A stretch of 64,000 nucleotides of DNA, taken from contig OZ219802.1 of assembly GCA_964291655.2 (NCBI GenBank), positions 2,368,001 to 2,432,000 of the forward strand. The letters are read 5' to 3'. This stretch comes from Chloroflexota bacterium (GTDB taxonomy: Bacteria > Chloroflexota > UBA11872 > VXOZ01). Both the position numbers and the translations under genes were made by a program. The notes below the pieces were generated by a model. That model saw nothing but the letters and a program-made list of their open reading frames with translations. It was not told the origin of the DNA and searched no databases. Position 1 is the stretch's first letter. Every line of letters starts with the position of its first letter. Positions 1-64,000 of this stretch are shown here, in pieces.

Positions 1-1
1 C

Positions 2-313
2 CTACAGCCGGAAAACGGTGGTCGCTATCCGCCGTCGGCAGGTCACGTCGTGTCGCCTCTCTTGGATGACAACGCGTCAACGTTGGCGCAAGATGGCTAC
101 AAAAATAGCTTGGGCGTCGACCCCAGAGCGTTCTTGCTCCACTCGCGTACCACGAAGCCGGCCGGCTGGGGCCTGTGGACGTTCACGGAGTTTGGTGACA
201 TCTCCGGCGACCTCAACGGCCAGTATCGCGAGTTCCTTGCCGGAAGTCTCACAGCCGCGGAGTACGCGCGCTGGGCGGCCGATCTAATCAACGAGACACT
301 CGGCGGCAAGTAG
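2..313 (+). CDS. C-terminal part of a protein truncated by the window edge, possibly an ABC extracellular solute-binding protein
   Basis: Frame open from position 2 to TAG at 311-313; the tail (FLAGSLTAAEYARWAADLINETL) resembles sugar-binding protein C-termini. Confidence 0.45.
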   Translation, partial: LQPENGGRYPPSAGHVVSPLLDDNASTLAQDGYKNSLGVDPRAFLLHSRTTKPAGWGLWTFTEFGDISGDLNGQYREFLAGSLTAAEYARWAADLINETLGGK

Positions 314-417
314 ACGGCAGCTTCACGCGCCCACTGGGCTTTCGGTGGGTGTGCCTTTGGCGCAATCGCCGCGCCCGGAAGGTGGCGACCGGCCTGGGAA
401 TAAGTTGGTCGCATTGT

Positions 418-445
418 GTAGGGGCACGATATATCGTGCCCCTAC
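418..445. repeat. GTAG-type REP palindrome
   Basis: GTAGGGGCACGATATATCGTGCCCCTAC, perfect inverted repeat with GTAG/CTAC ends. Confidence 0.8.
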
Positions 446-647
446 GTGCCTGCTGTGCACGGTGATTTGCAGTCATTCCCGCGCAAACTCGCGCCTGTGC
501 GGAGGCGCGGAATCCATCTTCATGTGCTGCAAAATTGTCTTGCTAGGCCGATAAGTAGGTAGCCACATCCGAAACTGCTTACCCTGTCAGTCGAATTTGC
601 CACTCATTCTGGGAACCAAGGCGCTAAAGATCTCCCGCAATCACCTG

Positions 648-674
648 AGATTCCTCGCTCTCCCTCGGAATGAC
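648..674. repeat. REP-like element (AGATTCCTCGC..GGAATGAC family)
   Basis: Matches copies at about 13886, 17141, 24002, 24079, 35968 and 36044. Confidence 0.75.
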
Positions 675-697
675 GGAACTGTAGAAGGAGCGCTACA

Positions 698-2149
698 TTG
701 GCAGTTCTCCGACCGAGTCAACTGAGGCTCGGCACCGGCGCCGAGCGCATCAACCCGCCGCTCGGCGTGCCGTTGCCCCTGGCCTACAGCGGCGGTGGAG
801 CGCCTGTGGTGGTTGAAGGTCGGTACGATGACTGCTGGGCGCGGGCGATGGTGCTGGAGCAGGGCGAAACTCGGCTGGCGATTATCTCGGTAGACCTCTG
901 CACCATGCGTGACGACCAATACCAGAAGGTCGTCGCTCGCATTGCGTTGCGCTGTCACATCCCTACGGAAAACATCGCCATCGCGTGTACGCACAATCAC
1001 TCGAACAACTCACTGCTGGAGCCCTTCGACGCGCCGCCCTCACCGTGGCAGGAGACGTTGAACGATCTGATCGTCTCCGCTGTGTACCAGGCGAGCCAAC
1101 GTTTGGAGCCGGTTGCGCGCATTCGCTTCGCCACGGCGCGGTACGGCAACGTCGCCTATAACCGCCGGGTTGTGCTACCCGAAGTCGTGTGTATGCTCAT
1201 TGGCGCAGAACCGAATTGGGAGAGCATTGAAGAGCGGTTGACGGGCGCATTGGGAGCGACGCGGGAGCAATTGGGTATACCGAGCGATCCTGTTGTCCCC
1301 GCTGGGATTGTGGACGACCGCTTGCGCCTGTTGGCATTTGAAGGCGCCGGAGAAGCAACCATCGCCAGTATCGTAAGCGCCGCGTGCCATCCGGTCACGC
1401 ATAGTTTTGCCGATCAGCATACCTGTGCAGACTATCCCGGCATTCTTGTCAGGCAAGCAGAGCGCGAATTGGGCGGTAGGGCGCTCTTTCTGCAAGGCTG
1501 TAGCGGCGACGTGCGCACGCGCTATCGCGAACCTACCTACAGGGAGGTAGAGCGGGTGGGCGAGCAGTATGGCAGTGCCTTGCGCGAGGCGGCGAGCAAT
1601 TTTGAGGAAATTGCCGGGCCGCACACGATCGGCGCCATAAAGCAACAGATAGAATTGCCCCTGAAGCCATATCAAGCGCGGCAGAAGCAGCAGACCCGGC
1701 TGGCTGAGCTTGAGGAATCCCTGCGCAAGATGGCGCACGTGCCTGCCGATTGTGCCAATGACATTCGGGAACGCTGGGCCGTCTATCAGGAATGCGCCTT
1801 CCTGCGCTATCAACTGAAGTGGGGCGACCTTGAAACCCGCCGGGCGGATTTAGAGCGCGAATGCGTGTCGGTAACTCTGCAGGCGCTGCAAATCGGCGGA
1901 GTGTTAGTGCTCACTTCCCCCGCGGAGGTCTTTGCCGAGACGGGCATAGGACTAACAGATTGGGCTGCAGAACAGGGGTGGCGAGGCAGTATCGTGTCAT
2001 CTTGCACCAACGGCTACGTCAATTACATTCCACCCCGGGCAGAGGCGGACCGCGGCGGCTTTGAGCCAAGCTGCACCATGCTTGCACCCGGCGCGTGCGA
2101 GCAGATGGTCGCTTCTCTCAAGGCTTTGGGCCGGCAGGTGTCGGCCTAG
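698..2149 (+). CDS. Neutral/alkaline ceramidase-like N-terminal domain hydrolase
   Basis: ARAMVLE, ISVDL, IACTHNHS, ACHPVT, ADYPG, FLQGCSGD and NGYVNYIP motifs; AAGGAG RBS before TTG. Confidence 0.75.
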   Translation: MAVLRPSQLRLGTGAERINPPLGVPLPLAYSGGGAPVVVEGRYDDCWARAMVLEQGETRLAIISVDLCTMRDDQYQKVVARIALRCHIPTENIAIACTHNHSNNSLLEPFDAPPSPWQETLNDLIVSAVYQASQRLEPVARIRFATARYGNVAYNRRVVLPEVVCMLIGAEPNWESIEERLTGALGATREQLGIPSDPVVPAGIVDDRLRLLAFEGAGEATIASIVSAACHPVTHSFADQHTCADYPGILVRQAERELGGRALFLQGCSGDVRTRYREPTYREVERVGEQYGSALREAASNFEEIAGPHTIGAIKQQIELPLKPYQARQKQQTRLAELEESLRKMAHVPADCANDIRERWAVYQECAFLRYQLKWGDLETRRADLERECVSVTLQALQIGGVLVLTSPAEVFAETGIGLTDWAAEQGWRGSIVSSCTNGYVNYIPPRAEADRGGFEPSCTMLAPGACEQMVASLKALGRQVSA

Positions 2150-2248
2150 GTAGATTGCGACTGAAATCACCGGACCCATGTGGTAAGAAGGCAAAGCTGC
2201 TTTCAGGAATGTCATCTGCACAAGAGTCGCGGCGAGCACCCTACCTGC

Positions 2249-2278
2249 GAAAGCAAAAGAGCGCCCAAACGGGCGCTC
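2249..2278 (-). terminator. Probable intrinsic terminator of ftsH
   Basis: GAGCGCCC-AAAC-GGGCGCTC stem followed on the minus strand by TTTTGCTTT. Confidence 0.55.
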
Positions 2279-2334
2279 CCTCATTTCTGCCGAGCCTACC
2301 TGGACCTGCCAGCGGCGGGTCCGGCTATGCGTGG

Positions 2335-4293
2335 CTATGTGGCCATGCCGGGATACGGTCGGGTGCGGGGTTTTTGTGCGCTGTCATCGCTGTCCTGTGG
2401 GGGCGATGACGGCTGCTGGTCTTCATTGTCCACCAGCGTACTTGCCGCCTGGGTATCCACGTCGTCGGAGGGTTCAGGCTCTTCTTCGAAGAACGAACTG
2501 AAGGCCTTCCCGTCGAATGTCTCAACTTCCATGAGCGTGTCGGCAATCTCCACGAGCTTGTCCTTGTGCTCGGTGAGAACGCTCGATGCCCGATCATGGG
2601 CCTCCTGAATCAGTCCTTCGACTTCACCGTCAATATCTTGCGCTACCGCTTCGCTGTAGTTGCGCTGTTCTTGGATGTCTCGGCCCAAGAAGATGAGCTC
2701 TTCTTTGCGGCCAAATGCGCGGGGGCCGAGTTTCTCGCTCATGCCGTACTCCATGACCATGCGCCGCGCCAAGGTAGTGGCCATTTCAATATCGTTGGAA
2801 GCGCCAGTCGTCATTTCACCAAAGATCAGCACTTCCGCCGCGTAGCCGCCGAGGGCAAAGGCCATCTGTTGTCTAAATTGCGATCGCGTCCATAGGTGGC
2901 GGTCCTCCGGCGGAAGGACTCGAGTGTACCCACCGGCGCGACCCCGCGCTACGATGGAAATCTTGTGTACCGGGTCGACGTCCGGCAGCAATTGCGCCAC
3001 CAAAGCATGGCCCACCTCGTGGTACGCCGTGACTTTCTTTTCGCGCGGGCTTATGATGCGGCTGCGCCGTTCCGGGCCGGCGAGGACGCGTTCAACCGCT
3101 TCTTCAACCTCTTCCTGACTAATGGCTTTCTTGTTGCGCCGCGCGGCCAGCAACGCCGCTTCATTGAGCAGGTTCTTCAGATCGGCGCCGGAGAAGCCCG
3201 GCGTCTGTCGGGCGATGGTCTCCAAGTCCAGGTCATCCGCCAGCGGCTTATCCTTGCTGTATAGTTGCAGAATGTGCTCACGGCCTTGCACGTCGGGGCT
3301 GTCGAGGACCACCTGCCGGTCGAAGCGGCCTGGGCGCAGGAGCGCCGGATCGAGCACGTCCGGGCGGTTCGTCGCTGCCAGCACAATCACGCTGGTGTTC
3401 ATTTCGAAGCCGTCCATCTCGACGAGGATCTGGTTTAGCGTCTGCTCGCGCTCGTCATGGCTGCCGCCCAGTCCCGCGCCGCGCTGCCGTCCCACCGCAT
3501 CGATTTCGTCAATGAACACGATGCATGGCGCATTGCGCTTCGCCTGGTCGAAGAGATCGCGGACGCGCGAGGCGCCGACACCCACGAACATCTCGACAAA
3601 CTCAGAACCGCTGATACTAAAGAAAGGCACGCCTGCCTCACCGGCCACGGCGCGCGAGATGTGCGTCTTGCCGGTGCCGGGAGGGCCGACCAACAGGACT
3701 CCCTTGGGAATCTGCGCGCCCAACGCTTGGAAGCGCTCCGGGTACTTGAGAAATGCCACGACCTCTTGGAGCTCTTCTTTAGCTTCCTCCACGCCCGCCA
3801 CTTCCGCGAACGTAATCGTCGGATTGTTGCTCTTGAAGACTCTGGCTTTGCTCTTACCGAAAGAGAGCGCTTGGTTGTTCGTGCCCTGCGCCTGGCGCAT
3901 CATAAGCAGCAAAATGCCGCCAAAGATGAGAATCGGGAGAAATGTGCCCAAAATGGGGAGCAGGTTGCTGAATTGGCTGGGCTCCTGTACCGTCAGCTTT
4001 ATCTTGTCATCAGGAATCCCGCGGCTGTGCAGCGCCTCGAGCATATCCGTATCATCCATCATGCGGGCAGTAAGGCGCTGGTCTTCTATTTCAGCAGTCA
4101 GTCTATTGCCTGAGACGATGACGGTCGGGACTTGCTCATTCCACGCCGCTTCCTGCACCGCGGCCATGAATTCACTTAAAGAGACCGTCGTGTTCTCGCG
4201 GGTCTGGGGGGCAAACAGCGTAAAGATAATGGCCAAGATGGCGACGGTAATGACCAGGTAGACAAACCCGTTCTTCAACCACTTGCTATCCAC
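2335..4293 (-). CDS. ftsH: ATP-dependent zinc metalloprotease FtsH
   Basis: Two TM helices, Walker [26 protein letters not shown] zinc motif. Confidence 0.98.
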
Positions 4294-4677
4294 TATGTTC
4301 TTCCTAAGTTAGACGCCCTTTGCAAGGCGAATTGCGCTACGGTTCGCTACGTAGTCAGCACGCTCATTATACCATACAGTGCTTTATACCAAACGTATGC
4401 AATTTCGGAGCGACCCAGTCAATCTGTCAGTCGATGGTTTGTGGTCGAGTTGTTGCTCTCGCCATTGCCATTGCAAGACCGGTGCAGCGGATCAGTTCTG
4501 CGCTACCAGCGTTCGCACCCCAGGCCCCAATTGCTTCACGTTTGCCGGTGAAAGTAAGGGTTTGTCATGGCTGTCTGCAAGGAGCAGCAGTGATACAACG
4601 CGAGGGTAAACGTCGCTGGAACTCCCGGGAACCGGTAGAGAACTACGTTACATTGTAGTCGTGACAAGTAAGCGATT

Positions 4678-6588
4678 CTATGTAGAGGGGACCGCGCTTG
4701 GCTCTTCGGCGGCTTCCTCGCCCTCCATGCCTGCGGTCACGCCGGTAGTGTAGAGTTCCGCGTAGAACCCCTGTGCTGCCAGCAACTCGTCGTGCGCGCC
4801 CCGCTCGACGATTCTCCCGTCTCGCAGCACGAGAATGGCATCCGCATTCTTAATGGTAGAGAGCCGGTGGGCGATCACGAACGCCGTGCGCCCTTGCAGA
4901 AGCGTGGCAAGCGCGCGCTGGATGAGGATTTCCGTGTGGGCGTCCACGCTGCTCGTGGCTTCATCCAAGATGAGAATGTGCGGATCGATGAGCAGGGCGC
5001 GGGCGAAGCAGATCAACTGCCGTTGTCCCACGGAGAGCCGTCCGCCGCGTTCCATCACCGCCGTGTTGTAGCCGTCCGGCAGGCGACTGATGAACGCGTG
5101 AATGCCCACGGCTTGTGTCGCTGCCTCGACTTCCTCCATGCTGGCGTCGGGTTGGCCGTAACGTATGTTTTCCAGAATTGTGCCGGAAAAGAGAAAACTA
5201 TCCTGCAGCACCATGCCCACCTGACTGCGCAGCGTACGGATTTGCACGTCGCGGAGGTCGTGGCCGTCAATTGTGATGCTCCCTTCCTGCACATCGTAGA
5301 ACCGCATGAGGAGGTTGACGATGGAGGTCTTGCCCGCGCCGGTGGGGCCGACGAGCGCAATCGTCTCACCGGGTTTGGCCTCAAGATCGATCTCGGAAAG
5401 CACCGGTAGCTCGGGATCGTAGCCGAACGTCACGTCTGCGAAGCGGACGTGGCCGTTCACTGCCGGCAGCGCCAACGCATCCGGCTTGTCGGTAATTTCA
5501 GGATCGGTATCGAGCAGCGCAAAGATGCGCTCGCCGCCTGCCATCGCTTGCTGGAGGTTGGTGTACCAGGCCGATATCTCACGGATGGGATTGAAGAATT
5601 GCTGAACGAATGAGAGAAACGCCACCAGCGCCCCCACAGAGAGATTCCCATTCAGAACGCGGTAGCCCCCAAAGACGATGACGATACCGATAGCGAGTGC
5701 AGTCACCAATTCTACGGCTGGCGGGAACGCCGCCATCACTCTCGCGGCGCGGACCGAGGCGTCGAGATTTTCTCGATTTGTGCCTTGGAATTCGCGGTAG
5801 TTTACATCCTCGCGGGTAAAGGACTGCGCAACACGCACACCGCTGATGTTCTCCTGCAAGTTGGCATAGACCTTGCCCACGCGATGGCGCACCTCGCGAA
5901 AACGCGACCGTGCCTGTCCGCTAAAAATGCGCGTAATCAAGAACATCAACGGCATTACCACGAACGTCGCAAGGGAAAGCACGGGGTCCAAAATCATCAT
6001 TACGACGAGAATAAGGACGAGACCCAGCAGATCGGCCACGAGCGTCATTGTGCCCTGGGAGAACGCATTGTTGAGCGCATTCACGTCGCTGGTAACGCGC
6101 GCAATGATTACGCCAATCTCGTTACTGTCGAGATAACGGAAGGACAGCTTCTGCAGATGGGAGACAACGCGCACGCGGAGGGAGTGGAGCATGCGCTGCG
6201 AAATTGCGGCGATCAAGGCGCCATGGGTATAAGAAGAAACACCCATGACGACAAGGCTAAGCAAATAGAAGATGGCTGCAAAGGCCAAAAGGCGCGGGTT
6301 ATTCTTATCTATGCCGTCGTCGATTGCGATCTTGATCAATAACGGCCCCGACGTCATGGCTGCTGACGTCACCAGTACGAGAAACACTGCCACCAGGAGT
6401 TTTCCCCGGTGGGGTGTGAGGTAGGGCAGCATCCGCCGCACGACATTCTGGTCAAAAACCTTGCCGTCCGGGTCAACGTCTACCGTATCGTCGCTGCCCC
6501 GCCAGCCCCCACGCGAACCCATGCTGCCGCGGGAACTCATGCCACCGCCGCGCCAACTGCCTCCCATGTCGAAGCCGCCGCTAATCAT
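4678..6588 (-). CDS. ABC exporter TMD-NBD half transporter (partner of 6585-8480)
   Basis: GPTGAGKT, degenerate signature LSVGQ, ILDEATS, IAHR. Confidence 0.95.
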   Translation of the reverse strand: MISGGFDMGGSWRGGGMSSRGSMGSRGGWRGSDDTVDVDPDGKVFDQNVVRRMLPYLTPHRGKLLVAVFLVLVTSAAMTSGPLLIKIAIDDGIDKNNPRLLAFAAIFYLLSLVVMGVSSYTHGALIAAISQRMLHSLRVRVVSHLQKLSFRYLDSNEIGVIIARVTSDVNALNNAFSQGTMTLVADLLGLVLILVVMMILDPVLSLATFVVMPLMFLITRIFSGQARSRFREVRHRVGKVYANLQENISGVRVAQSFTREDVNYREFQGTNRENLDASVRAARVMAAFPPAVELVTALAIGIVIVFGGYRVLNGNLSVGALVAFLSFVQQFFNPIREISAWYTNLQQAMAGGERIFALLDTDPEITDKPDALALPAVNGHVRFADVTFGYDPELPVLSEIDLEAKPGETIALVGPTGAGKTSIVNLLMRFYDVQEGSITIDGHDLRDVQIRTLRSQVGMVLQDSFLFSGTILENIRYGQPDASMEEVEAATQAVGIHAFISRLPDGYNTAVMERGGRLSVGQRQLICFARALLIDPHILILDEATSSVDAHTEILIQRALATLLQGRTAFVIAHRLSTIKNADAILVLRDGRIVERGAHDELLAAQGFYAELYTTGVTAGMEGEEAAEEPSAVPST

Positions 6589-8480
6589 CCGGTCTCACCT
6601 CTCGGTGAATCTGCAAGGTCAGCCGCGACCAGAGTATTGCCGAGGCCGGCGCCGTCTGCTTGCGCCGCCTGCTGCCGCTCCATGTGCTCTTCTTGCTCCT
6701 GCAACTGATAGACGTACATGTCGCGGTAGAGTCCTTCCTGCGTCACCAGGTCTCCATGTGTGCCCCGCTGCACAATTCTCCCCTCGTCCAGAACGACGAT
6801 CTCGTTTGCTTCGCGCACGCTGGAGACACGTTGCGCAATGATGAACGTCGTGCGTCCGCGCATGAGCGCCTTCAGCGCCATTTGCAGCGCCGCTTCAGTG
6901 CGCGTATCTACCGCCGACGTGGACTCATCCAGGATAAGGACGCGGGGATTCAGCAGCAGTGCGCGGGCAATCGCGACGCGTTGCTTCTGTCCGCCGGAGA
7001 GCGTTACGCCGCGTTCGCCGACGTGCGTTTCATAGCCATCCGGAAACTCCTCGATGAAATCGTGGGCCTGCGCAGCTTTGGCAGCCGCAATGATGCCCTG
7101 TTCAGTCGCGTCCGGTCGTCCATACGCAATGTTCTCTCGAATGGAAGCGGCAAAGAGGAAGGTCTCCTGGGCCACGAGCCCTACGTGCTGCCGCAGCGCC
7201 CGAAAGGTAAGATCGCGGATGTCGTAGCCGTCCAAGGTGATGCGTCCGGCAGTAACATCATAGAAGCGGGGCAGCAAGTTAATGATGGTGCTCTTGCCGG
7301 ACCCGGTGCTGCCGACGATACCGATCACCTGTCCCGCTTTTGCCGAAATCGTGATGTCCTTGAGCACAGGCAGTCCGCTCGCATCGTAAGACACTGAATC
7401 GAACTTGACGTTGCCGGCCACTGTGGCCATGTCGATTGCGTCGGGCTTTTCCTCGATCTCCGACTGGGTGTCGAGGATTTCAAAGATGCGCTCGCCTGCC
7501 GCGATCGCTCGCGCGTACGTATTGATTGTCATGCCCAACATGCGGATTGGGCGCTGTAGCAGCATGAGGTAGCCGGTAAAGGCAACCAGCGTGCCAAGGC
7601 TCATGCCATCGGCAATCACTAACAGACCGCCGTACCAGACCACCGCCGTGGTACCTATACCGGCGATGAACTGGAGCAGTGGGTTGCGCATGGCAAAGAG
7701 CTCCATTGTTCGTGACGTAGCATTCGCCAGGCGGTCGGAATTGTGCAAGAACTTGGCCGTCTCCTGGTCCTCTTGCGCAAACGCCCGCACCACGCGCATG
7801 CCGGAGAGGTCCTCTTGCAGGACGGTGCTGAGTTGGGCCGTCTCCTGCTGCACCAGGCTGAACATCGGCCGGAGTTGACGCGCAAAGAGCACGGCAATAA
7901 CGAAGAGCACCGGCATCGTCGCCAAGGAAAGGAGCGCCAACTGCCAATGCGTAAGCAGAAGAATGCCAAGCACGGCAATGAACGTCAATACCATCAGAGC
8001 CCCATTGATGAGGCCCTGCGAGACGAAGAAGCGGATTTGCTCCACGTCACTCGTCGCCCGCGACATGAGCTGCCCGGTCTGGGAGCGATCGTGGTATGCA
8101 AAAGAGAGGCGCTGGTACTGATTGAAGATGCGGTTGCGCAGATCGAAACAGGTGCGCTGTGAGAGATACTCGCCCAGGAACACCTGTGAAAAGGTAAAGA
8201 TACCCTTGATCAATGTGGCGACAAGAATCAGTCCGGCGAAGGCAAACAAAATCTGGACTGGTTCGAGCCCCAGCAATGACCCGGTGGCTTCAACCGCCAG
8301 TTCGCCGGCATTGTCTGCCGCCTGTATCTCCGGAGGCGGCAGCGCTTCGTCGACGACACTGCCAATCAGTCGCGGGATTATCAGACTAAGGAGCGCGCTG
8401 CCAGCGAGCGCACCGTAAGCGAGGAAGGCAAGCTTCCGGTATCGCCATGTGTAGAAGAAGAGTCGGCGCAGCGTATCCAT
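6585..8480 (-). CDS. ABC exporter TMD-NBD half transporter
   Basis: GSTGSGKS, LSGGQ, ILDESTS, degenerate switch IAQR; 4-bp overlap with partner; TM287/288-like heterodimer pattern. Confidence 0.95.
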   Translation of the reverse strand: MDTLRRLFFYTWRYRKLAFLAYGALAGSALLSLIIPRLIGSVVDEALPPPEIQAADNAGELAVEATGSLLGLEPVQILFAFAGLILVATLIKGIFTFSQVFLGEYLSQRTCFDLRNRIFNQYQRLSFAYHDRSQTGQLMSRATSDVEQIRFFVSQGLINGALMVLTFIAVLGILLLTHWQLALLSLATMPVLFVIAVLFARQLRPMFSLVQQETAQLSTVLQEDLSGMRVVRAFAQEDQETAKFLHNSDRLANATSRTMELFAMRNPLLQFIAGIGTTAVVWYGGLLVIADGMSLGTLVAFTGYLMLLQRPIRMLGMTINTYARAIAAGERIFEILDTQSEIEEKPDAIDMATVAGNVKFDSVSYDASGLPVLKDITISAKAGQVIGIVGSTGSGKSTIINLLPRFYDVTAGRITLDGYDIRDLTFRALRQHVGLVAQETFLFAASIRENIAYGRPDATEQGIIAAAKAAQAHDFIEEFPDGYETHVGERGVTLSGGQKQRVAIARALLLNPRVLILDESTSAVDTRTEAALQMALKALMRGRTTFIIAQRVSSVREANEIVVLDEGRIVQRGTHGDLVTQEGLYRDMYVYQLQEQEEHMERQQAAQADGAGLGNTLVAADLADSPRGETG

Positions 8481-8589
8481 ATTCGGCTGCTTTGCACCTC
8501 CTCATCTCTACCTGCCGCTTTCGCACGGAACTGTTCTCCTAGCTTTAGGGAGTCCTAAGCCGGACACTTACCCGCACGTTTACGTTAAT

Positions 8590-8607
8590 GTGCATGCTAG
8601 CATGCAC
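8590..8607. promoter_or_regulatory. Putative operator palindrome upstream of the ABC exporter pair
   Basis: Perfect 18-bp palindrome GTGCATGCTAGCATGCAC about 110 bp upstream of the start. Confidence 0.5.
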
Positions 8608-8752
8608 CGCCGAGTCGGTCAAACGAAATTCGACGGGAGAAACCGTCGCGATTCCCGGCGTCAGTTAGAGAGTGAAGATACAGCACTGGAACCCGTCAAA
8701 GCGCAACCACGCCCACGCCATCTACTTTTAAGGTCCACCGGAGGACCGGCGG

Positions 8753-9568
8753 TCAGTGTTGGCACTGCGGGCAGAGGTGGGTGCCGCGCTGCGCGACGAC
8801 GATGCGCTCGATGGGCGTGCCGCAGGTAAGGCAGGGGTCTTCTGTGCGGCGGTAGACTGCCAGGTGCTCCCGGTGGCGGCCGGGTCTTCCTTCAGCATCG
8901 CTGTAGACGGCGTCGAACGTCGTACCCCCGTTGGCAATCGCTGCGCGCAGTATCTGTCGCGTTGTATCGAGCAGCGCGGCGGTTTCCTTTTCATCGAGTG
9001 CATTGGCCGGACGACGCGGGTGCAGATTACAGGCATGGAGCACTTCATCCACATAGATATTGCCGAGACCGGCAATGAAGTGCTGATTGAGCAGCAGCGC
9101 CTTCAACGAAGTGGTGTGTCGCGCGAGACGCTCCCGCAATATGCCAGCCGTAAGCGCCGGGTCGAACGGCTCGGGGCCAAGCGGCGCAAAGAGCTCTGCC
9201 AGGCGGGCATCATCCACCAGCCAGATCCGGCCGAACCGGCGTACGTCATAGAAGCAGAGCACACGGCCTGATTCGAGATTCCACTGGGCGCGCAGATAGC
9301 GCATGTCCTCCACCGGTCGCACGAGCCTGAGCCGCCCGCTCATGCGCAGATGCACAACCAAATAGAGGTTTTCGAGGTCGAATATCAGGTACTTCGCGCG
9401 TCGTCTGACTGCGGAGATGCGCCGTCCAGGCAGCAATGCGGCAATCTCGGCCGGGTCCGGTTCAGCCACCGCGTGGGGGTCGAGCAACGGCACCGCGGCT
9501 ATGCCGTCGCCATCAAGATGCGGCACTAAGCTGCGGCGAATGGTCTCGACTTCGGGAAGCTCAGGCAT
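8753..9568 (-). CDS. mutM: Formamidopyrimidine-DNA glycosylase
   Basis: MPELPEVE N-terminus, HLRMSG, GLGNIY, C-terminal zinc finger CLTC..CPQCQ. Confidence 0.98.
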   Translation of the reverse strand: MPELPEVETIRRSLVPHLDGDGIAAVPLLDPHAVAEPDPAEIAALLPGRRISAVRRRAKYLIFDLENLYLVVHLRMSGRLRLVRPVEDMRYLRAQWNLESGRVLCFYDVRRFGRIWLVDDARLAELFAPLGPEPFDPALTAGILRERLARHTTSLKALLLNQHFIAGLGNIYVDEVLHACNLHPRRPANALDEKETAALLDTTRQILRAAIANGGTTFDAVYSDAEGRPGRHREHLAVYRRTEDPCLTCGTPIERIVVAQRGTHLCPQCQH

Positions 9569-9726
9569 GTTTAGGCTATTGCCTCTTCTAAGCGACTTGA
9601 CAGAGATGGTGTGAACTCTCGTACCAAGGAGCGGTGGACAAGCCCCCTGAACCCCGGTTCACCGCTACAGACGTGGGAGCGTGGATCGCGCGCACCGGCA
9701 AGTAAACGTCAGCGATTTCCAACTGC

Positions 9727-10368
9727 TTAGCGCAGGTCTTCGCCGGTAAGCAGGAGCTCGCCAGGTTGGATCTTGACGTCCGTCACCCGTATCCCGTGCT
9801 CCGTCCTGAAATAGGAGTCGAGCTTCTCATTGACCTCAGCGGTGGCCTCCGCAATGTACCATGCCGGCACCGAAATGAAGCCAATCTTCCCCTTCACCAT
9901 CTCAGCTTCTATCCTGCCGTTGCGCACGACGAGGCGTCCGCTCACCTGAATTGTCGCGCGGAAAGGTCGCTCCAGCCTGCCCCGGATATTGAAGGCGTCT
10001 GGCTCGAACGTCAGGACGACGTTCGATACCTCCCCTTCATCGTCGCTTGCCGCGATGGCTGCTACGACCTTAGGAGTCAATTCCTGTGCGGTAAGTGTGA
10101 GCATATACTGCCCCGGCGCTGGGGAGGGACATAGGTATTCGGGCATTGCCAGTGGATCCCCTTGCGGCGGCAGGCAAGACACCCATGTCGTCGCTTGCGC
10201 CGCGGGGACGGGCACTAGGGGTGTTTCTTTCGTCTGCGGCGCTGCTATCTCGCCGCCGCACTGTGCAAGGAACAGCATACACGCGAGAATAGCTAACCCT
10301 TTGCAGGCCCATGCGTACCTCTGCCAGACAGTTGGAATCGGTCCGGAGGGGTACCGGTCTCCACTCAC
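9727..10368 (-). CDS. Putative lipoprotein, LmeA/DUF2993-like; paralogue of 10988-11707
   Basis: Lipobox-like LAQC; C-terminal similarity to the neighbour (VSNVVLTFEPDAF vs VSNLVVTFEQDAF); the ORF-track extension to 10554 lies in MITE/REP sequence. Confidence 0.65.
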   Translation of the reverse strand: MSGDRYPSGPIPTVWQRYAWACKGLAILACMLFLAQCGGEIAAPQTKETPLVPVPAAQATTWVSCLPPQGDPLAMPEYLCPSPAPGQYMLTLTAQELTPKVVAAIAASDDEGEVSNVVLTFEPDAFNIRGRLERPFRATIQVSGRLVVRNGRIEAEMVKGKIGFISVPAWYIAEATAEVNEKLDSYFRTEHGIRVTDVKIQPGELLLTGEDLR

Positions 10369-10382
10369 CCCGGCCCTCTCCC

Positions 10383-10670
10383 TGTATAGACCGGGTACAT
10401 GGGTTACACATGTTCGGGCACATAGGTTACACCATAGAACGAGGGGATTTTCGTAGTATGCGATGTCCTTGCCTTGAAAGTTAGATCCGCTCAATATCCT
10501 TATGCACACAGTTTGTTTCTCTGGCACAAGCTGACAGGCTGAAAGTGAGTGCACTGTGTCGCCAGTCTCTTATCAAACCCGGACCAACCCAATGCTCTCG
10601 TAGGTGTCAATCAGTAAAATGTGTAACCCATGTCCCCGAACAACTGTTACCTATGTCCCCGGTCTGTACA
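10383..10670. mobile_element. 288-bp IS481-derived MITE, copy 1
   Basis: TGT..ACA ends; one end identical over about 50 bp to the 39890 end of the IS481; CTCCC duplicated at 10378-10382 and 10671-10675. Confidence 0.92.
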
Positions 10671-10987
10671 CTCCCCAAGGAGAGGGAGGTCTTCTCGCCT
10701 GCCGGCCCGGGTTGTGCAGAGTCCTCCTGTGGCTTGTAACCACATCCGCCCCATAGCGCAGTACCTTGGTACCCGATAAAACGTCCTCACTTACTCATAG
10801 TACAGAATTCACTGTCGTCAGTGTCGGATGTGGGACACTGGAGCATGGCGTAAAGCAACGGCGCAGAGCCAATTCATAAGCAACGATGCACGAAACGTCG
10901 ATCCCTTCGCACCACGCTCCAGGCAATTGGGTAAGTGACTACTCCCTACACAGGGCGCCAGAATCCTCGCCGGCAATCAGGGTCCGG

Positions 10988-11707
10988 CTACTCCTCCTCG
11001 AGGCGCTCGCCGGTGACAACAATCTTTCCGGGGGAAATCTCGACACTGTCGATGCGCAGACCTTGCGCTTCGCCGACATTCGATGCCAGGAATTCGGTCG
11101 CTTGGGCGGAGAGTTGGTCCCGCAACACCTTGGGCATTGCCAGTGCGCCGAGTAGCGCCTCGGTGAATTCGATCTCTACGGTGTCCTCAGTAATGACAAA
11201 GTGCCCTTTGGCCTGAATGTTTGCGCGAAACGGCGTCGTAACCGTGCCGCTCGCCACGAACGCATCCTGCTCGAACGTGACAACCAAATTGCTCACAGGT
11301 GGACTATCGAGCGAAGAAATGACCTCACCCAGCAGGGCCGTGAGATCGCTGTCGGTGGCCTCAATTGTGAAGCGACCGGGTTCGTCGGCTTGACTAATTG
11401 CGTCTTCAGCCCGTTGGATTGCCGCTGTTTGTTCCGAGACTACCTCGGGTGTCGCCGTTGAACCTGGAACGGGCGTGCCGGATTCAACCGCTTCACTATC
11501 GGGAGTCTGGGCAGGCGCAGGATCTCTGACGATTGCTGTGGTAGGCGTCGGGGTCGCTGCGGCGTCAAGGCCAAAGAGCGAGCTCAGCCCCGGCACTTCA
11601 ATCGCACCTATGCCTGCGAGCAGAATGACGCCCACGAGGATAAGCACGAGGAACAGGGTAAAGAACAAAACTGCGAGCGTCTTATAGACTTGCCACAGGC
11701 ATCCCAT
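10988..11707 (-). CDS. Membrane-anchored LmeA/DUF2993-like protein
   Basis: N-terminal TM helix, Pro/Thr linker, beta-rich domain paralogous to 9727-10368. Confidence 0.7.
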   Translation of the reverse strand: MGCLWQVYKTLAVLFFTLFLVLILVGVILLAGIGAIEVPGLSSLFGLDAAATPTPTTAIVRDPAPAQTPDSEAVESGTPVPGSTATPEVVSEQTAAIQRAEDAISQADEPGRFTIEATDSDLTALLGEVISSLDSPPVSNLVVTFEQDAFVASGTVTTPFRANIQAKGHFVITEDTVEIEFTEALLGALAMPKVLRDQLSAQATEFLASNVGEAQGLRIDSVEISPGKIVVTGERLEEE

Positions 11708-11870
11708 GTAATGTCATCCTGAGTTAATAGGTTTTCGCATTCTCCATGGTACAATACCGGCTGCGCTGGGTTGCTGTTGCCACTTACAGCGGCCCCGGTA
11801 CCGCGCGAGTGCTGATTGGATAGATTTGCGGCCCCTGCGACGAACTTCAGAGGCGAGCCGAGTTGCGTCT

Positions 11871-12080
11871 CCGTTCATCCTTCGACAGGCTCAGGACGAA
11901 CGGAGACGGACCTTTCGAGCGGGGACAGACCGTTCCGAATTGGGACAGACCGTTCGTGCTGAGGGCTAGGCGTAGCCGGCTGCGCGAAGCCGGCTTCGCC
12001 TAGCCCCTGTCGAAGCATGAACGGTTTTTCGCCAACGTACGGCGGTTCCTTTCACCCTTCGACAAGCTCAGGGCGAACGG
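11871..12080. repeat. Cluster of CCTTCGACA(A/G)GCTCAG-family REP elements
   Basis: Three copies in alternating orientation, one with an inserted hairpin; family recurs at about 43429, 46826, 55451, 57637 and 62122. Confidence 0.8.
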
Positions 12081-12100
12081 ATGGTGTTGCCCAATCTTCC

Positions 12101-12240
12101 ATCGCAAACACTCTCTTACAGTAGCGAACACTCTCTTACAGTAGCGAACACTCCCTTACAGTTGCGAACGCTCTCTTGCAGTTGCGAACGCTCTCTTACG
12201 GTTGCAAACGCTCTTTTACAGTTGCGAGCACTCTCTTACA
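12101..12240. repeat. Tandem repeat, 7 x 20 bp
   Basis: Consensus GT(A/T)GCGAAC(A/G)CTCTCTTACA, no spacers. Confidence 0.92.
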
Positions 12241-12254
12241 GCTAGGTCATCCGC

Positions 12255-12845
12255 ATGTGCAGGAAGCAAGCGGCGGAACAGCATCTTGACCGTGTAGCGG
12301 CGCTTCGCTGCAAAGGGTTCAAGACGCTCGACGGTCTTGAGCACGCTCGGCTCCGGTCGCCGCGGTGCCCGGCTTTGACTGCTCCTGAATGGGGACTCCT
12401 CACCGCATTTGGTCTTGGCACGCTGGAGGAAGTGCAGCAGCGCATGAACGAACGCGCCCTGCTTGCCGCGTACGACGGCGCGCCGAGTTCGCTGTGTGAG
12501 ATGCGCATAGAGCGTGCGCCGGCAGCGATGGGGAACGGGTGTGCGCCGAACTGCACAGAGACACGCGTCGCGGCACAACGGGAAACGGTGCTGGAAACCA
12601 GGATGGATTACGACCCGGAGATGCTCCGCGCGTGTATGCGTTTCATGGTTACGTCGAAGGAGAGTGAAACGGCAGCGGGCGGACAACCGCTTGAAACAGA
12701 AGACAGCTGGTTTCATGCTGTTTCGTTTGACGTCCGCACCGGCGGCGTCGTGCAGAGAGAATTCGGCACGATCCGGCAGGTTCCCGGCCAAGCAGCAGCA
12801 CAGCATGACGTTGCGATGGAAACCGTCGCGCAGCGTGTGCTGTGA
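12255..12845 (+). CDS. Hypothetical protein
   Basis: 196-aa ORF filling an otherwise empty gap; no recognisable motif, weak RBS. Confidence 0.45.
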   Translation: MCRKQAAEQHLDRVAALRCKGFKTLDGLEHARLRSPRCPALTAPEWGLLTAFGLGTLEEVQQRMNERALLAAYDGAPSSLCEMRIERAPAAMGNGCAPNCTETRVAAQRETVLETRMDYDPEMLRACMRFMVTSKESETAAGGQPLETEDSWFHAVSFDVRTGGVVQREFGTIRQVPGQAAAQHDVAMETVAQRVL

Positions 12846-13109
12846 GCATCGAGACTCCCGCCGAGGCGGACTCAGTCGCGCTCCCGGGCGCGTGCGGGTG
12901 AGCCGCCGTGCCGAGACGGTGTTTCCTTGTTGGCAGCGAGAAGTGGCGGGCAAGCCCCCGCGCTACGGTTGGTCAATGAGGCCCAATCGTGTGCTGGCAA
13001 GAGCATGCCGATCGAGTTCGGTCGGACCGCATAGTTGCAACGGACACGGACGAATCGGCAAAGTAGATGCTGCTAGTTTCACAAGAGTTCCCGGCATGGA
13101 AGGTCGCGC

Positions 13110-13868
13110 GTGTCGCTGCTTAGTTTGACCGAGTTTCAAACACTTCTCTTGCTCGGCGGCATGGTGACGTTCTTTGCTGCCACGGTTGCCGGCATGACGG
13201 GATTCGGTTACGGGCTGGTCAGTGTGCCGCTGCTCATGGTTGTGCTACCGCCACGAGTGGTTGTGCCTGCCGTGACAACGCACATCCTATTGCTCTCGCT
13301 GCTCATACTTTTGGAAGTAATCAAGAAGGTTGACGTACGGCGCATTTGGCCGTTAATGTTGACCGGATTGTTTGGGTTGCCGCTTGGAATCTACGTGCTT
13401 CTCGCCTTGAGCGAGAGCGTCCTTAGGACCATTACCGGCGTCGTGATTGTGCTCTTCGCGCTCGCCTTGCTCCTGGGCCTCAATCTCGAAATCAAGAACG
13501 AAAAACTCGCACTCGCGCCGGTGGGCATTGCGAGCGGACTGCTCGCCTCGGGAATTGCCATGGCGGGACCGCCGGTGATCCTCTTCTTCTCCAATCAAGG
13601 CATGCTCAAGCAGGTCTTTCGCGCAAACCTGGCAGCCTACTTTGTATTCCTCAACACCCTAACCATTCCCGCCCATGCGGCAAGCGGGCTCATAACGGGA
13701 GAGGTGGTGCGGTTTGCGCTGCTCTTCTTGCCGACGCTGGTCGCGGGCATGGTGCTTGGCAGCTTTCTGTCGCGCAGAGTGCCGGAGGTGCACTTTCGCC
13801 GTGTCGTCTTGGTCGTCGTGCTGTGCTCCGGGCTGCTCTCGATAACTTCCGGTCTGGGGATCTTCTAG
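13110..13868 (+). CDS. Sulfite exporter TauE/SafE family membrane protein
   Basis: GMTGFGYG and GIAMAGPP motifs, about 8 TM helices. Confidence 0.88.
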   Translation: MSLLSLTEFQTLLLLGGMVTFFAATVAGMTGFGYGLVSVPLLMVVLPPRVVVPAVTTHILLLSLLILLEVIKKVDVRRIWPLMLTGLFGLPLGIYVLLALSESVLRTITGVVIVLFALALLLGLNLEIKNEKLALAPVGIASGLLASGIAMAGPPVILFFSNQGMLKQVFRANLAAYFVFLNTLTIPAHAASGLITGEVVRFALLFLPTLVAGMVLGSFLSRRVPEVHFRRVVLVVVLCSGLLSITSGLGIF

Positions 13869-13884
13869 GCTGTGTTTGAACTAA

Positions 13885-14063
13885 TGTCATTCCGAGCGAA
13901 AGCGAGGAATCTAGTGCCATACTCTACGCAGTCTGCAGCCCCGGCACTCTAGAATTCTCACTGCGCTGCGTTCCGTTCGGAATGACATGTGTAGTGGTCA
14001 TATACGCAGCTACATCCATCGATCTTTCTCCCAAGTCTGTCAACGAATTAGTCGACACTTACA
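13885..14063. mobile_element. REP-pair element with one TGTAAGTGT-type terminal repeat (partial MITE)
   Basis: Reverse complement is homologous to the left part of 23925-24165; ends in TCTGTCAACGAATTAGTCGACACTTACA. Confidence 0.65.
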
Positions 14064-14090
14064 GGAATGACGGCGAAGTGTAGACGCACC

Positions 14091-14633
14091 TTAGGCAAAG
14101 CCGGTTGCGCGGAGCGTCTTCATGACCGCTTCCCAGCGGGCGGGAAAGCTCTCATGGCTCAAGAGCGGCCTAAAGCCTAGCTTCAGATAGATGTGGATTG
14201 CCGGGAGACGCGCGTCGTCGGTGAGCAACTGCACCGATTCAAAGCCTCGCTCCCGTAGGCGGTGCAAGACCGCGAGGGAAAGCCAGTACCCCAAGCCAGC
14301 ACCGCGGTGGTCCGGGTGCACGCAGACCATGTGCACGGTGCCGCGCTCCGGCGGGTTCTTCTCATCATGAAACGCAGTGGCGGTTCCGACCACAGCTTCG
14401 CCCTCAACGGCAAAGAACATGCCTCCCGCATCGAACCCCGGCGCCGCGATGATATTCTCGCGGCACGCCTCCACCGTCCACGAAGAGTTCATTGCAACCC
14501 CTACAAGCTTCGTCCACAGCACCTCGTCATCGGGCTGATAGGAGCGGATGCGGTAGGGTTCCGGCACGTGCAAAGGGGGCAGGTCTTCCAAATGCGGGCG
14601 TACCATTATCAGTTGCGGATTTGACGCGCTCAC
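14091..14633 (-). CDS. GNAT family N-acetyltransferase
   Basis: VCVHPDHRGAGLG and AIHIYLKLGF motifs. Confidence 0.9.
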   Translation of the reverse strand: MSASNPQLIMVRPHLEDLPPLHVPEPYRIRSYQPDDEVLWTKLVGVAMNSSWTVEACRENIIAAPGFDAGGMFFAVEGEAVVGTATAFHDEKNPPERGTVHMVCVHPDHRGAGLGYWLSLAVLHRLRERGFESVQLLTDDARLPAIHIYLKLGFRPLLSHESFPARWEAVMKTLRATGFA

Positions 14634-14676
14634 CGCGCTACTCCTTTGGCTGCGTTTGCAGTTGGATCACAGATAT

Positions 14677-14877
14677 CTATGCACCCTTAGGACGCCCCCC
14701 TATCGCTTCGGTCTTGCCTGGAAGTATCGTGTACGGATTCGGAATGCGCCAGTCTCTGCCCATGCGCTTCACTCCTGGAATGCGCTTGGCTTTGATAAGC
14801 TGGCCTACTCTCTGTCTCGATACCCCCTCGCGCTCAGCTACCTCTAAGGTGCTGAACGTCTTGGGCGTTTCAGACAT
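14677..14877 (-). CDS. Excisionase-like helix-turn-helix module (66 aa) with its own RBS, in frame with the enolase
   Basis: AAAGGAGAG-CAA-ATG; STLEVAEREGVSRQRVGQLIKAKRIPGVKRMGRDWRIP. Confidence 0.65.
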   Translation of the reverse strand: MSETPKTFSTLEVAEREGVSRQRVGQLIKAKRIPGVKRMGRDWRIPNPYTILPGKTEAIGGRPKGA

Positions 14878-16053
14878 TTGCTCTCCTTTCGCTGTGAAAT
14901 TGAAGATAGACCCGCCCCAGGTATCCACGGTGGGGCGGCTCCAGGGCGTGGGAATGTTCCGGTACGGGTGTTTGCGCAATTCTTCCTCATCCAGTTCAAT
15001 GCCCAGTCCCGGCTCGTCAGGTATGCGCAGCGTGCCGTCCGGTTGCAGGACTTCCAGCGAGTCCTTGACGATATCCTGCCGCCAGGGGCAACCGAACAAG
15101 AATGACTCGAGGATGAGCACGTTGGGGATGCAGCCCACCGCCTGCAAGGTGGCCGCCATTGCCACCGGGCCGTACGGGTTGTGGGGCGCCACCGGGATGT
15201 CGTAGGTCTCGGCCCACGCCGCAATCTTCTTGGCCTCCAAGATGCCGCCCGTGTGGCTGATATCGGGCTGGATGATGTCGAGAATCTGCTGCTCGATGTA
15301 CTCGCGAAAGCCCCAGCGGGTGAAGAAACGCTCGCCCGCTGCGATGGGCATACCGATGTGCGCCTGCGCCAGTTTGGCGTATGCCGCGGGATTGTCCGGT
15401 CGGAGCGGTTCTTCGTAGAAAAATGGCCGGTAGGGCCGCAACGCTTCAGCGGCCGCAATTGCGCTTGTGACATTGAGGCGCCCGTGCACCTCAATGCAGA
15501 GGTCAATTTCGTCGCCGACGGCCTCGCGCACGGCAGCGACACTGGCTGCCGCTTCTCTGATCTCCTGCTCAGAAGCTGTGATCCACGCGGTAAAGGGGTC
15601 CCACTTCAGCGCGGTGTAGCCTTGCGCCACCACCGCTTGGGCAGCCGTAGCAAATTCGTCCGGCGTGCTCGCGCCTTCAAACCAGCCGTTGGCGTAGACG
15701 CGCACGCGGTCGCGGCACGGTCCGCCGAGCAGCGCATGCACCGGCAGCCCGGCATCCTTGCCCTTGATATCCCAACACGCCTGTTCCAACGCGCTGATGG
15801 CGGTGTTGTACACGGGCCCGGTGCCGCCGTACTCGCCGCGGTGCAAGAGCTGGAGATTGGCTTCGATGTGCCGTGGGTCTTCGCCGATAAGCACGGCACC
15901 GATTTCCTTGATGGCGGTAGCCGCAGTGTGTTCCTTCCACGCCAGCGGCGCTTCGCCCCAGCCGTGGAGACCGGTGTCCGTGGTGACCTTGGCAAAGACC
16001 CAGTTCCACCACTGGCCGTCGACAATGTACGTCTGTATACCCCGAATCTTCAT
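14677..16053 (-). CDS. Mandelate racemase/galactonate dehydratase-like enolase with an in-frame C-terminal HTH extension
   Basis: GWGEA, KWDPF, IEVHG, EEP, AAGER, QPD, APHN; likely start ATG 16053. Confidence 0.88.
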   Translation of the reverse strand: MKIRGIQTYIVDGQWWNWVFAKVTTDTGLHGWGEAPLAWKEHTAATAIKEIGAVLIGEDPRHIEANLQLLHRGEYGGTGPVYNTAISALEQACWDIKGKDAGLPVHALLGGPCRDRVRVYANGWFEGASTPDEFATAAQAVVAQGYTALKWDPFTAWITASEQEIREAAASVAAVREAVGDEIDLCIEVHGRLNVTSAIAAAEALRPYRPFFYEEPLRPDNPAAYAKLAQAHIGMPIAAGERFFTRWGFREYIEQQILDIIQPDISHTGGILEAKKIAAWAETYDIPVAPHNPYGPVAMAATLQAVGCIPNVLILESFLFGCPWRQDIVKDSLEVLQPDGTLRIPDEPGLGIELDEEELRKHPYRNIPTPWSRPTVDTWGGSIFNFTAKGEQMSETPKTFSTLEVAEREGVSRQRVGQLIKAKRIPGVKRMGRDWRIPNPYTILPGKTEAIGGRPKGA

Positions 16054-16057
16054 AGTA

Positions 16058-16834
16058 TTAGGACATAGGTGTCTTGTGGAACGTGCGGATGAACGCGACG
16101 AGATTCTTGGTGATGGCGTCCAACAGGACTTTGCCTTTTTCCGCCGTTGCCAGAGTAGGATCGCCATTCACGCCGGTTGTGCCCGGATCAAAGACCGGCC
16201 AGAAGTAGACGGGACCGCCCGAGGGCAAGCGGGACGGCGGGAATCTCATGTCCTTTACCGTGGTATTCATGTCGACTAATTCTTGTCTGAGATGCAGCAT
16301 CAGTGACGTCTCAACTTCACAGGCGTGGCCGACTTTCTTGCGTTCGCCTTCGAGCACTGCCGCGATGTCCTCGGCTGCCAGGTCCCAGTACGTCGCGGCG
16401 GCGATTTCGATGCCTGCGGCGCCAAGTTTCATGGTGGTGGCTTTCATGGTCTGATCGTTGCCACCGTGGCCGTTGAGCAGCAAGATATGCCGGAACCCGT
16501 GCTGCCACATGCAGGTTACGACCTCGGCTATCACCTGGGAGAACGTGTCAACGGACAGGGTAAGCGTGCCGGTGAAATGCATGTGGTGCGGGGAAACACC
16601 CGTCCACAGGGGCGGGGCTATCAATACCGGCACTTCGGATGCGAGTTCTTGCGCCGCCGCCAGGGCAACGGTTTCTGCTAAAAAGATGTCGGTATCCACC
16701 GGCAGGTGGCGGCCGTGCTGCTCGATTGACCCGACCGGCAGAATAACCACCGCGTCGTGGTCGCGCATCTCCGCGATTTCGTCCCGGTTCATGTGCTGCC
16801 AAACGTAGCGTTCCATGGTTCTCTCCTTATGCAT
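16058..16834 (-). CDS. Creatininase family protein
   Basis: PVGSIEQHGRHLPVDTD, NGHGGN, HACEVETS. Confidence 0.92.
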   Translation of the reverse strand: MHKERTMERYVWQHMNRDEIAEMRDHDAVVILPVGSIEQHGRHLPVDTDIFLAETVALAAAQELASEVPVLIAPPLWTGVSPHHMHFTGTLTLSVDTFSQVIAEVVTCMWQHGFRHILLLNGHGGNDQTMKATTMKLGAAGIEIAAATYWDLAAEDIAAVLEGERKKVGHACEVETSLMLHLRQELVDMNTTVKDMRFPPSRLPSGGPVYFWPVFDPGTTGVNGDPTLATAEKGKVLLDAITKNLVAFIRTFHKTPMS

Positions 16835-16936
16835 TCGGCACGTGTGTCGCTATGCCGTGAGGCTATTTCAAGCTTCCTCGCCACTCCCGTGCAGAGCCGA
16901 ACCCCAGATTTCCCGCCTGCGCAGGAGTGACCTCCG

Positions 16937-17166
16937 GTAGCGTAAGTTTGCAATCCCGTATCGAGTACGGAACAGGTCCTGCGCTTGCCCGAGACTTTCG
17001 TCAATGCGGGTGCGGCGGTTGATGCTCGTCACTCCCGCGCCTCAGCCCGATCCGTCATTCTCGCGCAAGCGGGATTCCATCCGCTTCCCGCCAATTGCTC
17101 GCCCCCAAATGCGGGAGGACAGTCCCCGCGCGTCATTCTTAGATTCCTCGCTGCGCTCGGAATGAC
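16937..17166. repeat. Mixed REP cluster
   Basis: Interrupted GTAG REP, GTCATTCTCGCGCAAGCGGGAT and AGATTCCTCGCTGCGCTCGGAATGAC. Confidence 0.7.
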
Positions 17167-17208
17167 ATGAAATGTCAATACTGGCTCGTCCTTTTCGTGG
17201 CACTGACA

Positions 17209-18036
17209 TCAAAGTGTGGCTTCACTCGGTGCGGAATATGGCTGGATCAGCTTTGCGGTGCTCAGCGCCTTCAGCACGCTGTCGCCGCGGTATTCGACAA
17301 TTCTCGAGTCAATCTTAGTGCAGCCTTCCCCATCAAAGTAAATGCGGTCGACGAGGTCCGTGCTGTTGTACCGAACGCGCACCGTAACCGGTGGAGAAAC
17401 CGCATAAGGCGTGAACTCGCTCGCTCGCTCCACCGCACGGCATGCCTTGGCCTGGAGCAATTCACGCGAGCGTTGCGGCGAGAGCATGCGCGCCGCGTGG
17501 CGCCCCAGGGCTTGCTTCACTTGCGCCGTCTCAATGTTCCCAAGGAGATCACGAGCCTCGGCACAGGCCCTATCGTCGCCGGTGACCAGACCGACCGGCA
17601 CGCCGTGCGCACCGGCAATCGCGGCATCGATCATTATTTCCCCTGCCGGCAGGCCGTTGATCGTAATGTCCTGATAGGAGGCCGAACTCATGGTGTGGTC
17701 CCGCACGGCATTTGCCGTGCCGGACATGGCATGGTAGCCCACCAACATCATGACATCGGTATCTTCCAAGAATGGGAATCGTTCCTGGTGGGCGCCACCC
17801 ATGAGGTAGTCGGCGTCGGGGTGCAATTCCTCATAGATGAAGTTGAAGCCAGAGGCATGGGCGTCTATCACGACAACTTCATCAGCGCCTCCGTCGAGCG
17901 CGCCGGTGATGACGGCATTCGTATCGTTCACCAACATGCGGCGCGCTTCTTGATAGAACAACCTGCCGTGCAAGAGTTGCTCCGAGATGATGACGCCACT
18001 GATCCCTTCCATGTCAACGGCAATGTACGCTTTCAT
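17209..18036 (-). CDS. D-aminopeptidase, peptidase M55 (DppA-like)
   Basis: DMEGISG, DAH, VGYHA, DHT, GDD motifs; likely start 18036. Confidence 0.9.
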   Translation of the reverse strand: MKAYIAVDMEGISGVIISEQLLHGRLFYQEARRMLVNDTNAVITGALDGGADEVVVIDAHASGFNFIYEELHPDADYLMGGAHQERFPFLEDTDVMMLVGYHAMSGTANAVRDHTMSSASYQDITINGLPAGEIMIDAAIAGAHGVPVGLVTGDDRACAEARDLLGNIETAQVKQALGRHAARMLSPQRSRELLQAKACRAVERASEFTPYAVSPPVTVRVRYNSTDLVDRIYFDGEGCTKIDSRIVEYRGDSVLKALSTAKLIQPYSAPSEATL

Positions 18037-18539
18037 ATCCGTGCACTTCTCCTGGGCAAAACCTCTCGATACGTCTCTCATACTTGCAGCCGGGGAGCGG
18101 TTGCCACTGCCGAGCAACTTGAGCTTGAGGCTTTGCTAGTGGTGTCCGCCGGGTCATGCAATGTTGCCGCGCCGCGTGCAGGATGGGTTCATTTCCATAT
18201 TGAATGAACATCACTCTGGCACGGCGGGCCGATCAAATGCTCCAAACTGGCTGCGACAACGGAGGGGCACGCCCACCCCCGCCAATGCTAGACAAAGACA
18301 CGCTATTATAGTCACGCGCGGTGCTATTCGTAAACGCGCGCCTATCCTTAGCTGACATGCATCGAAAACTATGGTACTCTCAAGGGGTACGTAACTTGCG
18401 TGCGTATCTCTCGCGCGAGCCTCAACTTAGGGAAGGGCACTTTCCCTAAACCTCCTTGATGTGCACTAGCGGCACTTTCATAGTGAAATCAGAAGATTCT
18501 GGCAGCCAATTCGACTGTGAAGAGGAGTATAATCCCACC

Positions 18540-20399
18540 ATGCGATGTATGAACCGGGTACGTCACGTAACTGGGGCGCTTGCCCTGGTTGCAATTCTAT
18601 TCACCCAAGTGTCGATGCCTGTCAGTGCGCAGGAAGCGACGACTTTTACATCTGCGGTGGTAACCAAGAACCATTACGACACGACGCTGAAGCACAATAT
18701 CCCAAATCTCCAGGTCACGCGGAATGGCGTGACGCACAGCGTAAACTTCCTCGACCACTACAGCTCCACCGGCGGGCTGACACGGTGGGGAGTCCCGATC
18801 TCTGAGGTTGTCGAAGAAGAGATTGGAAACCTCTCCCAATACTACCAGCGCGGCGTGGTTGACTGGCATTGGCGTCCAGATCTCGGGCGCTATGAGATGG
18901 AGCGGCGCCTGGCATGGGACTTCTTTGGCGGCGGCTCCGGCGGCAGTGTCGACCTTGGGGTGGAGCTGGGCCGCACTAACCCGCATCCCGGAGAGGTCGT
19001 GGGCCCGTGGGGTCATAAGGTCTCAGACTTTTCGATCAGAGGCATCTACACTGGCTTCAAGAGTTTTTATGAATCGCTTGGGGGTGTGAATGCGTTCGGC
19101 TTTCCCAAGACTGATGCCAGAATTGATACAAACGCATCCGGAACGCTGCACATTCAATCAGCCTCACCCGGCTTTATCCGCCAGTATTTTCAGGCAGCAG
19201 TGTTGGAGTTCCACAGGGAAGACCCAGAGCCGGTCAAACTGCGGCTTCTCGGTGACGATCTGCGCAATTTGAATTACCCGAACAATAGCTGGCGGACGTA
19301 CGCGGCATTCAACGCCGTATCTGCGCTCACTCCGGGGCAGCAATACACTGTTCCTCGCGTGGTTCGCGGGCATACATCTGTGGGACGGCCAGTGGTTGTT
19401 GTGCCGACTGCCACGCCGAGGCCCGGGACACCGGTTTCACCCACAGCCACGCCAATTCCTGGGGCCACGCCGGTACCTACGGCGACGCCTGTTCCCGCTC
19501 CCGTGGTACCTGCTGGCACGAGCGTCTGGTTCGGGACAGCAGAAAAGGGCCTTTCTCACTTTGACGGCACCAACTGGGAAACGACGCGCTCCTTCAAGAA
19601 TCCTCTCCCGAGCGACGAGATCAACGATATCTTCATCTCCTCTGATGGGTCGAAGTGGTTTGCAACCCAGAACGGCTTGGCTTGGCTGCGTGGCGGTGTT
19701 TGGTTGCCTTTTTGGACGAGTTCGTCAGGCTTCGCCGCGAATGAGGTTACCTCTGTGCACGTACTTGGTAACCTGGTCTGGATCGGCACGGACGGAGGCG
19801 GCGCTTCATTCGGTCGCATTACAGGTAGCACCGTAAGATGGGAGAAATTGGACAGGGACAACTCCAACATCCCATCCGATGTCGTCCGAGACGTGCTGAT
19901 AATAAATGAGCAACTCAACCGCGTGTGGCTAGCCACGGACAATGGCGCCGCGATTTTCAATAACGGCATCTGGACGATTTTCCAGAACATCGATACCACG
20001 AGTCTGGCGGTTGAATCGGGCAATGTATGGGTAGGCACGAACGGCCATGGTGTCAGCGTATACGATGGTGAGACTTGGACGGTCTATACAACCACCAATT
20101 CTGCCATCGCCAGTGATACGATACGCCACATTACCGTGGGCCCGGACGGAAGAGTCTGGTTGGCAACGCAAAACGGAGTCAGTGTGTACAATGGCGCCAA
20201 CTGGGCGAATCACAACAGCTTTGCCTCGGGCATCACGAGTAACGACGTCTATGACATCGCCATAGACGCGGCGGGGCAGGCCTGGGTGGCCACCGATGCA
20301 GGCGCCAGCGTGTTGCTAACAAGCGGGACCTGGCAGCCGTACCAGACCGCAAATTCTGACATTCATGACGATTCAATTCGTGCGGTAGCGGTGGAGTAA
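18540..20399 (+). CDS. Secreted protein: Chloroflexi-type N-terminal domain, Pro/Thr linker, two-component-regulator-like beta-propeller
   Basis: Signal peptide (VSA-Q), QYYQRG/QYFQAA repeats, repeated W(F/I/L/V)(G/A)T..G propeller blades; GAGGAG RBS. Confidence 0.8.
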   Translation: MRCMNRVRHVTGALALVAILFTQVSMPVSAQEATTFTSAVVTKNHYDTTLKHNIPNLQVTRNGVTHSVNFLDHYSSTGGLTRWGVPISEVVEEEIGNLSQYYQRGVVDWHWRPDLGRYEMERRLAWDFFGGGSGGSVDLGVELGRTNPHPGEVVGPWGHKVSDFSIRGIYTGFKSFYESLGGVNAFGFPKTDARIDTNASGTLHIQSASPGFIRQYFQAAVLEFHREDPEPVKLRLLGDDLRNLNYPNNSWRTYAAFNAVSALTPGQQYTVPRVVRGHTSVGRPVVVVPTATPRPGTPVSPTATPIPGATPVPTATPVPAPVVPAGTSVWFGTAEKGLSHFDGTNWETTRSFKNPLPSDEINDIFISSDGSKWFATQNGLAWLRGGVWLPFWTSSSGFAANEVTSVHVLGNLVWIGTDGGGASFGRITGSTVRWEKLDRDNSNIPSDVVRDVLIINEQLNRVWLATDNGAAIFNNGIWTIFQNIDTTSLAVESGNVWVGTNGHGVSVYDGETWTVYTTTNSAIASDTIRHITVGPDGRVWLATQNGVSVYNGANWANHNSFASGITSNDVYDIAIDAAGQAWVATDAGASVLLTSGTWQPYQTANSDIHDDSIRAVAVE

Positions 20400-20647
20400 A
20401 GGCTGCCAGCCCGGGTTGGCTGCAAGAAGTCCTAGCTGGAAAACGAACGATGACCGCATCAGCGTGCATGAGCGCTGGTGCGGTCAAACGTTGTAGGGAC
20501 GTTGACTAGGGCCTCTAGCCTTCCAAGGCAATCATTGAGACTGGCTGAAACCGCAGCTTGTCTATGAGAGCTTGTGGTCACTTGCCGTGCTCTGCGCTCG
20601 CGAGAGTGCAGGGCATCGCGCATGGCGGATTCTGCTAAGCTGAGAAT

Positions 20648-21316
20648 ATGCGAGATCCAATTCGACACGTCAAAGCGCTGGCATTTGCGGTGGTTGTATT
20701 CCTGATCACCTCGTTCGCCTTGGCGCAGGCCAATCCGCAGGTATTTCCCTTCATGCCGTATGTTTGGCCGTACATTGCCGGCCGTTCCTTGACCTACAAC
20801 GGTACGGAACTCGAGAGTGCCCCCGCACCGCAGTTTGCCCTGCAGAATCAACACGGCGCAACAGTCTCCCTGGCGGACCAGCAAGGAAGGGTTGTGCTGC
20901 TTACCTTTCTCGACCCTCTGTGCAGCGACGACTGCCTACTCTTAACGCAGGAGATTGCCGCTGCCCAGCAGCAGTTGGGAGCAGATTCAGATGGACTATT
21001 GGTGCTGGCAATAAACGTCAATCCTGCGGAGCAGACGCCGGACGCAATGCAGACGTTTCTCCAAAGCCAGGGGCTTGAACAGAATCTCTCCTGGCATTTT
21101 CTGAGCGGAGAGTGGGATGCAATTGCAGAAATTGTAGCTGGGTACTACGTGTCAGCGGGTGAGCCGAAACCGAGCAAGCCGGGCGAGGTGGTTCATCAGA
21201 ACGTGGTGTTTCTCATAGATTCCCGCGGCGAGTTGCGCGTGTTGATCACCTATCCCACGCCGGTGGGCGCAGCGCTACAGGACGTCATCGTAGAACGCGT
21301 GCGGCAACTACACTAG
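20648..21316 (+). CDS. SCO family protein
   Basis: CSDDC motif, WHFLSG, VVH..VFLID. Confidence 0.82.
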   Translation: MRDPIRHVKALAFAVVVFLITSFALAQANPQVFPFMPYVWPYIAGRSLTYNGTELESAPAPQFALQNQHGATVSLADQQGRVVLLTFLDPLCSDDCLLLTQEIAAAQQQLGADSDGLLVLAINVNPAEQTPDAMQTFLQSQGLEQNLSWHFLSGEWDAIAEIVAGYYVSAGEPKPSKPGEVVHQNVVFLIDSRGELRVLITYPTPVGAALQDVIVERVRQLH

Positions 21317-22288
21317 CCGCTCTATATGCTCCACCACATACTGTGGCTGCGGCTCGTCTTCCTTGCCGCAGGAGCTTGGGAACGTGAGCATTTGCTCGGC
21401 TGCTTCGCGCACGCTGACCCTGTACGATCCTGCGCGCGAGGAATCGGGCAACGTGTAAGACAGCGTCACATTGGCCCTGTTGTCGTCCTCGTCGCTTACG
21501 GCGACTTCACTCTTTACACGGTACGCTGTCCACGGCCAATCCTCGGCCATCAAAACTGCATGCTCGGCGGTTTGTTCCAGCGGCGACAGCCGTCCCCAGC
21601 CCCGATACTGCCGGTCAAGCGCAGCAAACGATCCTTTGCGCGCCACAAGATTGGGCAGAGAATCGGCGGTAATGTAGGCATAATAGCGGCCTTCCGGTAA
21701 GTCGAGCAGCGTCGGCGCCATACGGTGCCCGCCAAGATGGCTGCACCGCCAGACGCGCAGGCCTTCCGGCTGTGCGCGGGCATAGTCTTCGCGGAGCTCG
21801 CGGTAGATGTTAAAGCCGAAGGTGGCGCAACAGCGGTCGCGGCTGCCGTGGTTGCACACGAGCAACTCGCGGATGCCGCCGGTGTCTTGCTCGTACGCGG
21901 CAAAGCGCTGTAGATCATCCTGCTTGTACAGCAGCGCCTCCACGAGCGCCGCGAGTAGTGCCGGAGGAATGAGATACTCCCGCTTCGCATAGGTCGGCGA
22001 TGTCACATCGGTATGCGCGAAGTAGAACAAGCGGGTAAGTCCGGCCCGCGAATATTCGGGATCCGGCATCAGGCCTGTTACGCGGGGTTCGATTCCGTCC
22101 TCGGCGGCCCGAGCGAGTACAGCTCCCACTGCCGCGGGGAACGTCGCCGAATCCGTTACTTCTCGCGCCCACGGCACCTCGCACTCTAATGCCACGTGCG
22201 CAAGGTAGGTCGGCGCGGTGCCAACCGGATGGAATCCGGCTGCCCGCGCTACGCGCGAGCAGAATCCTGTGACTGTAGACACTCCCAC
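21308..22288 (-). CDS. Sucrase/ferredoxin-like protein
   Basis: LVCNHGSRDRCC and SHLGGH motifs; start moved downstream of the REP array (GGGAG RBS). Confidence 0.85.
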   Translation of the reverse strand: MGVSTVTGFCSRVARAAGFHPVGTAPTYLAHVALECEVPWAREVTDSATFPAAVGAVLARAAEDGIEPRVTGLMPDPEYSRAGLTRLFYFAHTDVTSPTYAKREYLIPPALLAALVEALLYKQDDLQRFAAYEQDTGGIRELLVCNHGSRDRCCATFGFNIYRELREDYARAQPEGLRVWRCSHLGGHRMAPTLLDLPEGRYYAYITADSLPNLVARKGSFAALDRQYRGWGRLSPLEQTAEHAVLMAEDWPWTAYRVKSEVAVSDEDDNRANVTLSYTLPDSSRAGSYRVSVREAAEQMLTFPSSCGKEDEPQPQYVVEHIERLV

Positions 22289-22336
22289 CGTACTCCCTTT
22301 CACGGCTCGCTCTGCGCAGAATTGCGAGCCAAAGTC

Positions 22337-22610
22337 GTAGCGCGGGGGCTCGTCCCCCGCCTCTTGGCAGGGAATGTGCCCGGAGAAACGGCACAGGCTG
22401 CAAACCTGCGCTACCGTCAACCCCGCCTCTTGGCAGGTAAGTTGCCCAGAGACATGGCGCAGGTTACAAACCTGCGCTACCGTCCCCCGCCTCTTCGCAG
22501 AGAAGCTTTCCGAAGATATGGCACAGGTTAAAAACCTGTGCTACCGTCAACCCCGCCTCTTCGCAGGTAAGTTGCCCAGAGACATGGCGCAGGTTACAAA
22601 CCTGCGCTAC
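22337..22610. repeat. Array of four 64/66-bp units, each with a GTAG-type REP
   Basis: Units 22351-22414, 22415-22480, 22481-22544, 22545-22610, each ending in a variant of CAGGTTACAAACCTGCGCTAC. Confidence 0.88.
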
Positions 22611-22788
22611 CTTCACCCCTGTTCAACAGGACAACCGTGTCGAACTACGCGCGTATCTCCGTCCGCACGCGACCGTCGTCATCACCTCGCCCGGATTGTC
22701 GTCTCGCGTACACATCCCGCCGGTTCACCATGCTACACTAGCAAGGAATTGAGCCTGGGGCAACGCGGTACCGAGGATAGCGCCAAGT

Positions 22789-23295
22789 GTGAGCACGTTA
22801 GATTTTCTCCGTGTTGCACTGCGTTGGGTGCATCTGTCCGCGGCGGTGGTCTGGATTGGCGGAACGTTCTTCTACCTGTTGGCGATCCGGCCCTCAGTTG
22901 ACACGGCGGAGAAGGCCGCCGGTTGGGGAAAGATCCGCCAAGGGGTGGAGCGGCAGTTCCATGAGATCGTGCAAGTTTGCATCTGGACGTTCTTCATTTC
23001 CGGCGCCATCCTGACGTACGACCGGCTGACGTCGGTTAATCCAGGCCTGGATTACATTGCCGTCTTGGTGCTTAAGGTACTATTGGTAGTGTGGATGGTA
23101 TACGTTTCCGGTGGGCTGCGGCGGTCGGGAGCTCGCAAACCGATTGGCGCGCAGCGGCAGGAGACAGCGGCCGCACCGGGCATCCGCCAGCGCATGCGCT
23201 CGCCGGTTGTGCAGGTTGCAATTGTCGGTAGTGTGGTGCTCTTGTTGGCCGATCTGCTCAAGGTAATTGCGGAAAACGCGTTACGCTCGTTGTAA
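22789..23295 (+). CDS. CopD-like membrane protein
   Basis: LRWVHLSAAVVWIGG motif, four TM helices. Confidence 0.65.
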   Translation: MSTLDFLRVALRWVHLSAAVVWIGGTFFYLLAIRPSVDTAEKAAGWGKIRQGVERQFHEIVQVCIWTFFISGAILTYDRLTSVNPGLDYIAVLVLKVLLVVWMVYVSGGLRRSGARKPIGAQRQETAAAPGIRQRMRSPVVQVAIVGSVVLLLADLLKVIAENALRSL

Positions 23296-23315
23296 GCTGG
23301 AGGAAGCCGAACCAA

Positions 23316-23777
23316 ATGGCAAATGAGGTGGCGTTGCCACGTGCTGGCGGGAATAGCCGGCGAGTTTTCGATATCAAGATCCTCGTGGGTGGCATCATCA
23401 TCCTGTTGGCGGTCGCTTACCTGATTGTGGCCGCATTGCCCTCCGGCACGGCGTACTACATCACGGTGAGCGAGCTGCAAGAGATGGGCGCGGAAGCGCA
23501 AACCCAGCAGACTCGGGTCTCCGGCAACGTGGTGCCCGGTACCATCGAACGCAGCGCCGAGACTCAGGACGTGCGCTTCCAAGTCGAGGACACGAGCGGA
23601 AAACTGACTGTCGTGTACAGCGGGGTTGTCCCCGACATTTTTGGCGATCATGCTCAGGTCGTGGTCGAAGGCAAACAGGGACTGGATGGCGTCTATCACG
23701 CCCACACGCTGCTGGCAAAGTGCCCGTCGCGGTTCGAGGAGGCGCCTGCAAGCGGCGGTGATTACGCACCATCTTGA
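23316..23777 (+). CDS. ccmE: Cytochrome c maturation heme chaperone CcmE (Cys variant)
   Basis: YYITVSE, RVSGNV, PDIF, VVVEG, LLAKCPSRF. Confidence 0.92.
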   Translation: MANEVALPRAGGNSRRVFDIKILVGGIIILLAVAYLIVAALPSGTAYYITVSELQEMGAEAQTQQTRVSGNVVPGTIERSAETQDVRFQVEDTSGKLTVVYSGVVPDIFGDHAQVVVEGKQGLDGVYHAHTLLAKCPSRFEEAPASGGDYAPS

Positions 23778-23924
23778 TTGCGTGCTACCCGGGTATTGGC
23801 AGGATACGTATGCTCGCTTGCTGGCCGCTGTGCCGGTTGAACGGAAGTGACGACATGGCCGCTCATTCTCGCAGGTGGGATGGGCGGTATCTTTGTGCTC
23901 TGGCAGGCTACTCTGGGCCCGGTC

Positions 23925-24165
23925 TGCAAATGTCAGGTAATTCGTTGACAGATTTGGCAGAAGAAACATGGGAGCAGAACTCTGTGCTTGCCTACATACA
24001 TGTCATTCCGAACGGAGCGTAGCGGAGTGAGGAATCTAGAGTGCTGAAGCCAGTGTACTGTGTGAAGCATGGACCCTAGATTCCTCGCTTCGCTCGGAAT
24101 GACAAGGCCTTGTAGCGCTTTCTACGGGAAAGCGAATTCTGTCAACGAATTACTCAACACTTACA
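23925..24165. mobile_element. 241-bp MITE-like element with 28-bp imperfect TIRs enclosing an inverted REP pair
   Basis: TGCAAATGTCAGGTAATTCGTTGACAGA ... TCTGTCAACGAATTACTCAACACTTACA; no clear target duplication. Confidence 0.7.
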
Positions 24166-24264
24166 ATTCCGGCCAATGGAGTCAACAACATGGGCTTCCA
24201 AGGCCGCTGGCAAGCAGTTGGCGTACATGCGAGATAGCAGGCTGAAGCACTCAAAACCATCGCA

Positions 24265-26262
24265 ATGACCGCAAGTATCGGAACAGCGCTACTCTTCATT
24301 TCCTTCTTGGCGGCGCTTTACAGCGCCTTCGCCGCTGTGCTGGGGGCACGGCTGCGCATACCGGAGTTGGTAGCCAGCGCGCGCAACGCTGTGGTTGCCG
24401 TCGCCGTCTTGGTGGCGCTCGCCGCGCTCACCCTCATGTACGCGTTTGTTACCCACGACTTCAGCCTGAAGTACGTTGTCGCCCAGTCAACACGGTCACA
24501 GCCGTGGGCGTATCTTTTCAGCGGGTTCTACGGGGGCCAGGCCGGTTCGTTGCTCTACTGGTCGCTGACCCTAGCGTTGCTCTCGTCGATAGTCGTGCTG
24601 CTTCACTTTCGCACCGACCGTCAGCTTATCCCATACGTCATTGCTACGCTCATGATCATCGAGTCGTTCTTTCTCGTCGTGCTCAACTTCATTTCGTCGC
24701 CATTCGAGACCGTGTCGCCGGTGCCGCCCGACGGCCGCGGCCTCAACCCACTCTTGCAGGACCCAGGCATGCTTGTGCACCCGCCCATGCTGCTTGCCGG
24801 GTACATGAGCGTATCAATCCCCTTTGCTTTTGCGATTGCCGCGTTGATTACCGGCCGGGTGGACAGTCGCTGGCTCCAGGCGACGCGCCGTTGGGCGTTG
24901 CTCGCCTGGCTCTTTCTTTCGCTGGGCAACCTGCTGGGCGCGTGGTGGGCTTATCACGTCCTCGGCTGGGGCGGCTACTGGGGCTGGGACCCCGTGGAGA
25001 ACGCCGCGATCATGCCCTGGTTTGCCATGTCGGCCTACGTGCATTCGGTGTTGGTGCAAGAACGGCGCGGCATGCTCAAGGTTTGGAACATGGTGCTCAT
25101 CATCGTGGCCTTCAACCTTGCCATTTTCGGCACATTCGTCGTGCGGAGCGGGATTTTGTCCTCCGTCCACTCGTTTGCGGTGTCCGAAATCGGCCCGTAC
25201 TTCTTCGGTTTCCTGGCAGTGAGCCTCATCGTCTCGCTCACGCTGCTCATGCTACGTTTGCCGCAACTGCGGGACGAGCACAATTTCGACTCCATGCTGT
25301 CGCGCGAAGCGACGTTCCTCTTCAACAATCTGCTCTTCGTTTCAATCATTCTCGTTACGTTTCTCGGCGTCATCTTCCCCCTGCTCTCGGAAGCGATCCA
25401 GGGGAGGAAAATCAACGTCGGCGCGCCCTTCTACCAGCAAGTTAACGGGCCGCTGTTGCTGGCCGTGGTCGCGCTCATGGGCTTGGGCATGCTTGTGCCG
25501 TGGCGGCGCGGCGCGGCGCGGGCTCTCATGCGCGGATTGCGCATAACGCTGGCCGTCTCCGCGCTGATTACGGTTGTTGCCATAGTACTTGGGGCGCGCT
25601 CGCCCTGGACGATACTGAGCGTCGCTGCCTGTACGTTCGCATTTGTTGTCGCTCTGCGGGAGTTTCATCGCACGGCCCTCGCTCTGATGCGCGCCCAGCA
25701 GACGATGTACCCCGCCGCTTTGCTCGCGGTCTTTCGCTATAATCGCCGCCGTTACGGCGGGTACCTCGTCCACGTCGGGGTGGCGATCATGGGTATTGCC
25801 ATAGTTGGCTCCTCATTCTTCCAGACAGAGCGTTCCGTGAGCTTGCGTCCGGGCCAGAGTGTGCAAGTCGGGCAATACACCGTGGCGTATCAAGGACTCA
25901 CGACGTGGAGCGAACCGGGCAAGCAGCGTACCATCGCTTCGATGCTCGTGCGCAATGCCAGCCAGTCGTTTGAGGTAGCGCCCCAGAAAGTCGTCTATGA
26001 AAACTGGGAAGACCAGCCGATTAGCGAGGTAGTGATCAAGACCGTCTATCCGCAACTTGACGACGTGTACATCGTGATGGCGGCCTACGGTGAAGACGGC
26101 GCGGCGAGTTTCCACATTTTCGTTAACCCCCTGGTAGCGTTCCTCTGGCTGGGCGGTGCGCTCCTCGTCATTGGCGGTTTAATTTCCTGGTGGCCGGAGC
26201 CTGCGCCCCTGCGCGCTGACGTGCGTAGCGGCCGTTTGGCGCCTGGCACGGTGCCGCCTTAA
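24265..26262 (+). CDS. ccmF: Cytochrome c heme lyase CcmF
   Basis: GLNPLLQ, HPP, WGGYWGWDPVEN, SVHSF. Confidence 0.97.
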   Translation: MTASIGTALLFISFLAALYSAFAAVLGARLRIPELVASARNAVVAVAVLVALAALTLMYAFVTHDFSLKYVVAQSTRSQPWAYLFSGFYGGQAGSLLYWSLTLALLSSIVVLLHFRTDRQLIPYVIATLMIIESFFLVVLNFISSPFETVSPVPPDGRGLNPLLQDPGMLVHPPMLLAGYMSVSIPFAFAIAALITGRVDSRWLQATRRWALLAWLFLSLGNLLGAWWAYHVLGWGGYWGWDPVENAAIMPWFAMSAYVHSVLVQERRGMLKVWNMVLIIVAFNLAIFGTFVVRSGILSSVHSFAVSEIGPYFFGFLAVSLIVSLTLLMLRLPQLRDEHNFDSMLSREATFLFNNLLFVSIILVTFLGVIFPLLSEAIQGRKINVGAPFYQQVNGPLLLAVVALMGLGMLVPWRRGAARALMRGLRITLAVSALITVVAIVLGARSPWTILSVAACTFAFVVALREFHRTALALMRAQQTMYPAALLAVFRYNRRRYGGYLVHVGVAIMGIAIVGSSFFQTERSVSLRPGQSVQVGQYTVAYQGLTTWSEPGKQRTIASMLVRNASQSFEVAPQKVVYENWEDQPISEVVIKTVYPQLDDVYIVMAAYGEDGAASFHIFVNPLVAFLWLGGALLVIGGLISWWPEPAPLRADVRSGRLAPGTVPP

Positions 26263-26274
26263 GGAGCCACCGGG

Positions 26275-26877
26275 ATGAAGAGGATTGCCTTGGTAGGAAT
26301 ACACATGATCAGACGAGATTCATCCGGCGGCGATGAATTTGCTTGTACGCAATTCCGGTTTGTGAAGCCGCGCACACTGTCTGTGACATTTCGCACAGCC
26401 TTGCTCTGTGCTGCGCTCTTGCTCAATTTTGTTCCGGCCGCAGCGGGAGCGGCGAGTATCGACGAGCAGACCGTGACCATTGCCAAGCAGCTCAAGTGCC
26501 CGGTTTGCCAGAATGTGCCGGTAGCGTACTCTCAAGCACAATTGGCAGGAGAGATGCGGCAAGTGATTCGCGAGAAACTGGCGCAAGGCGAGAGCGAAGA
26601 CGCCATCATCCAGTACTTTGTCGACCGCTATGGCGAGGACGTGCTGCTTGAGCCGCGCCGGGAGGGCTTTAGTCTCTGGCTGTGGATATCCTCTATCGGC
26701 GTGCTGCTCTTTGGCGCCGCCGTCGCTGGCGCCGTGCTTTGGAATTGGAGCCAAACCCGGCCTGCATCTTCCACCGGTACATTAGCTCCTACCGACTCTT
26801 CGCAAACACCCTCCAGCAGGTTGGAGCAAGTCTTCGAGGATGAGTTTGCGCGCTACAAGCAGGACAAGCGCACATGA
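26275..26877 (+). CDS. ccmH: Cytochrome c biogenesis protein CcmH (true start probably downstream)
   Basis: LKCPVCQ and YFVDRYGE motifs. Confidence 0.9.
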   Translation: MKRIALVGIHMIRRDSSGGDEFACTQFRFVKPRTLSVTFRTALLCAALLLNFVPAAAGAASIDEQTVTIAKQLKCPVCQNVPVAYSQAQLAGEMRQVIREKLAQGESEDAIIQYFVDRYGEDVLLEPRREGFSLWLWISSIGVLLFGAAVAGAVLWNWSQTRPASSTGTLAPTDSSQTPSSRLEQVFEDEFARYKQDKRT

Positions 26878-28304
26878 GCGTACTGGTCTTTGGAGGCGTG
26901 TTCGGGGTGGCTGCGCTGCTGTGGGTTGTGTGGCCGCTTGTGCGGCGCAAGGGCGCCCACGCGCCAGTTGTGGCCGATGGTGCCCGCGACGACCTCGCTG
27001 AACGCACGTTGCTGCTCTACCAGGAATTGGAAGAAATCGACCTAGAGCACGAGCACGGCGACCTCACAGAAGCTGAGTACGCGGCTTTGCGGGAGGCACA
27101 GAAGCAACGGGTACTCGCCCTGCTCGAAGCGCGGCAAAGCGAAAGAGGCGCATTGGGCGATGCGACCGAAGTCAGTGATACGAACGCGCTTAATGACGCC
27201 TCCGCTAAGAGCGAAGTCTCCGCTAAGAGCGAGGTCTCCGCTAAGAGCGAGGTCTCCGCTAAGAGCGAAGTCTCCGCTAAGAGCGAGGTCTCCGCTAAGA
27301 GCGACGCCTCCGCTATGAGCGATGCCATCGAACAAGAGGTCCTACGCATTCGCGGGCGGTTTCGAGGGGAGCCGAAGACACCTGCCGACCTTTCGCCTTC
27401 TGCGGAGACTTCAGCGCCTGCCATGGCGCGCCGCATGCATTGGCTATGGGTTGGCGTACCGGTCGTTTTGGTGCTGCTTGCATTCGGCGCAATCTATCAA
27501 CTCTATAGCTCTTCGGCCCGCACGCTTACCGAGCAATCGCCAATTGCACAGATCGACGCCACGGCATTGGTAGGAATTGCCTACGTCGCGCCTGGGGAAG
27601 TATTGATGGCAAGTGTCGACGGTTTACAGGAGAGCCGCGACGGGGGGCGTTCCTGGACGCAAAGCACGCTCGATGCTGTGCCCGCCGCTATTGCCGTATC
27701 ACCTGCCGGTGATGGATATGCCTATGTGTTTACGGCGGACAGTGTGCACGTGACCGCCGATGCCGGACGCTCCTGGCAGACCTTGCCGGATTCGTTGCCG
27801 GACGCGGCAATACTTGCGGCTGCGGTGAATCCCTATGTGCCTACGCAAGTCTACGCGAGTTTTGCCGGCACCGGTCTCTATCGCTCCCAGGACGGTGGGA
27901 GATCGTGGGGTCCGGTTGCTACGCCGGACGACGAGAGTATCGTGGCGATTCTCGTAAGCGGGAGCGCTCCGCTGCTCTTCATTGCGACAGAATCAGGTAG
28001 AGTGCAGGTGAGCAGCGATGAGGGTGCGACGTGGCGGGCAGCGAGCGGTGCGGTGACCATGGCATTGCGGGGCCCCGTGCGCGCCTTGTCCGGCGCTGCG
28101 GACGGCAGCGTGCTCTATGCCGCTTCCCACACCGGACTGTACTTGTCGACAGCGGCGGGCCAGACCTGGGTAGACTTGCCCTTGCGCAAGCCACTTGCCG
28201 CAGTCGCGGTAGACCCGGCATCCGCCCGCACGGTGCTCGCTGTGACGGAGACTGGCGAGGTATATCGCAGCACCGACGGCGGTATTGCGTGGAGAGATGA
28301 ATAG
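26874..28304 (+). CDS. CcmI-like N-terminal membrane domain fused to a BNR/Asp-box beta-propeller
   Basis: WPL..YQELEEIDLEHEHGDLTEAEY; repeated S/T-x-D-(A/G)-G-x-(S/T)-W boxes. Confidence 0.75.
   Translation: MSVLVFGGVFGVAALLWVVWPLVRRKGAHAPVVADGARDDLAERTLLLYQELEEIDLEHEHGDLTEAEYAALREAQKQRVLALLEARQSERGALGDATEVSDTNALNDASAKSEVSAKSEVSAKSEVSAKSEVSAKSEVSAKSDASAMSDAIEQEVLRIRGRFRGEPKTPADLSPSAETSAPAMARRMHWLWVGVPVVLVLLAFGAIYQLYSSSARTLTEQSPIAQIDATALVGIAYVAPGEVLMASVDGLQESRDGGRSWTQSTLDAVPAAIAVSPAGDGYAYVFTADSVHVTADAGRSWQTLPDSLPDAAILAAAVNPYVPTQVYASFAGTGLYRSQDGGRSWGPVATPDDESIVAILVSGSAPLLFIATESGRVQVSSDEGATWRAASGAVTMALRGPVRALSGAADGSVLYAASHTGLYLSTAAGQTWVDLPLRKPLAAVAVDPASARTVLAVTETGEVYRSTDGGIAWRDE
27201..27326 (+). 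repeat. Coding VNTR, 7 x 18 bp (SAKSEV)
   Basis: TCCGCTAAGAGCGA(A/G)GTC units, last two degenerate. Confidence 0.92.
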
Positions 28305-29782
28305 TGACAGGCACCACGAGACAGCAATTGTATTGCCCCGCACGTAGTCCGTCAGTCCCGCGAAAGCGGGAATCCATCCGCTCCGGCACAGCGAGCAACT
28401 CGACTGTAGAACGTACAATCGCCCCCCGCAGCCGCTCATTGCCAAGGAATGACGCGCCCGGACTGTCATTCCCACGAAAGCGGGAATCCATCCGCTCCGG
28501 CGCGACGAGCAACTCAACCGGCGAATGTACGTTCGCCTCCCACTTACGCTTCTTGCCAAGGCGCCTCGCGGGAGCACTGTTCTGCAGCATTCTCCTGGTC
28601 TTCTTGCTCCCCTCTACTCTCGCAGCGGCAGACGGCGTCATTTCAGGTACCGTTGTCAACGGCACCGCGGGTGGCAGCGTACCGGCTGACATAGCAGTGA
28701 CCCTTTACTTCCTCCGTGATGGTGAGATTGTAGAACAGCGCACGCAGGTTATCGACGCTGAAGCCGCATACCGATTCTCCGACCTTCCTACCGATCCCAC
28801 ACTAGGCTTTGTCCTGGTGGCTGCTCATGCGCGTGTGCCGTACAACACCCCGGAGTTGCAGTTCGCCGAGAGCACCGAGATTCAAGCGCCGCCGATCATC
28901 ATTTATGATGTAAGCCAGGATGCGGGTGTGGTGCGAGTCTTGACCGACGTGCTCATCATCGCTCCGATGGAAGAAGGCAGCGGCATGCTTGCCGTCATCG
29001 AGGTGGTGAAGCTGGCGAACGAAAGCGACCGCACGTACCTTGCCACCGGCGTTGCAAGTGGTGGGGCGGTGATGGACAGGGTGCTGCGCTTCGCCCTTCC
29101 TCCAGATGCCCAAGACCTCACGATGCTGAGCGGGCTCAATGCGCAGAATATCGTGCAGATCGACCGCGGATTCGGCGTCTTCATGCCGCTGCCGCCGGGC
29201 GAACGGGAAGTAGCATTTGGCTACCAGGTGCCCTACTCCGGCAGCACGCTAGACCTCACCAAACGCATGGTGTACCCCACCGAACAGTTTGCCGTCTTTG
29301 CGCTTGAAGAGCATGGATTGCGCTTCGAAACGAAACAACTGGAGATCCAGGCCACGCCAATTGGCGACCGGCGTTACCTGGTGGGGTCTACCGACTCGCT
29401 GGCGGCGCGGGCAGAGGTAGCGGTGCAAGTTCAAGGCTTACCCGCGCCATCACTGCGAGTGCGGCTTGAGCGCTTAGTAGATCGTGTGGGCGGGTCCCAG
29501 GCCGGCATCTTTGGCGCGCTAGGGGTGGTTCTGGTACTGCCCCTGCTCTATGCGGTCTATCGAATGCGCGGCGGCTGGCGGCGCAAAGCGGCTCGGACGC
29601 CGGTTGCCCCGGCCGCAACTCCCGATACCGGCGAAGCGTTGCTGCTTGAAATCGCCCAACTCGATGATGACTTTGCGGCCGGCACCATAGTTGAAGACGA
29701 CTATCGGCGGCGGCGTGCGGATATGAAGCAGCGCTTGATGGACCACTATCAGGAGCGGGGCGAAGAGGGTGGCGATGAGTGA
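28304..29782 (+). CDS. Exported membrane-anchored protein in the ccm operon (carboxypeptidase-regulatory-like beta domain, C-terminal CcmI-like helix)
   Basis: Signal-like segment before ISGTVVNGT; C-terminal TM then LLLEIAQLDDDFAAG; start overlaps the upstream stop. Confidence 0.75.
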   Translation: MTGTTRQQLYCPARSPSVPRKRESIRSGTASNSTVERTIAPRSRSLPRNDAPGLSFPRKRESIRSGATSNSTGECTFASHLRFLPRRLAGALFCSILLVFLLPSTLAAADGVISGTVVNGTAGGSVPADIAVTLYFLRDGEIVEQRTQVIDAEAAYRFSDLPTDPTLGFVLVAAHARVPYNTPELQFAESTEIQAPPIIIYDVSQDAGVVRVLTDVLIIAPMEEGSGMLAVIEVVKLANESDRTYLATGVASGGAVMDRVLRFALPPDAQDLTMLSGLNAQNIVQIDRGFGVFMPLPPGEREVAFGYQVPYSGSTLDLTKRMVYPTEQFAVFALEEHGLRFETKQLEIQATPIGDRRYLVGSTDSLAARAEVAVQVQGLPAPSLRVRLERLVDRVGGSQAGIFGALGVVLVLPLLYAVYRMRGGWRRKAARTPVAPAATPDTGEALLLEIAQLDDDFAAGTIVEDDYRRRRADMKQRLMDHYQERGEEGGDE

Positions 29783-30512
29783 TTCGGGACCTGCCGCGGC
29801 GGAACCGGCCGTTGAGGCGCGAGGGCTTGCGAAGTATTACGGTCCTCAGGTCGCGCTGGATCAGGTGGACCTGTCTCTCGGCGAAGGCGAACGTCTAGCG
29901 GTTCTCGGATCTAACGGCGCCGGCAAGACGACGCTGATTGACTTGCTAGGGACGACGCTGCGACCGTCGGCGGGCACGCTGCGGGTCATGGGTTTTGATA
30001 GCGCCGATGCGCCGAACGAGGTGCGACGACGCGTTGGTGTCGTCGCGCACCGTACCTACCTTTACGAGGAGCTCTCGGCACGTGAAAACTTGCTTTTCTA
30101 CGGCCGGCTTTACGGGGTGCAAGACCCGGAAGCTCGCGTTGAAGGGTTGCTGAAACTCGTAGGCATATTCCCCCGGCGCCACGAACAGATTGGCAATCTA
30201 TCCCGGGGCATGCAGCAGCGCGTGGCCCTGGCCCGGGCCCTTGTGCATGACCCCGCTGTGCTGCTCCTGGACGAACCCGACACCGGCTTGGACCAAGAGC
30301 ATCTAGATCTTTTGGCCTCGCTCGTGCAAGGCAACGCTATACCTCCCCGGACGACAGTACTGACCACCCACAACGCCGATCGCGCGCTCGCGTTGTGCAA
30401 TCGCGTCGCAGTGCTCGCCCAGGGACGTTTGGTCTATCAAGCCGCGATAGCCGATCTTGATCGCACAGCCCTGCACGACGCATTCCGGCGCCAGGCGGGA
30501 GCAGCGCAGTGA
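29769..30512 (+). CDS. ccmA: Heme exporter ATP-binding subunit CcmA
   Basis: GSNGAGKT, LSRGMQQR, LLDEP; operon context. Confidence 0.92.
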   Translation: MAMSDSGPAAAEPAVEARGLAKYYGPQVALDQVDLSLGEGERLAVLGSNGAGKTTLIDLLGTTLRPSAGTLRVMGFDSADAPNEVRRRVGVVAHRTYLYEELSARENLLFYGRLYGVQDPEARVEGLLKLVGIFPRRHEQIGNLSRGMQQRVALARALVHDPAVLLLDEPDTGLDQEHLDLLASLVQGNAIPPRTTVLTTHNADRALALCNRVAVLAQGRLVYQAAIADLDRTALHDAFRRQAGAAQ

Positions 30513-31177
30513 GTCTCGCCCTGCGGCAAGTCCTGGCTGTTGTCCGGAAAGACCTTCTGGTTGAAGCGCGGGCGCGTGACCTGTTGCTCGTGATGCTCAC
30601 ATTTGCCGTGCTGTCTCTTGTCATCTTCAATCTTGCCCTGGATCTCTGGGGGCCAGTGGTGGAGCAAGTTGGCCCCGGCTTGCTGTGGCTGACGATAACG
30701 TTTGCCGCAATGCTGGGCATGGGGCGAACCTTCGTGCGCGAGTACGAGCGGGGCACCCTTACTGGTCTGCTCCTTGCGCCGATAGACCGGGGCACACTCT
30801 TCATCGGAAAGTTGCTGGCAAATCTCATATTCCTTTTCATAATGGAAGCGGTCACGCTGCCCATGTTTGCCCTGCTTTTCAACCTGCCGGTGCTTCAGCC
30901 GTCCGTGATTTTTGTTACCGCATTGGGCACGCTGGGTTTCGCTATCCTCGGTACAATGTTCTCCGCCATGGCGGCGCACAGCCGGGCGCGCGAAGCGCTG
31001 CTGCCGCTCCTGCTGTTGCCCACCACCGTGCCTGTGCTCATCGGCGCGGTGAAAGCGACCAGCGATGCCATGAGCGGCACCGAGGGCGGTCCACCGTGGA
31101 TCGGTCTGCTCATTGCTTTCAACGTGATATTCTTGACTCTCTCGTACTTGTTGTTTGAACACGCCTTAGAGGGATGA
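30509..31177 (+). CDS. ccmB: Heme exporter membrane subunit CcmB
   Basis: RKDLLVEAR, EYERGTL, REALLPLLLLP. Confidence 0.93.
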   Translation: MSLALRQVLAVVRKDLLVEARARDLLLVMLTFAVLSLVIFNLALDLWGPVVEQVGPGLLWLTITFAAMLGMGRTFVREYERGTLTGLLLAPIDRGTLFIGKLLANLIFLFIMEAVTLPMFALLFNLPVLQPSVIFVTALGTLGFAILGTMFSAMAAHSRAREALLPLLLLPTTVPVLIGAVKATSDAMSGTEGGPPWIGLLIAFNVIFLTLSYLLFEHALEG

Positions 31178-31444
31178 ATTCGGCCTCATGGTTCGAGAGA
31201 AAGTAACAATACAATGGTAAACTGGATGCCGGAGCCTATTAAGCTCGCTTCACAAAGATTCTCACCCATTAATGTATGCTCGAGAGGCAAAGCAAACGGC
31301 GACAGTTAGCCACAGTCTTCGCGTTGCGCCGCGTTCGTGACAGAATCAGCGGACGATGCGAGGAACCGCGGACGCTGACGCGGGTGAAGAGTCGTTGTAG
31401 TCCTCAGATCATGCATCGCAATGTTACTGGAGGAAAGGAGGCCG

Positions 31445-32149
31445 ATGTTGCTGAGCAGGAATGAAGGCGGCGTGAGGAGATGGATCGACGACATTCTCGG
31501 CATTGCTACATTGGTCGGTATGGTGGTGGCGCTTTGGCTCATCCTCATCTACACCCCCGTTGAGCTCGTGCAAGGCGCGTCGCAGAAAGTCTTCTACATC
31601 CACCTGGCGTCGATCTGGAATGCCTATCTGAGCTTCTTTTTCGTCTTTGTGGCGAGCATTTTGTATCTCCGGCGGGCAAGCCCGGCCACAGACAGATTTG
31701 CACGTGCGTGGGCGGAGGTTGGCGTAATCTTCATCTCGATCACGCTGATCAGCGGAGCGATTTGGGGTAAGCCGATTTGGGGAACGTACTGGAGTTGGGA
31801 CCCGCGTCTTACCACCACGCTCTTGCTGTGGATTATTTACGTGGTCTACCTCATGCTACGGGGGTTCGTGGGCGATCCCGAACGCGGCCGGCGCTATGCG
31901 GCAATCGTTGGCATCATTGGTTTCATAGACGTGCCCATCGTGCACATGTCGGTACGTTGGTGGCGCACGTTGCATCCGGATCCCATCGTGGCCAGAGCAG
32001 AGGGGCCGGACTTGCCCATGAGCATGTGGTACACGGTCCTTTACTGCATTGTGGTGTTCACCGTCTTGGCTGTTTTCTTAGTGCGCCAGCGTTTGCAGAT
32101 CGACGAGCTGCGGGAAACCCTTACTCACCTGCGCATGTCCGCGAGATGA
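31445..32149 (+). CDS. ccmC: Heme exporter subunit CcmC
   Basis: FYIH, WGKPIWGTYWSWDPRLT, WWRTLHP; AAGGAGG RBS before 31445. Confidence 0.95.
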   Translation: MLLSRNEGGVRRWIDDILGIATLVGMVVALWLILIYTPVELVQGASQKVFYIHLASIWNAYLSFFFVFVASILYLRRASPATDRFARAWAEVGVIFISITLISGAIWGKPIWGTYWSWDPRLTTTLLLWIIYVVYLMLRGFVGDPERGRRYAAIVGIIGFIDVPIVHMSVRWWRTLHPDPIVARAEGPDLPMSMWYTVLYCIVVFTVLAVFLVRQRLQIDELRETLTHLRMSAR

Positions 32150-32169
32150 AAGGAAAAGGAATCATCTGA

Positions 32170-32349
32170 ATGGACACGATACAGAACTTCGAGTATCTCT
32201 TTGCTGCCTACGCCATCCTTTGGGTGGTCGTCTTTGGCTACTTCTTCTATATCACCCGCCAGCTTGGCGAATTGCGGCGCGAGGTCAACGCGCTGCGCGA
32301 GCAACACACAAGCCGCGAATCCGGCGCGGATGAGGCTTCAGATTCATAG
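32170..32349 (+). CDS. ccmD: CcmD family protein (59 aa, absent from the ORF track)
   Basis: MDTIQNFEYLFAAYAILWVVVFGYFFYITRQLGELRREVNALRE...; AAGGA RBS; directly after ccmC. Confidence 0.85.
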   Translation: MDTIQNFEYLFAAYAILWVVVFGYFFYITRQLGELRREVNALREQHTSRESGADEASDS

Positions 32350-32501
32350 CCGACGTGCCTGCGAAGCGGTGCAGAGACTCCTTATCGCGGCGGGTGTGGA
32401 AGTGCCAGAGCAAGACGTTGCTTTGTTGGCACTCCAATGTGTGCATGTTATCCTATAAATAATGAAGTAATGGCAGAAACCAGGAATTCGAGCCAGTTGA
32501 A

Positions 32502-34061
32502 ATGACGGAAGACTTACCGTGTACTTCTGCAGATGCAGGAAGCCAAGCTGCGGGTGCAGGAAGCCGAACAGCAGAAGCAGATAGTCCCGGGAGCCAAGAG
32601 CCTAATTCACTAGGAAGCGACCAAGCTCTGGATACACTCACAGAAACCGACGCCCGCGAACGCAGTCTGGCCCTCAATGACAGCGTTCCCGCCAGCGGCT
32701 TGTTTGGCGAGGCCGACCGTCCCCTGGTGGAGGGGTCGCGCGCGTCATGGCGGATCTCGCCGGAACCGTTCCTCATTTCCCAAGACAGCCTCGAGGGATT
32801 GCAGCAATTAGGAAACCAATTGCTGGCCTTCTATAGCGCGGCGAATGGACTCTACCGCCGCAGCGTGCGCGGTACCATTCCTGCGTTCTTCCATGAATAC
32901 CTTGACATCGGCAAGAGCGAGACCGTAATCGACTACGGGCGCATGAATCGTTTCCGCCGCGATCTGCCTGGCGTGATTCGGCCGGACCTTCTACTCACAA
33001 CCGACGGCGTGAAGGCTGCCGAACTCGACTCCATCCCCGGTGGCATCGGCCTCACCGGCAGCATGCAGCAGCATTACAGCGGCCTGGGCTTTGACATGAT
33101 CGGCGGCGCAAACGGCATGGTGGAAGGTTTTGCCGCCATGATCCGCAGCCGCGCGGCTAAGGATGACCCGCAGCTTGCTATCGCCGTCTCCGATGAATCC
33201 AACGACTACCGTCCTGAAATGCAGTGGGTCTCCGATCAGTTGTGTGCACTTGGCATGGCTAGCGCATGCGCCAAGCCGGAAGAGATTGAATTGCACGGCG
33301 ACAGACTCATGGTTCACGACCGGCCGGTCGACACGCTTTACCGCTTCTTTGAACTCTTCGACCTCAAGAACATCCCGAACTACGACATTCTCCTTTACGC
33401 CGTGCGCAAGCAACTCGTGGCCATGACGCCGCCGGCGAAGGCGTATCTTGAGGAAAAGCTGCTCTTCGCGCTGTTCCATCATCCCGTACTGGCTGAATTT
33501 TGGAAGCAGGAGCTGGGGGCAAAGACCGTTGCCGCTTTGAAACGAGTAATTCCTGATACCTGGATACTGGATCCGCGGCCCTTGCCGCCGCAAGCGGTCG
33601 TGCCGGGACTGGAGATCGCCAAACGTCCGGTGACGAACTGGGACCAACTTAAGGGCTTGGGCCAAGCAGACCGTCGGCTCGTAATTAAGCCTTCCGGCTT
33701 TTCAGCCACCGCCTGGGGCAGCCGCGGCGTTACCATCGGCCACGACCAACCGGAATCGGAGTGGGATAATGCCGTGCAGACAGCCCTCGACGCATTCACA
33801 ACAACCCCTCACGTATTGCAGAAGTTCCATCACGGTAAGCGTTATGGCACCCGCCACTACGACTTTGCGCAGGACACAGTCCGCAAAATGCACGGACGGG
33901 TGCGCTTGAGCCCGTATTACTTTGTTGTAAACAATGAGGCGCAACTAGCGGGTATCCTGGTAACCATCGTACCGGCAGACAAGAAGCTCATTCACGGTAT
34001 GGTTGACGCCGTGATGGTGCCTGCCGCCGTAAGCGATAACGGGGTAGACATTGACCTGTAA
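32502..34061 (+). CDS. Glutathionylspermidine-synthase-like / circularly permuted ATP-grasp protein
   Basis: IRPDLL, ELDSIPGG, YRFFELFD, VIKPSGFS..WGSRGV, LQKF, RVRLSPY. Confidence 0.65.
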   Translation: MTEDLPCTSADAGSQAAGAGSRTAEADSPGSQEPNSLGSDQALDTLTETDARERSLALNDSVPASGLFGEADRPLVEGSRASWRISPEPFLISQDSLEGLQQLGNQLLAFYSAANGLYRRSVRGTIPAFFHEYLDIGKSETVIDYGRMNRFRRDLPGVIRPDLLLTTDGVKAAELDSIPGGIGLTGSMQQHYSGLGFDMIGGANGMVEGFAAMIRSRAAKDDPQLAIAVSDESNDYRPEMQWVSDQLCALGMASACAKPEEIELHGDRLMVHDRPVDTLYRFFELFDLKNIPNYDILLYAVRKQLVAMTPPAKAYLEEKLLFALFHHPVLAEFWKQELGAKTVAALKRVIPDTWILDPRPLPPQAVVPGLEIAKRPVTNWDQLKGLGQADRRLVIKPSGFSATAWGSRGVTIGHDQPESEWDNAVQTALDAFTTTPHVLQKFHHGKRYGTRHYDFAQDTVRKMHGRVRLSPYYFVVNNEAQLAGILVTIVPADKKLIHGMVDAVMVPAAVSDNGVDIDL

Positions 34062-34128
34062 TGTGTTGCTACCGTTTTCAGAAGCATGTGACAAATACGT
34101 TGGCTTTCCGTCAGTCTCTTCTCCCTGA

Positions 34129-34625
34129 GAAGAGCTCTGCGTAACTTTAACGAGCACGCGAAATTGGGCTGGAACGGTGGCGATTCACCCTCACCCCGGC
34201 CCTCTCCCTGTACAGACCGGGGACATAGGTAACAGTTGTTCGGGGACATGGGTAACACATTTTACTGATTGACACCTACGAGAGCATTGGGTTGGTCCGG
34301 GTTTGATAAGAGACTGGCGACACAGTGCACTCACTTTCCGCCTGTCAGCTTGTGCCAGAGAAACAAACAGTGTGCATAAGGATATTGAGTGGATCTAACT
34401 TTCAAGGCAAGGACATCGCATACTACGAAAACCCCCTCGTTCTATGGTGTTACCTATGAGCCCGAACAACTGTTACCCATGTCCCCGGTCTATACACTCC
34501 CCCAGGAGAGGGTGCAGAGTGCGAAACCGGGTGAACATAGAGCAACTCCGGTCCCCTCTCCTGGGGGAGAGGGTTAGGGTGAGGGGATGTTCTCACTTAC
34601 CGGCTTGAGTTGTGCAAAGGTCTCC
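34129..34625. mobile_element. GGAGACC-family carrier MITE with two REP hairpins and a nested 288-bp MITE
   Basis: Degenerate left end GAAGAGCTCTGCGTAAC, right end GTTGTGCAAAGGTCTCC; TGA duplicated at 34126-34128 and 34626-34628. Confidence 0.65.
34209..34496. mobile_element. 288-bp IS481-derived MITE, copy 2 (inverted relative to copy 1)
   Basis: About 11 substitutions versus 10383-10670; CTCCC duplicated at 34204-34208 and 34497-34501. Confidence 0.92.
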
Positions 34626-34740
34626 TGAGGGAGAGGGCTATAGCCTGCCCCGTACTCGATACGGGGGTGAGGGTGAGAAGTTAGAGCAAAACTGGATTGA
34701 CTAGGAACTCGCAGGGGGATTTGGAGAAAAGGGAGCCGCA

Positions 34741-35922
34741 ATGGCATTACCGCAGACTCAAGTGAAACGAGAGAAAGAAGAGTGGCAAGAGCTGCTTGCG
34801 GCGGGTATCAACCGGCCGGAAAAGCTCATCACCGAATTGGGCGAGCGCCTCGGCTTGGATGATGAGACTGCGGCCAGCCTCCACCAGAATTTCCCGGTGC
34901 GCATCAATCCCTACTATCTCGGCCTGATCGAAGAGGTAAACGATCCCATCTGGCGTCAGGCGATCCCCGACGAGATGGAACTCGACCACAGCGATACCAT
35001 GACTACCATGGACCCGCTGGCGGAGGATATGGACTCGCCGGTGCCCTATCTGACGCACCGCTACCCAGACCGCGTGCTCATGGTGGTGCAATTGCAGTGC
35101 GCCATGTACTGCCGCTTCTGCACGCGGCGCCGCGAAGTCGGCAGCCGCAATGCCGTCAAGAAGGAAGACTGGGACCGGCAGATCGAGTACATCGCCACGC
35201 ACCCGGAAGTGCGCGATGTCATCATCTCCGGCGGCGACCCCTTCATGCTGCTCGACCATCAGATTGACTACATTCTCAAGGGCCTGCGGGCGATCCCGCA
35301 CATGGAGATCATCCGCCTTGATTCGCGGATGCCCGTCACCCTGCCCCAGCGCGTGACGGAGAACCTCTGCCAGATCGTCCAGCGGTACCATCCGGTCTAC
35401 CTGAATACGCACTTCAACCACCCCCGCGAGATCACGCCTGAGTCCTCCCGCGCGTGTGAGCTCATGAACGATCACGGCGTTCCCGTGGGCAACCAGAGCG
35501 TGCTGCTGCGCGGTGTGAATGACGATCCTGAAACCATGAAGACCCTGGTCCAAGAACTGCTGAAAATTCGCGTCAAGCCCTACTATCTCTACCAGGCCGA
35601 CCTGGTCACCGGCACCAGCCACTTCCGCACCGCTGTGGAGAAAGGCTTGGAGATCATCAAGGCAATCCAGGGCCACACCAGCGGCATGGCCGTGCCCCAC
35701 TATGTGATCGACGCGCCCCAGGGCGGCGGCAAGATTCCGGTGACGCCCGACTTCATCCAGGAAATCACGGAAAATGAGATTGTGCTCAAGAACTACGAGG
35801 GCAAGGTCTACCGTTATCCGATTGATTCCGAAGTGCCGAACGCGCGGGAAGCAACTAAGCCCCAAGCCCACGGTAACGGCAAGAGCAATGGCAGCTCCTC
35901 CGCCCCTTCAAACGGAGTGTAG
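34741..35922 (+). CDS. kamA: KamA family radical SAM enzyme (lysine 2,3-aminomutase-like)
   Basis: THRYPDR, CAMYCRFC, SGGDP, NQSVLL, GGGK PLP lysine. Confidence 0.9.
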   Translation: MALPQTQVKREKEEWQELLAAGINRPEKLITELGERLGLDDETAASLHQNFPVRINPYYLGLIEEVNDPIWRQAIPDEMELDHSDTMTTMDPLAEDMDSPVPYLTHRYPDRVLMVVQLQCAMYCRFCTRRREVGSRNAVKKEDWDRQIEYIATHPEVRDVIISGGDPFMLLDHQIDYILKGLRAIPHMEIIRLDSRMPVTLPQRVTENLCQIVQRYHPVYLNTHFNHPREITPESSRACELMNDHGVPVGNQSVLLRGVNDDPETMKTLVQELLKIRVKPYYLYQADLVTGTSHFRTAVEKGLEIIKAIQGHTSGMAVPHYVIDAPQGGGKIPVTPDFIQEITENEIVLKNYEGKVYRYPIDSEVPNAREATKPQAHGNGKSNGSSSAPSNGV

Positions 35923-35966
35923 CCGCGGTCGCACTGGGAAGCGCGAGCGCTGTACGGGCAACCTTC

Positions 35967-36093
35967 TGTCATTCCGAATGGAGCATAGCGGAGTAAGGAA
36001 TCTAAAACGCTAGACCTATTGAATAGTCTGCGGCATGGACTCTAGATTTCTCGCTGCGCTCGAAATGACAGTCGGGGCTGCGCTCGAAATGAC
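35967..36093. repeat. Inverted REP pair (REPIN-like)
   Basis: TGTCATTCCGAATGGAGC..GGAATCT ... AGATTTCTCGCTGCGCTCGAAATGACA; same layout as the pairs at 13885 and 24001. Confidence 0.75.
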
Positions 36094-36291
36094 TGGTGAG
36101 ACGCAGAATTCGGATGGACTACCCGTGTTGAGGACGGATTCGCGACGTACGAGACGTTAAGGACGGGATTACGGCGCACGAGACTGTGAACACACCCAGG
36201 CACTATTCGTTGCTTGGCGACCAGGCAATGAAGTACGCGCACCCTCATTTCTGTTATCGCTAGCCAGAGCCACGCAAGAGAAACTCCTCTC

Positions 36292-37335
36292 ATGAATGCC
36301 CCGCTCCGTATTGCCGCCGTTGGCTTGGAACACGACGAGATCTATCGTGTGCTCGACCGGCTGCGCGGACATGAATCTGCCGAGCTGGTAGCCATTGCCG
36401 AGCGCAGCGGTCGCCTGCGTATGGCCGCTGAAGGCAGGTATCGTGTGCCGGTCTTTCCGCGACTCACCCCGCTCTTGGCGAAAGTCGCCGTAGATGCCGT
36501 CGTCGTGGCCACGCCCAATGGCGACAAGGCGGCAGTCATCGAAGAAGCATTGCGCGCCGGTACGCATGTCATCGCCCATGCGCCGCTTGCGGTTACGACC
36601 GAGCAATGCCACGCCGTGGCAGAGGCGCAGCGGACTGCCGACGCCGGTTTAGTCTTGCTGCTGCCGTTGCGCTTTGCGCCGGCCTACGGAGACCTGCGGG
36701 CGGCGCTCACGCAGGGGGTACTCGGCGATATTAGCCAAACGGTTATCATCAACTCGCAGCAGGTCACGGCCACACCCCGCACTCAGGCATTCTTTGCGAC
36801 GAAGGCGCACGGGGGCATTCTGACGAACCTCGCCGTTCACGACCTGGACGCGCTGCGTTGGCTCGGCGGAGACATAGCCGTGGAGTATGCCGCAACGCGG
36901 CGCATCGGCATAGCCGGGTACCCCGACTTTGAGGACGCCGGCCTCGTGCGCTGCCGACTGGCGGGTGGCGGCGAAGGCGTGGTGGTGTGCAACTGGCTCG
37001 CGCCGGAGGCAGCCGCGCCTTTCCACGAACATACCGTCATCGGCACGGAAGGCACGGCATGGATTAGCGGCGGAAAGCTCCAGATTTGGGGCGGAGCGCC
37101 TGCGGAGACCCCACGCGACAGCACGGGCGACACGGCCTATGGTGCACTCGGACGCGCCCTGTCGCCGGACGATGCCGGACACGCTGATGACGAGGTTGTC
37201 TCCGCTATGCTCGACGCCGCGCTCATAGCGCTTGGCGATGCCCACTTGAGAGCGGCGGTCACTGCGGATGCGCTGCGCACGACCCGCGCCGCGTTGGAGG
37301 CACAGGCCATCGCGTGGCAGCATAGCTCTCCGTGA
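36292..37335 (+). CDS. Gfo/Idh/MocA family oxidoreductase
   Basis: N-terminal Rossmann fold, GGILTNLAVHDLD; EKP motif replaced by HAP. Confidence 0.85.
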   Translation: MNAPLRIAAVGLEHDEIYRVLDRLRGHESAELVAIAERSGRLRMAAEGRYRVPVFPRLTPLLAKVAVDAVVVATPNGDKAAVIEEALRAGTHVIAHAPLAVTTEQCHAVAEAQRTADAGLVLLLPLRFAPAYGDLRAALTQGVLGDISQTVIINSQQVTATPRTQAFFATKAHGGILTNLAVHDLDALRWLGGDIAVEYAATRRIGIAGYPDFEDAGLVRCRLAGGGEGVVVCNWLAPEAAAPFHEHTVIGTEGTAWISGGKLQIWGGAPAETPRDSTGDTAYGALGRALSPDDAGHADDEVVSAMLDAALIALGDAHLRAAVTADALRTTRAALEAQAIAWQHSSP

Positions 37336-37437
37336 AGCGCCTGTCCACTTTCGGATACGACGCAAGCGCGTGTCACCGCGCCAGGGGGGCGCGCCGCAAA
37401 TTGCAGACCTGCCGCCAGTGCGAGAGAGGCGCGTGAC

Positions 37438-38298
37438 GTGAACGAATCCGACCAGACAACGCCGAAGTTACTCACAATCGGCCACGCCTCGCGGGATCTC
37501 GTGCCCGGCGGCTGGCGCTGGGGCGGCACGGTGACCTACGCCGCACTGCTAGCGCGCACCTGGGGAATATCTACGGCTGTGCTCACTGCTCTGGCACCGG
37601 CAGACGTTGGCCCGTATCAGACACTTCTCGGCAGTGACGCTATGCTGCACGCTCTTCCATCGCAGAGCACGACCTCAATGGAAAACGTGTATTCCGCCAC
37701 GGGGCGCAGACAGCAGCTCGCCGCCAAAGCCGCAAAGATTCACCCCCGCCACGTACCCGTGGCTTGGCGCTCCACTCCCACTGTGCTCGTCGCGCCTCTC
37801 GTCGGCGAGGTATCCACACAGTTTGGCAGCTACTTTCCACAAGATTCACTGGTAGCGATGACAATTCAAGGCCGCCTGCGCTCGCACCGCAAAGGCCGCA
37901 TGTACACGCGCCGTTGGCACCGCGCCGAGCAGGAATTCTCGGCCTACGACATCATTTTCTTCTCCGAGGAAGACGTGCGCGGCAATGCCGAACTTGCCGC
38001 ATACTACGCCTCGCTTGTCCCACTTGCAGTCATGACCCAGGGCAACTCCGGCGCAACCGTCTTTGTGCAAGGTCGGGCGCTGCAATACACTGCCTTTCCG
38101 GCCCAGCCGGTGGACGCGACCGGCGCGGGCGATGTGTTTACTGCCGCATTTCTCTTCACCTATGCGGCAACCCGCGATCCGGCCGCCGCTTGCCGTTACG
38201 CCAATGCTGCTGCCGCGTGCAGCATAGAACACGTCGGAACGAGTGGAATTCCCACACGCCGCCAGGTAGAAGCGCGGCTGCGGACCGAAATCCGGTAG
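37438..38298 (+). CDS. PfkB family carbohydrate kinase
   Basis: GGTVTYA and DATGAGDVF motifs. Confidence 0.9.
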   Translation: MNESDQTTPKLLTIGHASRDLVPGGWRWGGTVTYAALLARTWGISTAVLTALAPADVGPYQTLLGSDAMLHALPSQSTTSMENVYSATGRRQQLAAKAAKIHPRHVPVAWRSTPTVLVAPLVGEVSTQFGSYFPQDSLVAMTIQGRLRSHRKGRMYTRRWHRAEQEFSAYDIIFFSEEDVRGNAELAAYYASLVPLAVMTQGNSGATVFVQGRALQYTAFPAQPVDATGAGDVFTAAFLFTYAATRDPAAACRYANAAAACSIEHVGTSGIPTRRQVEARLRTEIR

Positions 38299-38625
38299 GC
38301 AGCTTGGCTGCGCCGACGCTTACGTCCCTGCTTCGCAGGGAGTTACCCTCCTGCCGGACCCCGTTCATTGCAATTGCCACGGCTCCCAGATTCACATGTC
38401 TTGGCCGCGAATCTGCCACGACGCGGGAGACAAGCACCCACGCTGCGGCATTACTTGCCCCCTCTCCCTCGTGAAAGCCTCCCGTATTGGCGTGCGTAGT
38501 AGGCTTTGCGCAAATTCGGCTGCAGTCCCGCATATTGCTCCCTCTCCCACACATTGCTCCCTCTCCCCTGGGAGACCTCTGCATAACCCCACTTTCAAGC
38601 AAGGGCACTCCCTCTCCCTGGGGGA

Positions 38626-39890
38626 TGTACAGACCGGGGACATAGGTAACAGATGTTCGGGTAGATAGGTTACACATTTTGTGCTCTGAGGTCTATGGTT
38701 TTTACTCTTTGGATCGAGAAGTACACGTCCCAGACACCGTCCGTTCGGGTGGGTCGCAGGGCGACTTGCTTGTGCGTGAAGGCCCTGCCCACACGGAGCC
38801 GTCTGCCTTGGAAGGAGATGCGGCCGGAGACATCGACGCTGCGTACGCGGTCGTCGGGAGCGTAGGCGAGGGCAGGCAAGGTCTCTGGGAAAGGGCGAGG
38901 ACTAGGCGTGTATCTGGTAATGGGAGTGTCGAGATCGAGGGCATGGTGTGGGCGTTCCAAGTTGTAGAAGTGGCGCCAGGTGTCAAAGGCGCGCTGGCAA
39001 TGGTCCAGGTCGGTAAAGGTGGTCCCTGCCAGCAGTTCGCTCTTGAGGGAGCGGTGGAAGCGTTCCAGCTTGCCGAGTGTCTGGGGATGGTAGGGTCGGC
39101 TGTGCAGGACGTTGATGCCCAGCTGCATGAGCCAGACGGTGAGGGGCGTGAAGGGCTGGGCACTGTCGTTACCCCAGGGAGAGCCGTTGTCCATGAGCAT
39201 GGCCTGGGGCAAGCCGTAGCGGCGAAAGACAGCGGTGAGGCGGTCTTGGACCGTCTCTCCCCGCTCGTTGGCACAGGCCTGTAACCCGAGGTTGAAGCGG
39301 GAGTGATCGTCTAGGAGGGTGAGAGGATGACAGCGGTTCTGCTGCATGACGAAATGTCCCTTGAAGTCCATCTGCCACAGCTCGTTGGGCTGGGGTCGTT
39401 CGAAGCGCACATGGGGCGTGTGCTTGGCGCTCTGGGCTGGATCGATGAGCCCATGGCGTTTGAGAATGGCATTGATGGTGCTCTTGGCCGGCACGTCGGT
39501 ATGCCCCTGGTCCTGCAGCATTCTGCGCAGCACATGGGCGCCCTTCGTAGGATGCGCCAGACGCAGCGCGATGATGCGTTCCTCCAGCGCCGGGCGCGTG
39601 CGGTGCGGACACGTGTGCGGCCGCCGCGACCGGTCGTGCAAACCGTCTTCGCCAGCTTCCGCATACCGCTCCAGCGTCTTGTACGCCGTCTTGCGACTGA
39701 TCTCCAGACGGCGACACAGCTCGCTGATGTTGGCCCCTTCCATCAGTGCCAGTGCAATGAACTCCTTGCGTTCAGACACAACCGTACTCTCCTTCCAAGG
39801 CATGGCGCTCCTCCATCTGTAAGAATCTCCATGCCTTAAGGTGTAACCTATGTGCCCGAACATGTGTAACCCATGTACCCGGTCTATACA
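38626..39890 (-). mobile_element. IS481-family insertion sequence A
   Basis: About 50-bp imperfect TIRs TGTA(C/T)AGACCGGG..; GGGGA duplicated at 38621-38625 and 39891-39895. Confidence 0.95.
38670..39803 (-). CDS. IS481-family DDE transposase
   Basis: MPWKES start with GGAGGAG RBS; HTH; WQMDFKG, MDNGSPW, GKLERFHR. Confidence 0.95.
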   Translation of the reverse strand: MPWKESTVVSERKEFIALALMEGANISELCRRLEISRKTAYKTLERYAEAGEDGLHDRSRRPHTCPHRTRPALEERIIALRLAHPTKGAHVLRRMLQDQGHTDVPAKSTINAILKRHGLIDPAQSAKHTPHVRFERPQPNELWQMDFKGHFVMQQNRCHPLTLLDDHSRFNLGLQACANERGETVQDRLTAVFRRYGLPQAMLMDNGSPWGNDSAQPFTPLTVWLMQLGINVLHSRPYHPQTLGKLERFHRSLKSELLAGTTFTDLDHCQRAFDTWRHFYNLERPHHALDLDTPITRYTPSPRPFPETLPALAYAPDDRVRSVDVSGRISFQGRRLRVGRAFTHKQVALRPTRTDGVWDVYFSIQRVKTIDLRAQNV

Positions 39891-40022
39891 GGGGAGAGGG
39901 TTGGGGTGAGGGGGTCTTTTTGCTACGATGGCCCTTTACGCTGGGCAGTGTCAAGACGTATCAGGGCAGACTCGGTGTGCATATTGAGAGATTTCAGGAG
40001 AGCCACCCTCACCCTAGCCCTC

Positions 40023-41309
40023 TGTATAGACCTGACACATAGTTTACAGGTGTACGAGGACATACTTTACACATGAGTTGGTATTTCTACACGGGGCAGA
40101 GGTCCGCGCAGGTTCAGCTCTGCTATGTGGTGGGTCATGAACCACACACTCCACACGCCGTCACTGGTGGTTGGTCTCAGGCCGATGTGGCAACCCACAA
40201 ACGCCTTGCCGACGCGGAACTCTCGTCCCTGAAAGTTGACCCAACCTTCCGCCATCACCTTGCGCGTCTCGTCGCCGTCGCCATACGTGATCGGGGGGAG
40301 TTCCTCGGGGAAGGAGCGGCGGCTCGGCGCGTAGCGGCTCAGGGGCGTTGCCATGTGGAGGGCCTGGTGCGGTCGTTCCAGGTTGTAGACGTCCCGCCAG
40401 CGGTCCAGGGCCGCTTGGCAGGTCGCGAGGTCGGCGAACCGCCTGCCTTGCAGCGCCTCAGCCTGCAAGGTGCGGTGGAACCGCTCCTCTTTGCCCTGGG
40501 TCTGCGGATGGTAGGGGCGACCATGGCTCACCGACACGCCCAGCCGCAGCAGCCAGACGGTAAGCCTGGTGTACGGGTGCGCGGCATTGCTGCCCCACGG
40601 CGACCCGTTGTCCATCAGCATACGCGCCGGCAGTCCGTAGCGGCGAAAGGCACTCGTCAGACATGCCCGCACCGTGTCTGCCCGCTCGTCCCCACAGGCC
40701 CACAGACCCACGGCGAAGCGGGAGTGGTCGTCCAAGACGGTGAGCGGGTGGCAGCGCCCGGCGTCCACGGCGAAGTGACCCTTGTAGTCCATCTGCCACA
40801 GGTCGTTGGGATACGGGTGTTCAAAGCGCTGCCAGTCCCGGTGCGTTCGCTCCACCGGGTCGATGAGATCGTGCCGATGGAGGATGTTGGTGATGGCGCT
40901 GGGGCTGGGAACCACCGTGTGACCGGCGTTCAGCAGTGCGTGGTGGAGCTTGCGACCGCCCCACGCCGGGTGGCGCTTGCGCAGTTCTACCACGACCGCC
41001 TCCACCGCAGATGGCGTGCGCCGCGGCGAGTGGTGCGGCCGACGCGAGCGGGACGTGAAGGCCTCTTCCCCCTCTTCGGCGTAACGATGCAGCAAGGCAT
41101 AGCCAGTGGGCGGCGAGATCGCAAAGCGTCGACACAACGCGCGTATGTTCGCCCCCGGCGCTCGCGCCAAAGCGACGAATTCGCGCTTAGCATCCACAGC
41201 AGTACTCTCCTTCCAAGGCATGAGGCACCTCCTTCTTTACTCAGAAAGAGTGCCATACTGTGTAAAGTATGTCTGCGCACACCCGTTAAGTATCTCTCTG
41301 GTCTATACA
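40023..41309 (-). mobile_element. IS481-family insertion sequence B
   Basis: About 51-bp imperfect TIRs TGTATAGACC..ACATACTTTACACA; CCCTC duplicated at 40018-40022 and 41310-41314. Confidence 0.95.
40067..41221 (-). CDS. IS481-family DDE transposase (divergent paralogue of A)
   Basis: WQMDYKG, MDNGSPW, GKEERFHR. Confidence 0.95.
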   Translation of the reverse strand: MPWKESTAVDAKREFVALARAPGANIRALCRRFAISPPTGYALLHRYAEEGEEAFTSRSRRPHHSPRRTPSAVEAVVVELRKRHPAWGGRKLHHALLNAGHTVVPSPSAITNILHRHDLIDPVERTHRDWQRFEHPYPNDLWQMDYKGHFAVDAGRCHPLTVLDDHSRFAVGLWACGDERADTVRACLTSAFRRYGLPARMLMDNGSPWGSNAAHPYTRLTVWLLRLGVSVSHGRPYHPQTQGKEERFHRTLQAEALQGRRFADLATCQAALDRWRDVYNLERPHQALHMATPLSRYAPSRRSFPEELPPITYGDGDETRKVMAEGWVNFQGREFRVGKAFVGCHIGLRPTTSDGVWSVWFMTHHIAELNLRGPLPRVEIPTHV

Positions 41310-41570
41310 CCCTCTCCCGTCGAGGGAGAGGGAACTATTTCGCCACCGCTTGAGTTGCGCTAAGGTCTCCCTGGGGAGAGGGCTGGGGTGAGGGGAGATT
41401 CTTGTCTTGCCACGTTAGCGAGAACGTGTTGACATACAATATTAATCACTTGAGTGGTGCTCATTTGCCCCAAGTGTGCGCAGGTTGCAAACCTGCGCTA
41501 CCGGAAATCGCAGTAGAATAGAATGGTGTGCGAAGACTCTTAGTTTTCTTGCCATTGAAGGACTCACCGC

Positions 41571-43328
41571 TTGAACATCGACGTTGCCACACTCACCGCT
41601 CTGCGGCGGGAATTCACCGAGAAGATCGTTGGCGGGCGAATTCAGCGCGTGCTGCATCCGGATAATCTTGCCGTAGCCCTTGAGATATGCGCGTACGGTG
41701 AGACGTGGTGGCTCATCATCAATGCCGCGCCGCAGGCGCCGAGACTCTATCTCACCCACGAGCGGCCGGCGCGCATGGATGACAACGTCACCCCGCTGCT
41801 GCTCCTACTGCGCAAGTACGTGCGTAACGGACGCCTCATCGCCGTGGAACAGCCGCCGTGGGAGCGGGTCTTGCAGTTTACGGTGCACGCGCGGGTGGAT
41901 GAGGACATTGTAGAGACCACATTGATTGCCGAGATCATGGGGCGTACGAGCAACCTGGTGCTGGTGGATGCCGACGGTGTCGTTCTCGATAGCATGAAGC
42001 GCGTGGACGCCTCCATCAATCGCTACCGGCAGGTAAAGCCGAAGCTGCCCTACGTCCCGCCGCCGCCGCTCAGCCGTCCCGATCCGTTTTCCGCAGAAGC
42101 TTCGTTGCTGGAAGCCGCCGCTCAGGCCGAGCCGAAACAGCCTGCCTGGCGTGTGCTGATGGGGCAGACAAGCGGCTGCGGACCGCTCATTGCCCGCGAA
42201 GCGGTATTTCGCGCTGCAGGCGAGGCCGTGGCGCCGGCGGCAGACGTTGTGTGGCAGGATGTCTTGGATGCGGCACAGGGCATCTTCACACAGGTAGACA
42301 GCGGCGAATTTACGCCAAGTCTGGCGCGCAAAGAAGACGGCGCGCTCGCCGCCTATGCTCCCTACGCTCTTACTATGTTCCCGCAATGCGAGACGCTCGA
42401 CTTGATGAGTGGAGCAATTGAGCAGTTCTACCGGGAGCAGGGCAAAGCGCCGCAACGACAGACGCGCGACCTGGGTCAGAAGCCCCTGCAAACTGCCCTT
42501 AAGGAGCGCATGGACCAGCTCCAGCAGAGGCGCCGCGCCCTGGAACGTCAAGAAGCCGAGGCCACTGATGCCGAGGAGTGGCGGCGCAAAGGTGATTTAG
42601 TCTTGGCGTACGGCTACAGCGTCGCGCCGGGCAGCAGCGAGATCGAGGTGGACGACGAAACTATTCGCATCGACCCACAGGAATCAGTAGCCGCGAATGC
42701 CGACACGTACTTCGCTGCCTACAAGCGCAAGAAACGGGCGCAGGAAGAGGTGCCGGGGCTGCTGCGTCGGGTCAAGAATGAATACGCCTACTGCGAGCAG
42801 ATGGAAGCTCTGCTGGAAGCCGCGGAGACGCCAACCGACGTGCGCGCGGTGCGCGATGAGTTGCGCGAGCAGGGCATCATGGGCGGCGGCCAAGAACGAA
42901 AGACCAAGAAACTACAAAGCAAAAAGCGCGGGAAAGGCAAGCGCGGCAGGCAGGTGGACGCGGGTGCGCAGCCGGTCTCGTTCTGGCTCGACGGCGTGCA
43001 GGTGCTCGTGGGTCGCAGCGGCGCGCAGAACGATGCCGCCCTGCGTCTGGCCGACGCCAACGACCTGTGGCTGCACGCGCGCAACGTGCCGGGCGCACAT
43101 ACACTGCTGCGCTCCGGCGGCCGCGACGTGCCGGAAAACATCATCAACCAGGCCGCCCAAATCGCCGCCTACTACAGCAAGCTGCGCGAGTCCACGAGCG
43201 CTGAAGTGGACGTTACCCGCCGCCGCTATGTGCGCCGCATCCCTCGTTCTCCCCCCGGCCTCGTCACGTATCGCAACGAGTACACCATTCGCGTGAAGCC
43301 CGAGCCGATACCCCAGCCGGAACGGTAG
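41571..43328 (+). CDS. rqcH: Ribosome quality control NFACT protein (RqcH/FbpA)
   Basis: EIMGRTSN, VGRS..QND, WLHARNVPGAH, AAYYSK. Confidence 0.92.
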   Translation: MNIDVATLTALRREFTEKIVGGRIQRVLHPDNLAVALEICAYGETWWLIINAAPQAPRLYLTHERPARMDDNVTPLLLLLRKYVRNGRLIAVEQPPWERVLQFTVHARVDEDIVETTLIAEIMGRTSNLVLVDADGVVLDSMKRVDASINRYRQVKPKLPYVPPPPLSRPDPFSAEASLLEAAAQAEPKQPAWRVLMGQTSGCGPLIAREAVFRAAGEAVAPAADVVWQDVLDAAQGIFTQVDSGEFTPSLARKEDGALAAYAPYALTMFPQCETLDLMSGAIEQFYREQGKAPQRQTRDLGQKPLQTALKERMDQLQQRRRALERQEAEATDAEEWRRKGDLVLAYGYSVAPGSSEIEVDDETIRIDPQESVAANADTYFAAYKRKKRAQEEVPGLLRRVKNEYAYCEQMEALLEAAETPTDVRAVRDELREQGIMGGGQERKTKKLQSKKRGKGKRGRQVDAGAQPVSFWLDGVQVLVGRSGAQNDAALRLADANDLWLHARNVPGAHTLLRSGGRDVPENIINQAAQIAAYYSKLRESTSAEVDVTRRRYVRRIPRSPPGLVTYRNEYTIRVKPEPIPQPER

Positions 43329-43371
43329 GCAATTCAACCCAGCAATGTCCAGCGCAGCGGACGTATTGAAC

Positions 43372-43775
43372 GTCACTCCCGCGAAAGCGGGAGTCCATCG
43401 GCATCGCGAAGATGGATTCCCGCCTCTTCCGTTCGCCCTGAGCTTGTCGAAGGGCAAAGTGCTTGCGCGAAGAGTGCTTCGACAGGCTCAGCACGAACGG
43501 CACCCACCTATCCCGCTCACAATTCGACCGGGTCTTCGCGCAGCCAGCTGCGCAATGCCCTCAGCACGAACGATGCCATCTAACCCGTTCGCCCTGAGCT
43601 TGTCGAAGGGCAAAGTGGCTGCGCGAAGAGTGCTTCGACAGGCTCAGCACGAACGGTGCAAGTCTATCCCGTTCATGCTTCGACAGGGTCTTCGCGCAGC
43701 CGGTTTCGCACAGCCCTCAGCACGAACGATGCCATCTAACCCGTTCGCCCTGAGCTTGTCGAAGGGCAAAGTGCG
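43372..43775. repeat. REP array with a 156-bp period
   Basis: CCGTTCGCCCTGAGCTTGTCGAAGGGCAAAGTG at 43429, 43585 and 43741; preceded by a CCCGCGAAAGCGGG REP. Confidence 0.88.
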
Positions 43776-43801
43776 GAGGTGGAAAGACAAGCCATCGCCC
43801 G

Positions 43802-46081
43802 CTAACTAGTGCGCGGTGTCCAGTTCAAATGCCGGTCCAGAAACGGAAACGTCCCCGTGCCTTCAATCATGTGGCCGCCGTCGAAGTAGTAGATTTCGGC
43901 GCGGTCGGGAATTCTCAGGTCGGCGTAGCGGCGTTGCACTCTGGCGTATTCGTAGGCACACCATTCGTCGGAGGCCACGGCGTCGCGGTGGCCGCGCTCG
44001 ACCATGAAGGGGCGGGGCGCCATTAGGTAGGCCATCTCGGCGTAGTTGAAGGTCTGGCCCAGGTTGAACTCCTGCATCTCCCATTCGTGGTTGAACATGT
44101 AACCCGAAAAGTAGTCGGTACTGGCGCATTTGCGCGCCCACTCGTTGAAGTCGCCGGCGCAAATCGAAAGCGCATACTGGGTCAGCACCGTGGGAATGCG
44201 CATGGCCGCCTTGCCGCCGTAGGACAAGCCGTAGAAGCCAATGCGGTCGGGATCGACGAACGGCAGTGTGGAAAGCCAGCGGAGTTGCTGTTCGTGCTGC
44301 GCGATGGCAAAGGTGAACAGCGTCCAGCCCAACGGATTCGCCTTGCGCTGGAGCGTGCGGAATTCGTGGTAGCCGATGTAGGGATTCTGGGGAGCGTAGG
44401 TTATGTAACCGCGCTCGGCCAGCCGGGCGGCAAAGGCATGGTATGGGCCCTCTTCTTCCTTAATGACGTCTTCGGGACGTCCTTCCAATCCGTGCTGGCA
44501 GACAACCACCGGCCGCTGCTCTCCCGGCGCAATGCCCTTGGGCACCAGCAGGATGCCGTGGGTGAAGATGTCGGGGAGCACATCCAACGTTACTTCATAG
44601 CCATCCCAGGCGTCGCTCTCGCCGTAGGGGCGGCTGCGCGCGTTGAACGGCAGGCTGGGGTCGGGGCAGCGGCCGATAAGGTCTTCCCAGAAACGTTTTC
44701 TATACGTGGCGGCGGACTTTTCCCAGGCTTCCAGTGAGGAGGTATCCGCCTCCGACCAGAAGTCTTCACGGGTGCGCCACGCCACTTCCAAACGCTGCTG
44801 CACGTGGGTCACGATCTGATTGAATTGCCGCTGCATGCGGGCGGATGGGTCGAAATGGGTGCGGGCATCGCGGGGCGATGTCGCAGTTGTCGCGCCGCGT
44901 GGTTCCACACCCATGCCTTGCAGCAACGCCGTGAGCGCGGCATCCGAGCCCGGTCCGGAGTCCGTAGCAGAGGTTGCCGCGAGCACGAGACGGTCCGAGG
45001 CGTCGTGCGCGGCGAAAGCCGACTGCGCGCGGGCAACCTCTGCCTGAACTTCCGCGAGCGGCGCGGGTTCGATCTTGCCAGGAGCGCCAACGCGCCCGCG
45101 CACACGTTCAAGATCGGTAATGGGCGGCAAGCCGCTAATGGTAGGCGCGGCAGTTGCCTCAATAATCAAGGGACGCGGCGCGACCATGCTCGCGAGTTCG
45201 GCGTCACTGAAGCCGCGTAGCAGCCGCCAGACGTTGCGATATAGGGGCTCTTGCCACAATTGCGTGCGGTTGCGAAAGTGCCCGCTCACGCCGACTGCCG
45301 CGATCCGTTCATCCAGCGCCCCGCTATAGAGCGCCAGCAGGCCGCCCTCGCCATAGCCGAACACCGCCACCGGCACGTCTTCCGGCGCTTCCTGGGACGA
45401 GAAGTAGTCTACGAGCGCCAGGAGCTTTTGCACCTCATAGCCGATAACGTGCCGCCCCATCTCGCAGGCCATGCGGTAGATGTATTCGCGGTGGGGCTGG
45501 TCGGTCATGCGAATGGTCGGATTCCCCGACCACGTGTGCGCACGGTCGATGAGCAGCGGCACCACGACCTGACATCCCAATTCCACCATGCGCCGGGCGA
45601 ATTGCTGCTCCGGCGCCAAACCGGGCGCGAGCCCAGCCAGCATCTCCGGGGAACAATCGGCATCGGGCACCGCAATTACGTGGGCGATGGGTGGCTGCTT
45701 GGGCCGCAGGAGCAGGCCTTCGCCTTCCACACCGTCCAGCACCGGCCAGCGAATGGCGTGAATGTCGTATATCCGAGTAGCGGCGACACGGAAGGGGTCT
45801 GTGGTGGAGCAGACGAATTCCAGCGCCGAAACCGGCGTGCGGTCGTCAATGACGCCGATGATGCGTGCGAATTCCGCCCGCTTTTCTGCTGCGCTTTTTT
45901 TCAGTGTTTCGGCTGAAATCGCTTGCGATAGCAGCGCGGTCTCCGCTTCTCCGTCAGCGGCAGCGAGTTCACGGTCCAAGTAACGATGAATACCGGCAAT
46001 CATCTGTGCGGCGATGTCCCCCTCGAGGGAGAGGTCAGTTGTTCCCGGCAAGTGGGTTGACTCGTTATCAAGCTGGCTCAT
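43802..46081 (-). CDS. Tandem alpha/beta-hydrolase (dienelactone hydrolase-like) protein
   Basis: Two nucleophile-elbow regions (GYGEGG, GLSYGG), QHGLEG, FDGGH. Confidence 0.7.
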   Translation of the reverse strand: MSQLDNESTHLPGTTDLSLEGDIAAQMIAGIHRYLDRELAAADGEAETALLSQAISAETLKKSAAEKRAEFARIIGVIDDRTPVSALEFVCSTTDPFRVAATRIYDIHAIRWPVLDGVEGEGLLLRPKQPPIAHVIAVPDADCSPEMLAGLAPGLAPEQQFARRMVELGCQVVVPLLIDRAHTWSGNPTIRMTDQPHREYIYRMACEMGRHVIGYEVQKLLALVDYFSSQEAPEDVPVAVFGYGEGGLLALYSGALDERIAAVGVSGHFRNRTQLWQEPLYRNVWRLLRGFSDAELASMVAPRPLIIEATAAPTISGLPPITDLERVRGRVGAPGKIEPAPLAEVQAEVARAQSAFAAHDASDRLVLAATSATDSGPGSDAALTALLQGMGVEPRGATTATSPRDARTHFDPSARMQRQFNQIVTHVQQRLEVAWRTREDFWSEADTSSLEAWEKSAATYRKRFWEDLIGRCPDPSLPFNARSRPYGESDAWDGYEVTLDVLPDIFTHGILLVPKGIAPGEQRPVVVCQHGLEGRPEDVIKEEEGPYHAFAARLAERGYITYAPQNPYIGYHEFRTLQRKANPLGWTLFTFAIAQHEQQLRWLSTLPFVDPDRIGFYGLSYGGKAAMRIPTVLTQYALSICAGDFNEWARKCASTDYFSGYMFNHEWEMQEFNLGQTFNYAEMAYLMAPRPFMVERGHRDAVASDEWCAYEYARVQRRYADLRIPDRAEIYYFDGGHMIEGTGTFPFLDRHLNWTPRTS

Positions 46082-46264
46082 GATAATGGAAGTCCTTTAC
46101 TACCTCTACGCGTTCACCTGCACAGTAGCGCGGTAGTGGGCTTTGGCGCAACCGCGATGAAGTCTGGCAACGTCTTTTTCGGTGAACTCTGCGAGATATT
46201 GATGAGCGGACAGGAAATGGCTGAATAGGTGAAGACTTCCCCCTCACCCCGGCCCTCTCCCCCG

Positions 46265-46601
46265 GGAGACCTTTGCGTAAGTCTAGAGCAAGTGTGGCAG
46301 TCCCCTCTCCCTCTGGAGACCTTTGCATAACCCTTACTGAGGCGAGGATGTCCCCTCTCCCGGCGGGAGAGGGTTAGGGTGAGGGGGAATCTACTGAAAC
46401 CTCTCCAAATACATACCGATTCTGCATTGATATGTCATGACACTGCCCAACGCAAAGGGCAATGGCAGCAAAAAAAGGCCCCCTCACCCCAACCCTCTCC
46501 CCCAGGAGAGGGAGTGCCCCTGCCTGAAGGTGGGGTTATGCAATGGTCTCCAGAGGGAGAGGGGACTTTCCCGCCCCTGCAAGACTTTTTCAAGGGTCTC
46601 C
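46265..46601. mobile_element. Outer GGAGACC-family MITE
   Basis: GGAGACCTTTGCG ... TTCAAGGGTCTCC splitting a CCCTCTCCC/GGGAGAGGG hairpin. Confidence 0.65.
46315..46551. mobile_element. Inner GGAGACC-family MITE (237 bp), empty counterpart of 38571-41370
   Basis: GGAGACCTTTGCATAACCC ... GGGTTATGCAATGGTCTCC; two intact REP hairpins inside. Confidence 0.82.
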
Positions 46602-46787
46602 CCAGGGAGAGGGTGTTTCGGGCGCCGGCTCGATGAACCGAGTCTAAACTCGAAAAGGGCTTTGCACAGCACTTAGCGCAGCACTAAGCGCGAACGGGAC
46701 GTACAATTACCGTTCGCCCACCGAATCAAGCTCGGAGCAGGCTTTGCACTACGCCGGTCGGGAGGCAAGAAGGCTCCCTCTCCCCAG

Positions 46788-46927
46788 GAAGCTGTCTCAC
46801 AAATGCATCGCTCAGTGTAGACTTGCCCTTCGACAAGCTCAGGGCGAACGTAACTGGCAGGAATCCGTTCGTGCTGAGCTTGTCGAAGCACGATGTGGCT
46901 TTTCGTGTCGACTCATGAGACAGCCTC
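46788..46927. mobile_element. 140-bp MITE with GA(A/G)GCTGTCTCA ends in a REP loop
   Basis: GAAGCTGTCTCA ... TGAGACAGCCTC between CCCTCTCCC and GAGAGGGTTGGGGTGAGGGG; carries a CTTCGACAAGCTCAG REP pair. Confidence 0.7.
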
Positions 46928-47046
46928 CCGGTGAGAGGGTTGGGGTGAGGGGAGATTGCCATTTTCCGGACCACTTCCTTTTGCTTGGCACAGTATAATC
47001 TGATGCAGCGACTAGCAGAATTCAATGAGGGAAGTCCGGAACAGGC

Positions 47047-48267
47047 ATGAGCGGAGATTCTCCACTAGACATTGCCATCGTCGGCGGCGGCATCGTGGGT
47101 CTTTCAACGGCGTTCACGTTGGCCCAGCGTTACCGCGGCCTGGGCATCGCCGTCTTTGAAAAAGAAGCCGACATTGCCCAGCATCAGACCGGTCACAACA
47201 GCGGGGTCATCCACTCCGGCATTTACTACCGGCCGGGCTCGCTGCGCGCGCGCATGGCGGTGCAGGCATCCCAGCGCATGATGGACTTTTGCGCAGAGCA
47301 TGGCATTCCCTACGACCGCTGCGGCAAGGTGATCGTGGCCACCGCCGGGTCACAGGTTCCCGCCTTGGAAGAATTGCTGCGCCGCGGCGAAGCCAACGGC
47401 GTGCCGGGAGTGCGCATGATCGGGCCTGAGGAACTGAAGGCACTTGAGCCCTACGCCACAGGCATCCGCGCGCTTCACGTGCCGAGCGCCGGCATCGTAA
47501 ACTACAGCCTTGTCGCAGGGATGTACCGAAAACTCCTGGAAAGGGCCGGCGGTCAGGTGCGAACGGGCGCGGAGGTGTCCGCCATTGTCACAGAGCCAAA
47601 TGCGCTGCGGCTGGAGACGACCCTGGGTGACGTGCGAAGCAAACACGTGATCACGTGCGGCGGGCTGTATGCGGACCGCGTCAGCATAGCTGCCGGCTTG
47701 AATCCGCAGGTAAGAGTCGCGGCCTTTCGTGGCGAGTACTCCGAACTCGTGCCTGAGAAGCGGTACCTCGTGCGCAATCTCATCTATCCCGTATCCAATC
47801 CCGCTTTCCCGTTTCTCGGCGTCCACTTCACGCGGCGCATCAGTGGGGCAATCGAGGTGGGGCCGAACGCCGTGCTCGCCTTCAAGCGGCAGGGATATCG
47901 GTGGCGTGACGTGAGCGTCGGCGATACGCTGGAGATCTTGGGCTATGTGGGTTTCTGGCGCATGGCGGCGCGGTACTGGCGCACCGGACTGGGTGAAATG
48001 TACCGCTCATTGTATAAACAGGCCATGGTGAAAGAGTTGCAGAAGCTCGTGCCGGACGTCACCGGCAGGGACCTAAAGCGAGCGGGGGCGGGCGTGCGGG
48101 CCCAAGCGCTGGACCGGCAGGGGAACCTGGTGGATGACTTCCACATCGTGCAGGAATCACGCATGATCCACGTGCTCAATGCGCCTTCGCCTGCGGCGAC
48201 TGCCTCGCTGAGTATTGGTTCAGCCGTAGCGGACATGGCGGGTCAGTGGCTTGACCCTAAATCATGA
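47047..48267 (+). CDS. lhgO: L-2-hydroxyglutarate oxidase
   Basis: GGGIVG, HQTGHNSGVIHSGIYY, FPFLGVHFT, NAPSPAAT. Confidence 0.93.
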   Translation: MSGDSPLDIAIVGGGIVGLSTAFTLAQRYRGLGIAVFEKEADIAQHQTGHNSGVIHSGIYYRPGSLRARMAVQASQRMMDFCAEHGIPYDRCGKVIVATAGSQVPALEELLRRGEANGVPGVRMIGPEELKALEPYATGIRALHVPSAGIVNYSLVAGMYRKLLERAGGQVRTGAEVSAIVTEPNALRLETTLGDVRSKHVITCGGLYADRVSIAAGLNPQVRVAAFRGEYSELVPEKRYLVRNLIYPVSNPAFPFLGVHFTRRISGAIEVGPNAVLAFKRQGYRWRDVSVGDTLEILGYVGFWRMAARYWRTGLGEMYRSLYKQAMVKELQKLVPDVTGRDLKRAGAGVRAQALDRQGNLVDDFHIVQESRMIHVLNAPSPAATASLSIGSAVADMAGQWLDPKS

Positions 48268-48392
48268 GCAGCCCACACGGAGTGAAGCTTAAGCTTGCAT
48301 TGGCGGCGCATGTAGATGTTATCTAGCGTCCGCGCAGACTGAATTCACGTGGCGAGCGAGCGTCGCTGCGGAGTGAAAGACAAAGAAAACGA

Positions 48393-48485
48393 ACACGCAC
48401 AACGTATAGGTGCGTTGCCGCGCACGCGCCCGAAACGGTATACTAGTTTAGATAACCAATGAGCCGGCACGAGGAATGTGCGTGT
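48393..48485 (+). ncRNA. Probable rpsB leader RNA (S2 autoregulatory, t44-like)
   Basis: ACACGCACA ... TGTGCGTGT closing stem in the 5' UTR of rpsB. Confidence 0.55.
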
Positions 48486-48562
48486 CAGGCTTTAGAAGGA
48501 AGTAACGTAGCGGTTAGTTTGACCGCTACAAGGTGCAGGAGTGCAGAAGGGGTCGCGAACGA

Positions 48563-49363
48563 ATGGCCGTAGCGAGTCTTAGGGATCTGTTTGACGCCGG
48601 CGTGCACTTTGGGCATCCCACCAATCGGTGGAATCCCAAGATGAAGCCGTACATCTACATGGCGCGAAGCAAGATCCACATCATCGATCTTGAAAAGAGC
48701 GCCAGCGGGCTGCAGGAAGCCTGCGATTTTGCCAGCGAACTGGCGTTGCATAACCGCGAAGTCTTGTTTGTCGGCACAAAGAAGCAGGCACAGGACATAG
48801 TGGAACAAGAGGCCTCCCGTGTCGGGATGCCGTTTGTGAATCAGCGCTGGCTTGGCGGCATGCTGACGAATTATTCCACGATCAGCCGGCGCTTAGCGAG
48901 AATGAAAGAAATGGAAGCCGAGCAGGCGAACAACGCCTGGCAGAGTTTCTCTAAGAAAGAGGTTGGCCGCCTCCAGGACCGCCTGGCAAAGCTCCAGCGT
49001 TTCTTCAACGGTATTCGCGACATGCACCGCTTACCTTCTGCTCTCTACGTGGTAGACACTGTGCGCGAGCACATTGCCGTCGCAGAGGCGCAGAAGCTTG
49101 GCATTCCCGTCATTGCGTTGCTCGACACCAATTGTGACCCCGATCAGGTGGACTTTTCGATTCCGGGCAATGACGATGCCATCAAGTCGATTCGTCTCAT
49201 TACGCATCTCATAGCAGACGCAATCAACCGGGGGCAAGAGCTGCGCGCGGCCCAATCGTCGGAGGCAGAAGCGGAGAAGGCCATGGAGGCAGTAGCTGCC
49301 GATCCTACGGCAGAAGAGGATATTGAATCCGGAGAAGTGGCTGCCGAAGAGGATGCGGGCTAA
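48563..49363 (+). CDS. rpsB: 30S ribosomal protein S2
   Basis: AGVHFGH, WNPKM, RWLGGMLTN, PGNDDA. Confidence 0.98.
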   Translation: MAVASLRDLFDAGVHFGHPTNRWNPKMKPYIYMARSKIHIIDLEKSASGLQEACDFASELALHNREVLFVGTKKQAQDIVEQEASRVGMPFVNQRWLGGMLTNYSTISRRLARMKEMEAEQANNAWQSFSKKEVGRLQDRLAKLQRFFNGIRDMHRLPSALYVVDTVREHIAVAEAQKLGIPVIALLDTNCDPDQVDFSIPGNDDAIKSIRLITHLIADAINRGQELRAAQSSEAEAEKAMEAVAADPTAEEDIESGEVAAEEDAG

Positions 49364-49416
49364 GCTGCCGTCTTGTGGAATGACGCTACTACGCAGAGGG
49401 AGTTAGATTTCAAGAA

Positions 49417-49923
49417 ATGGCAACAGTGACGATCACGGATATCAAGTCGCTGCGCGAGGAAACCGGCGCGGGCATAATGGACTGCAAGCGAGCTCTGGAG
49501 GAAGCGAACGGGGACCATCAAGCGGCGAAGAAGCTTCTGGATGCGCAAGGATTGGCAAAAGCGGAGAAACGCGCCGGCAAAGAGGCTTCGCAGGGCTTAG
49601 TGCACTCGTATATCCACGGCAACGGACGGGTTGGCGTCCTCGTGGAAGTAAATTGCGAAACGGACTTTGTGGCGCGCACGGAAGAGTTTCAGAACCTCGT
49701 ACACGAGATTGCCTTGCACATTGCCGGCATGAGCCCGGAGTTTGTGAGCGAGGAAGAATTGCCCGAGGGATATGATGGCAATTCCGAAGAGACCGTGCTG
49801 CTGGCGCAGCCATTCGTACGCGACCCGTCGCTCACTGTTGCAGATCTCGTCACGCAGACCATTGCAAAGACCGGTGAGAATGTTGTCATTCGGCGCTTCT
49901 GCCGCTACGAACGCGGCATTTAG
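49417..49923 (+). CDS. tsf: Elongation factor Ts (short form)
   Basis: [26 protein letters not shown]. Confidence 0.97.
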
Positions 49924-49997
49924 AGAGCACGCGATGGACGCGTGCTCTTTTAGCATGTTGCGCTGGCGATCCGGCGCTGCACGAGCAGAGAGGTCCC

Positions 49998-50744
49998 ATG
50001 GCAATGCTACGCTATAAGCGCGTGCTGCTTAAGATTGGCGGCGAGGCGCTTATGGGGAAGGGCAAGGGCGAGTATGGCATAGATCTTGCTATCGCGCGCA
50101 ATATCGCCAAGCAGATCGCTTCCGCCCGCCGCTTAGGAGTACAGATAGGGGTCGTTATCGGCGGCGGCAATATCTGGCGGGGCGAGTTGGCAGCCGACCA
50201 GGGCATGGATCGTGCCACTGCCGATTATATGGGCATGCTGGCCACAGTCATCAATGCGTTGGCTCTGCAGGATGCGCTCTCGCGGGAAGGCCTGGACGCC
50301 CGTGTGCAGACGGCAATTGAGATGCGAGAAGTTGCCGAACCGTACATTCGCGCGCGTGCCATTGACCATCTGGAGCAGAACAGGGTTGTCGTCTTCAGCG
50401 CCGGTACGGGCAACCCCTTCTTCACGACCGATACGGCCGGCGCCCTGCGTGCCATGGAGATAAACGCAGAAATTCTCATAAAGGCCACGAAGGTTGACGG
50501 CGCCTTTGAGAGCGACCCAATTGAGAATCCGCATGCCAGGAAGTTTGACTACCTAACGTACCTCGACGCCCTCAACATGGGCCTAAAGGTGATGGATAGT
50601 ACCGCAATCTCGCTCTGCATGGAAAACAGCCTTCCCATAGCGGTCTTCAAGCTGGAACACTCCGGTGCCTTGGAGCGGTTGCTGCAGGGGGAACCGGTTG
50701 GGACCCTGATAGGAGATAGGGACGATGCTGGAGCCGATTCTTGA
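49998..50744 (+). CDS. pyrH: Uridylate kinase
   Basis: [25 protein letters not shown]. Confidence 0.97.
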
Positions 50745-51282
50745 GGAAACGGAAATCGCTATGGGCCTCGCGACAGAGGCGTTGCAGCGTGATGTCGCCC
50801 GCATTCGCACGGGAAGAGCCTCCACGGCTCTTGTGGAAGAGATCGCAGTGGAGTACTACGGTACGGAACTGCCTCTCAATCAAGTAGCCACAATCATCGT
50901 GCCGGAGCCGCGGCTCATCGTCATTCAGCCGTGGGACAAGCAGTCGATTCCTGCCATCGAGCGGGCGATTCTAAAGTCGGAACTCGGTATCACTCCTTCG
51001 AACGACGGCACGGTCATCCGCATTGCCCTACCCCAGCCCACGGCGGAACGCCGCCAGGAGCTTGCCAAGATGGTCCGGCAGCGGGCAGAAGAAGCCCGTG
51101 TTGCCATTCGCAATAGCCGGCGTTCGGCGCAGGACGAGCTGCGCAAGCAGCAGAAGAATAGCAGCGTCTCCGAGGATGACATCCGCCGCGCCCAGGGCGA
51201 CCTGCAAAAGCTCACCGATACAGAGATCGAGCGCGTCGACAAAGTTCTTGCCGATAAAGAGCAGGAGATTCTGACCATCTAG
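50725..51282 (+). CDS. frr: Ribosome recycling factor
   Basis: IRTGRAS, IQPWDK, RVAIRN. Confidence 0.97.
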
Positions 51283-51284
51283 CG

Positions 51285-52121
51285 ATGGAGCCTACGTCAC
51301 CAAAAGCCCTTAAGCCTGCACCTGAAGAGGCGGAAGCGTTTCCTCCTCTCACGGTTTTACCCGTCCACGTCGGCATCGTGATGGACGGCAACGGTCGTTG
51401 GGCAGCACAGCGGGGTCTCGCGCGCTTGGAAGGGCATCGCGCCGGAGCGCGCTGTGTCCGTGAAGTTGCTGAGGCGGCGGTGGATTTTGGTGTCAGAGTC
51501 CTCACGCTCTATGCCTTCTCAACAGAAAACTGGTCGCGCCCCGAGGACGAAGTCAGCGGTCTCATGACGCTGCTGGAGGAGACGATCGAGCGCGAACAAG
51601 GCGCGATTGTCGAGAACCAGATACAGGTGCGCTCCATCGGGCGGCGGGATGCCGTGCCCTCAACATTGCAGGTGGCAATCGACCAGCTTGAGAATGCAAC
51701 ACGCGACAACAACCGCCTTACGATAAACTTTGCCTTCAATTATGGTGGACGCAGTGAAATCGTAGATGCCGTGCGGGAGATCGTTGCAGCAGGCGTGCCT
51801 GCATCGCACATCTCGGAAGAGACGATTGGTCAGCACCTGTATACGCGCAATCTGCCCGATCCCGATCTCGTGATTCGCACGGCGGGCGAAATGCGGCTTT
51901 CCAACTTCCTGCTTTGGCAAGCTGCCTACGCCGAATACTATGCCGCGCAGGTCTACTGGCCGGACTTTGGGCGCAAAGAGTTCTACGCCGCGCTCGCAAA
52001 CTACAGCCATCGAGAGCGCAAGTTCGGCGGCCTGGCGAATAGCGACGGCCTTGCCGGCAGTGACGACCTCACTGGCAGCGGCGGTCTTGCCAACAGCCGG
52101 AATGGCAAAGCGAAACGGTAG
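51285..52121 (+). CDS. uppS: Undecaprenyl diphosphate synthase
   Basis: MDGNGRWA, AFSTENW, RLSNFLLWQ. Confidence 0.96.
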   Translation: MEPTSPKALKPAPEEAEAFPPLTVLPVHVGIVMDGNGRWAAQRGLARLEGHRAGARCVREVAEAAVDFGVRVLTLYAFSTENWSRPEDEVSGLMTLLEETIEREQGAIVENQIQVRSIGRRDAVPSTLQVAIDQLENATRDNNRLTINFAFNYGGRSEIVDAVREIVAAGVPASHISEETIGQHLYTRNLPDPDLVIRTAGEMRLSNFLLWQAAYAEYYAAQVYWPDFGRKEFYAALANYSHRERKFGGLANSDGLAGSDDLTGSGGLANSRNGKAKR

Positions 52122-53010
52122 GCGCGGCCAGTCGGGCCGCGATACAACACGTACGCGCTGGCAGGAGCTTGCGGCGCGTGCGCTCTCTGCGATCGTCTAT
52201 GCGCCGCTTCTGCTCGCGTTAGCCTACTTCGGCAATCCCTGGCTGCTCATCGGCATGCTGGCTCTTGGCGGCCTTGCCCTTTGGGAGTATATCCATCTCG
52301 TACGCACGATGGGGCTTGCCACGCAGCGCGTCACGGCCGGTGCGCTGGCCCTCGGTTTCTTCCTGTGGCCCTACAGCCTAATCTGGGCGGGATACGCCGA
52401 GCTCGTAATTCTACCGCCGCTCTTCTTCACGTTAATTGTGCTCTGCTCGCTATGGGCATTGCTGCTTCCCCGGGCTCAAGGTCATACACAGGTCTTTACG
52501 GGCTGGGCCATGGCGGTCGCCGGAGCGATGTACATTGGCTGGCTGCTCGGCCACACCGTGGCGCTCCGCGACTACATCTACGTACGAGGCGAGCTGTGGC
52601 TCATCTTTGCCCTTGTCGTTACGTGGGCTTATGACACGGGGGCGTATCTTGTAGGCCGAGGCATTGGCAAACGCCGCATCTTCCAGCACTTGAGCGCCGG
52701 TAAGACGCTGGAGGGTACGCTTGGCGGAGCGTTCGTCGCCGTGATGGTCGCGGCGCTCTATGCCCAATTCACCCCATTCCCACTTAGCCCCATTTTGGCG
52801 GGCCTCATTGGTCTCGGCGCCGCGGTGGTGGCGCAACTCGGTGACCTGGTGGAATCTCTGCTCAAGCGCGGGGCGGAAGTGAAAGAATCCGGCACACTCA
52901 TCCCCGGCCACGGCGGCGTCCTGGACCGCATCGACAGCCTGCTCTTTACCGGTCCCTACATGTTCTACGCGGCCCTGATATGGGCCAGCCTGCAACTCGG
53001 GGCGCAGTAG
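52102..53010 (+). CDS. cdsA: Phosphatidate cytidylyltransferase
   Basis: DTGAY, KTLEG, GDLVES..KR, PGHGGVLDRIDS. Confidence 0.95.
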   Translation: MAKRNGRRGQSGRDTTRTRWQELAARALSAIVYAPLLLALAYFGNPWLLIGMLALGGLALWEYIHLVRTMGLATQRVTAGALALGFFLWPYSLIWAGYAELVILPPLFFTLIVLCSLWALLLPRAQGHTQVFTGWAMAVAGAMYIGWLLGHTVALRDYIYVRGELWLIFALVVTWAYDTGAYLVGRGIGKRRIFQHLSAGKTLEGTLGGAFVAVMVAALYAQFTPFPLSPILAGLIGLGAAVVAQLGDLVESLLKRGAEVKESGTLIPGHGGVLDRIDSLLFTGPYMFYAALIWASLQLGAQ

Positions 53011-53095
53011 ACGCATAGGCCTGCAGGCCGTACGTCCACTGGGCTACTTGATTCCTCCGACAGGCTCAGCGCGAACGTAAGTGACACGCCCCAGC

Positions 53096-53926
53096 CTACT
53101 CCCCAACCGCCATTTCCACTACAGGTCGTCCGTCTTCTTCCACCCACACGCCGCAGGGGCCGCCCCGCTCGCTATTGCCGAGGTCTACAACGCTGCCGTC
53201 CATGCGCAACACCGGATGGTAGTATTTTGATACCTTTTCGGCGCTGCCCATGATGTAGTGGCCGATAAGGGAACGGCGAAAACGGTCGGCAGTCGTATTC
53301 GGAAAGCTGCCGTGGATGAGCTGGCCGTTGAAGAAAAGCACGTCGCCGGCATCCATCAAGACAGGAACGGTCTGCACCTGATCCGGCAACGGCACCGTGA
53401 CGTCCGTAAAGCTCTGGGCGGTGTCCGCCTCTTCCGTGCACAGTTCCGGCAGCGTGTGACTACCGGGCACCACCTGCAAGCAGCCGTTTGCCTCATCGCA
53501 ATCATCGAGGGCGAGCCAAGCGGCCATGCACGTGCCGGGTTCCACCTGCAAGTAGAACTGGTCCTGATGCACCGCCTGTCCCCGCGCGCCCGGCGGCTTG
53601 AAGTAGATCATGGTCTGCACCGCAAATGGATCCCCACCCAGGAGCGTCGCCAGACCCTCCCTGAAACGCGGGTCCAACATCCACTGCAGGCTCAGGTCGT
53701 CCCAGCGGTGCATGTGGATCATGCGGGGAAACTGCTTTAAGGGGTCCGCCGCAGCGTCTCCGTTCGGCGCTGCCACGCCGGCAGAGTCGCCTCTATAGGT
53801 GCCGTTCTGCCGCAAGTACATGTAGTGATCGGTGAGCGCCGCTACCTCGTCCGGTGGAAATAGCCCTCGCGCTATTGTATAGCCGTTCTGCTCAAAGTCA
53901 TCTCTGAATGCTTTCTCGAACATCAT
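53096..53926 (-). CDS. Phytanoyl-CoA dioxygenase family protein
   Basis: HQD, WLALDD..NGCL.VVPGSH, IHGS. Confidence 0.9.
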   Translation of the reverse strand: MMFEKAFRDDFEQNGYTIARGLFPPDEVAALTDHYMYLRQNGTYRGDSAGVAAPNGDAAADPLKQFPRMIHMHRWDDLSLQWMLDPRFREGLATLLGGDPFAVQTMIYFKPPGARGQAVHQDQFYLQVEPGTCMAAWLALDDCDEANGCLQVVPGSHTLPELCTEEADTAQSFTDVTVPLPDQVQTVPVLMDAGDVLFFNGQLIHGSFPNTTADRFRRSLIGHYIMGSAEKVSKYYHPVLRMDGSVVDLGNSERGGPCGVWVEEDGRPVVEMAVGE

Positions 53927-54213
53927 GACGTCCTTCTAATCGTTGCTCAGGCTTCTTACCGCTGAAGATTCCCTGCTGCCGGCAGCCTCAACCGTGGAGG
54001 AACCGACAAGCAGACCGCGCTTTGCCAGGAGTTTACCTGTCAAGAGCGTGCAAACACCTTGACCACAGTGTACAGCGATTGCGCTGAGACTTTCAAAGCC
54101 GTCGTGAACGATCGGCGAGAGAATTGCCCCGCTGCATGCAACCCAAAGACGACGTACAATGGTACGCAAGGACTCAGTGTGGCGTGATGAAACCGCATGG
54201 GAGCACGTAGCCG

Positions 54214-55413
54214 ATGGTAAGACAACCGACAGAATTCCGCCTGGTTTGGGGAGACCTGCACATTCATTCCTATTTCTCGTCGTGCTATTGGGGTGAAGAG
54301 ACGCTTCCCGACGGCTTTGACGGCTCGCCCGCCGATTGTTACCGCTACGCCCGTGACGTGGCGGGCATGGACTTCGGCGCGGTGACCGATCATACGTGGT
54401 CGGGCAACGGCCGAATGCTGGTGGAAGACGAGTGGTCGGAAATTCTGGCTGCCAACCACCAGTACCACGAGCCGGGCCGCTTCGTAACTGTTCCCGGGTA
54501 TGAATGGAACGCGCCCGGGGATCGGCAATGGGGCCACCGCAATACGTTCTTCGACCATGACGAGCCCCCCATCCTGCGCAGCGGTGCGGAAGTAACGCAG
54601 CTCGCTCAGCTTTGGCAGCAGCTTGACGATTTGCCGTACGACTCCATCAGCATCCCACACCATCTCGCGCGTGACGCTACACCCTATGACTGGTCGCAGC
54701 ACCATGCGCACTGGGAACCGGTGGTGGAGATCACCTCGCTCTGGGGCAACTACGAGTATCAGGGCAATCCCCATGAGTGCGATCCTAACTGGTCGCCGAG
54801 CGCTACCGGCAGCTTTCTCCAGGATGGATTGGCCAAAGCAAGCCGCGTAGGCGTCATCGGCGGTGGCGATAACCACACCGGCCATGCTGGAGGACACTAT
54901 TTCAATTCGCAGCAACCAAACGCGGCGAACTCCAAGCGCCTGGCGCGCCTCAGCCAACTGCGCATGAACGCTCTGGGCACCGGTATCGGCGGACTCTATG
55001 TAAAGGAATTCTCGCGAGAAGGCATCTTCGAGGCACTGCGCGCCCGGCGCTGCATCGCGGCCTCCGGCCGCAAAATCGGGCTATGGACAGAGACGAACGG
55101 CTTGCCGATGGGCGCGGAAGGGCCCGCCCTCGACGAAAGCCCCCGCACCGTCGCCTTCAGCGTCTCCGGCAGCGAGCGCATCCGGTCTGTCACCTTAGTC
55201 CGCAACGGCGTGGACGTGAAACGCTTCCACGCCGACGACTACTACCACGAAGGCACTTTGGAAGATTCCGATCCGCTCGAAAAGGTGCAGAAGGTATCCC
55301 CCAGTGTCCGCAATGGCGACGGCGAGGATTGGACCTACTACTACGTGCGCGCGGTGCAAGAGGACGGCCGCACAGCCTGGTCGAGCCCGGTCTGGTTTCC
55401 GGTTAGTGGCTGA
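54214..55413 (+). CDS. PHP-like metallohydrolase (DUF3604/CehA-McbA-like)
   Basis: WGDLHIHS, VTDH, GYEW, PHH, DNH, AWSSPVW. Confidence 0.8.
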   Translation: MVRQPTEFRLVWGDLHIHSYFSSCYWGEETLPDGFDGSPADCYRYARDVAGMDFGAVTDHTWSGNGRMLVEDEWSEILAANHQYHEPGRFVTVPGYEWNAPGDRQWGHRNTFFDHDEPPILRSGAEVTQLAQLWQQLDDLPYDSISIPHHLARDATPYDWSQHHAHWEPVVEITSLWGNYEYQGNPHECDPNWSPSATGSFLQDGLAKASRVGVIGGGDNHTGHAGGHYFNSQQPNAANSKRLARLSQLRMNALGTGIGGLYVKEFSREGIFEALRARRCIAASGRKIGLWTETNGLPMGAEGPALDESPRTVAFSVSGSERIRSVTLVRNGVDVKRFHADDYYHEGTLEDSDPLEKVQKVSPSVRNGDGEDWTYYYVRAVQEDGRTAWSSPVWFPVSG

Positions 55414-55717
55414 ATGATGCATTGAGCCTGTGTCCTGAGCCGTGCCTCGACCCTTCGACAAGCTCCGGACAGGTACGCTCAGCAAGCACGGAACAGGAAC
55501 GGGGCCCGCATGCAGCCTCTAAGGGATTGCGTTCCTCTGAACCTGGACGGATTAGCAAACAAGCGTTCCTCTTGCCTGGGCCGGTCAGGTTGTTGCAGAG
55601 AGTCTCGCAGCGTAAAATGCAGGTAACCCGTGAAGGCCGCAGTTAGCCATGAAGTGTAACGGCTGCCTTGCCCGACTACTGTTCGTCCCAGCCTCTTGTT
55701 AAGTAGGGGAACGCTCT

Positions 55718-56464
55718 ATGGCCGATCCCAAAACTGAATCCCAATCCGACGAACCGGAGTCCACAGTTCCATCAGTGTTCTCGCCGGTGCGCAGCTTGGT
55801 CATGCCGGCGCTGGAACTTCCCGACCACTTCGCATACAACACCAGACTGCAGATGGATGGCTTGGAGTTTCTGGCCCACCTGCCGGAAGGCAAGTTTCCC
55901 GTCGCCTTTCTCGATCCTCAGTACCGCGGCCTGTTGGACAAGATGTCGTACGGCAATGAGGGTCGCAGCAGAAACCGAGGACGTTCCGCGCTCACGCAAA
56001 TGGATGCAGATAAAATCGCCGCCTTCGTTCGTGGCATCGACCGCGCCCTCATGCCCAGCGGGCACTTGTTCCTGTGGATGGATAAGTTCCACCTCTGCAC
56101 GGGATTTTCCCACTGGCTTGCGGAGACGAAACTTGCAGTGGTGGATCTCGTTACGTGGGATAAAGGCCGCATCGGCATGGGCTACCGCACGCGTCGCAAG
56201 AGCGAACACGTGGTTGTCCTGCAAAAGACGCCGCGCCGGGCCAAGGGCGTCTGGAAGATACACAACATCCCGGACGTGTGGGATGAGACGGTACCGCGTG
56301 ATGCAGAGACCCACCGCAAGCCGGTTGAGTTGCAGGGGGCGCTCCTGGCAGCGGTGACTAATCCGGGTGACGTGGTGATTGATCCGGCAGCGGGCAGCTT
56401 TTCCGTGCTGGAGGCCTGCCGCGAGCGCAATCGTGTCTTCCTCGGTTGCGATATTGAAGGCTGA
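55718..56464 (+). CDS. Orphan beta-class N6-A/N4-C DNA methyltransferase
   Basis: Catalytic DPQY precedes HRKP and the SAM-binding DPAAGS. Confidence 0.85.
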   Translation: MADPKTESQSDEPESTVPSVFSPVRSLVMPALELPDHFAYNTRLQMDGLEFLAHLPEGKFPVAFLDPQYRGLLDKMSYGNEGRSRNRGRSALTQMDADKIAAFVRGIDRALMPSGHLFLWMDKFHLCTGFSHWLAETKLAVVDLVTWDKGRIGMGYRTRRKSEHVVVLQKTPRRAKGVWKIHNIPDVWDETVPRDAETHRKPVELQGALLAAVTNPGDVVIDPAAGSFSVLEACRERNRVFLGCDIEG

Positions 56465-56542
56465 AGGATATCAAGCGCGAAGCACGGGCTAGAGCGTTGT
56501 GGTCCGGACTTTGACACGTGCAAAACATAGAGGCGAGAGATA

Positions 56543-57574
56543 ATGAATTCAGAACTGATCCGCGTAGGCATCATTGGTGCGGGCGCGAACACGCGGGGTA
56601 AACACATTCCCGGCCTGCAGGCAATCAAGGGCGTGGAGATCGTCAGCGTGTGCAACCGCAGCCCTGAATCGAGCGTGCGGGCCGCCGAGCAGTTTGGCAT
56701 TCCCACGACGTACGACAACTGGAGCGAATTGGTTGACGCTCCGGACACCAACGCTATCGTCATTGGTACGTGGCCGTATCTCCACTGCCAGGCGACCCTG
56801 GCGGCGCTGGCCGCAGGCAAGCACGTGCTCTGCGAAGCGCGGATGGCCATGAATGCCGACGAAGCCTGGGAGATGTCCGCCGCGGCGCAGGCCAATCCGC
56901 ACCTCGTCGTGCAGATCGTGCCGTCGCCCATGACACTGCGGGTGGACGCGACGCTGAAACGCCTGCTCGCTGAAGGCTACCTCGGCGATCTGCTCGCCAT
57001 CGAGGTGCGCGTGGGCGGCGAGTTTCTGGATGCCGACGCACCATTGCATTGGCGGCAGGACTTTGACCTGAGCGGCTTCAACATCATGAGCATGGGTATC
57101 TGGTACGAGGCCGTCTTGCGCTGGGTTGGCGAAGCCACCCGCGTGCAGGCCATGGGCAAGACCTTTGCGACGATGCGTGCGGACGAAACGGGCAATCTGC
57201 GCGCGGTGCGAGTACCGGAGCACGTTGACGTGGTTGCCGATATGGCCTGCGGCGCGCAACTGCACATGCAGGTCTCCAGCGTAACCGGCTTGGCTGGCGC
57301 ACCGGAAGCCTTTCTCTTTGGGAGCGAGGGCACGCTGCGGTTCGCAGACAATAAGCTCTTCGGCGGCAAGCGCGGCGATACTGGCTTGGATGAAATCCCC
57401 ATTCCGGAGGACGAGGCTGGCGGTTGGCGCGTGGAGGAAGAATTCGTCAATGCCATTCGGGGTGAGGAAGCAATTACTCACACCACTCCTCAGGCCGGTG
57501 TGAAGTACATGGAGTTTACCGAAGCCGTCACCCGCAGCATGCAGACCGGACAGGCGATAGGCCTGCCGCTGTAG
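56543..57574 (+). CDS. Gfo/Idh/MocA family oxidoreductase
   Basis: GIIGAG, GKHVLCEAR. Confidence 0.9.
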   Translation: MNSELIRVGIIGAGANTRGKHIPGLQAIKGVEIVSVCNRSPESSVRAAEQFGIPTTYDNWSELVDAPDTNAIVIGTWPYLHCQATLAALAAGKHVLCEARMAMNADEAWEMSAAAQANPHLVVQIVPSPMTLRVDATLKRLLAEGYLGDLLAIEVRVGGEFLDADAPLHWRQDFDLSGFNIMSMGIWYEAVLRWVGEATRVQAMGKTFATMRADETGNLRAVRVPEHVDVVADMACGAQLHMQVSSVTGLAGAPEAFLFGSEGTLRFADNKLFGGKRGDTGLDEIPIPEDEAGGWRVEEEFVNAIRGEEAITHTTPQAGVKYMEFTEAVTRSMQTGQAIGLPL

Positions 57575-57636
57575 AGTTTTGGTATGCTCGTTTCTGTAGC
57601 GCACTGACGTCTGACGTCCGCTCGTCAATGATCACT

Positions 57637-57866
57637 CCGTTCGCCCTGAGCTTGTCGAAGGGTGAACGGAAAGGACACTCTAGTCTCTTCCCGGTGACGT
57701 AGCTTTACCTCCGCCGTTCATATTTTGACAGGGGCTTCGCGCAGCCATCAGCACGAACGGCTGATTTCGGTTCGCAACCTGTAGCGCGGGGGCTTGTCCC
57801 CCGCATCTTGAGAAGCTGAGGACCTAAAGCAAAGAGAGGATGGATTCCCGCTGTCGCGGGAATGAC
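57637..57866. repeat. Mixed REP cluster
   Basis: CCTGAGCTTGTCGAAGG, GTAGCGCGGGGGCTTGTCCCCCGC and TGGATTCCCGCTGTCGCGGGAATGAC. Confidence 0.78.
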
Positions 57867-57988
57867 GGACTCTGGAACTCCCTCCACGCTGGATAGCGGG
57901 GGTAAGTTCGGCCGCCTTTTGCATTTGCACCGGCCATGTTTTTCAGGCTGGCATGCCACACGCCAACCGGTCGAAAAAACTTGTGAAC

Positions 57989-58660
57989 CTACAGAATCCC
58001 GTGGCGCTCGAAGACCGTGCGCATCTTCTCCCCCGCGGCGAGTTCGGCGCGTACGGTGTTTTCGCCCTGCACTTTCTCCTCAGCCGGTTGTAGCACGGCT
58101 TCAATGTGCTGCTGGGGAATCACCACCACGCCATCGTAATCGGCCAGGATGTAGTCGCCAGGGTTCACCAGCACGCCGCCGCATGTGATCGGCACGTTGT
58201 GGGCGATGGCCTCAGCGCGGCCAGCGGCGTCGGCGGCACTAAACGCCGCGGCAAACACGGGATACGGCATGCCGATGATCTTGTCGGTATCCCGTACCGG
58301 CCCGTCGATCACCGCGCCGGTGGCCCCACGGGCCTGGGCGCAGGTGGAGAAGAGCTCGCCCCACAGTGCACACGACGGCGCGTCACCAAGCGTACCCAAG
58401 TACACTTCGCCCGGCAGCAAACTGTCCATGGCTTTGATTTCCATGTAGTGATACTCCTCCTGCGAGGGGATGCGCTCAGCCGGGCGAAAGTGAATGGGAT
58501 GAGCGCGGCCCACGATTCGTGCCTCGGCATAGAGCGGCCGCACGCGCGGCGCCATCACCTGGTGCCGCAGGCCGAGGGCATCAAGGGCATCCGAGACCAC
58601 GGCGACGTAGACGTGCTGCAGGCGATCCAGGTAAGGGTCCTGGGGAGAAGCGGCGGACAT
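57989..58660 (-). CDS. RraA-like / HMG aldolase family protein
   Basis: SDALD, WGEL, DGPVRD, VNPGD..ADYDGVV. Confidence 0.9.
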   Translation of the reverse strand: MSAASPQDPYLDRLQHVYVAVVSDALDALGLRHQVMAPRVRPLYAEARIVGRAHPIHFRPAERIPSQEEYHYMEIKAMDSLLPGEVYLGTLGDAPSCALWGELFSTCAQARGATGAVIDGPVRDTDKIIGMPYPVFAAAFSAADAAGRAEAIAHNVPITCGGVLVNPGDYILADYDGVVVIPQQHIEAVLQPAEEKVQGENTVRAELAAGEKMRTVFERHGIL

Positions 58661-58826
58661 AGCGCAATGCTCCTTTTAAATCAGAGTAGGTGCGAATTCT
58701 TACGCCTATCATAGCTTGCCCGGAATCCGGTCGTGCCAATCCCGCTTGTCTTGGGAAGCCAGGCAAGCTCAGCAAGAGCTTTGACTAATTCTCGAGGCAC
58801 GAATAGAGCAGTGGAACGAGACTCCC

Positions 58827-59816
58827 CTAGAGTGAAAGAGTCTCTCTTCTCCGCGCGGCTTCTCGAGCCATGAGCACCGCGCGGGTAGAGTCGATGGCAT
58901 CCTGGGCAGTTGCTATGATGGGCGCTTGACCGCGAATGCGCCGCACGAGGTCTTGGCCGCTGGAATCGGGACGGTTGCGGCCGAACTGCACGTGCACGCG
59001 CGGCTCCTCGTGCCGCCAGTAGAGCAGGTCGCTGAAGTGGAGGCTGCGCACTTCGGCAGCGCCCTCCGTGCCGGTGAGGAAGAAGCGGCAGTCCCAGGGC
59101 GTGTTGCGGGGCGTGAGCCAGTCGGCCTCGATAGTAGCGACGATGCCGGAATCCAGGGCAAACATGGCGTGCGCTACGTCGTTGAATCCCGGATACTCTT
59201 TCCAGCGGCGCTGTGCGTGATGGGCCGTCACAGATTCCACTGCCGCACCCGTGTACCAGCGCGCGAGGTCGATGTCGTGAATCATGAGGTCAACAATTGG
59301 CCCGCCTTCCTTGCTCTCGTCCAGCATCCACGGCTCGCGCTCTGCCAGAGCAAACTCGTGGGGACGCGTGGCGACGCAGCCGGCGATCTCGCCGAGGTAA
59401 CCGGCATCCACCAACTCCTTGAGCCGTACGAACGGTGGGGCAAAACGCTCGGTCACCATCATCTGCAGCTCGGACGTGCTTTTCTGCAGCGCCTGCTCCA
59501 CGCGGGTGAGGTCATCCAGTTCAATGACCATGGGCTTGTCGACGAGCACGTGGACGTTGCGCTCCAGACACGCCAATATGGCTCCGGCCTTTTCATGGTG
59601 CGCGTTGCAGATGGTGGCGAGGTCCGGCCGCAGCGCGTCGAGCATCTCGTCATGGTTGGAATAGATGGGCACGTCGTATTTCCGGGCAACTTCGGCACGC
59701 CGCTCCGGGTCGCTCTCGGCAATGCCGACAAGCTCCGTGTCTCCGGCGGCAAGGATTTCCTGAATTGACCCGGGTCCGTGTATGTGAATGCCAATGGCGG
59801 CAAAGCGCAGGCTCAT
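58827..59816 (-). CDS. Gfo/Idh/MocA family oxidoreductase
   Basis: HVLVDKP, GGPIVDLMIHDID. Confidence 0.9.
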   Translation of the reverse strand: MSLRFAAIGIHIHGPGSIQEILAAGDTELVGIAESDPERRAEVARKYDVPIYSNHDEMLDALRPDLATICNAHHEKAGAILACLERNVHVLVDKPMVIELDDLTRVEQALQKSTSELQMMVTERFAPPFVRLKELVDAGYLGEIAGCVATRPHEFALAEREPWMLDESKEGGPIVDLMIHDIDLARWYTGAAVESVTAHHAQRRWKEYPGFNDVAHAMFALDSGIVATIEADWLTPRNTPWDCRFFLTGTEGAAEVRSLHFSDLLYWRHEEPRVHVQFGRNRPDSSGQDLVRRIRGQAPIIATAQDAIDSTRAVLMAREAARRRETLSL

Positions 59817-59861
59817 TTCTTATCTCCAAGTCTGTTGCGTTCGCTGATAGACGCATCTAAG

Positions 59862-59957
59862 AGCGGGGGACAAGCCCCGCGCTACCGGGGGACAAGCCCC
59901 CACGCTACACGGAAATGCTCCGCTCTATTCGTCGTTCCCGCGAAAGCGGGAATCCAT
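59862..59957. repeat. REP cluster (two GTAG-type plus one CCCGCGAAAGCGGG-type)
   Basis: GGGGACAAGCCCC..GCTAC twice; TTCCCGCGAAAGCGGGAATCCA. Confidence 0.78.
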
Positions 59958-60038
59958 CTTCCCTTTAGCAGCACTGAAAGCACCCTTCGCGCCGGTGCAA
60001 TTCTGGCACATTAGCAACGGGGGTCGAAGCGGTTGTAA

Positions 60039-61127
60039 CTACAATGCCGGCGGCGTGCGTGGTCGCACCGCTCGTCTCTCCGCAATCGACTCATACGCCG
60101 CCTCCACGAGGCAGAGCGTACGCAGATTGTCAGCACCGCTGTTCATGGGCTCGCGGTCTTCCTGGATTGCCGCAAAGAGCTCAGCCATCGGTCCCACCAA
60201 GGCATCCGGAATCCACTTGCCCTGGAGCTCCGGTGTTATCCAATCCTCCCCGTACGATTGGCTCCGATACGTGAGCGTATCCTCGCGGCCGTAGGGGAAA
60301 TTATAGAAGACGCCTAGATCGCCCTTGGCCACACCCTCCGTGCCCTCAAAACGGTATGTAGCGTGTGTGTCGTCGTCCCAGATGCCGGCGTGGTTGAGCA
60401 GCAGACCATGTGCGCCACCGGGCCAGGCCAGTGTGATGATGGCCGAGGTCTCGCCTTTGATGCGCTCATCGCCGGCGTGAAAGCCGTCGGCAAAGAGCCA
60501 CTCCGGCTCGCCCAGAATGAAGCGCACGATGTCGAGGAAGTGAATGGCGTCCTCGACGATGAGTACGCGCGGACGGCCCCACAGCCACGGCCACAGCTCC
60601 CAACGCAGCGGACCCACACGGTCGATTTGCACATACGTGAGGTCGCCCAGGTCGCCGCGCTGCTGCAAAGCGTAGACCGACCGGAACGCCTGGTCCCAGC
60701 GCCCGTTCTGGTTCACCGCCAAGCGCACGCCAGCGTTGGCAGCGTCCCGGACCATCGATTCCGCTTTGGCAATGTCATAGGTCAGCGGCTTCTGACAGAG
60801 CACGTGCTTACCGGCGGCGATGGCTGCGTCCACAAGCGGCGGGTGCGTGATCGTGGGCGTCGCGATGTCCACCACCGCTACCTCAGGCGATTCCAAGAGT
60901 GCTTCCAGCGAGGCAAACGCCGCGATCTCAAAGTCCGCGGCCAGTGATGCCGCCTTGGCCGAATCCTCATCATAGACCCCCAAGACGTGGAAGCCTGCGC
61001 TGCGGTAGGCCGGCAGGTGTCCCGCCTGCGCGATGCTGCCCGCGCCCACTACACCGATTCCGTAGTCGTGCTTGGCAGGGAGGTGCGGCAGGTAGTCAAG
61101 GGGCTCCGGCGAAGTTGGCATCGTCAT
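60039..61127 (-). CDS. Gfo/Idh/MocA family oxidoreductase
   Basis: GVVGAG, GKHVLCQKP, IHFLD. Confidence 0.92.
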   Translation of the reverse strand: MTMPTSPEPLDYLPHLPAKHDYGIGVVGAGSIAQAGHLPAYRSAGFHVLGVYDEDSAKAASLAADFEIAAFASLEALLESPEVAVVDIATPTITHPPLVDAAIAAGKHVLCQKPLTYDIAKAESMVRDAANAGVRLAVNQNGRWDQAFRSVYALQQRGDLGDLTYVQIDRVGPLRWELWPWLWGRPRVLIVEDAIHFLDIVRFILGEPEWLFADGFHAGDERIKGETSAIITLAWPGGAHGLLLNHAGIWDDDTHATYRFEGTEGVAKGDLGVFYNFPYGREDTLTYRSQSYGEDWITPELQGKWIPDALVGPMAELFAAIQEDREPMNSGADNLRTLCLVEAAYESIAERRAVRPRTPPAL

Positions 61128-61142
61128 GTCCTTTAGTAAGCA

Positions 61143-61988
61143 TCATGGCATGGGCGTTACGCTGTGGACGTATCCACCGTCCACGCAGAGTATCTGTCCG
61201 GTTATGTAGTCTGCCTCGGGTGAAGCAAGATAAACGACGGCATTGGCGATATCTTCTGCCCTACCCATCCGGGCGCGGGGGGCGCGGCGAATCCACGCGT
61301 CCCTACCTTGCGGCGACGCCTGCCAGCCCGGCGTTGAGACCGCGCCTGCGGCAATGCAATTGACCGTAATCCCCTGCGGGCCGAATTCGACCGCCAGCGC
61401 CTGCGTCAATGTGTTGAGCGCGCCTTTCGCCACGGTATAGGCGGTCGTTCGGCGCTGGAACACGAGGCTATGGGATGAGCTTATATTGATGATGCGGCCT
61501 CCTGCTGGCTGCATCCGGTCTTCCGACTGCTGAATCTCGCTTCGCGGCTGCTGCATTTCGCTATGCGCCTGCTGCGCGAGCATCATCTGCAACGCTGCCT
61601 GTGTGCAGTGTACGACGCCATCCAGATTCACTGCAAAGACTCGTTGCCAGGCGTTGATTGGATAGTCGGCGAAGGACCCCTCGTGACTGATGCCGATGGC
61701 GGCGTTGTTGACCAGAATGTCGAGTCTTCCGAACTGCGCCTCTAACTCACGGAACATGTGCGCAACTGCTGACCGGTCGCTCACGTCGGCGTGGAGCGGG
61801 ATTGCTTTCCGCCCAGCCGCCGCGACTGCCGCGCAAGTGGCATCTGCTCCTGACGGGTCCGTGTGGTAGTTGACCCCAACGTCTGCTCCGGCGGTTGCCA
61901 GCGCGATTGCGATTGCCTGACCGATGCCCTTGGAACCGCCGGTTACTAAGGCAACGGTACCGTCCAGCGCCATGATGCCCCCGCTCAT
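61143..61988 (-). CDS. Short-chain dehydrogenase/reductase
   Basis: TGGSKGIG, NNAA, YTVAK, VDGG. Confidence 0.93.
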   Translation of the reverse strand: MSGGIMALDGTVALVTGGSKGIGQAIAIALATAGADVGVNYHTDPSGADATCAAVAAAGRKAIPLHADVSDRSAVAHMFRELEAQFGRLDILVNNAAIGISHEGSFADYPINAWQRVFAVNLDGVVHCTQAALQMMLAQQAHSEMQQPRSEIQQSEDRMQPAGGRIINISSSHSLVFQRRTTAYTVAKGALNTLTQALAVEFGPQGITVNCIAAGAVSTPGWQASPQGRDAWIRRAPRARMGRAEDIANAVVYLASPEADYITGQILCVDGGYVHSVTPMP

Positions 61989-62033
61989 TCTCTACGCGTA
62001 GCCAAATGTGTGTGACGAGTCCTCAGCCAACCG

Positions 62034-62258
62034 CCGTTCATGGTTCGATCCTTCGGCGAGGCTCAGGACAGACAGGCTCACCAGGAACGGAAGAAAGAAA
62101 AATCACTCGAAGGAGTCAGTATCCGTTCATCCTTCGACAGGCTCAGGACGAACGGACACTGAACTTTTTCCAAATTTCTTCTTCGCCTCTTTACATATCC
62201 ATTCTTTGGATATTCGGCATCTTCTATGGTCAGACGCAGGTTACAAACCTGCGCTACC
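62034..62258. repeat. REP cluster
   Basis: CCGTTCATCCTTCGACAGGCTCAGGACGAACGG (identical to 11871) and GCAGGTTACAAACCTGCGCTAC. Confidence 0.78.
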
Positions 62259-62367
62259 GGAAGAAGCCTCTCTGCACCTGAGCGTGCAACACGTGTAGCC
62301 CAGCGCCACGCTACCCCTAGATGCTTCTCCGCGCTGCCCTGCTTGCCAATGACACTCTCTGCGTACT

Positions 62368-63603
62368 CTATAGCCAGTGGGTTACCGGCCAGAGCGTGGC
62401 AGACCGCGTGAACGTAGCGTCGAGCAAGGCATCCGTCTCCGCTATGGGATCGTGGCCGTAGCGCCGCAGGAACTCCGCTTCTACTTGCATTTCAACCGAT
62501 GTTGGGGCGGTTAGGGGCAAATCGACCCACGTGTTGCCGCGGTCCGCGCTCTCCCGCACCGCCAGGCAGAGTTCGTAGTCGCGCACTCCGCCTTCGACGC
62601 CGTACTGAGGCTGTGTGCCTTCTGTGATGGCGCGGTGGAAGCTGGTGAGGATGTCTGCTTTTGACGCGTCATCTTGCGTGCCGATGCCGTAGCGCGCGTA
62701 GGGATTGCGCCAAACCACCGGTGGGTCAGTGGCTACGGAGAGGGACTCGAGCACTTTCGCGCCGGAGTGTTCCGTATGATGCTCCTGAATGGGAAGAGAT
62801 AGCGACGGACCCTCCGTGTATTGCACGAATTCTTCGCGGCTCAGGTAGCCCTTGGTACCCTCGATTTCCCAGCCGATGGGGAAGGTGCGGTGTGACGACG
62901 GAAAGACGCGCGGCGGCTTCTCGAAGAGACACGCGACGCCGTTGGCGAACTCGACAACGCCCGAATCCCATTTTAGGGAGCGCTCCGGCTCGCCGCCGTA
63001 GGCCGTGTACGGTTCGGTCGGCACTTCGCCGCAATAACCGAGCACGCGGGCGGCCGGGGCGTCGATCAAAGCGCGAATGCCGCTGAAGCCGTGGTACTGC
63101 CCCGTCTGGTACCAGAGCCGGGCGTGGGTGACCTCACCCAGCAGTCCGGTGTCGATGATCCGGCGCTTTAGCTGCTCTCTGGGCCAGAGCCACACCTGTT
63201 CCGCCACTTCCCAGAGCACGCCGTTTTCCCGGCAGGTTGCGGCGATGGCGGCGGCGTGGCGGCGCGTCAGCGCCACCGGAATCTCAGTGATGATGTGGCA
63301 GCCGTGGCGGGCAGCGGTGAGCGCCATGACGATGTGGGAGTCTTTGGGCGTCAGGCTGAGCACCACGTCCGGCTGCTCGCGCGCAAAGAGCGCGCGCACG
63401 TCGGCATACTGTCCCGGCACGCCGTAACGGTCGCCCACCTCCGCCAGAACATCAGGGCTACGGTCGCAGATGGCGGCCAATTCGTAATGGTCCGTGAGCC
63501 GCGCAATCGTTGCTAAGAAGTGCCGCGCCCGCGAGCCGGGGTCCGCGCCGACGCCCAATACGGCAATGCGGAGTTTGGTCGAGATCTCCTGTGTTACTGG
63601 CAT
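62368..63603 (-). CDS. Gfo/Idh/MocA family oxidoreductase
   Basis: IAVLGVG Rossmann start, HIITEIP. Confidence 0.82.
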   Translation of the reverse strand: MPVTQEISTKLRIAVLGVGADPGSRARHFLATIARLTDHYELAAICDRSPDVLAEVGDRYGVPGQYADVRALFAREQPDVVLSLTPKDSHIVMALTAARHGCHIITEIPVALTRRHAAAIAATCRENGVLWEVAEQVWLWPREQLKRRIIDTGLLGEVTHARLWYQTGQYHGFSGIRALIDAPAARVLGYCGEVPTEPYTAYGGEPERSLKWDSGVVEFANGVACLFEKPPRVFPSSHRTFPIGWEIEGTKGYLSREEFVQYTEGPSLSLPIQEHHTEHSGAKVLESLSVATDPPVVWRNPYARYGIGTQDDASKADILTSFHRAITEGTQPQYGVEGGVRDYELCLAVRESADRGNTWVDLPLTAPTSVEMQVEAEFLRRYGHDPIAETDALLDATFTRSATLWPVTHWL

Positions 63604-63605
63604 CC

Positions 63606-63998
63606 TTATGCACCGCCCGTCTCAGCCAAGAAGGCCGCATAATGCTCCAGCGGCTGTGAGAGGTCTTCATCAAGATTCGTGACCACCAGCCGCGCCCGTG
63701 CCGTGCGCGCGACGCCCGGCTCCAGCGTGCCGCCAAAGAGCGAAAGGTAGAGCGGGTTGTGCTTGTGAAAACGGTCCCGGGCGTCGGGGCTATCGTAGCC
63801 ACTGGAGACCGCAAAGCAGTCTTCAGGGCGCGACATGAGCACGGCCGCTACCTGCTGCCCGCGGTCGGCCTGGAAGCACACCGGCAGCTTGTAGCGCCGT
63901 ACCGGCGAGAAGCGGGCAATGTCCCGCCAGCGGCCGTCCACGCTGATGCCGACGGCGTCTTCATCGCGGGGATAGACCAGCACCCCGCCGCGAAAGAT
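63606..63998 (-). CDS. Hypothetical protein, C-terminal part truncated by the window edge
   Basis: Frame open to the window end; stop 2 bp upstream of the next start. Confidence 0.6.
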   Translation of the reverse strand: MFRGGVLVYPRDEDAVGISVDGRWRDIARFSPVRRYKLPVCFQADRGQQVAAVLMSRPEDCFAVSSGYDSPDARDRFHKHNPLYLSLFGGTLEPGVARTARARLVVTNLDEDLSQPLEHYAAFLAETGGA

Positions 63999-64000
63999 CG

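Follow-up and report, generated by a model that had tools for sequence, protein, structure and literature searches.

The IS481-family insertion sequences ISA, ISB and ISC and two MITE families in this Chloroflexota genome are inserted into one and the same REP-like repeat, and it is near certain that this reflects a true target specificity of the group. The genome contains 73 full-length copies of these elements. Rebuilding the empty sites by removal of the element and one copy of a 5- or 6-bp duplication gave the full box-and-hairpin repeat at 65 of the 73 sites (binomial log10 P -165; 62 of 73 if 5 bp is applied everywhere), in a repeat that spans 6,839 of 3,425,135 bp, or ~0.2% of the genome. 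Among the remaining eight sites, seven contained halves or remnants of the repeat. A perfect stem of at least 6 bp spanned 69 of the 73 insertion sites, as compared to 1,159 of 20,000 random positions. The first-pass annotation had claimed that excision restores the hairpin at all four insertions in the window, by which we mean the whole stretch of 64,000 nucleotides that was analysed. The claim extends to the genome at large, and the outcome that was feared for it, sites located mostly outside the hairpin, was not seen.

All four insertions in the window were confirmed at the positions and with the duplications first described for them. ISA (1265 bp; 38626-39890, minus strand) has the ends TGTACAGACC...GGTCTATACA and is flanked by the 5-bp target duplication GGGGA at 38621-38625 on the left and 39891-39895 on the right. 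It splits a REP-like hairpin into a left half at 38610-38625, with the distal arm CCCTCTCC and the loop, and a right half at 39891-39912, with the arm GGAGAGGG, the spacer TTG and the box GGGTGAGGG. ISB (1287 bp; 40023-41309, minus strand) is preceded by the box CCCTCACCC (40006-40014), the spacer TAG and the left copy of its duplication CCCTC (40018-40022). The right copy opens the segment 41310-41332, in which it is followed by the hairpin remainder CCCTCTCCC-GTCGA-GGGAGAGGG, and the sequence at 41310-41336 folds at -10.3 kcal/mol. The two MITE-A copies, both of 288 bp, are located at 10383-10670, with CTCCC duplicated at 10378-10382 and 10671-10675, and at 34209-34496, with CTCCC duplicated at 34204-34208 and 34497-34501; their ends are of the ISA type over about 55 bp. 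An apparent empty ISA site, a joint from 38617 to 39891 seen in contigs (three runs), was not counted, the sides being 22-31 nt long and the repeat multi-copy.

ISA and ISB each contain a single transposase ORF with no programmed frameshift. The ISA gene (38670-39803, minus strand) encodes 377 aa from MPWKES, the length of the database homologues, or 397 aa if an upstream ATG is used, and the ISB gene (40067-41221, minus strand) encodes a protein of 384 aa that is 55% identical to it. The two proteins scored 290.6 and 293.3 bits, respectively, against the NCBIfam IS481 model NF033577 (curated cut-off 224), and 117.8 and 117.2 against the IS3 model, which is below the cut-off of 160. They contain HTH_28/32, LZ_Tnp_IS481, rve and rve_3 domains, and residues D146, D205 and E247, which we take to be the DDE triad, were invariant across 25 sequences. 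The frames were open, with no stops, in 24 ISA and ISC copies. The inverted ends start with TGT (TGTAYAGACC) and match at 24-26 of 30 positions, and the target duplications are 5 or 6 bp, both as in the IS481 family, in which duplications range from 4 to 15 bp (ISfinder). The whole subgroup, with thousands of homologues of ~375 aa, shares a C-terminal beta domain, which is located where IstA, TnsB, MuA and retroviral integrases have their C-terminal barrel. This domain may contact the target DNA; the comparison does not single it out as the determinant of specificity.

The repeat is roughly 33 bp long and has the architecture CCCTCACCC-N3-CCCTCTCC-loop-GGAGAGGG, consisting of a C-rich box, a 3-nt spacer and a palindrome of 8-9 bp. 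After excision of the elements we counted 209 full copies in the genome, of which about a third are occupied and 144 are empty. Most are intergenic: a crude coding map covering 79% of the genome includes 26 of 187 exact-arm full sites. Folding energies were -8.7 and -10.3 kcal/mol for intact repeats, as compared to -3.7 for one variant that was never used. The exact motif was present in all 16 genomes of the genus, also in those with no match to an ISA-type transposase (21 copies in G006, 22 in G010 and 75 in G014), and the reversed control motif was absent from all 41 of 41 genomes. The empty copies and the genomes with no transposase match show that the repeat exists independently of the element. 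Like REPs in the strict sense, it is a short GC-rich imperfect palindrome with hundreds of intergenic copies. Strict REPs also flank a RAYT gene, and the only RAYT candidate, an ORF of 276 aa (NF047646, 81.7 bits; cut-off 80), has none of the repeat arms in its 3.2-kb locus; we thus refer to the repeat as REP-like.

No two of the copies are segmental duplicates. ISA is present in 17 copies at 97% identity or more, ISB in 4 identical copies, and ISC is an 87% relative of ISA, while both MITE families carry the same ends as the IS481 elements and share their target, which lends indirect support to the transposase as the seat of specificity. Entry occurs in either orientation relative to the repeat (8 vs 9 for ISA). 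Since the sites, known from the sequence alone, are all end states of insertion, selection acting at a later stage must contribute to the pattern. The elements also mark rearrangement points and assembly breaks. The cumulative GC skew of the genome showed no clear origin or terminus. In a search of sequencing runs, sponge metagenomes made up most of the hits, sharing about one third of the sampled words.

The register of insertion was constant for each type of element. The duplication made by ISA, ISC and the MITEs comprises the final 4 stem bases of the box-side arm and 1-2 loop bases, whereas that of ISB comprises the first 5 bases of this arm. Insertions other than ISB started at arm positions 4-6 in 55 of 62 cases and at the mirror position on the far arm in 5 of 62, while the ISB register was arm position 0 in 3 of 3 full sites as well as in the copy at C2:1707063. 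The insertion point had been thought to shift by a few bases within the stem; it does differ between element types, but within a type there is no free scatter. Duplications were of 5 bp (n=43), 6 bp (n=16) or imperfect (n=6), the commonest being CTCCC (22), TCCCC (13) and CTCCCC (12), and CGTAT/ATACG and loop sequences were also among them. Most copies are thus located inside the repeat at a constant place, as in REP-targeting insertion sequences. Two patterns noted by eye were rejected: a likeness of the element ends to the repeat (CCGGGG) applies to one spacer type only and fails for ISB, and a twofold-symmetric half-site around the duplication (CCCT...AGGG) fits some loop types only.

The use of a site depended on its context. 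The 10-mer CCCTCTCCCC was occupied at 48 of 124 sites (39%) when accompanied by both the box and the partner arm, each insertion being assigned to one arm. Elsewhere the same 10-mer was rarely used, namely at 0 of 11 far-arm sites, 1 of 30 box-less sites, 2 of 43 sites that lacked the partner arm and 1 of 28 solitary sites (Fisher P 6e-6 to 8e-3). These contrasts are confounded in that the sites missing the box or the partner arm represent other sequence contexts, some of them probably coding. Natural variants with a broken far arm were never occupied (0/36), and a repeat subtype with CG after the arm was used less (4/46 vs 53/124). A second hairpin, CCCCGTA-N5-TACGGGG, has an unrelated stem but adjoins the same box. 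In G000, G015 and G005 it is used at the same junction of loop and stem, with a box distance of 1 nt versus 7 nt. Its use is rare, a single insertion having been found in G000 despite dozens of copies.

Similar targets were found for relatives of these elements. Across the class, 35 of 47 usable sites in 11 other genomes corresponded to the full repeat, 5 more were in another hairpin and 4 showed no palindrome. For the distant relatives, at least 583 were confirmed among the 590 pattern matches listed, and 80 were kept; their ends were anchored on the outer TGTAYAGACC, and the inner repeat TGTTCGGG... was rejected as the end. Outside the genus, a perfect inverted repeat of at least 8 nt lay across the insertion at 36 of 58 sites (29 genomes, many phyla), as compared to 36 of 2,519 pseudo-sites in the same flanks. 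Relatives with transposases of 52-64% identity were located in palindromes of unrelated sequence, for example CGTGGCTGC-N7-GCAGCCACG, CCCGCC-N4-GGCGGG and a 15-bp stem, TCCCCCTCTCCCTTA, and most target palindromes, those of other phyla included, had C-tract and G-tract arms. Not every relative was specific; in one Dehalococcoidia genome, a palindrome of at least 7 nt was present at 4 of 13 sites only. REP-directed target choice by an IS481 subgroup, as first proposed from the window, is supported in this genome, in 12 other genomes of the genus and in the more distant relatives.

The same palindrome is also the target of an unrelated element. L053, of the IS1182 family (transposase NF033551, 364 bits), had 23 of 23 full-length copies in it. 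In contrast to the IS481 group, the target duplication of L053 is the central loop of the palindrome, and at some L053 sites the flanks examined contain no box, whereas the IS481 group is box-dependent. IS1182 is the only other multi-copy IS family of the genome, so that there is no multi-copy IS outside the repeat to serve as a negative control.

Taken together, it is very probable that ISA, ISC, ISB and the two MITE families are active, or were so recently, and that their transposase complex picks one REP-like target of ~33 bp. Strand transfer has a stagger of 5 or 6 bp and a fixed register, and insertion splits the palindrome such that removal of the element and the duplication rebuilds it exactly. 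The intact rebuilt sites and the simple duplications indicate that the DNA attacked is an ordinary duplex and not an extruded hairpin stem. Those parts of the complex that do not hold the element ends, perhaps spare HTH domains or the C-terminal beta-barrel, may read both arms and the box; alternatively, the complex could read a shape or a host protein presented by the repeat DNA. Because the repeat is intergenic, the elements would be able to multiply without breaking genes.

Recognition of the palindrome as a structure rather than as a base sequence is a reading that we consider possible, if somewhat improbable on balance; the structure could be an extruded cruciform, a hairpin formed by single-stranded DNA at a fork or a centre that bends easily. 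This reading would accommodate the unrelated palindromes used by the 52-64% identical transposases, the second hairpin of the genus, which is entered at the same junction in three genomes with a variable distance to the box, the weaker folding of the never-used variant and the presence of the IS1182-family element on the same palindrome. However, attack on an extruded stem would be expected to delete the loop, whereas the rebuilt sites are complete and carry a plain duplication of 5-6 bp on one arm. In addition, same-arm hairpins that lack the box are almost unused, and the C-tract and G-tract arms recur even in other phyla. In its broadest form, the IS481 subgroup of many phyla (~375 aa, TGTAYAGACC ends) would read palindromes as such, largely independently of their sequence, with the register residing in a domain exchangeable between ISA and ISB; this we offer tentatively, as rather unlikely. 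If true, it would represent a natural DDE transposase that structure or symmetry steers to intergenic repeats where insertion is harmless.

The transposase might instead be recruited by a host protein that binds the repeat or the box, in which case the off-centre register would reflect the position of the protein. REPs of E. coli are bound by IHF, gyrase and Pol I, the repeat studied here serves two unrelated IS families, and the IS481 group, which needs both box and palindrome, is shifted toward the box. Yet no candidate protein was identified, the registers of ISA and ISB differ on the same repeat and the different palindromes in many phyla would each need a different host partner, which makes such a tether improbable. 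A simple preference for the local sequence CTCCC(C) within C-runs, to which the hairpin would be incidental, would agree with the commonest duplications and with the lower use of the CG-followed subtype, but is very unlikely given that ISB duplicates CCCTC, that CGTAT/ATACG and loop sequences are duplicated as well, and that the identical 10-mer is occupied at 0-5% outside the full repeat versus 39% within it. Random insertion with survival only in harmless intergenic repeats is barely credible, since the repeat, although mostly intergenic and home to all high-copy IS families of the genome, makes up ~1% of the ~21% of the genome outside the coding map and yet holds 89-99% of the copies at single-base registers, and since the copies are 97-100% identical and therefore recent.

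Target choice by the transposase complex would add IS481 to the REP-targeting families. In the literature searched we found no report of REP targeting by IS481. The accessible part of a 2006 survey of REP-targeting IS names IS3, IS110, IS4, IS256 and IS5, but the word IS481 is absent from it (PMC1525189). With IS481 added to these five families, the habit has arisen again in a simple one-protein DDE element. The elements provide a natural data set of 73 independent sites, with a single target used in two registers, MITE derivatives that share the targeting, natural variants of the target both used and avoided, and relatives in many phyla on other palindromes, which makes it testable how a DDE transposase picks a site of ~33 bp. 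The targeting also explains how a 3.5-Mb genome can accommodate ~100 copies of the elements while its genes suffer little damage.

IS481 of Bordetella pertussis, the prototype of the family, resembles the elements described here in its transposase family (NF033577, LZ_Tnp_IS481), the single ORF, the inverted ends starting with TGT and the short duplication. The prototype duplicates 6 bp at NCTAGN, a short motif and no repeated palindrome. Among IS110-family elements, all or nearly all copies of ISPpu9, ISPpu10, ISPa11 and IS621 are in REPs (7/7, 7/7 and 6/6 in table 2 of the survey), but the enzyme is unrelated to the transposases studied here; most IS110 members are described there as having no terminal inverted repeats (PMC1525189), and bridge RNAs direct their recombination according to the accessible text of PMC11208160. 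The elements of this study, in contrast, have matching inverted ends and 5-6-bp duplications. Comparable too are IS1397 and ISKpn1 of the IS3 family, which belong to the DDE/rve superfamily nearest to IS481 and have nearly all copies in REPs, the palindromic units of enterobacterial BIMEs. IS1397 and ISKpn1 insert in the REP loop and have two ORFs with a frameshift, whereas the IS481 group has one ORF, is displaced onto the box-side arm, needs the flanking box and shares its targeting habit with MITE families. For IS1397 and ISKpn1, experiments cited in the accessible part of the survey suggest that the transposase itself sets the specificity (Tobes and Pareja, PMC1525189).

The two IS481-family elements of the window, ISA (38626-39890, 1265 bp, flanked on both sides by GGGGA) and ISB (40023-41309, 1287 bp, flanked by CCCTC), and two MITEs of 288 bp (10383-10670 and 34209-34496, each with CTCCC on either side) all start with TGTAYAGACC and finish with GGTCTRTACA. 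Sequence inspection bore out the coordinates and duplications in the first-pass annotation as well as its rebuilt hairpin: excision of the element and one duplication yields CCCTCACCC-N3-CCCTCTCC(C)-short loop-(G)GGAGAGGG at all four sites. Each element contains a single long ORF on the minus strand; the encoded transposase has 384 aa in ISB and, counted from MPWKES, 377 aa in ISA. Both score over the cut-off of the NCBIfam IS481 model (290.6 and 293.3 bits versus 224) and under that of the IS3 model, and they contain the Pfam domains HTH_28/HTH_32, IS481 leucine zipper, rve and rve_3. In two public runs, each from a different study (X1 record 1, X3 record 24), contigs join positions 38300-38461 to 41393-41600, with about 36 nt between the pieces on record and 5-7 differences per piece, and there is therefore a related population without the 2.9-kb block that holds both elements.

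We used the four elements as BLAST queries against the 3.47 Mb genome, which consists of two contigs and carries the window at C2:2368001-2432000, and recovered 73 full-length copies: 17 of ISA (identity at least 97%), 5 of its 87% relative ISC, 2 ISA/ISC hybrids (93% identity), 4 mutually identical copies of ISB, 33 of the 288-bp MITE-A and 12 of MITE-C, which is 287 bp long with ISC-type ends. No pair among the 73 had both far flanks in common, as segmental duplication would give, the sole copy flagged being an element between two MITEs. After excision of elements and duplications, the genome contained 209 full repeats, no more than one mismatch being allowed in each of box, arm and partner arm; 65 of the repeats were filled and 144 empty. 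These span 6,839 bp, so that 65 of the 73 insertion sites fall within 0.20% of the genome (binomial log10 P = -165). A sequence-blind test agreed, with a perfect stem of at least 6 bp (loop 2-9 nt) around 69 of the 73 sites versus 1,159 of 20,000 random positions. The proposal that an IS481 subgroup inserts by preference into a REP hairpin is thus supported by the rebuilt sites genome-wide, and also by the relatives.

Three of the eight other sites (C2:1511277, 1520257 and 1793963) have left and right flanks from two different repeats, as expected from recombination between copies. The remainder comprise an imperfect duplication (1154490), two mismatches in the box (2554072), a degenerate MITE within a degenerate repeat (1820002), one repeat with both ISB at the arm base and an IS1182-family element in the loop (1707063-1708368), and a MITE in a different hairpin, with duplication ATACG (1507574). 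At C2:1511277-1520544, two inverted MITE-A copies lack duplications, and exchanging their right flanks restores the 6-bp CTCCCC, pointing to an inversion of about 9 kb between the two.

The repeat exists independently of the element, since insertions occur in both orientations (ISA: 8 same, 9 opposite), insertion points are type-specific, 144 repeats are empty and the motif is present in genomes without a transposase match. The exact motif was found in every one of the genus's 16 other genomes at 1 to 266 copies each, including four where the transposase search at E 1e-30 gave no match (G006, 21 copies; G009, 1; G010, 22; G014, 75), and in genomes of other genera that likewise gave none (G029, 131; G036, 82). 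A reversed control pattern gave 0 in 41 of 41 genomes.

ISA, ISC, the hybrids and the MITEs account for 62 insertions in full repeats. With position 0 as the first base of the box-side arm, 55 of these have a duplication that begins at position 4, 5 or 6 and comprises the last four stem bases and one or two loop bases. In another five it begins at position 11, the mirror spot in the far arm, and in two elsewhere. For ISB the start is position 0, both in all three full-repeat sites and at 1707063; in G008, a relative lying at the end of a contig is flanked on both sides by CCCTC, as is ISB. The shift by a few bases noted in the first-pass annotation is therefore set by the element type and is not loose scatter. 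Duplications over the 65 full-repeat sites were 5 bp (n=43), 6 bp (n=16) or imperfect (n=6).

We compared contexts using only arms with the identical 10-mer CCCTCTCCCC. Occupancy was 48/124 where box and partner arm were both present, versus 0/11 in the far arm of a full repeat (Fisher P = 8e-3), 1/30 in hairpins without the box (6e-5), 2/43 with box and arm but no partner (6e-6) and 1/28 in solo arms (1e-4), contrasts that are confounded by context as some unused sites are probably coding. A natural variant that keeps box, arm and loop, with GGAGACC in place of GGAGAGGG, was occupied at 0 of 36 sites (0/19 with the same 10-mer, P = 4e-4), although it sits in a larger composite repeat; one example of it in the window folds at -3.7 kcal/mol versus -8.7 and -10.3 for intact repeats. 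The CG-after-arm subtype was occupied at 4/46, below the CCCTCTCCCC type at 53/124. The base sequence of the repeat is tentatively, with slightly less than an even chance, what the transposase complex reads. The composite repeat (window 41352-41398 and about 35 further places) consists of box, arm and the GGAGACCTTTGC... variant and, about 35 nt further on, an inverted full repeat; it resembles a BIME, and its variant half is never occupied.

A second hairpin, CCCCGTA-CTCGA-TACGGGG adjoining the GGGTGAGGG box, hosts three insertions: the MITE at C2:1507574, a full-length element in G015 (L002) and an element in G005 (L037). All three duplicate ATACG, one loop base and four box-side stem bases, and their outer flanks differ from one another; in G007 (L007) the hairpin is present on one flank only. 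The geometry relative to the loop is that of the main repeat, with the box 1 nt away versus 7 nt. It is a minor site, with one insertion in the genome studied despite dozens of copies. The module CCCCGTA-N5-TACGGGG, flanked by AGCCTG, occurs at window 34648-34666 and dozens of times elsewhere, often between the REP hairpin and the GGGTGAGGG box as though inserted into the spacer.

The main REP-like palindrome also hosts another element. This member of the IS1182 family, about 1.65 kb long with a 546-aa transposase (NF033551 364 bits) and absent from the window, is found at C2:1013800-1015620 (L053) and 22 more places, and 23 of 23 full-length copies lie in the loop, which is duplicated. Both contigs have copies of it at their ends, so the assembly probably breaks there. 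A candidate RAYT, a single 276-aa ORF on the minus strand (C2:2523382-2524209; L054:1402-2229), scores 81.7 bits with the REP-associated tyrosine transposase model, just over the cut-off of 80; no repeat copies surround it within the 3.2-kb locus.

Among the 16 other genomes of the genus, 12 encode transposases of 73-84% identity, and two further families of the class have more distant ones of 47-55%. Among 50 copies sampled from 14 genomes of the class, 47 had usable flanks: 35 lie in a full repeat, 5 in another hairpin, 3 in half a repeat with no clean duplication and 4 in none, one of these last inside another IS481-family element. In L016 (G015:C1:1201678-1204836), among the few sites outside the repeat, an ISC-like element lies inside the leader of an ISB-like one. 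A 52% relative in G034, from another family, uses a hairpin with a 12-bp stem, CCCTCCCCCGTC-GG-GACGGGGGAGGG.

A scan of species-representative genomes gave at least 80 loci from Chloroflexota, Planctomycetota, Alpha- and Gammaproteobacteria, Nitrospirota, Acidobacteriota, Bacteroidota and others. We set aside 7 loci of the window's genus, 10 whose ends could not be recognised and 5 whose flanks were short, and counted the other 58 sites, which come from 29 genomes. The insertion is spanned by a perfect inverted repeat of at least 8 nt in 36 of the 58 versus 36 of 2,519 pseudo-sites from the same flanks (39/58 versus 99/2,519 at 7 nt), and 23 of the 29 genomes have at least one palindromic site; one genome is far less specific (4/13). 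The target is the box-plus-CCCTCTCCC repeat in Nitrospirales (L111), Acidobacteriota (L113), Alphaproteobacteria (L100) and Isosphaeraceae (L115), and an unrelated palindrome in L127, L119, L117 and L071. The pattern CCCTCACCC-N3-CCCTCTCCC-loop-GGGAGAGGG flanks related elements in L100, L111, L113, L115 and L123, a repeat of about 33 nt that recurs across phyla, in genomes labelled as these four groups.

DNA shape or symmetry is a possible, if rather doubtful, alternative for what the complex reads; attack on an extruded stem would lose the loop, whereas the rebuilt sites show a plain duplication on one arm. That plain duplication suggests that the attacked DNA is ordinary duplex, an extruded stem being an unlikely substrate because attack there would strike one strand twice. 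Recognition of a host protein bound to the repeat is improbable. The transposase complex probably docks on the duplex repeat and requires the box and both arms. Elements of the IS3/IS481 type move by copy-out, paste-in via a circular intermediate. Insertion here is staggered by 5-6 bp, in fixed register and either orientation, and the repeat is rebuilt exactly; MITEs with only the ends in common behave as full elements do.

In the open-access literature we found no prior report of REP or hairpin targeting by IS481, in agreement with the first-pass annotation; in one candidate, PMC10433421, the relevant terms are confined to the reference list. Tobes and Pareja (2006; PMC1525189) list REP-targeting insertion sequences in IS3, IS110, IS4, IS256 and IS5, and the term IS481 is absent from their paper. 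The insertion is REP-directed, a known kind of behaviour, for which no description with this family and geometry was found in the open-access literature, and it seems to characterise a widespread subgroup of IS481.

The IS481 family model stops near residue 318 of the 397-aa ISA frame, with about 80 C-terminal residues beyond. All 8,000 scored candidates in a homologue search were within E 1e-10; among the best 120, hits with 58-66% identity mostly have 374-382 aa and 98-100% query coverage, and the C-terminal part is hence general in the subgroup. The ISA and ISB transposases share 52% identity over the N-terminal part, 62% over the core and 45% over the C-terminal part. Neither these comparisons nor the structural model below points to one domain as the target reader. 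An HTH, an RNase H-like core and a C-terminal barrel make up the architecture in an AlphaFold model built on 25 sequences (mean pLDDT 79; residues 300-377 >90, with six strands). In whole-chain fold the model is most like the IS21 transposase IstA (Foldseek, 8b4h, E 2e-16), followed by TnsB, MuA and retroviral integrases.
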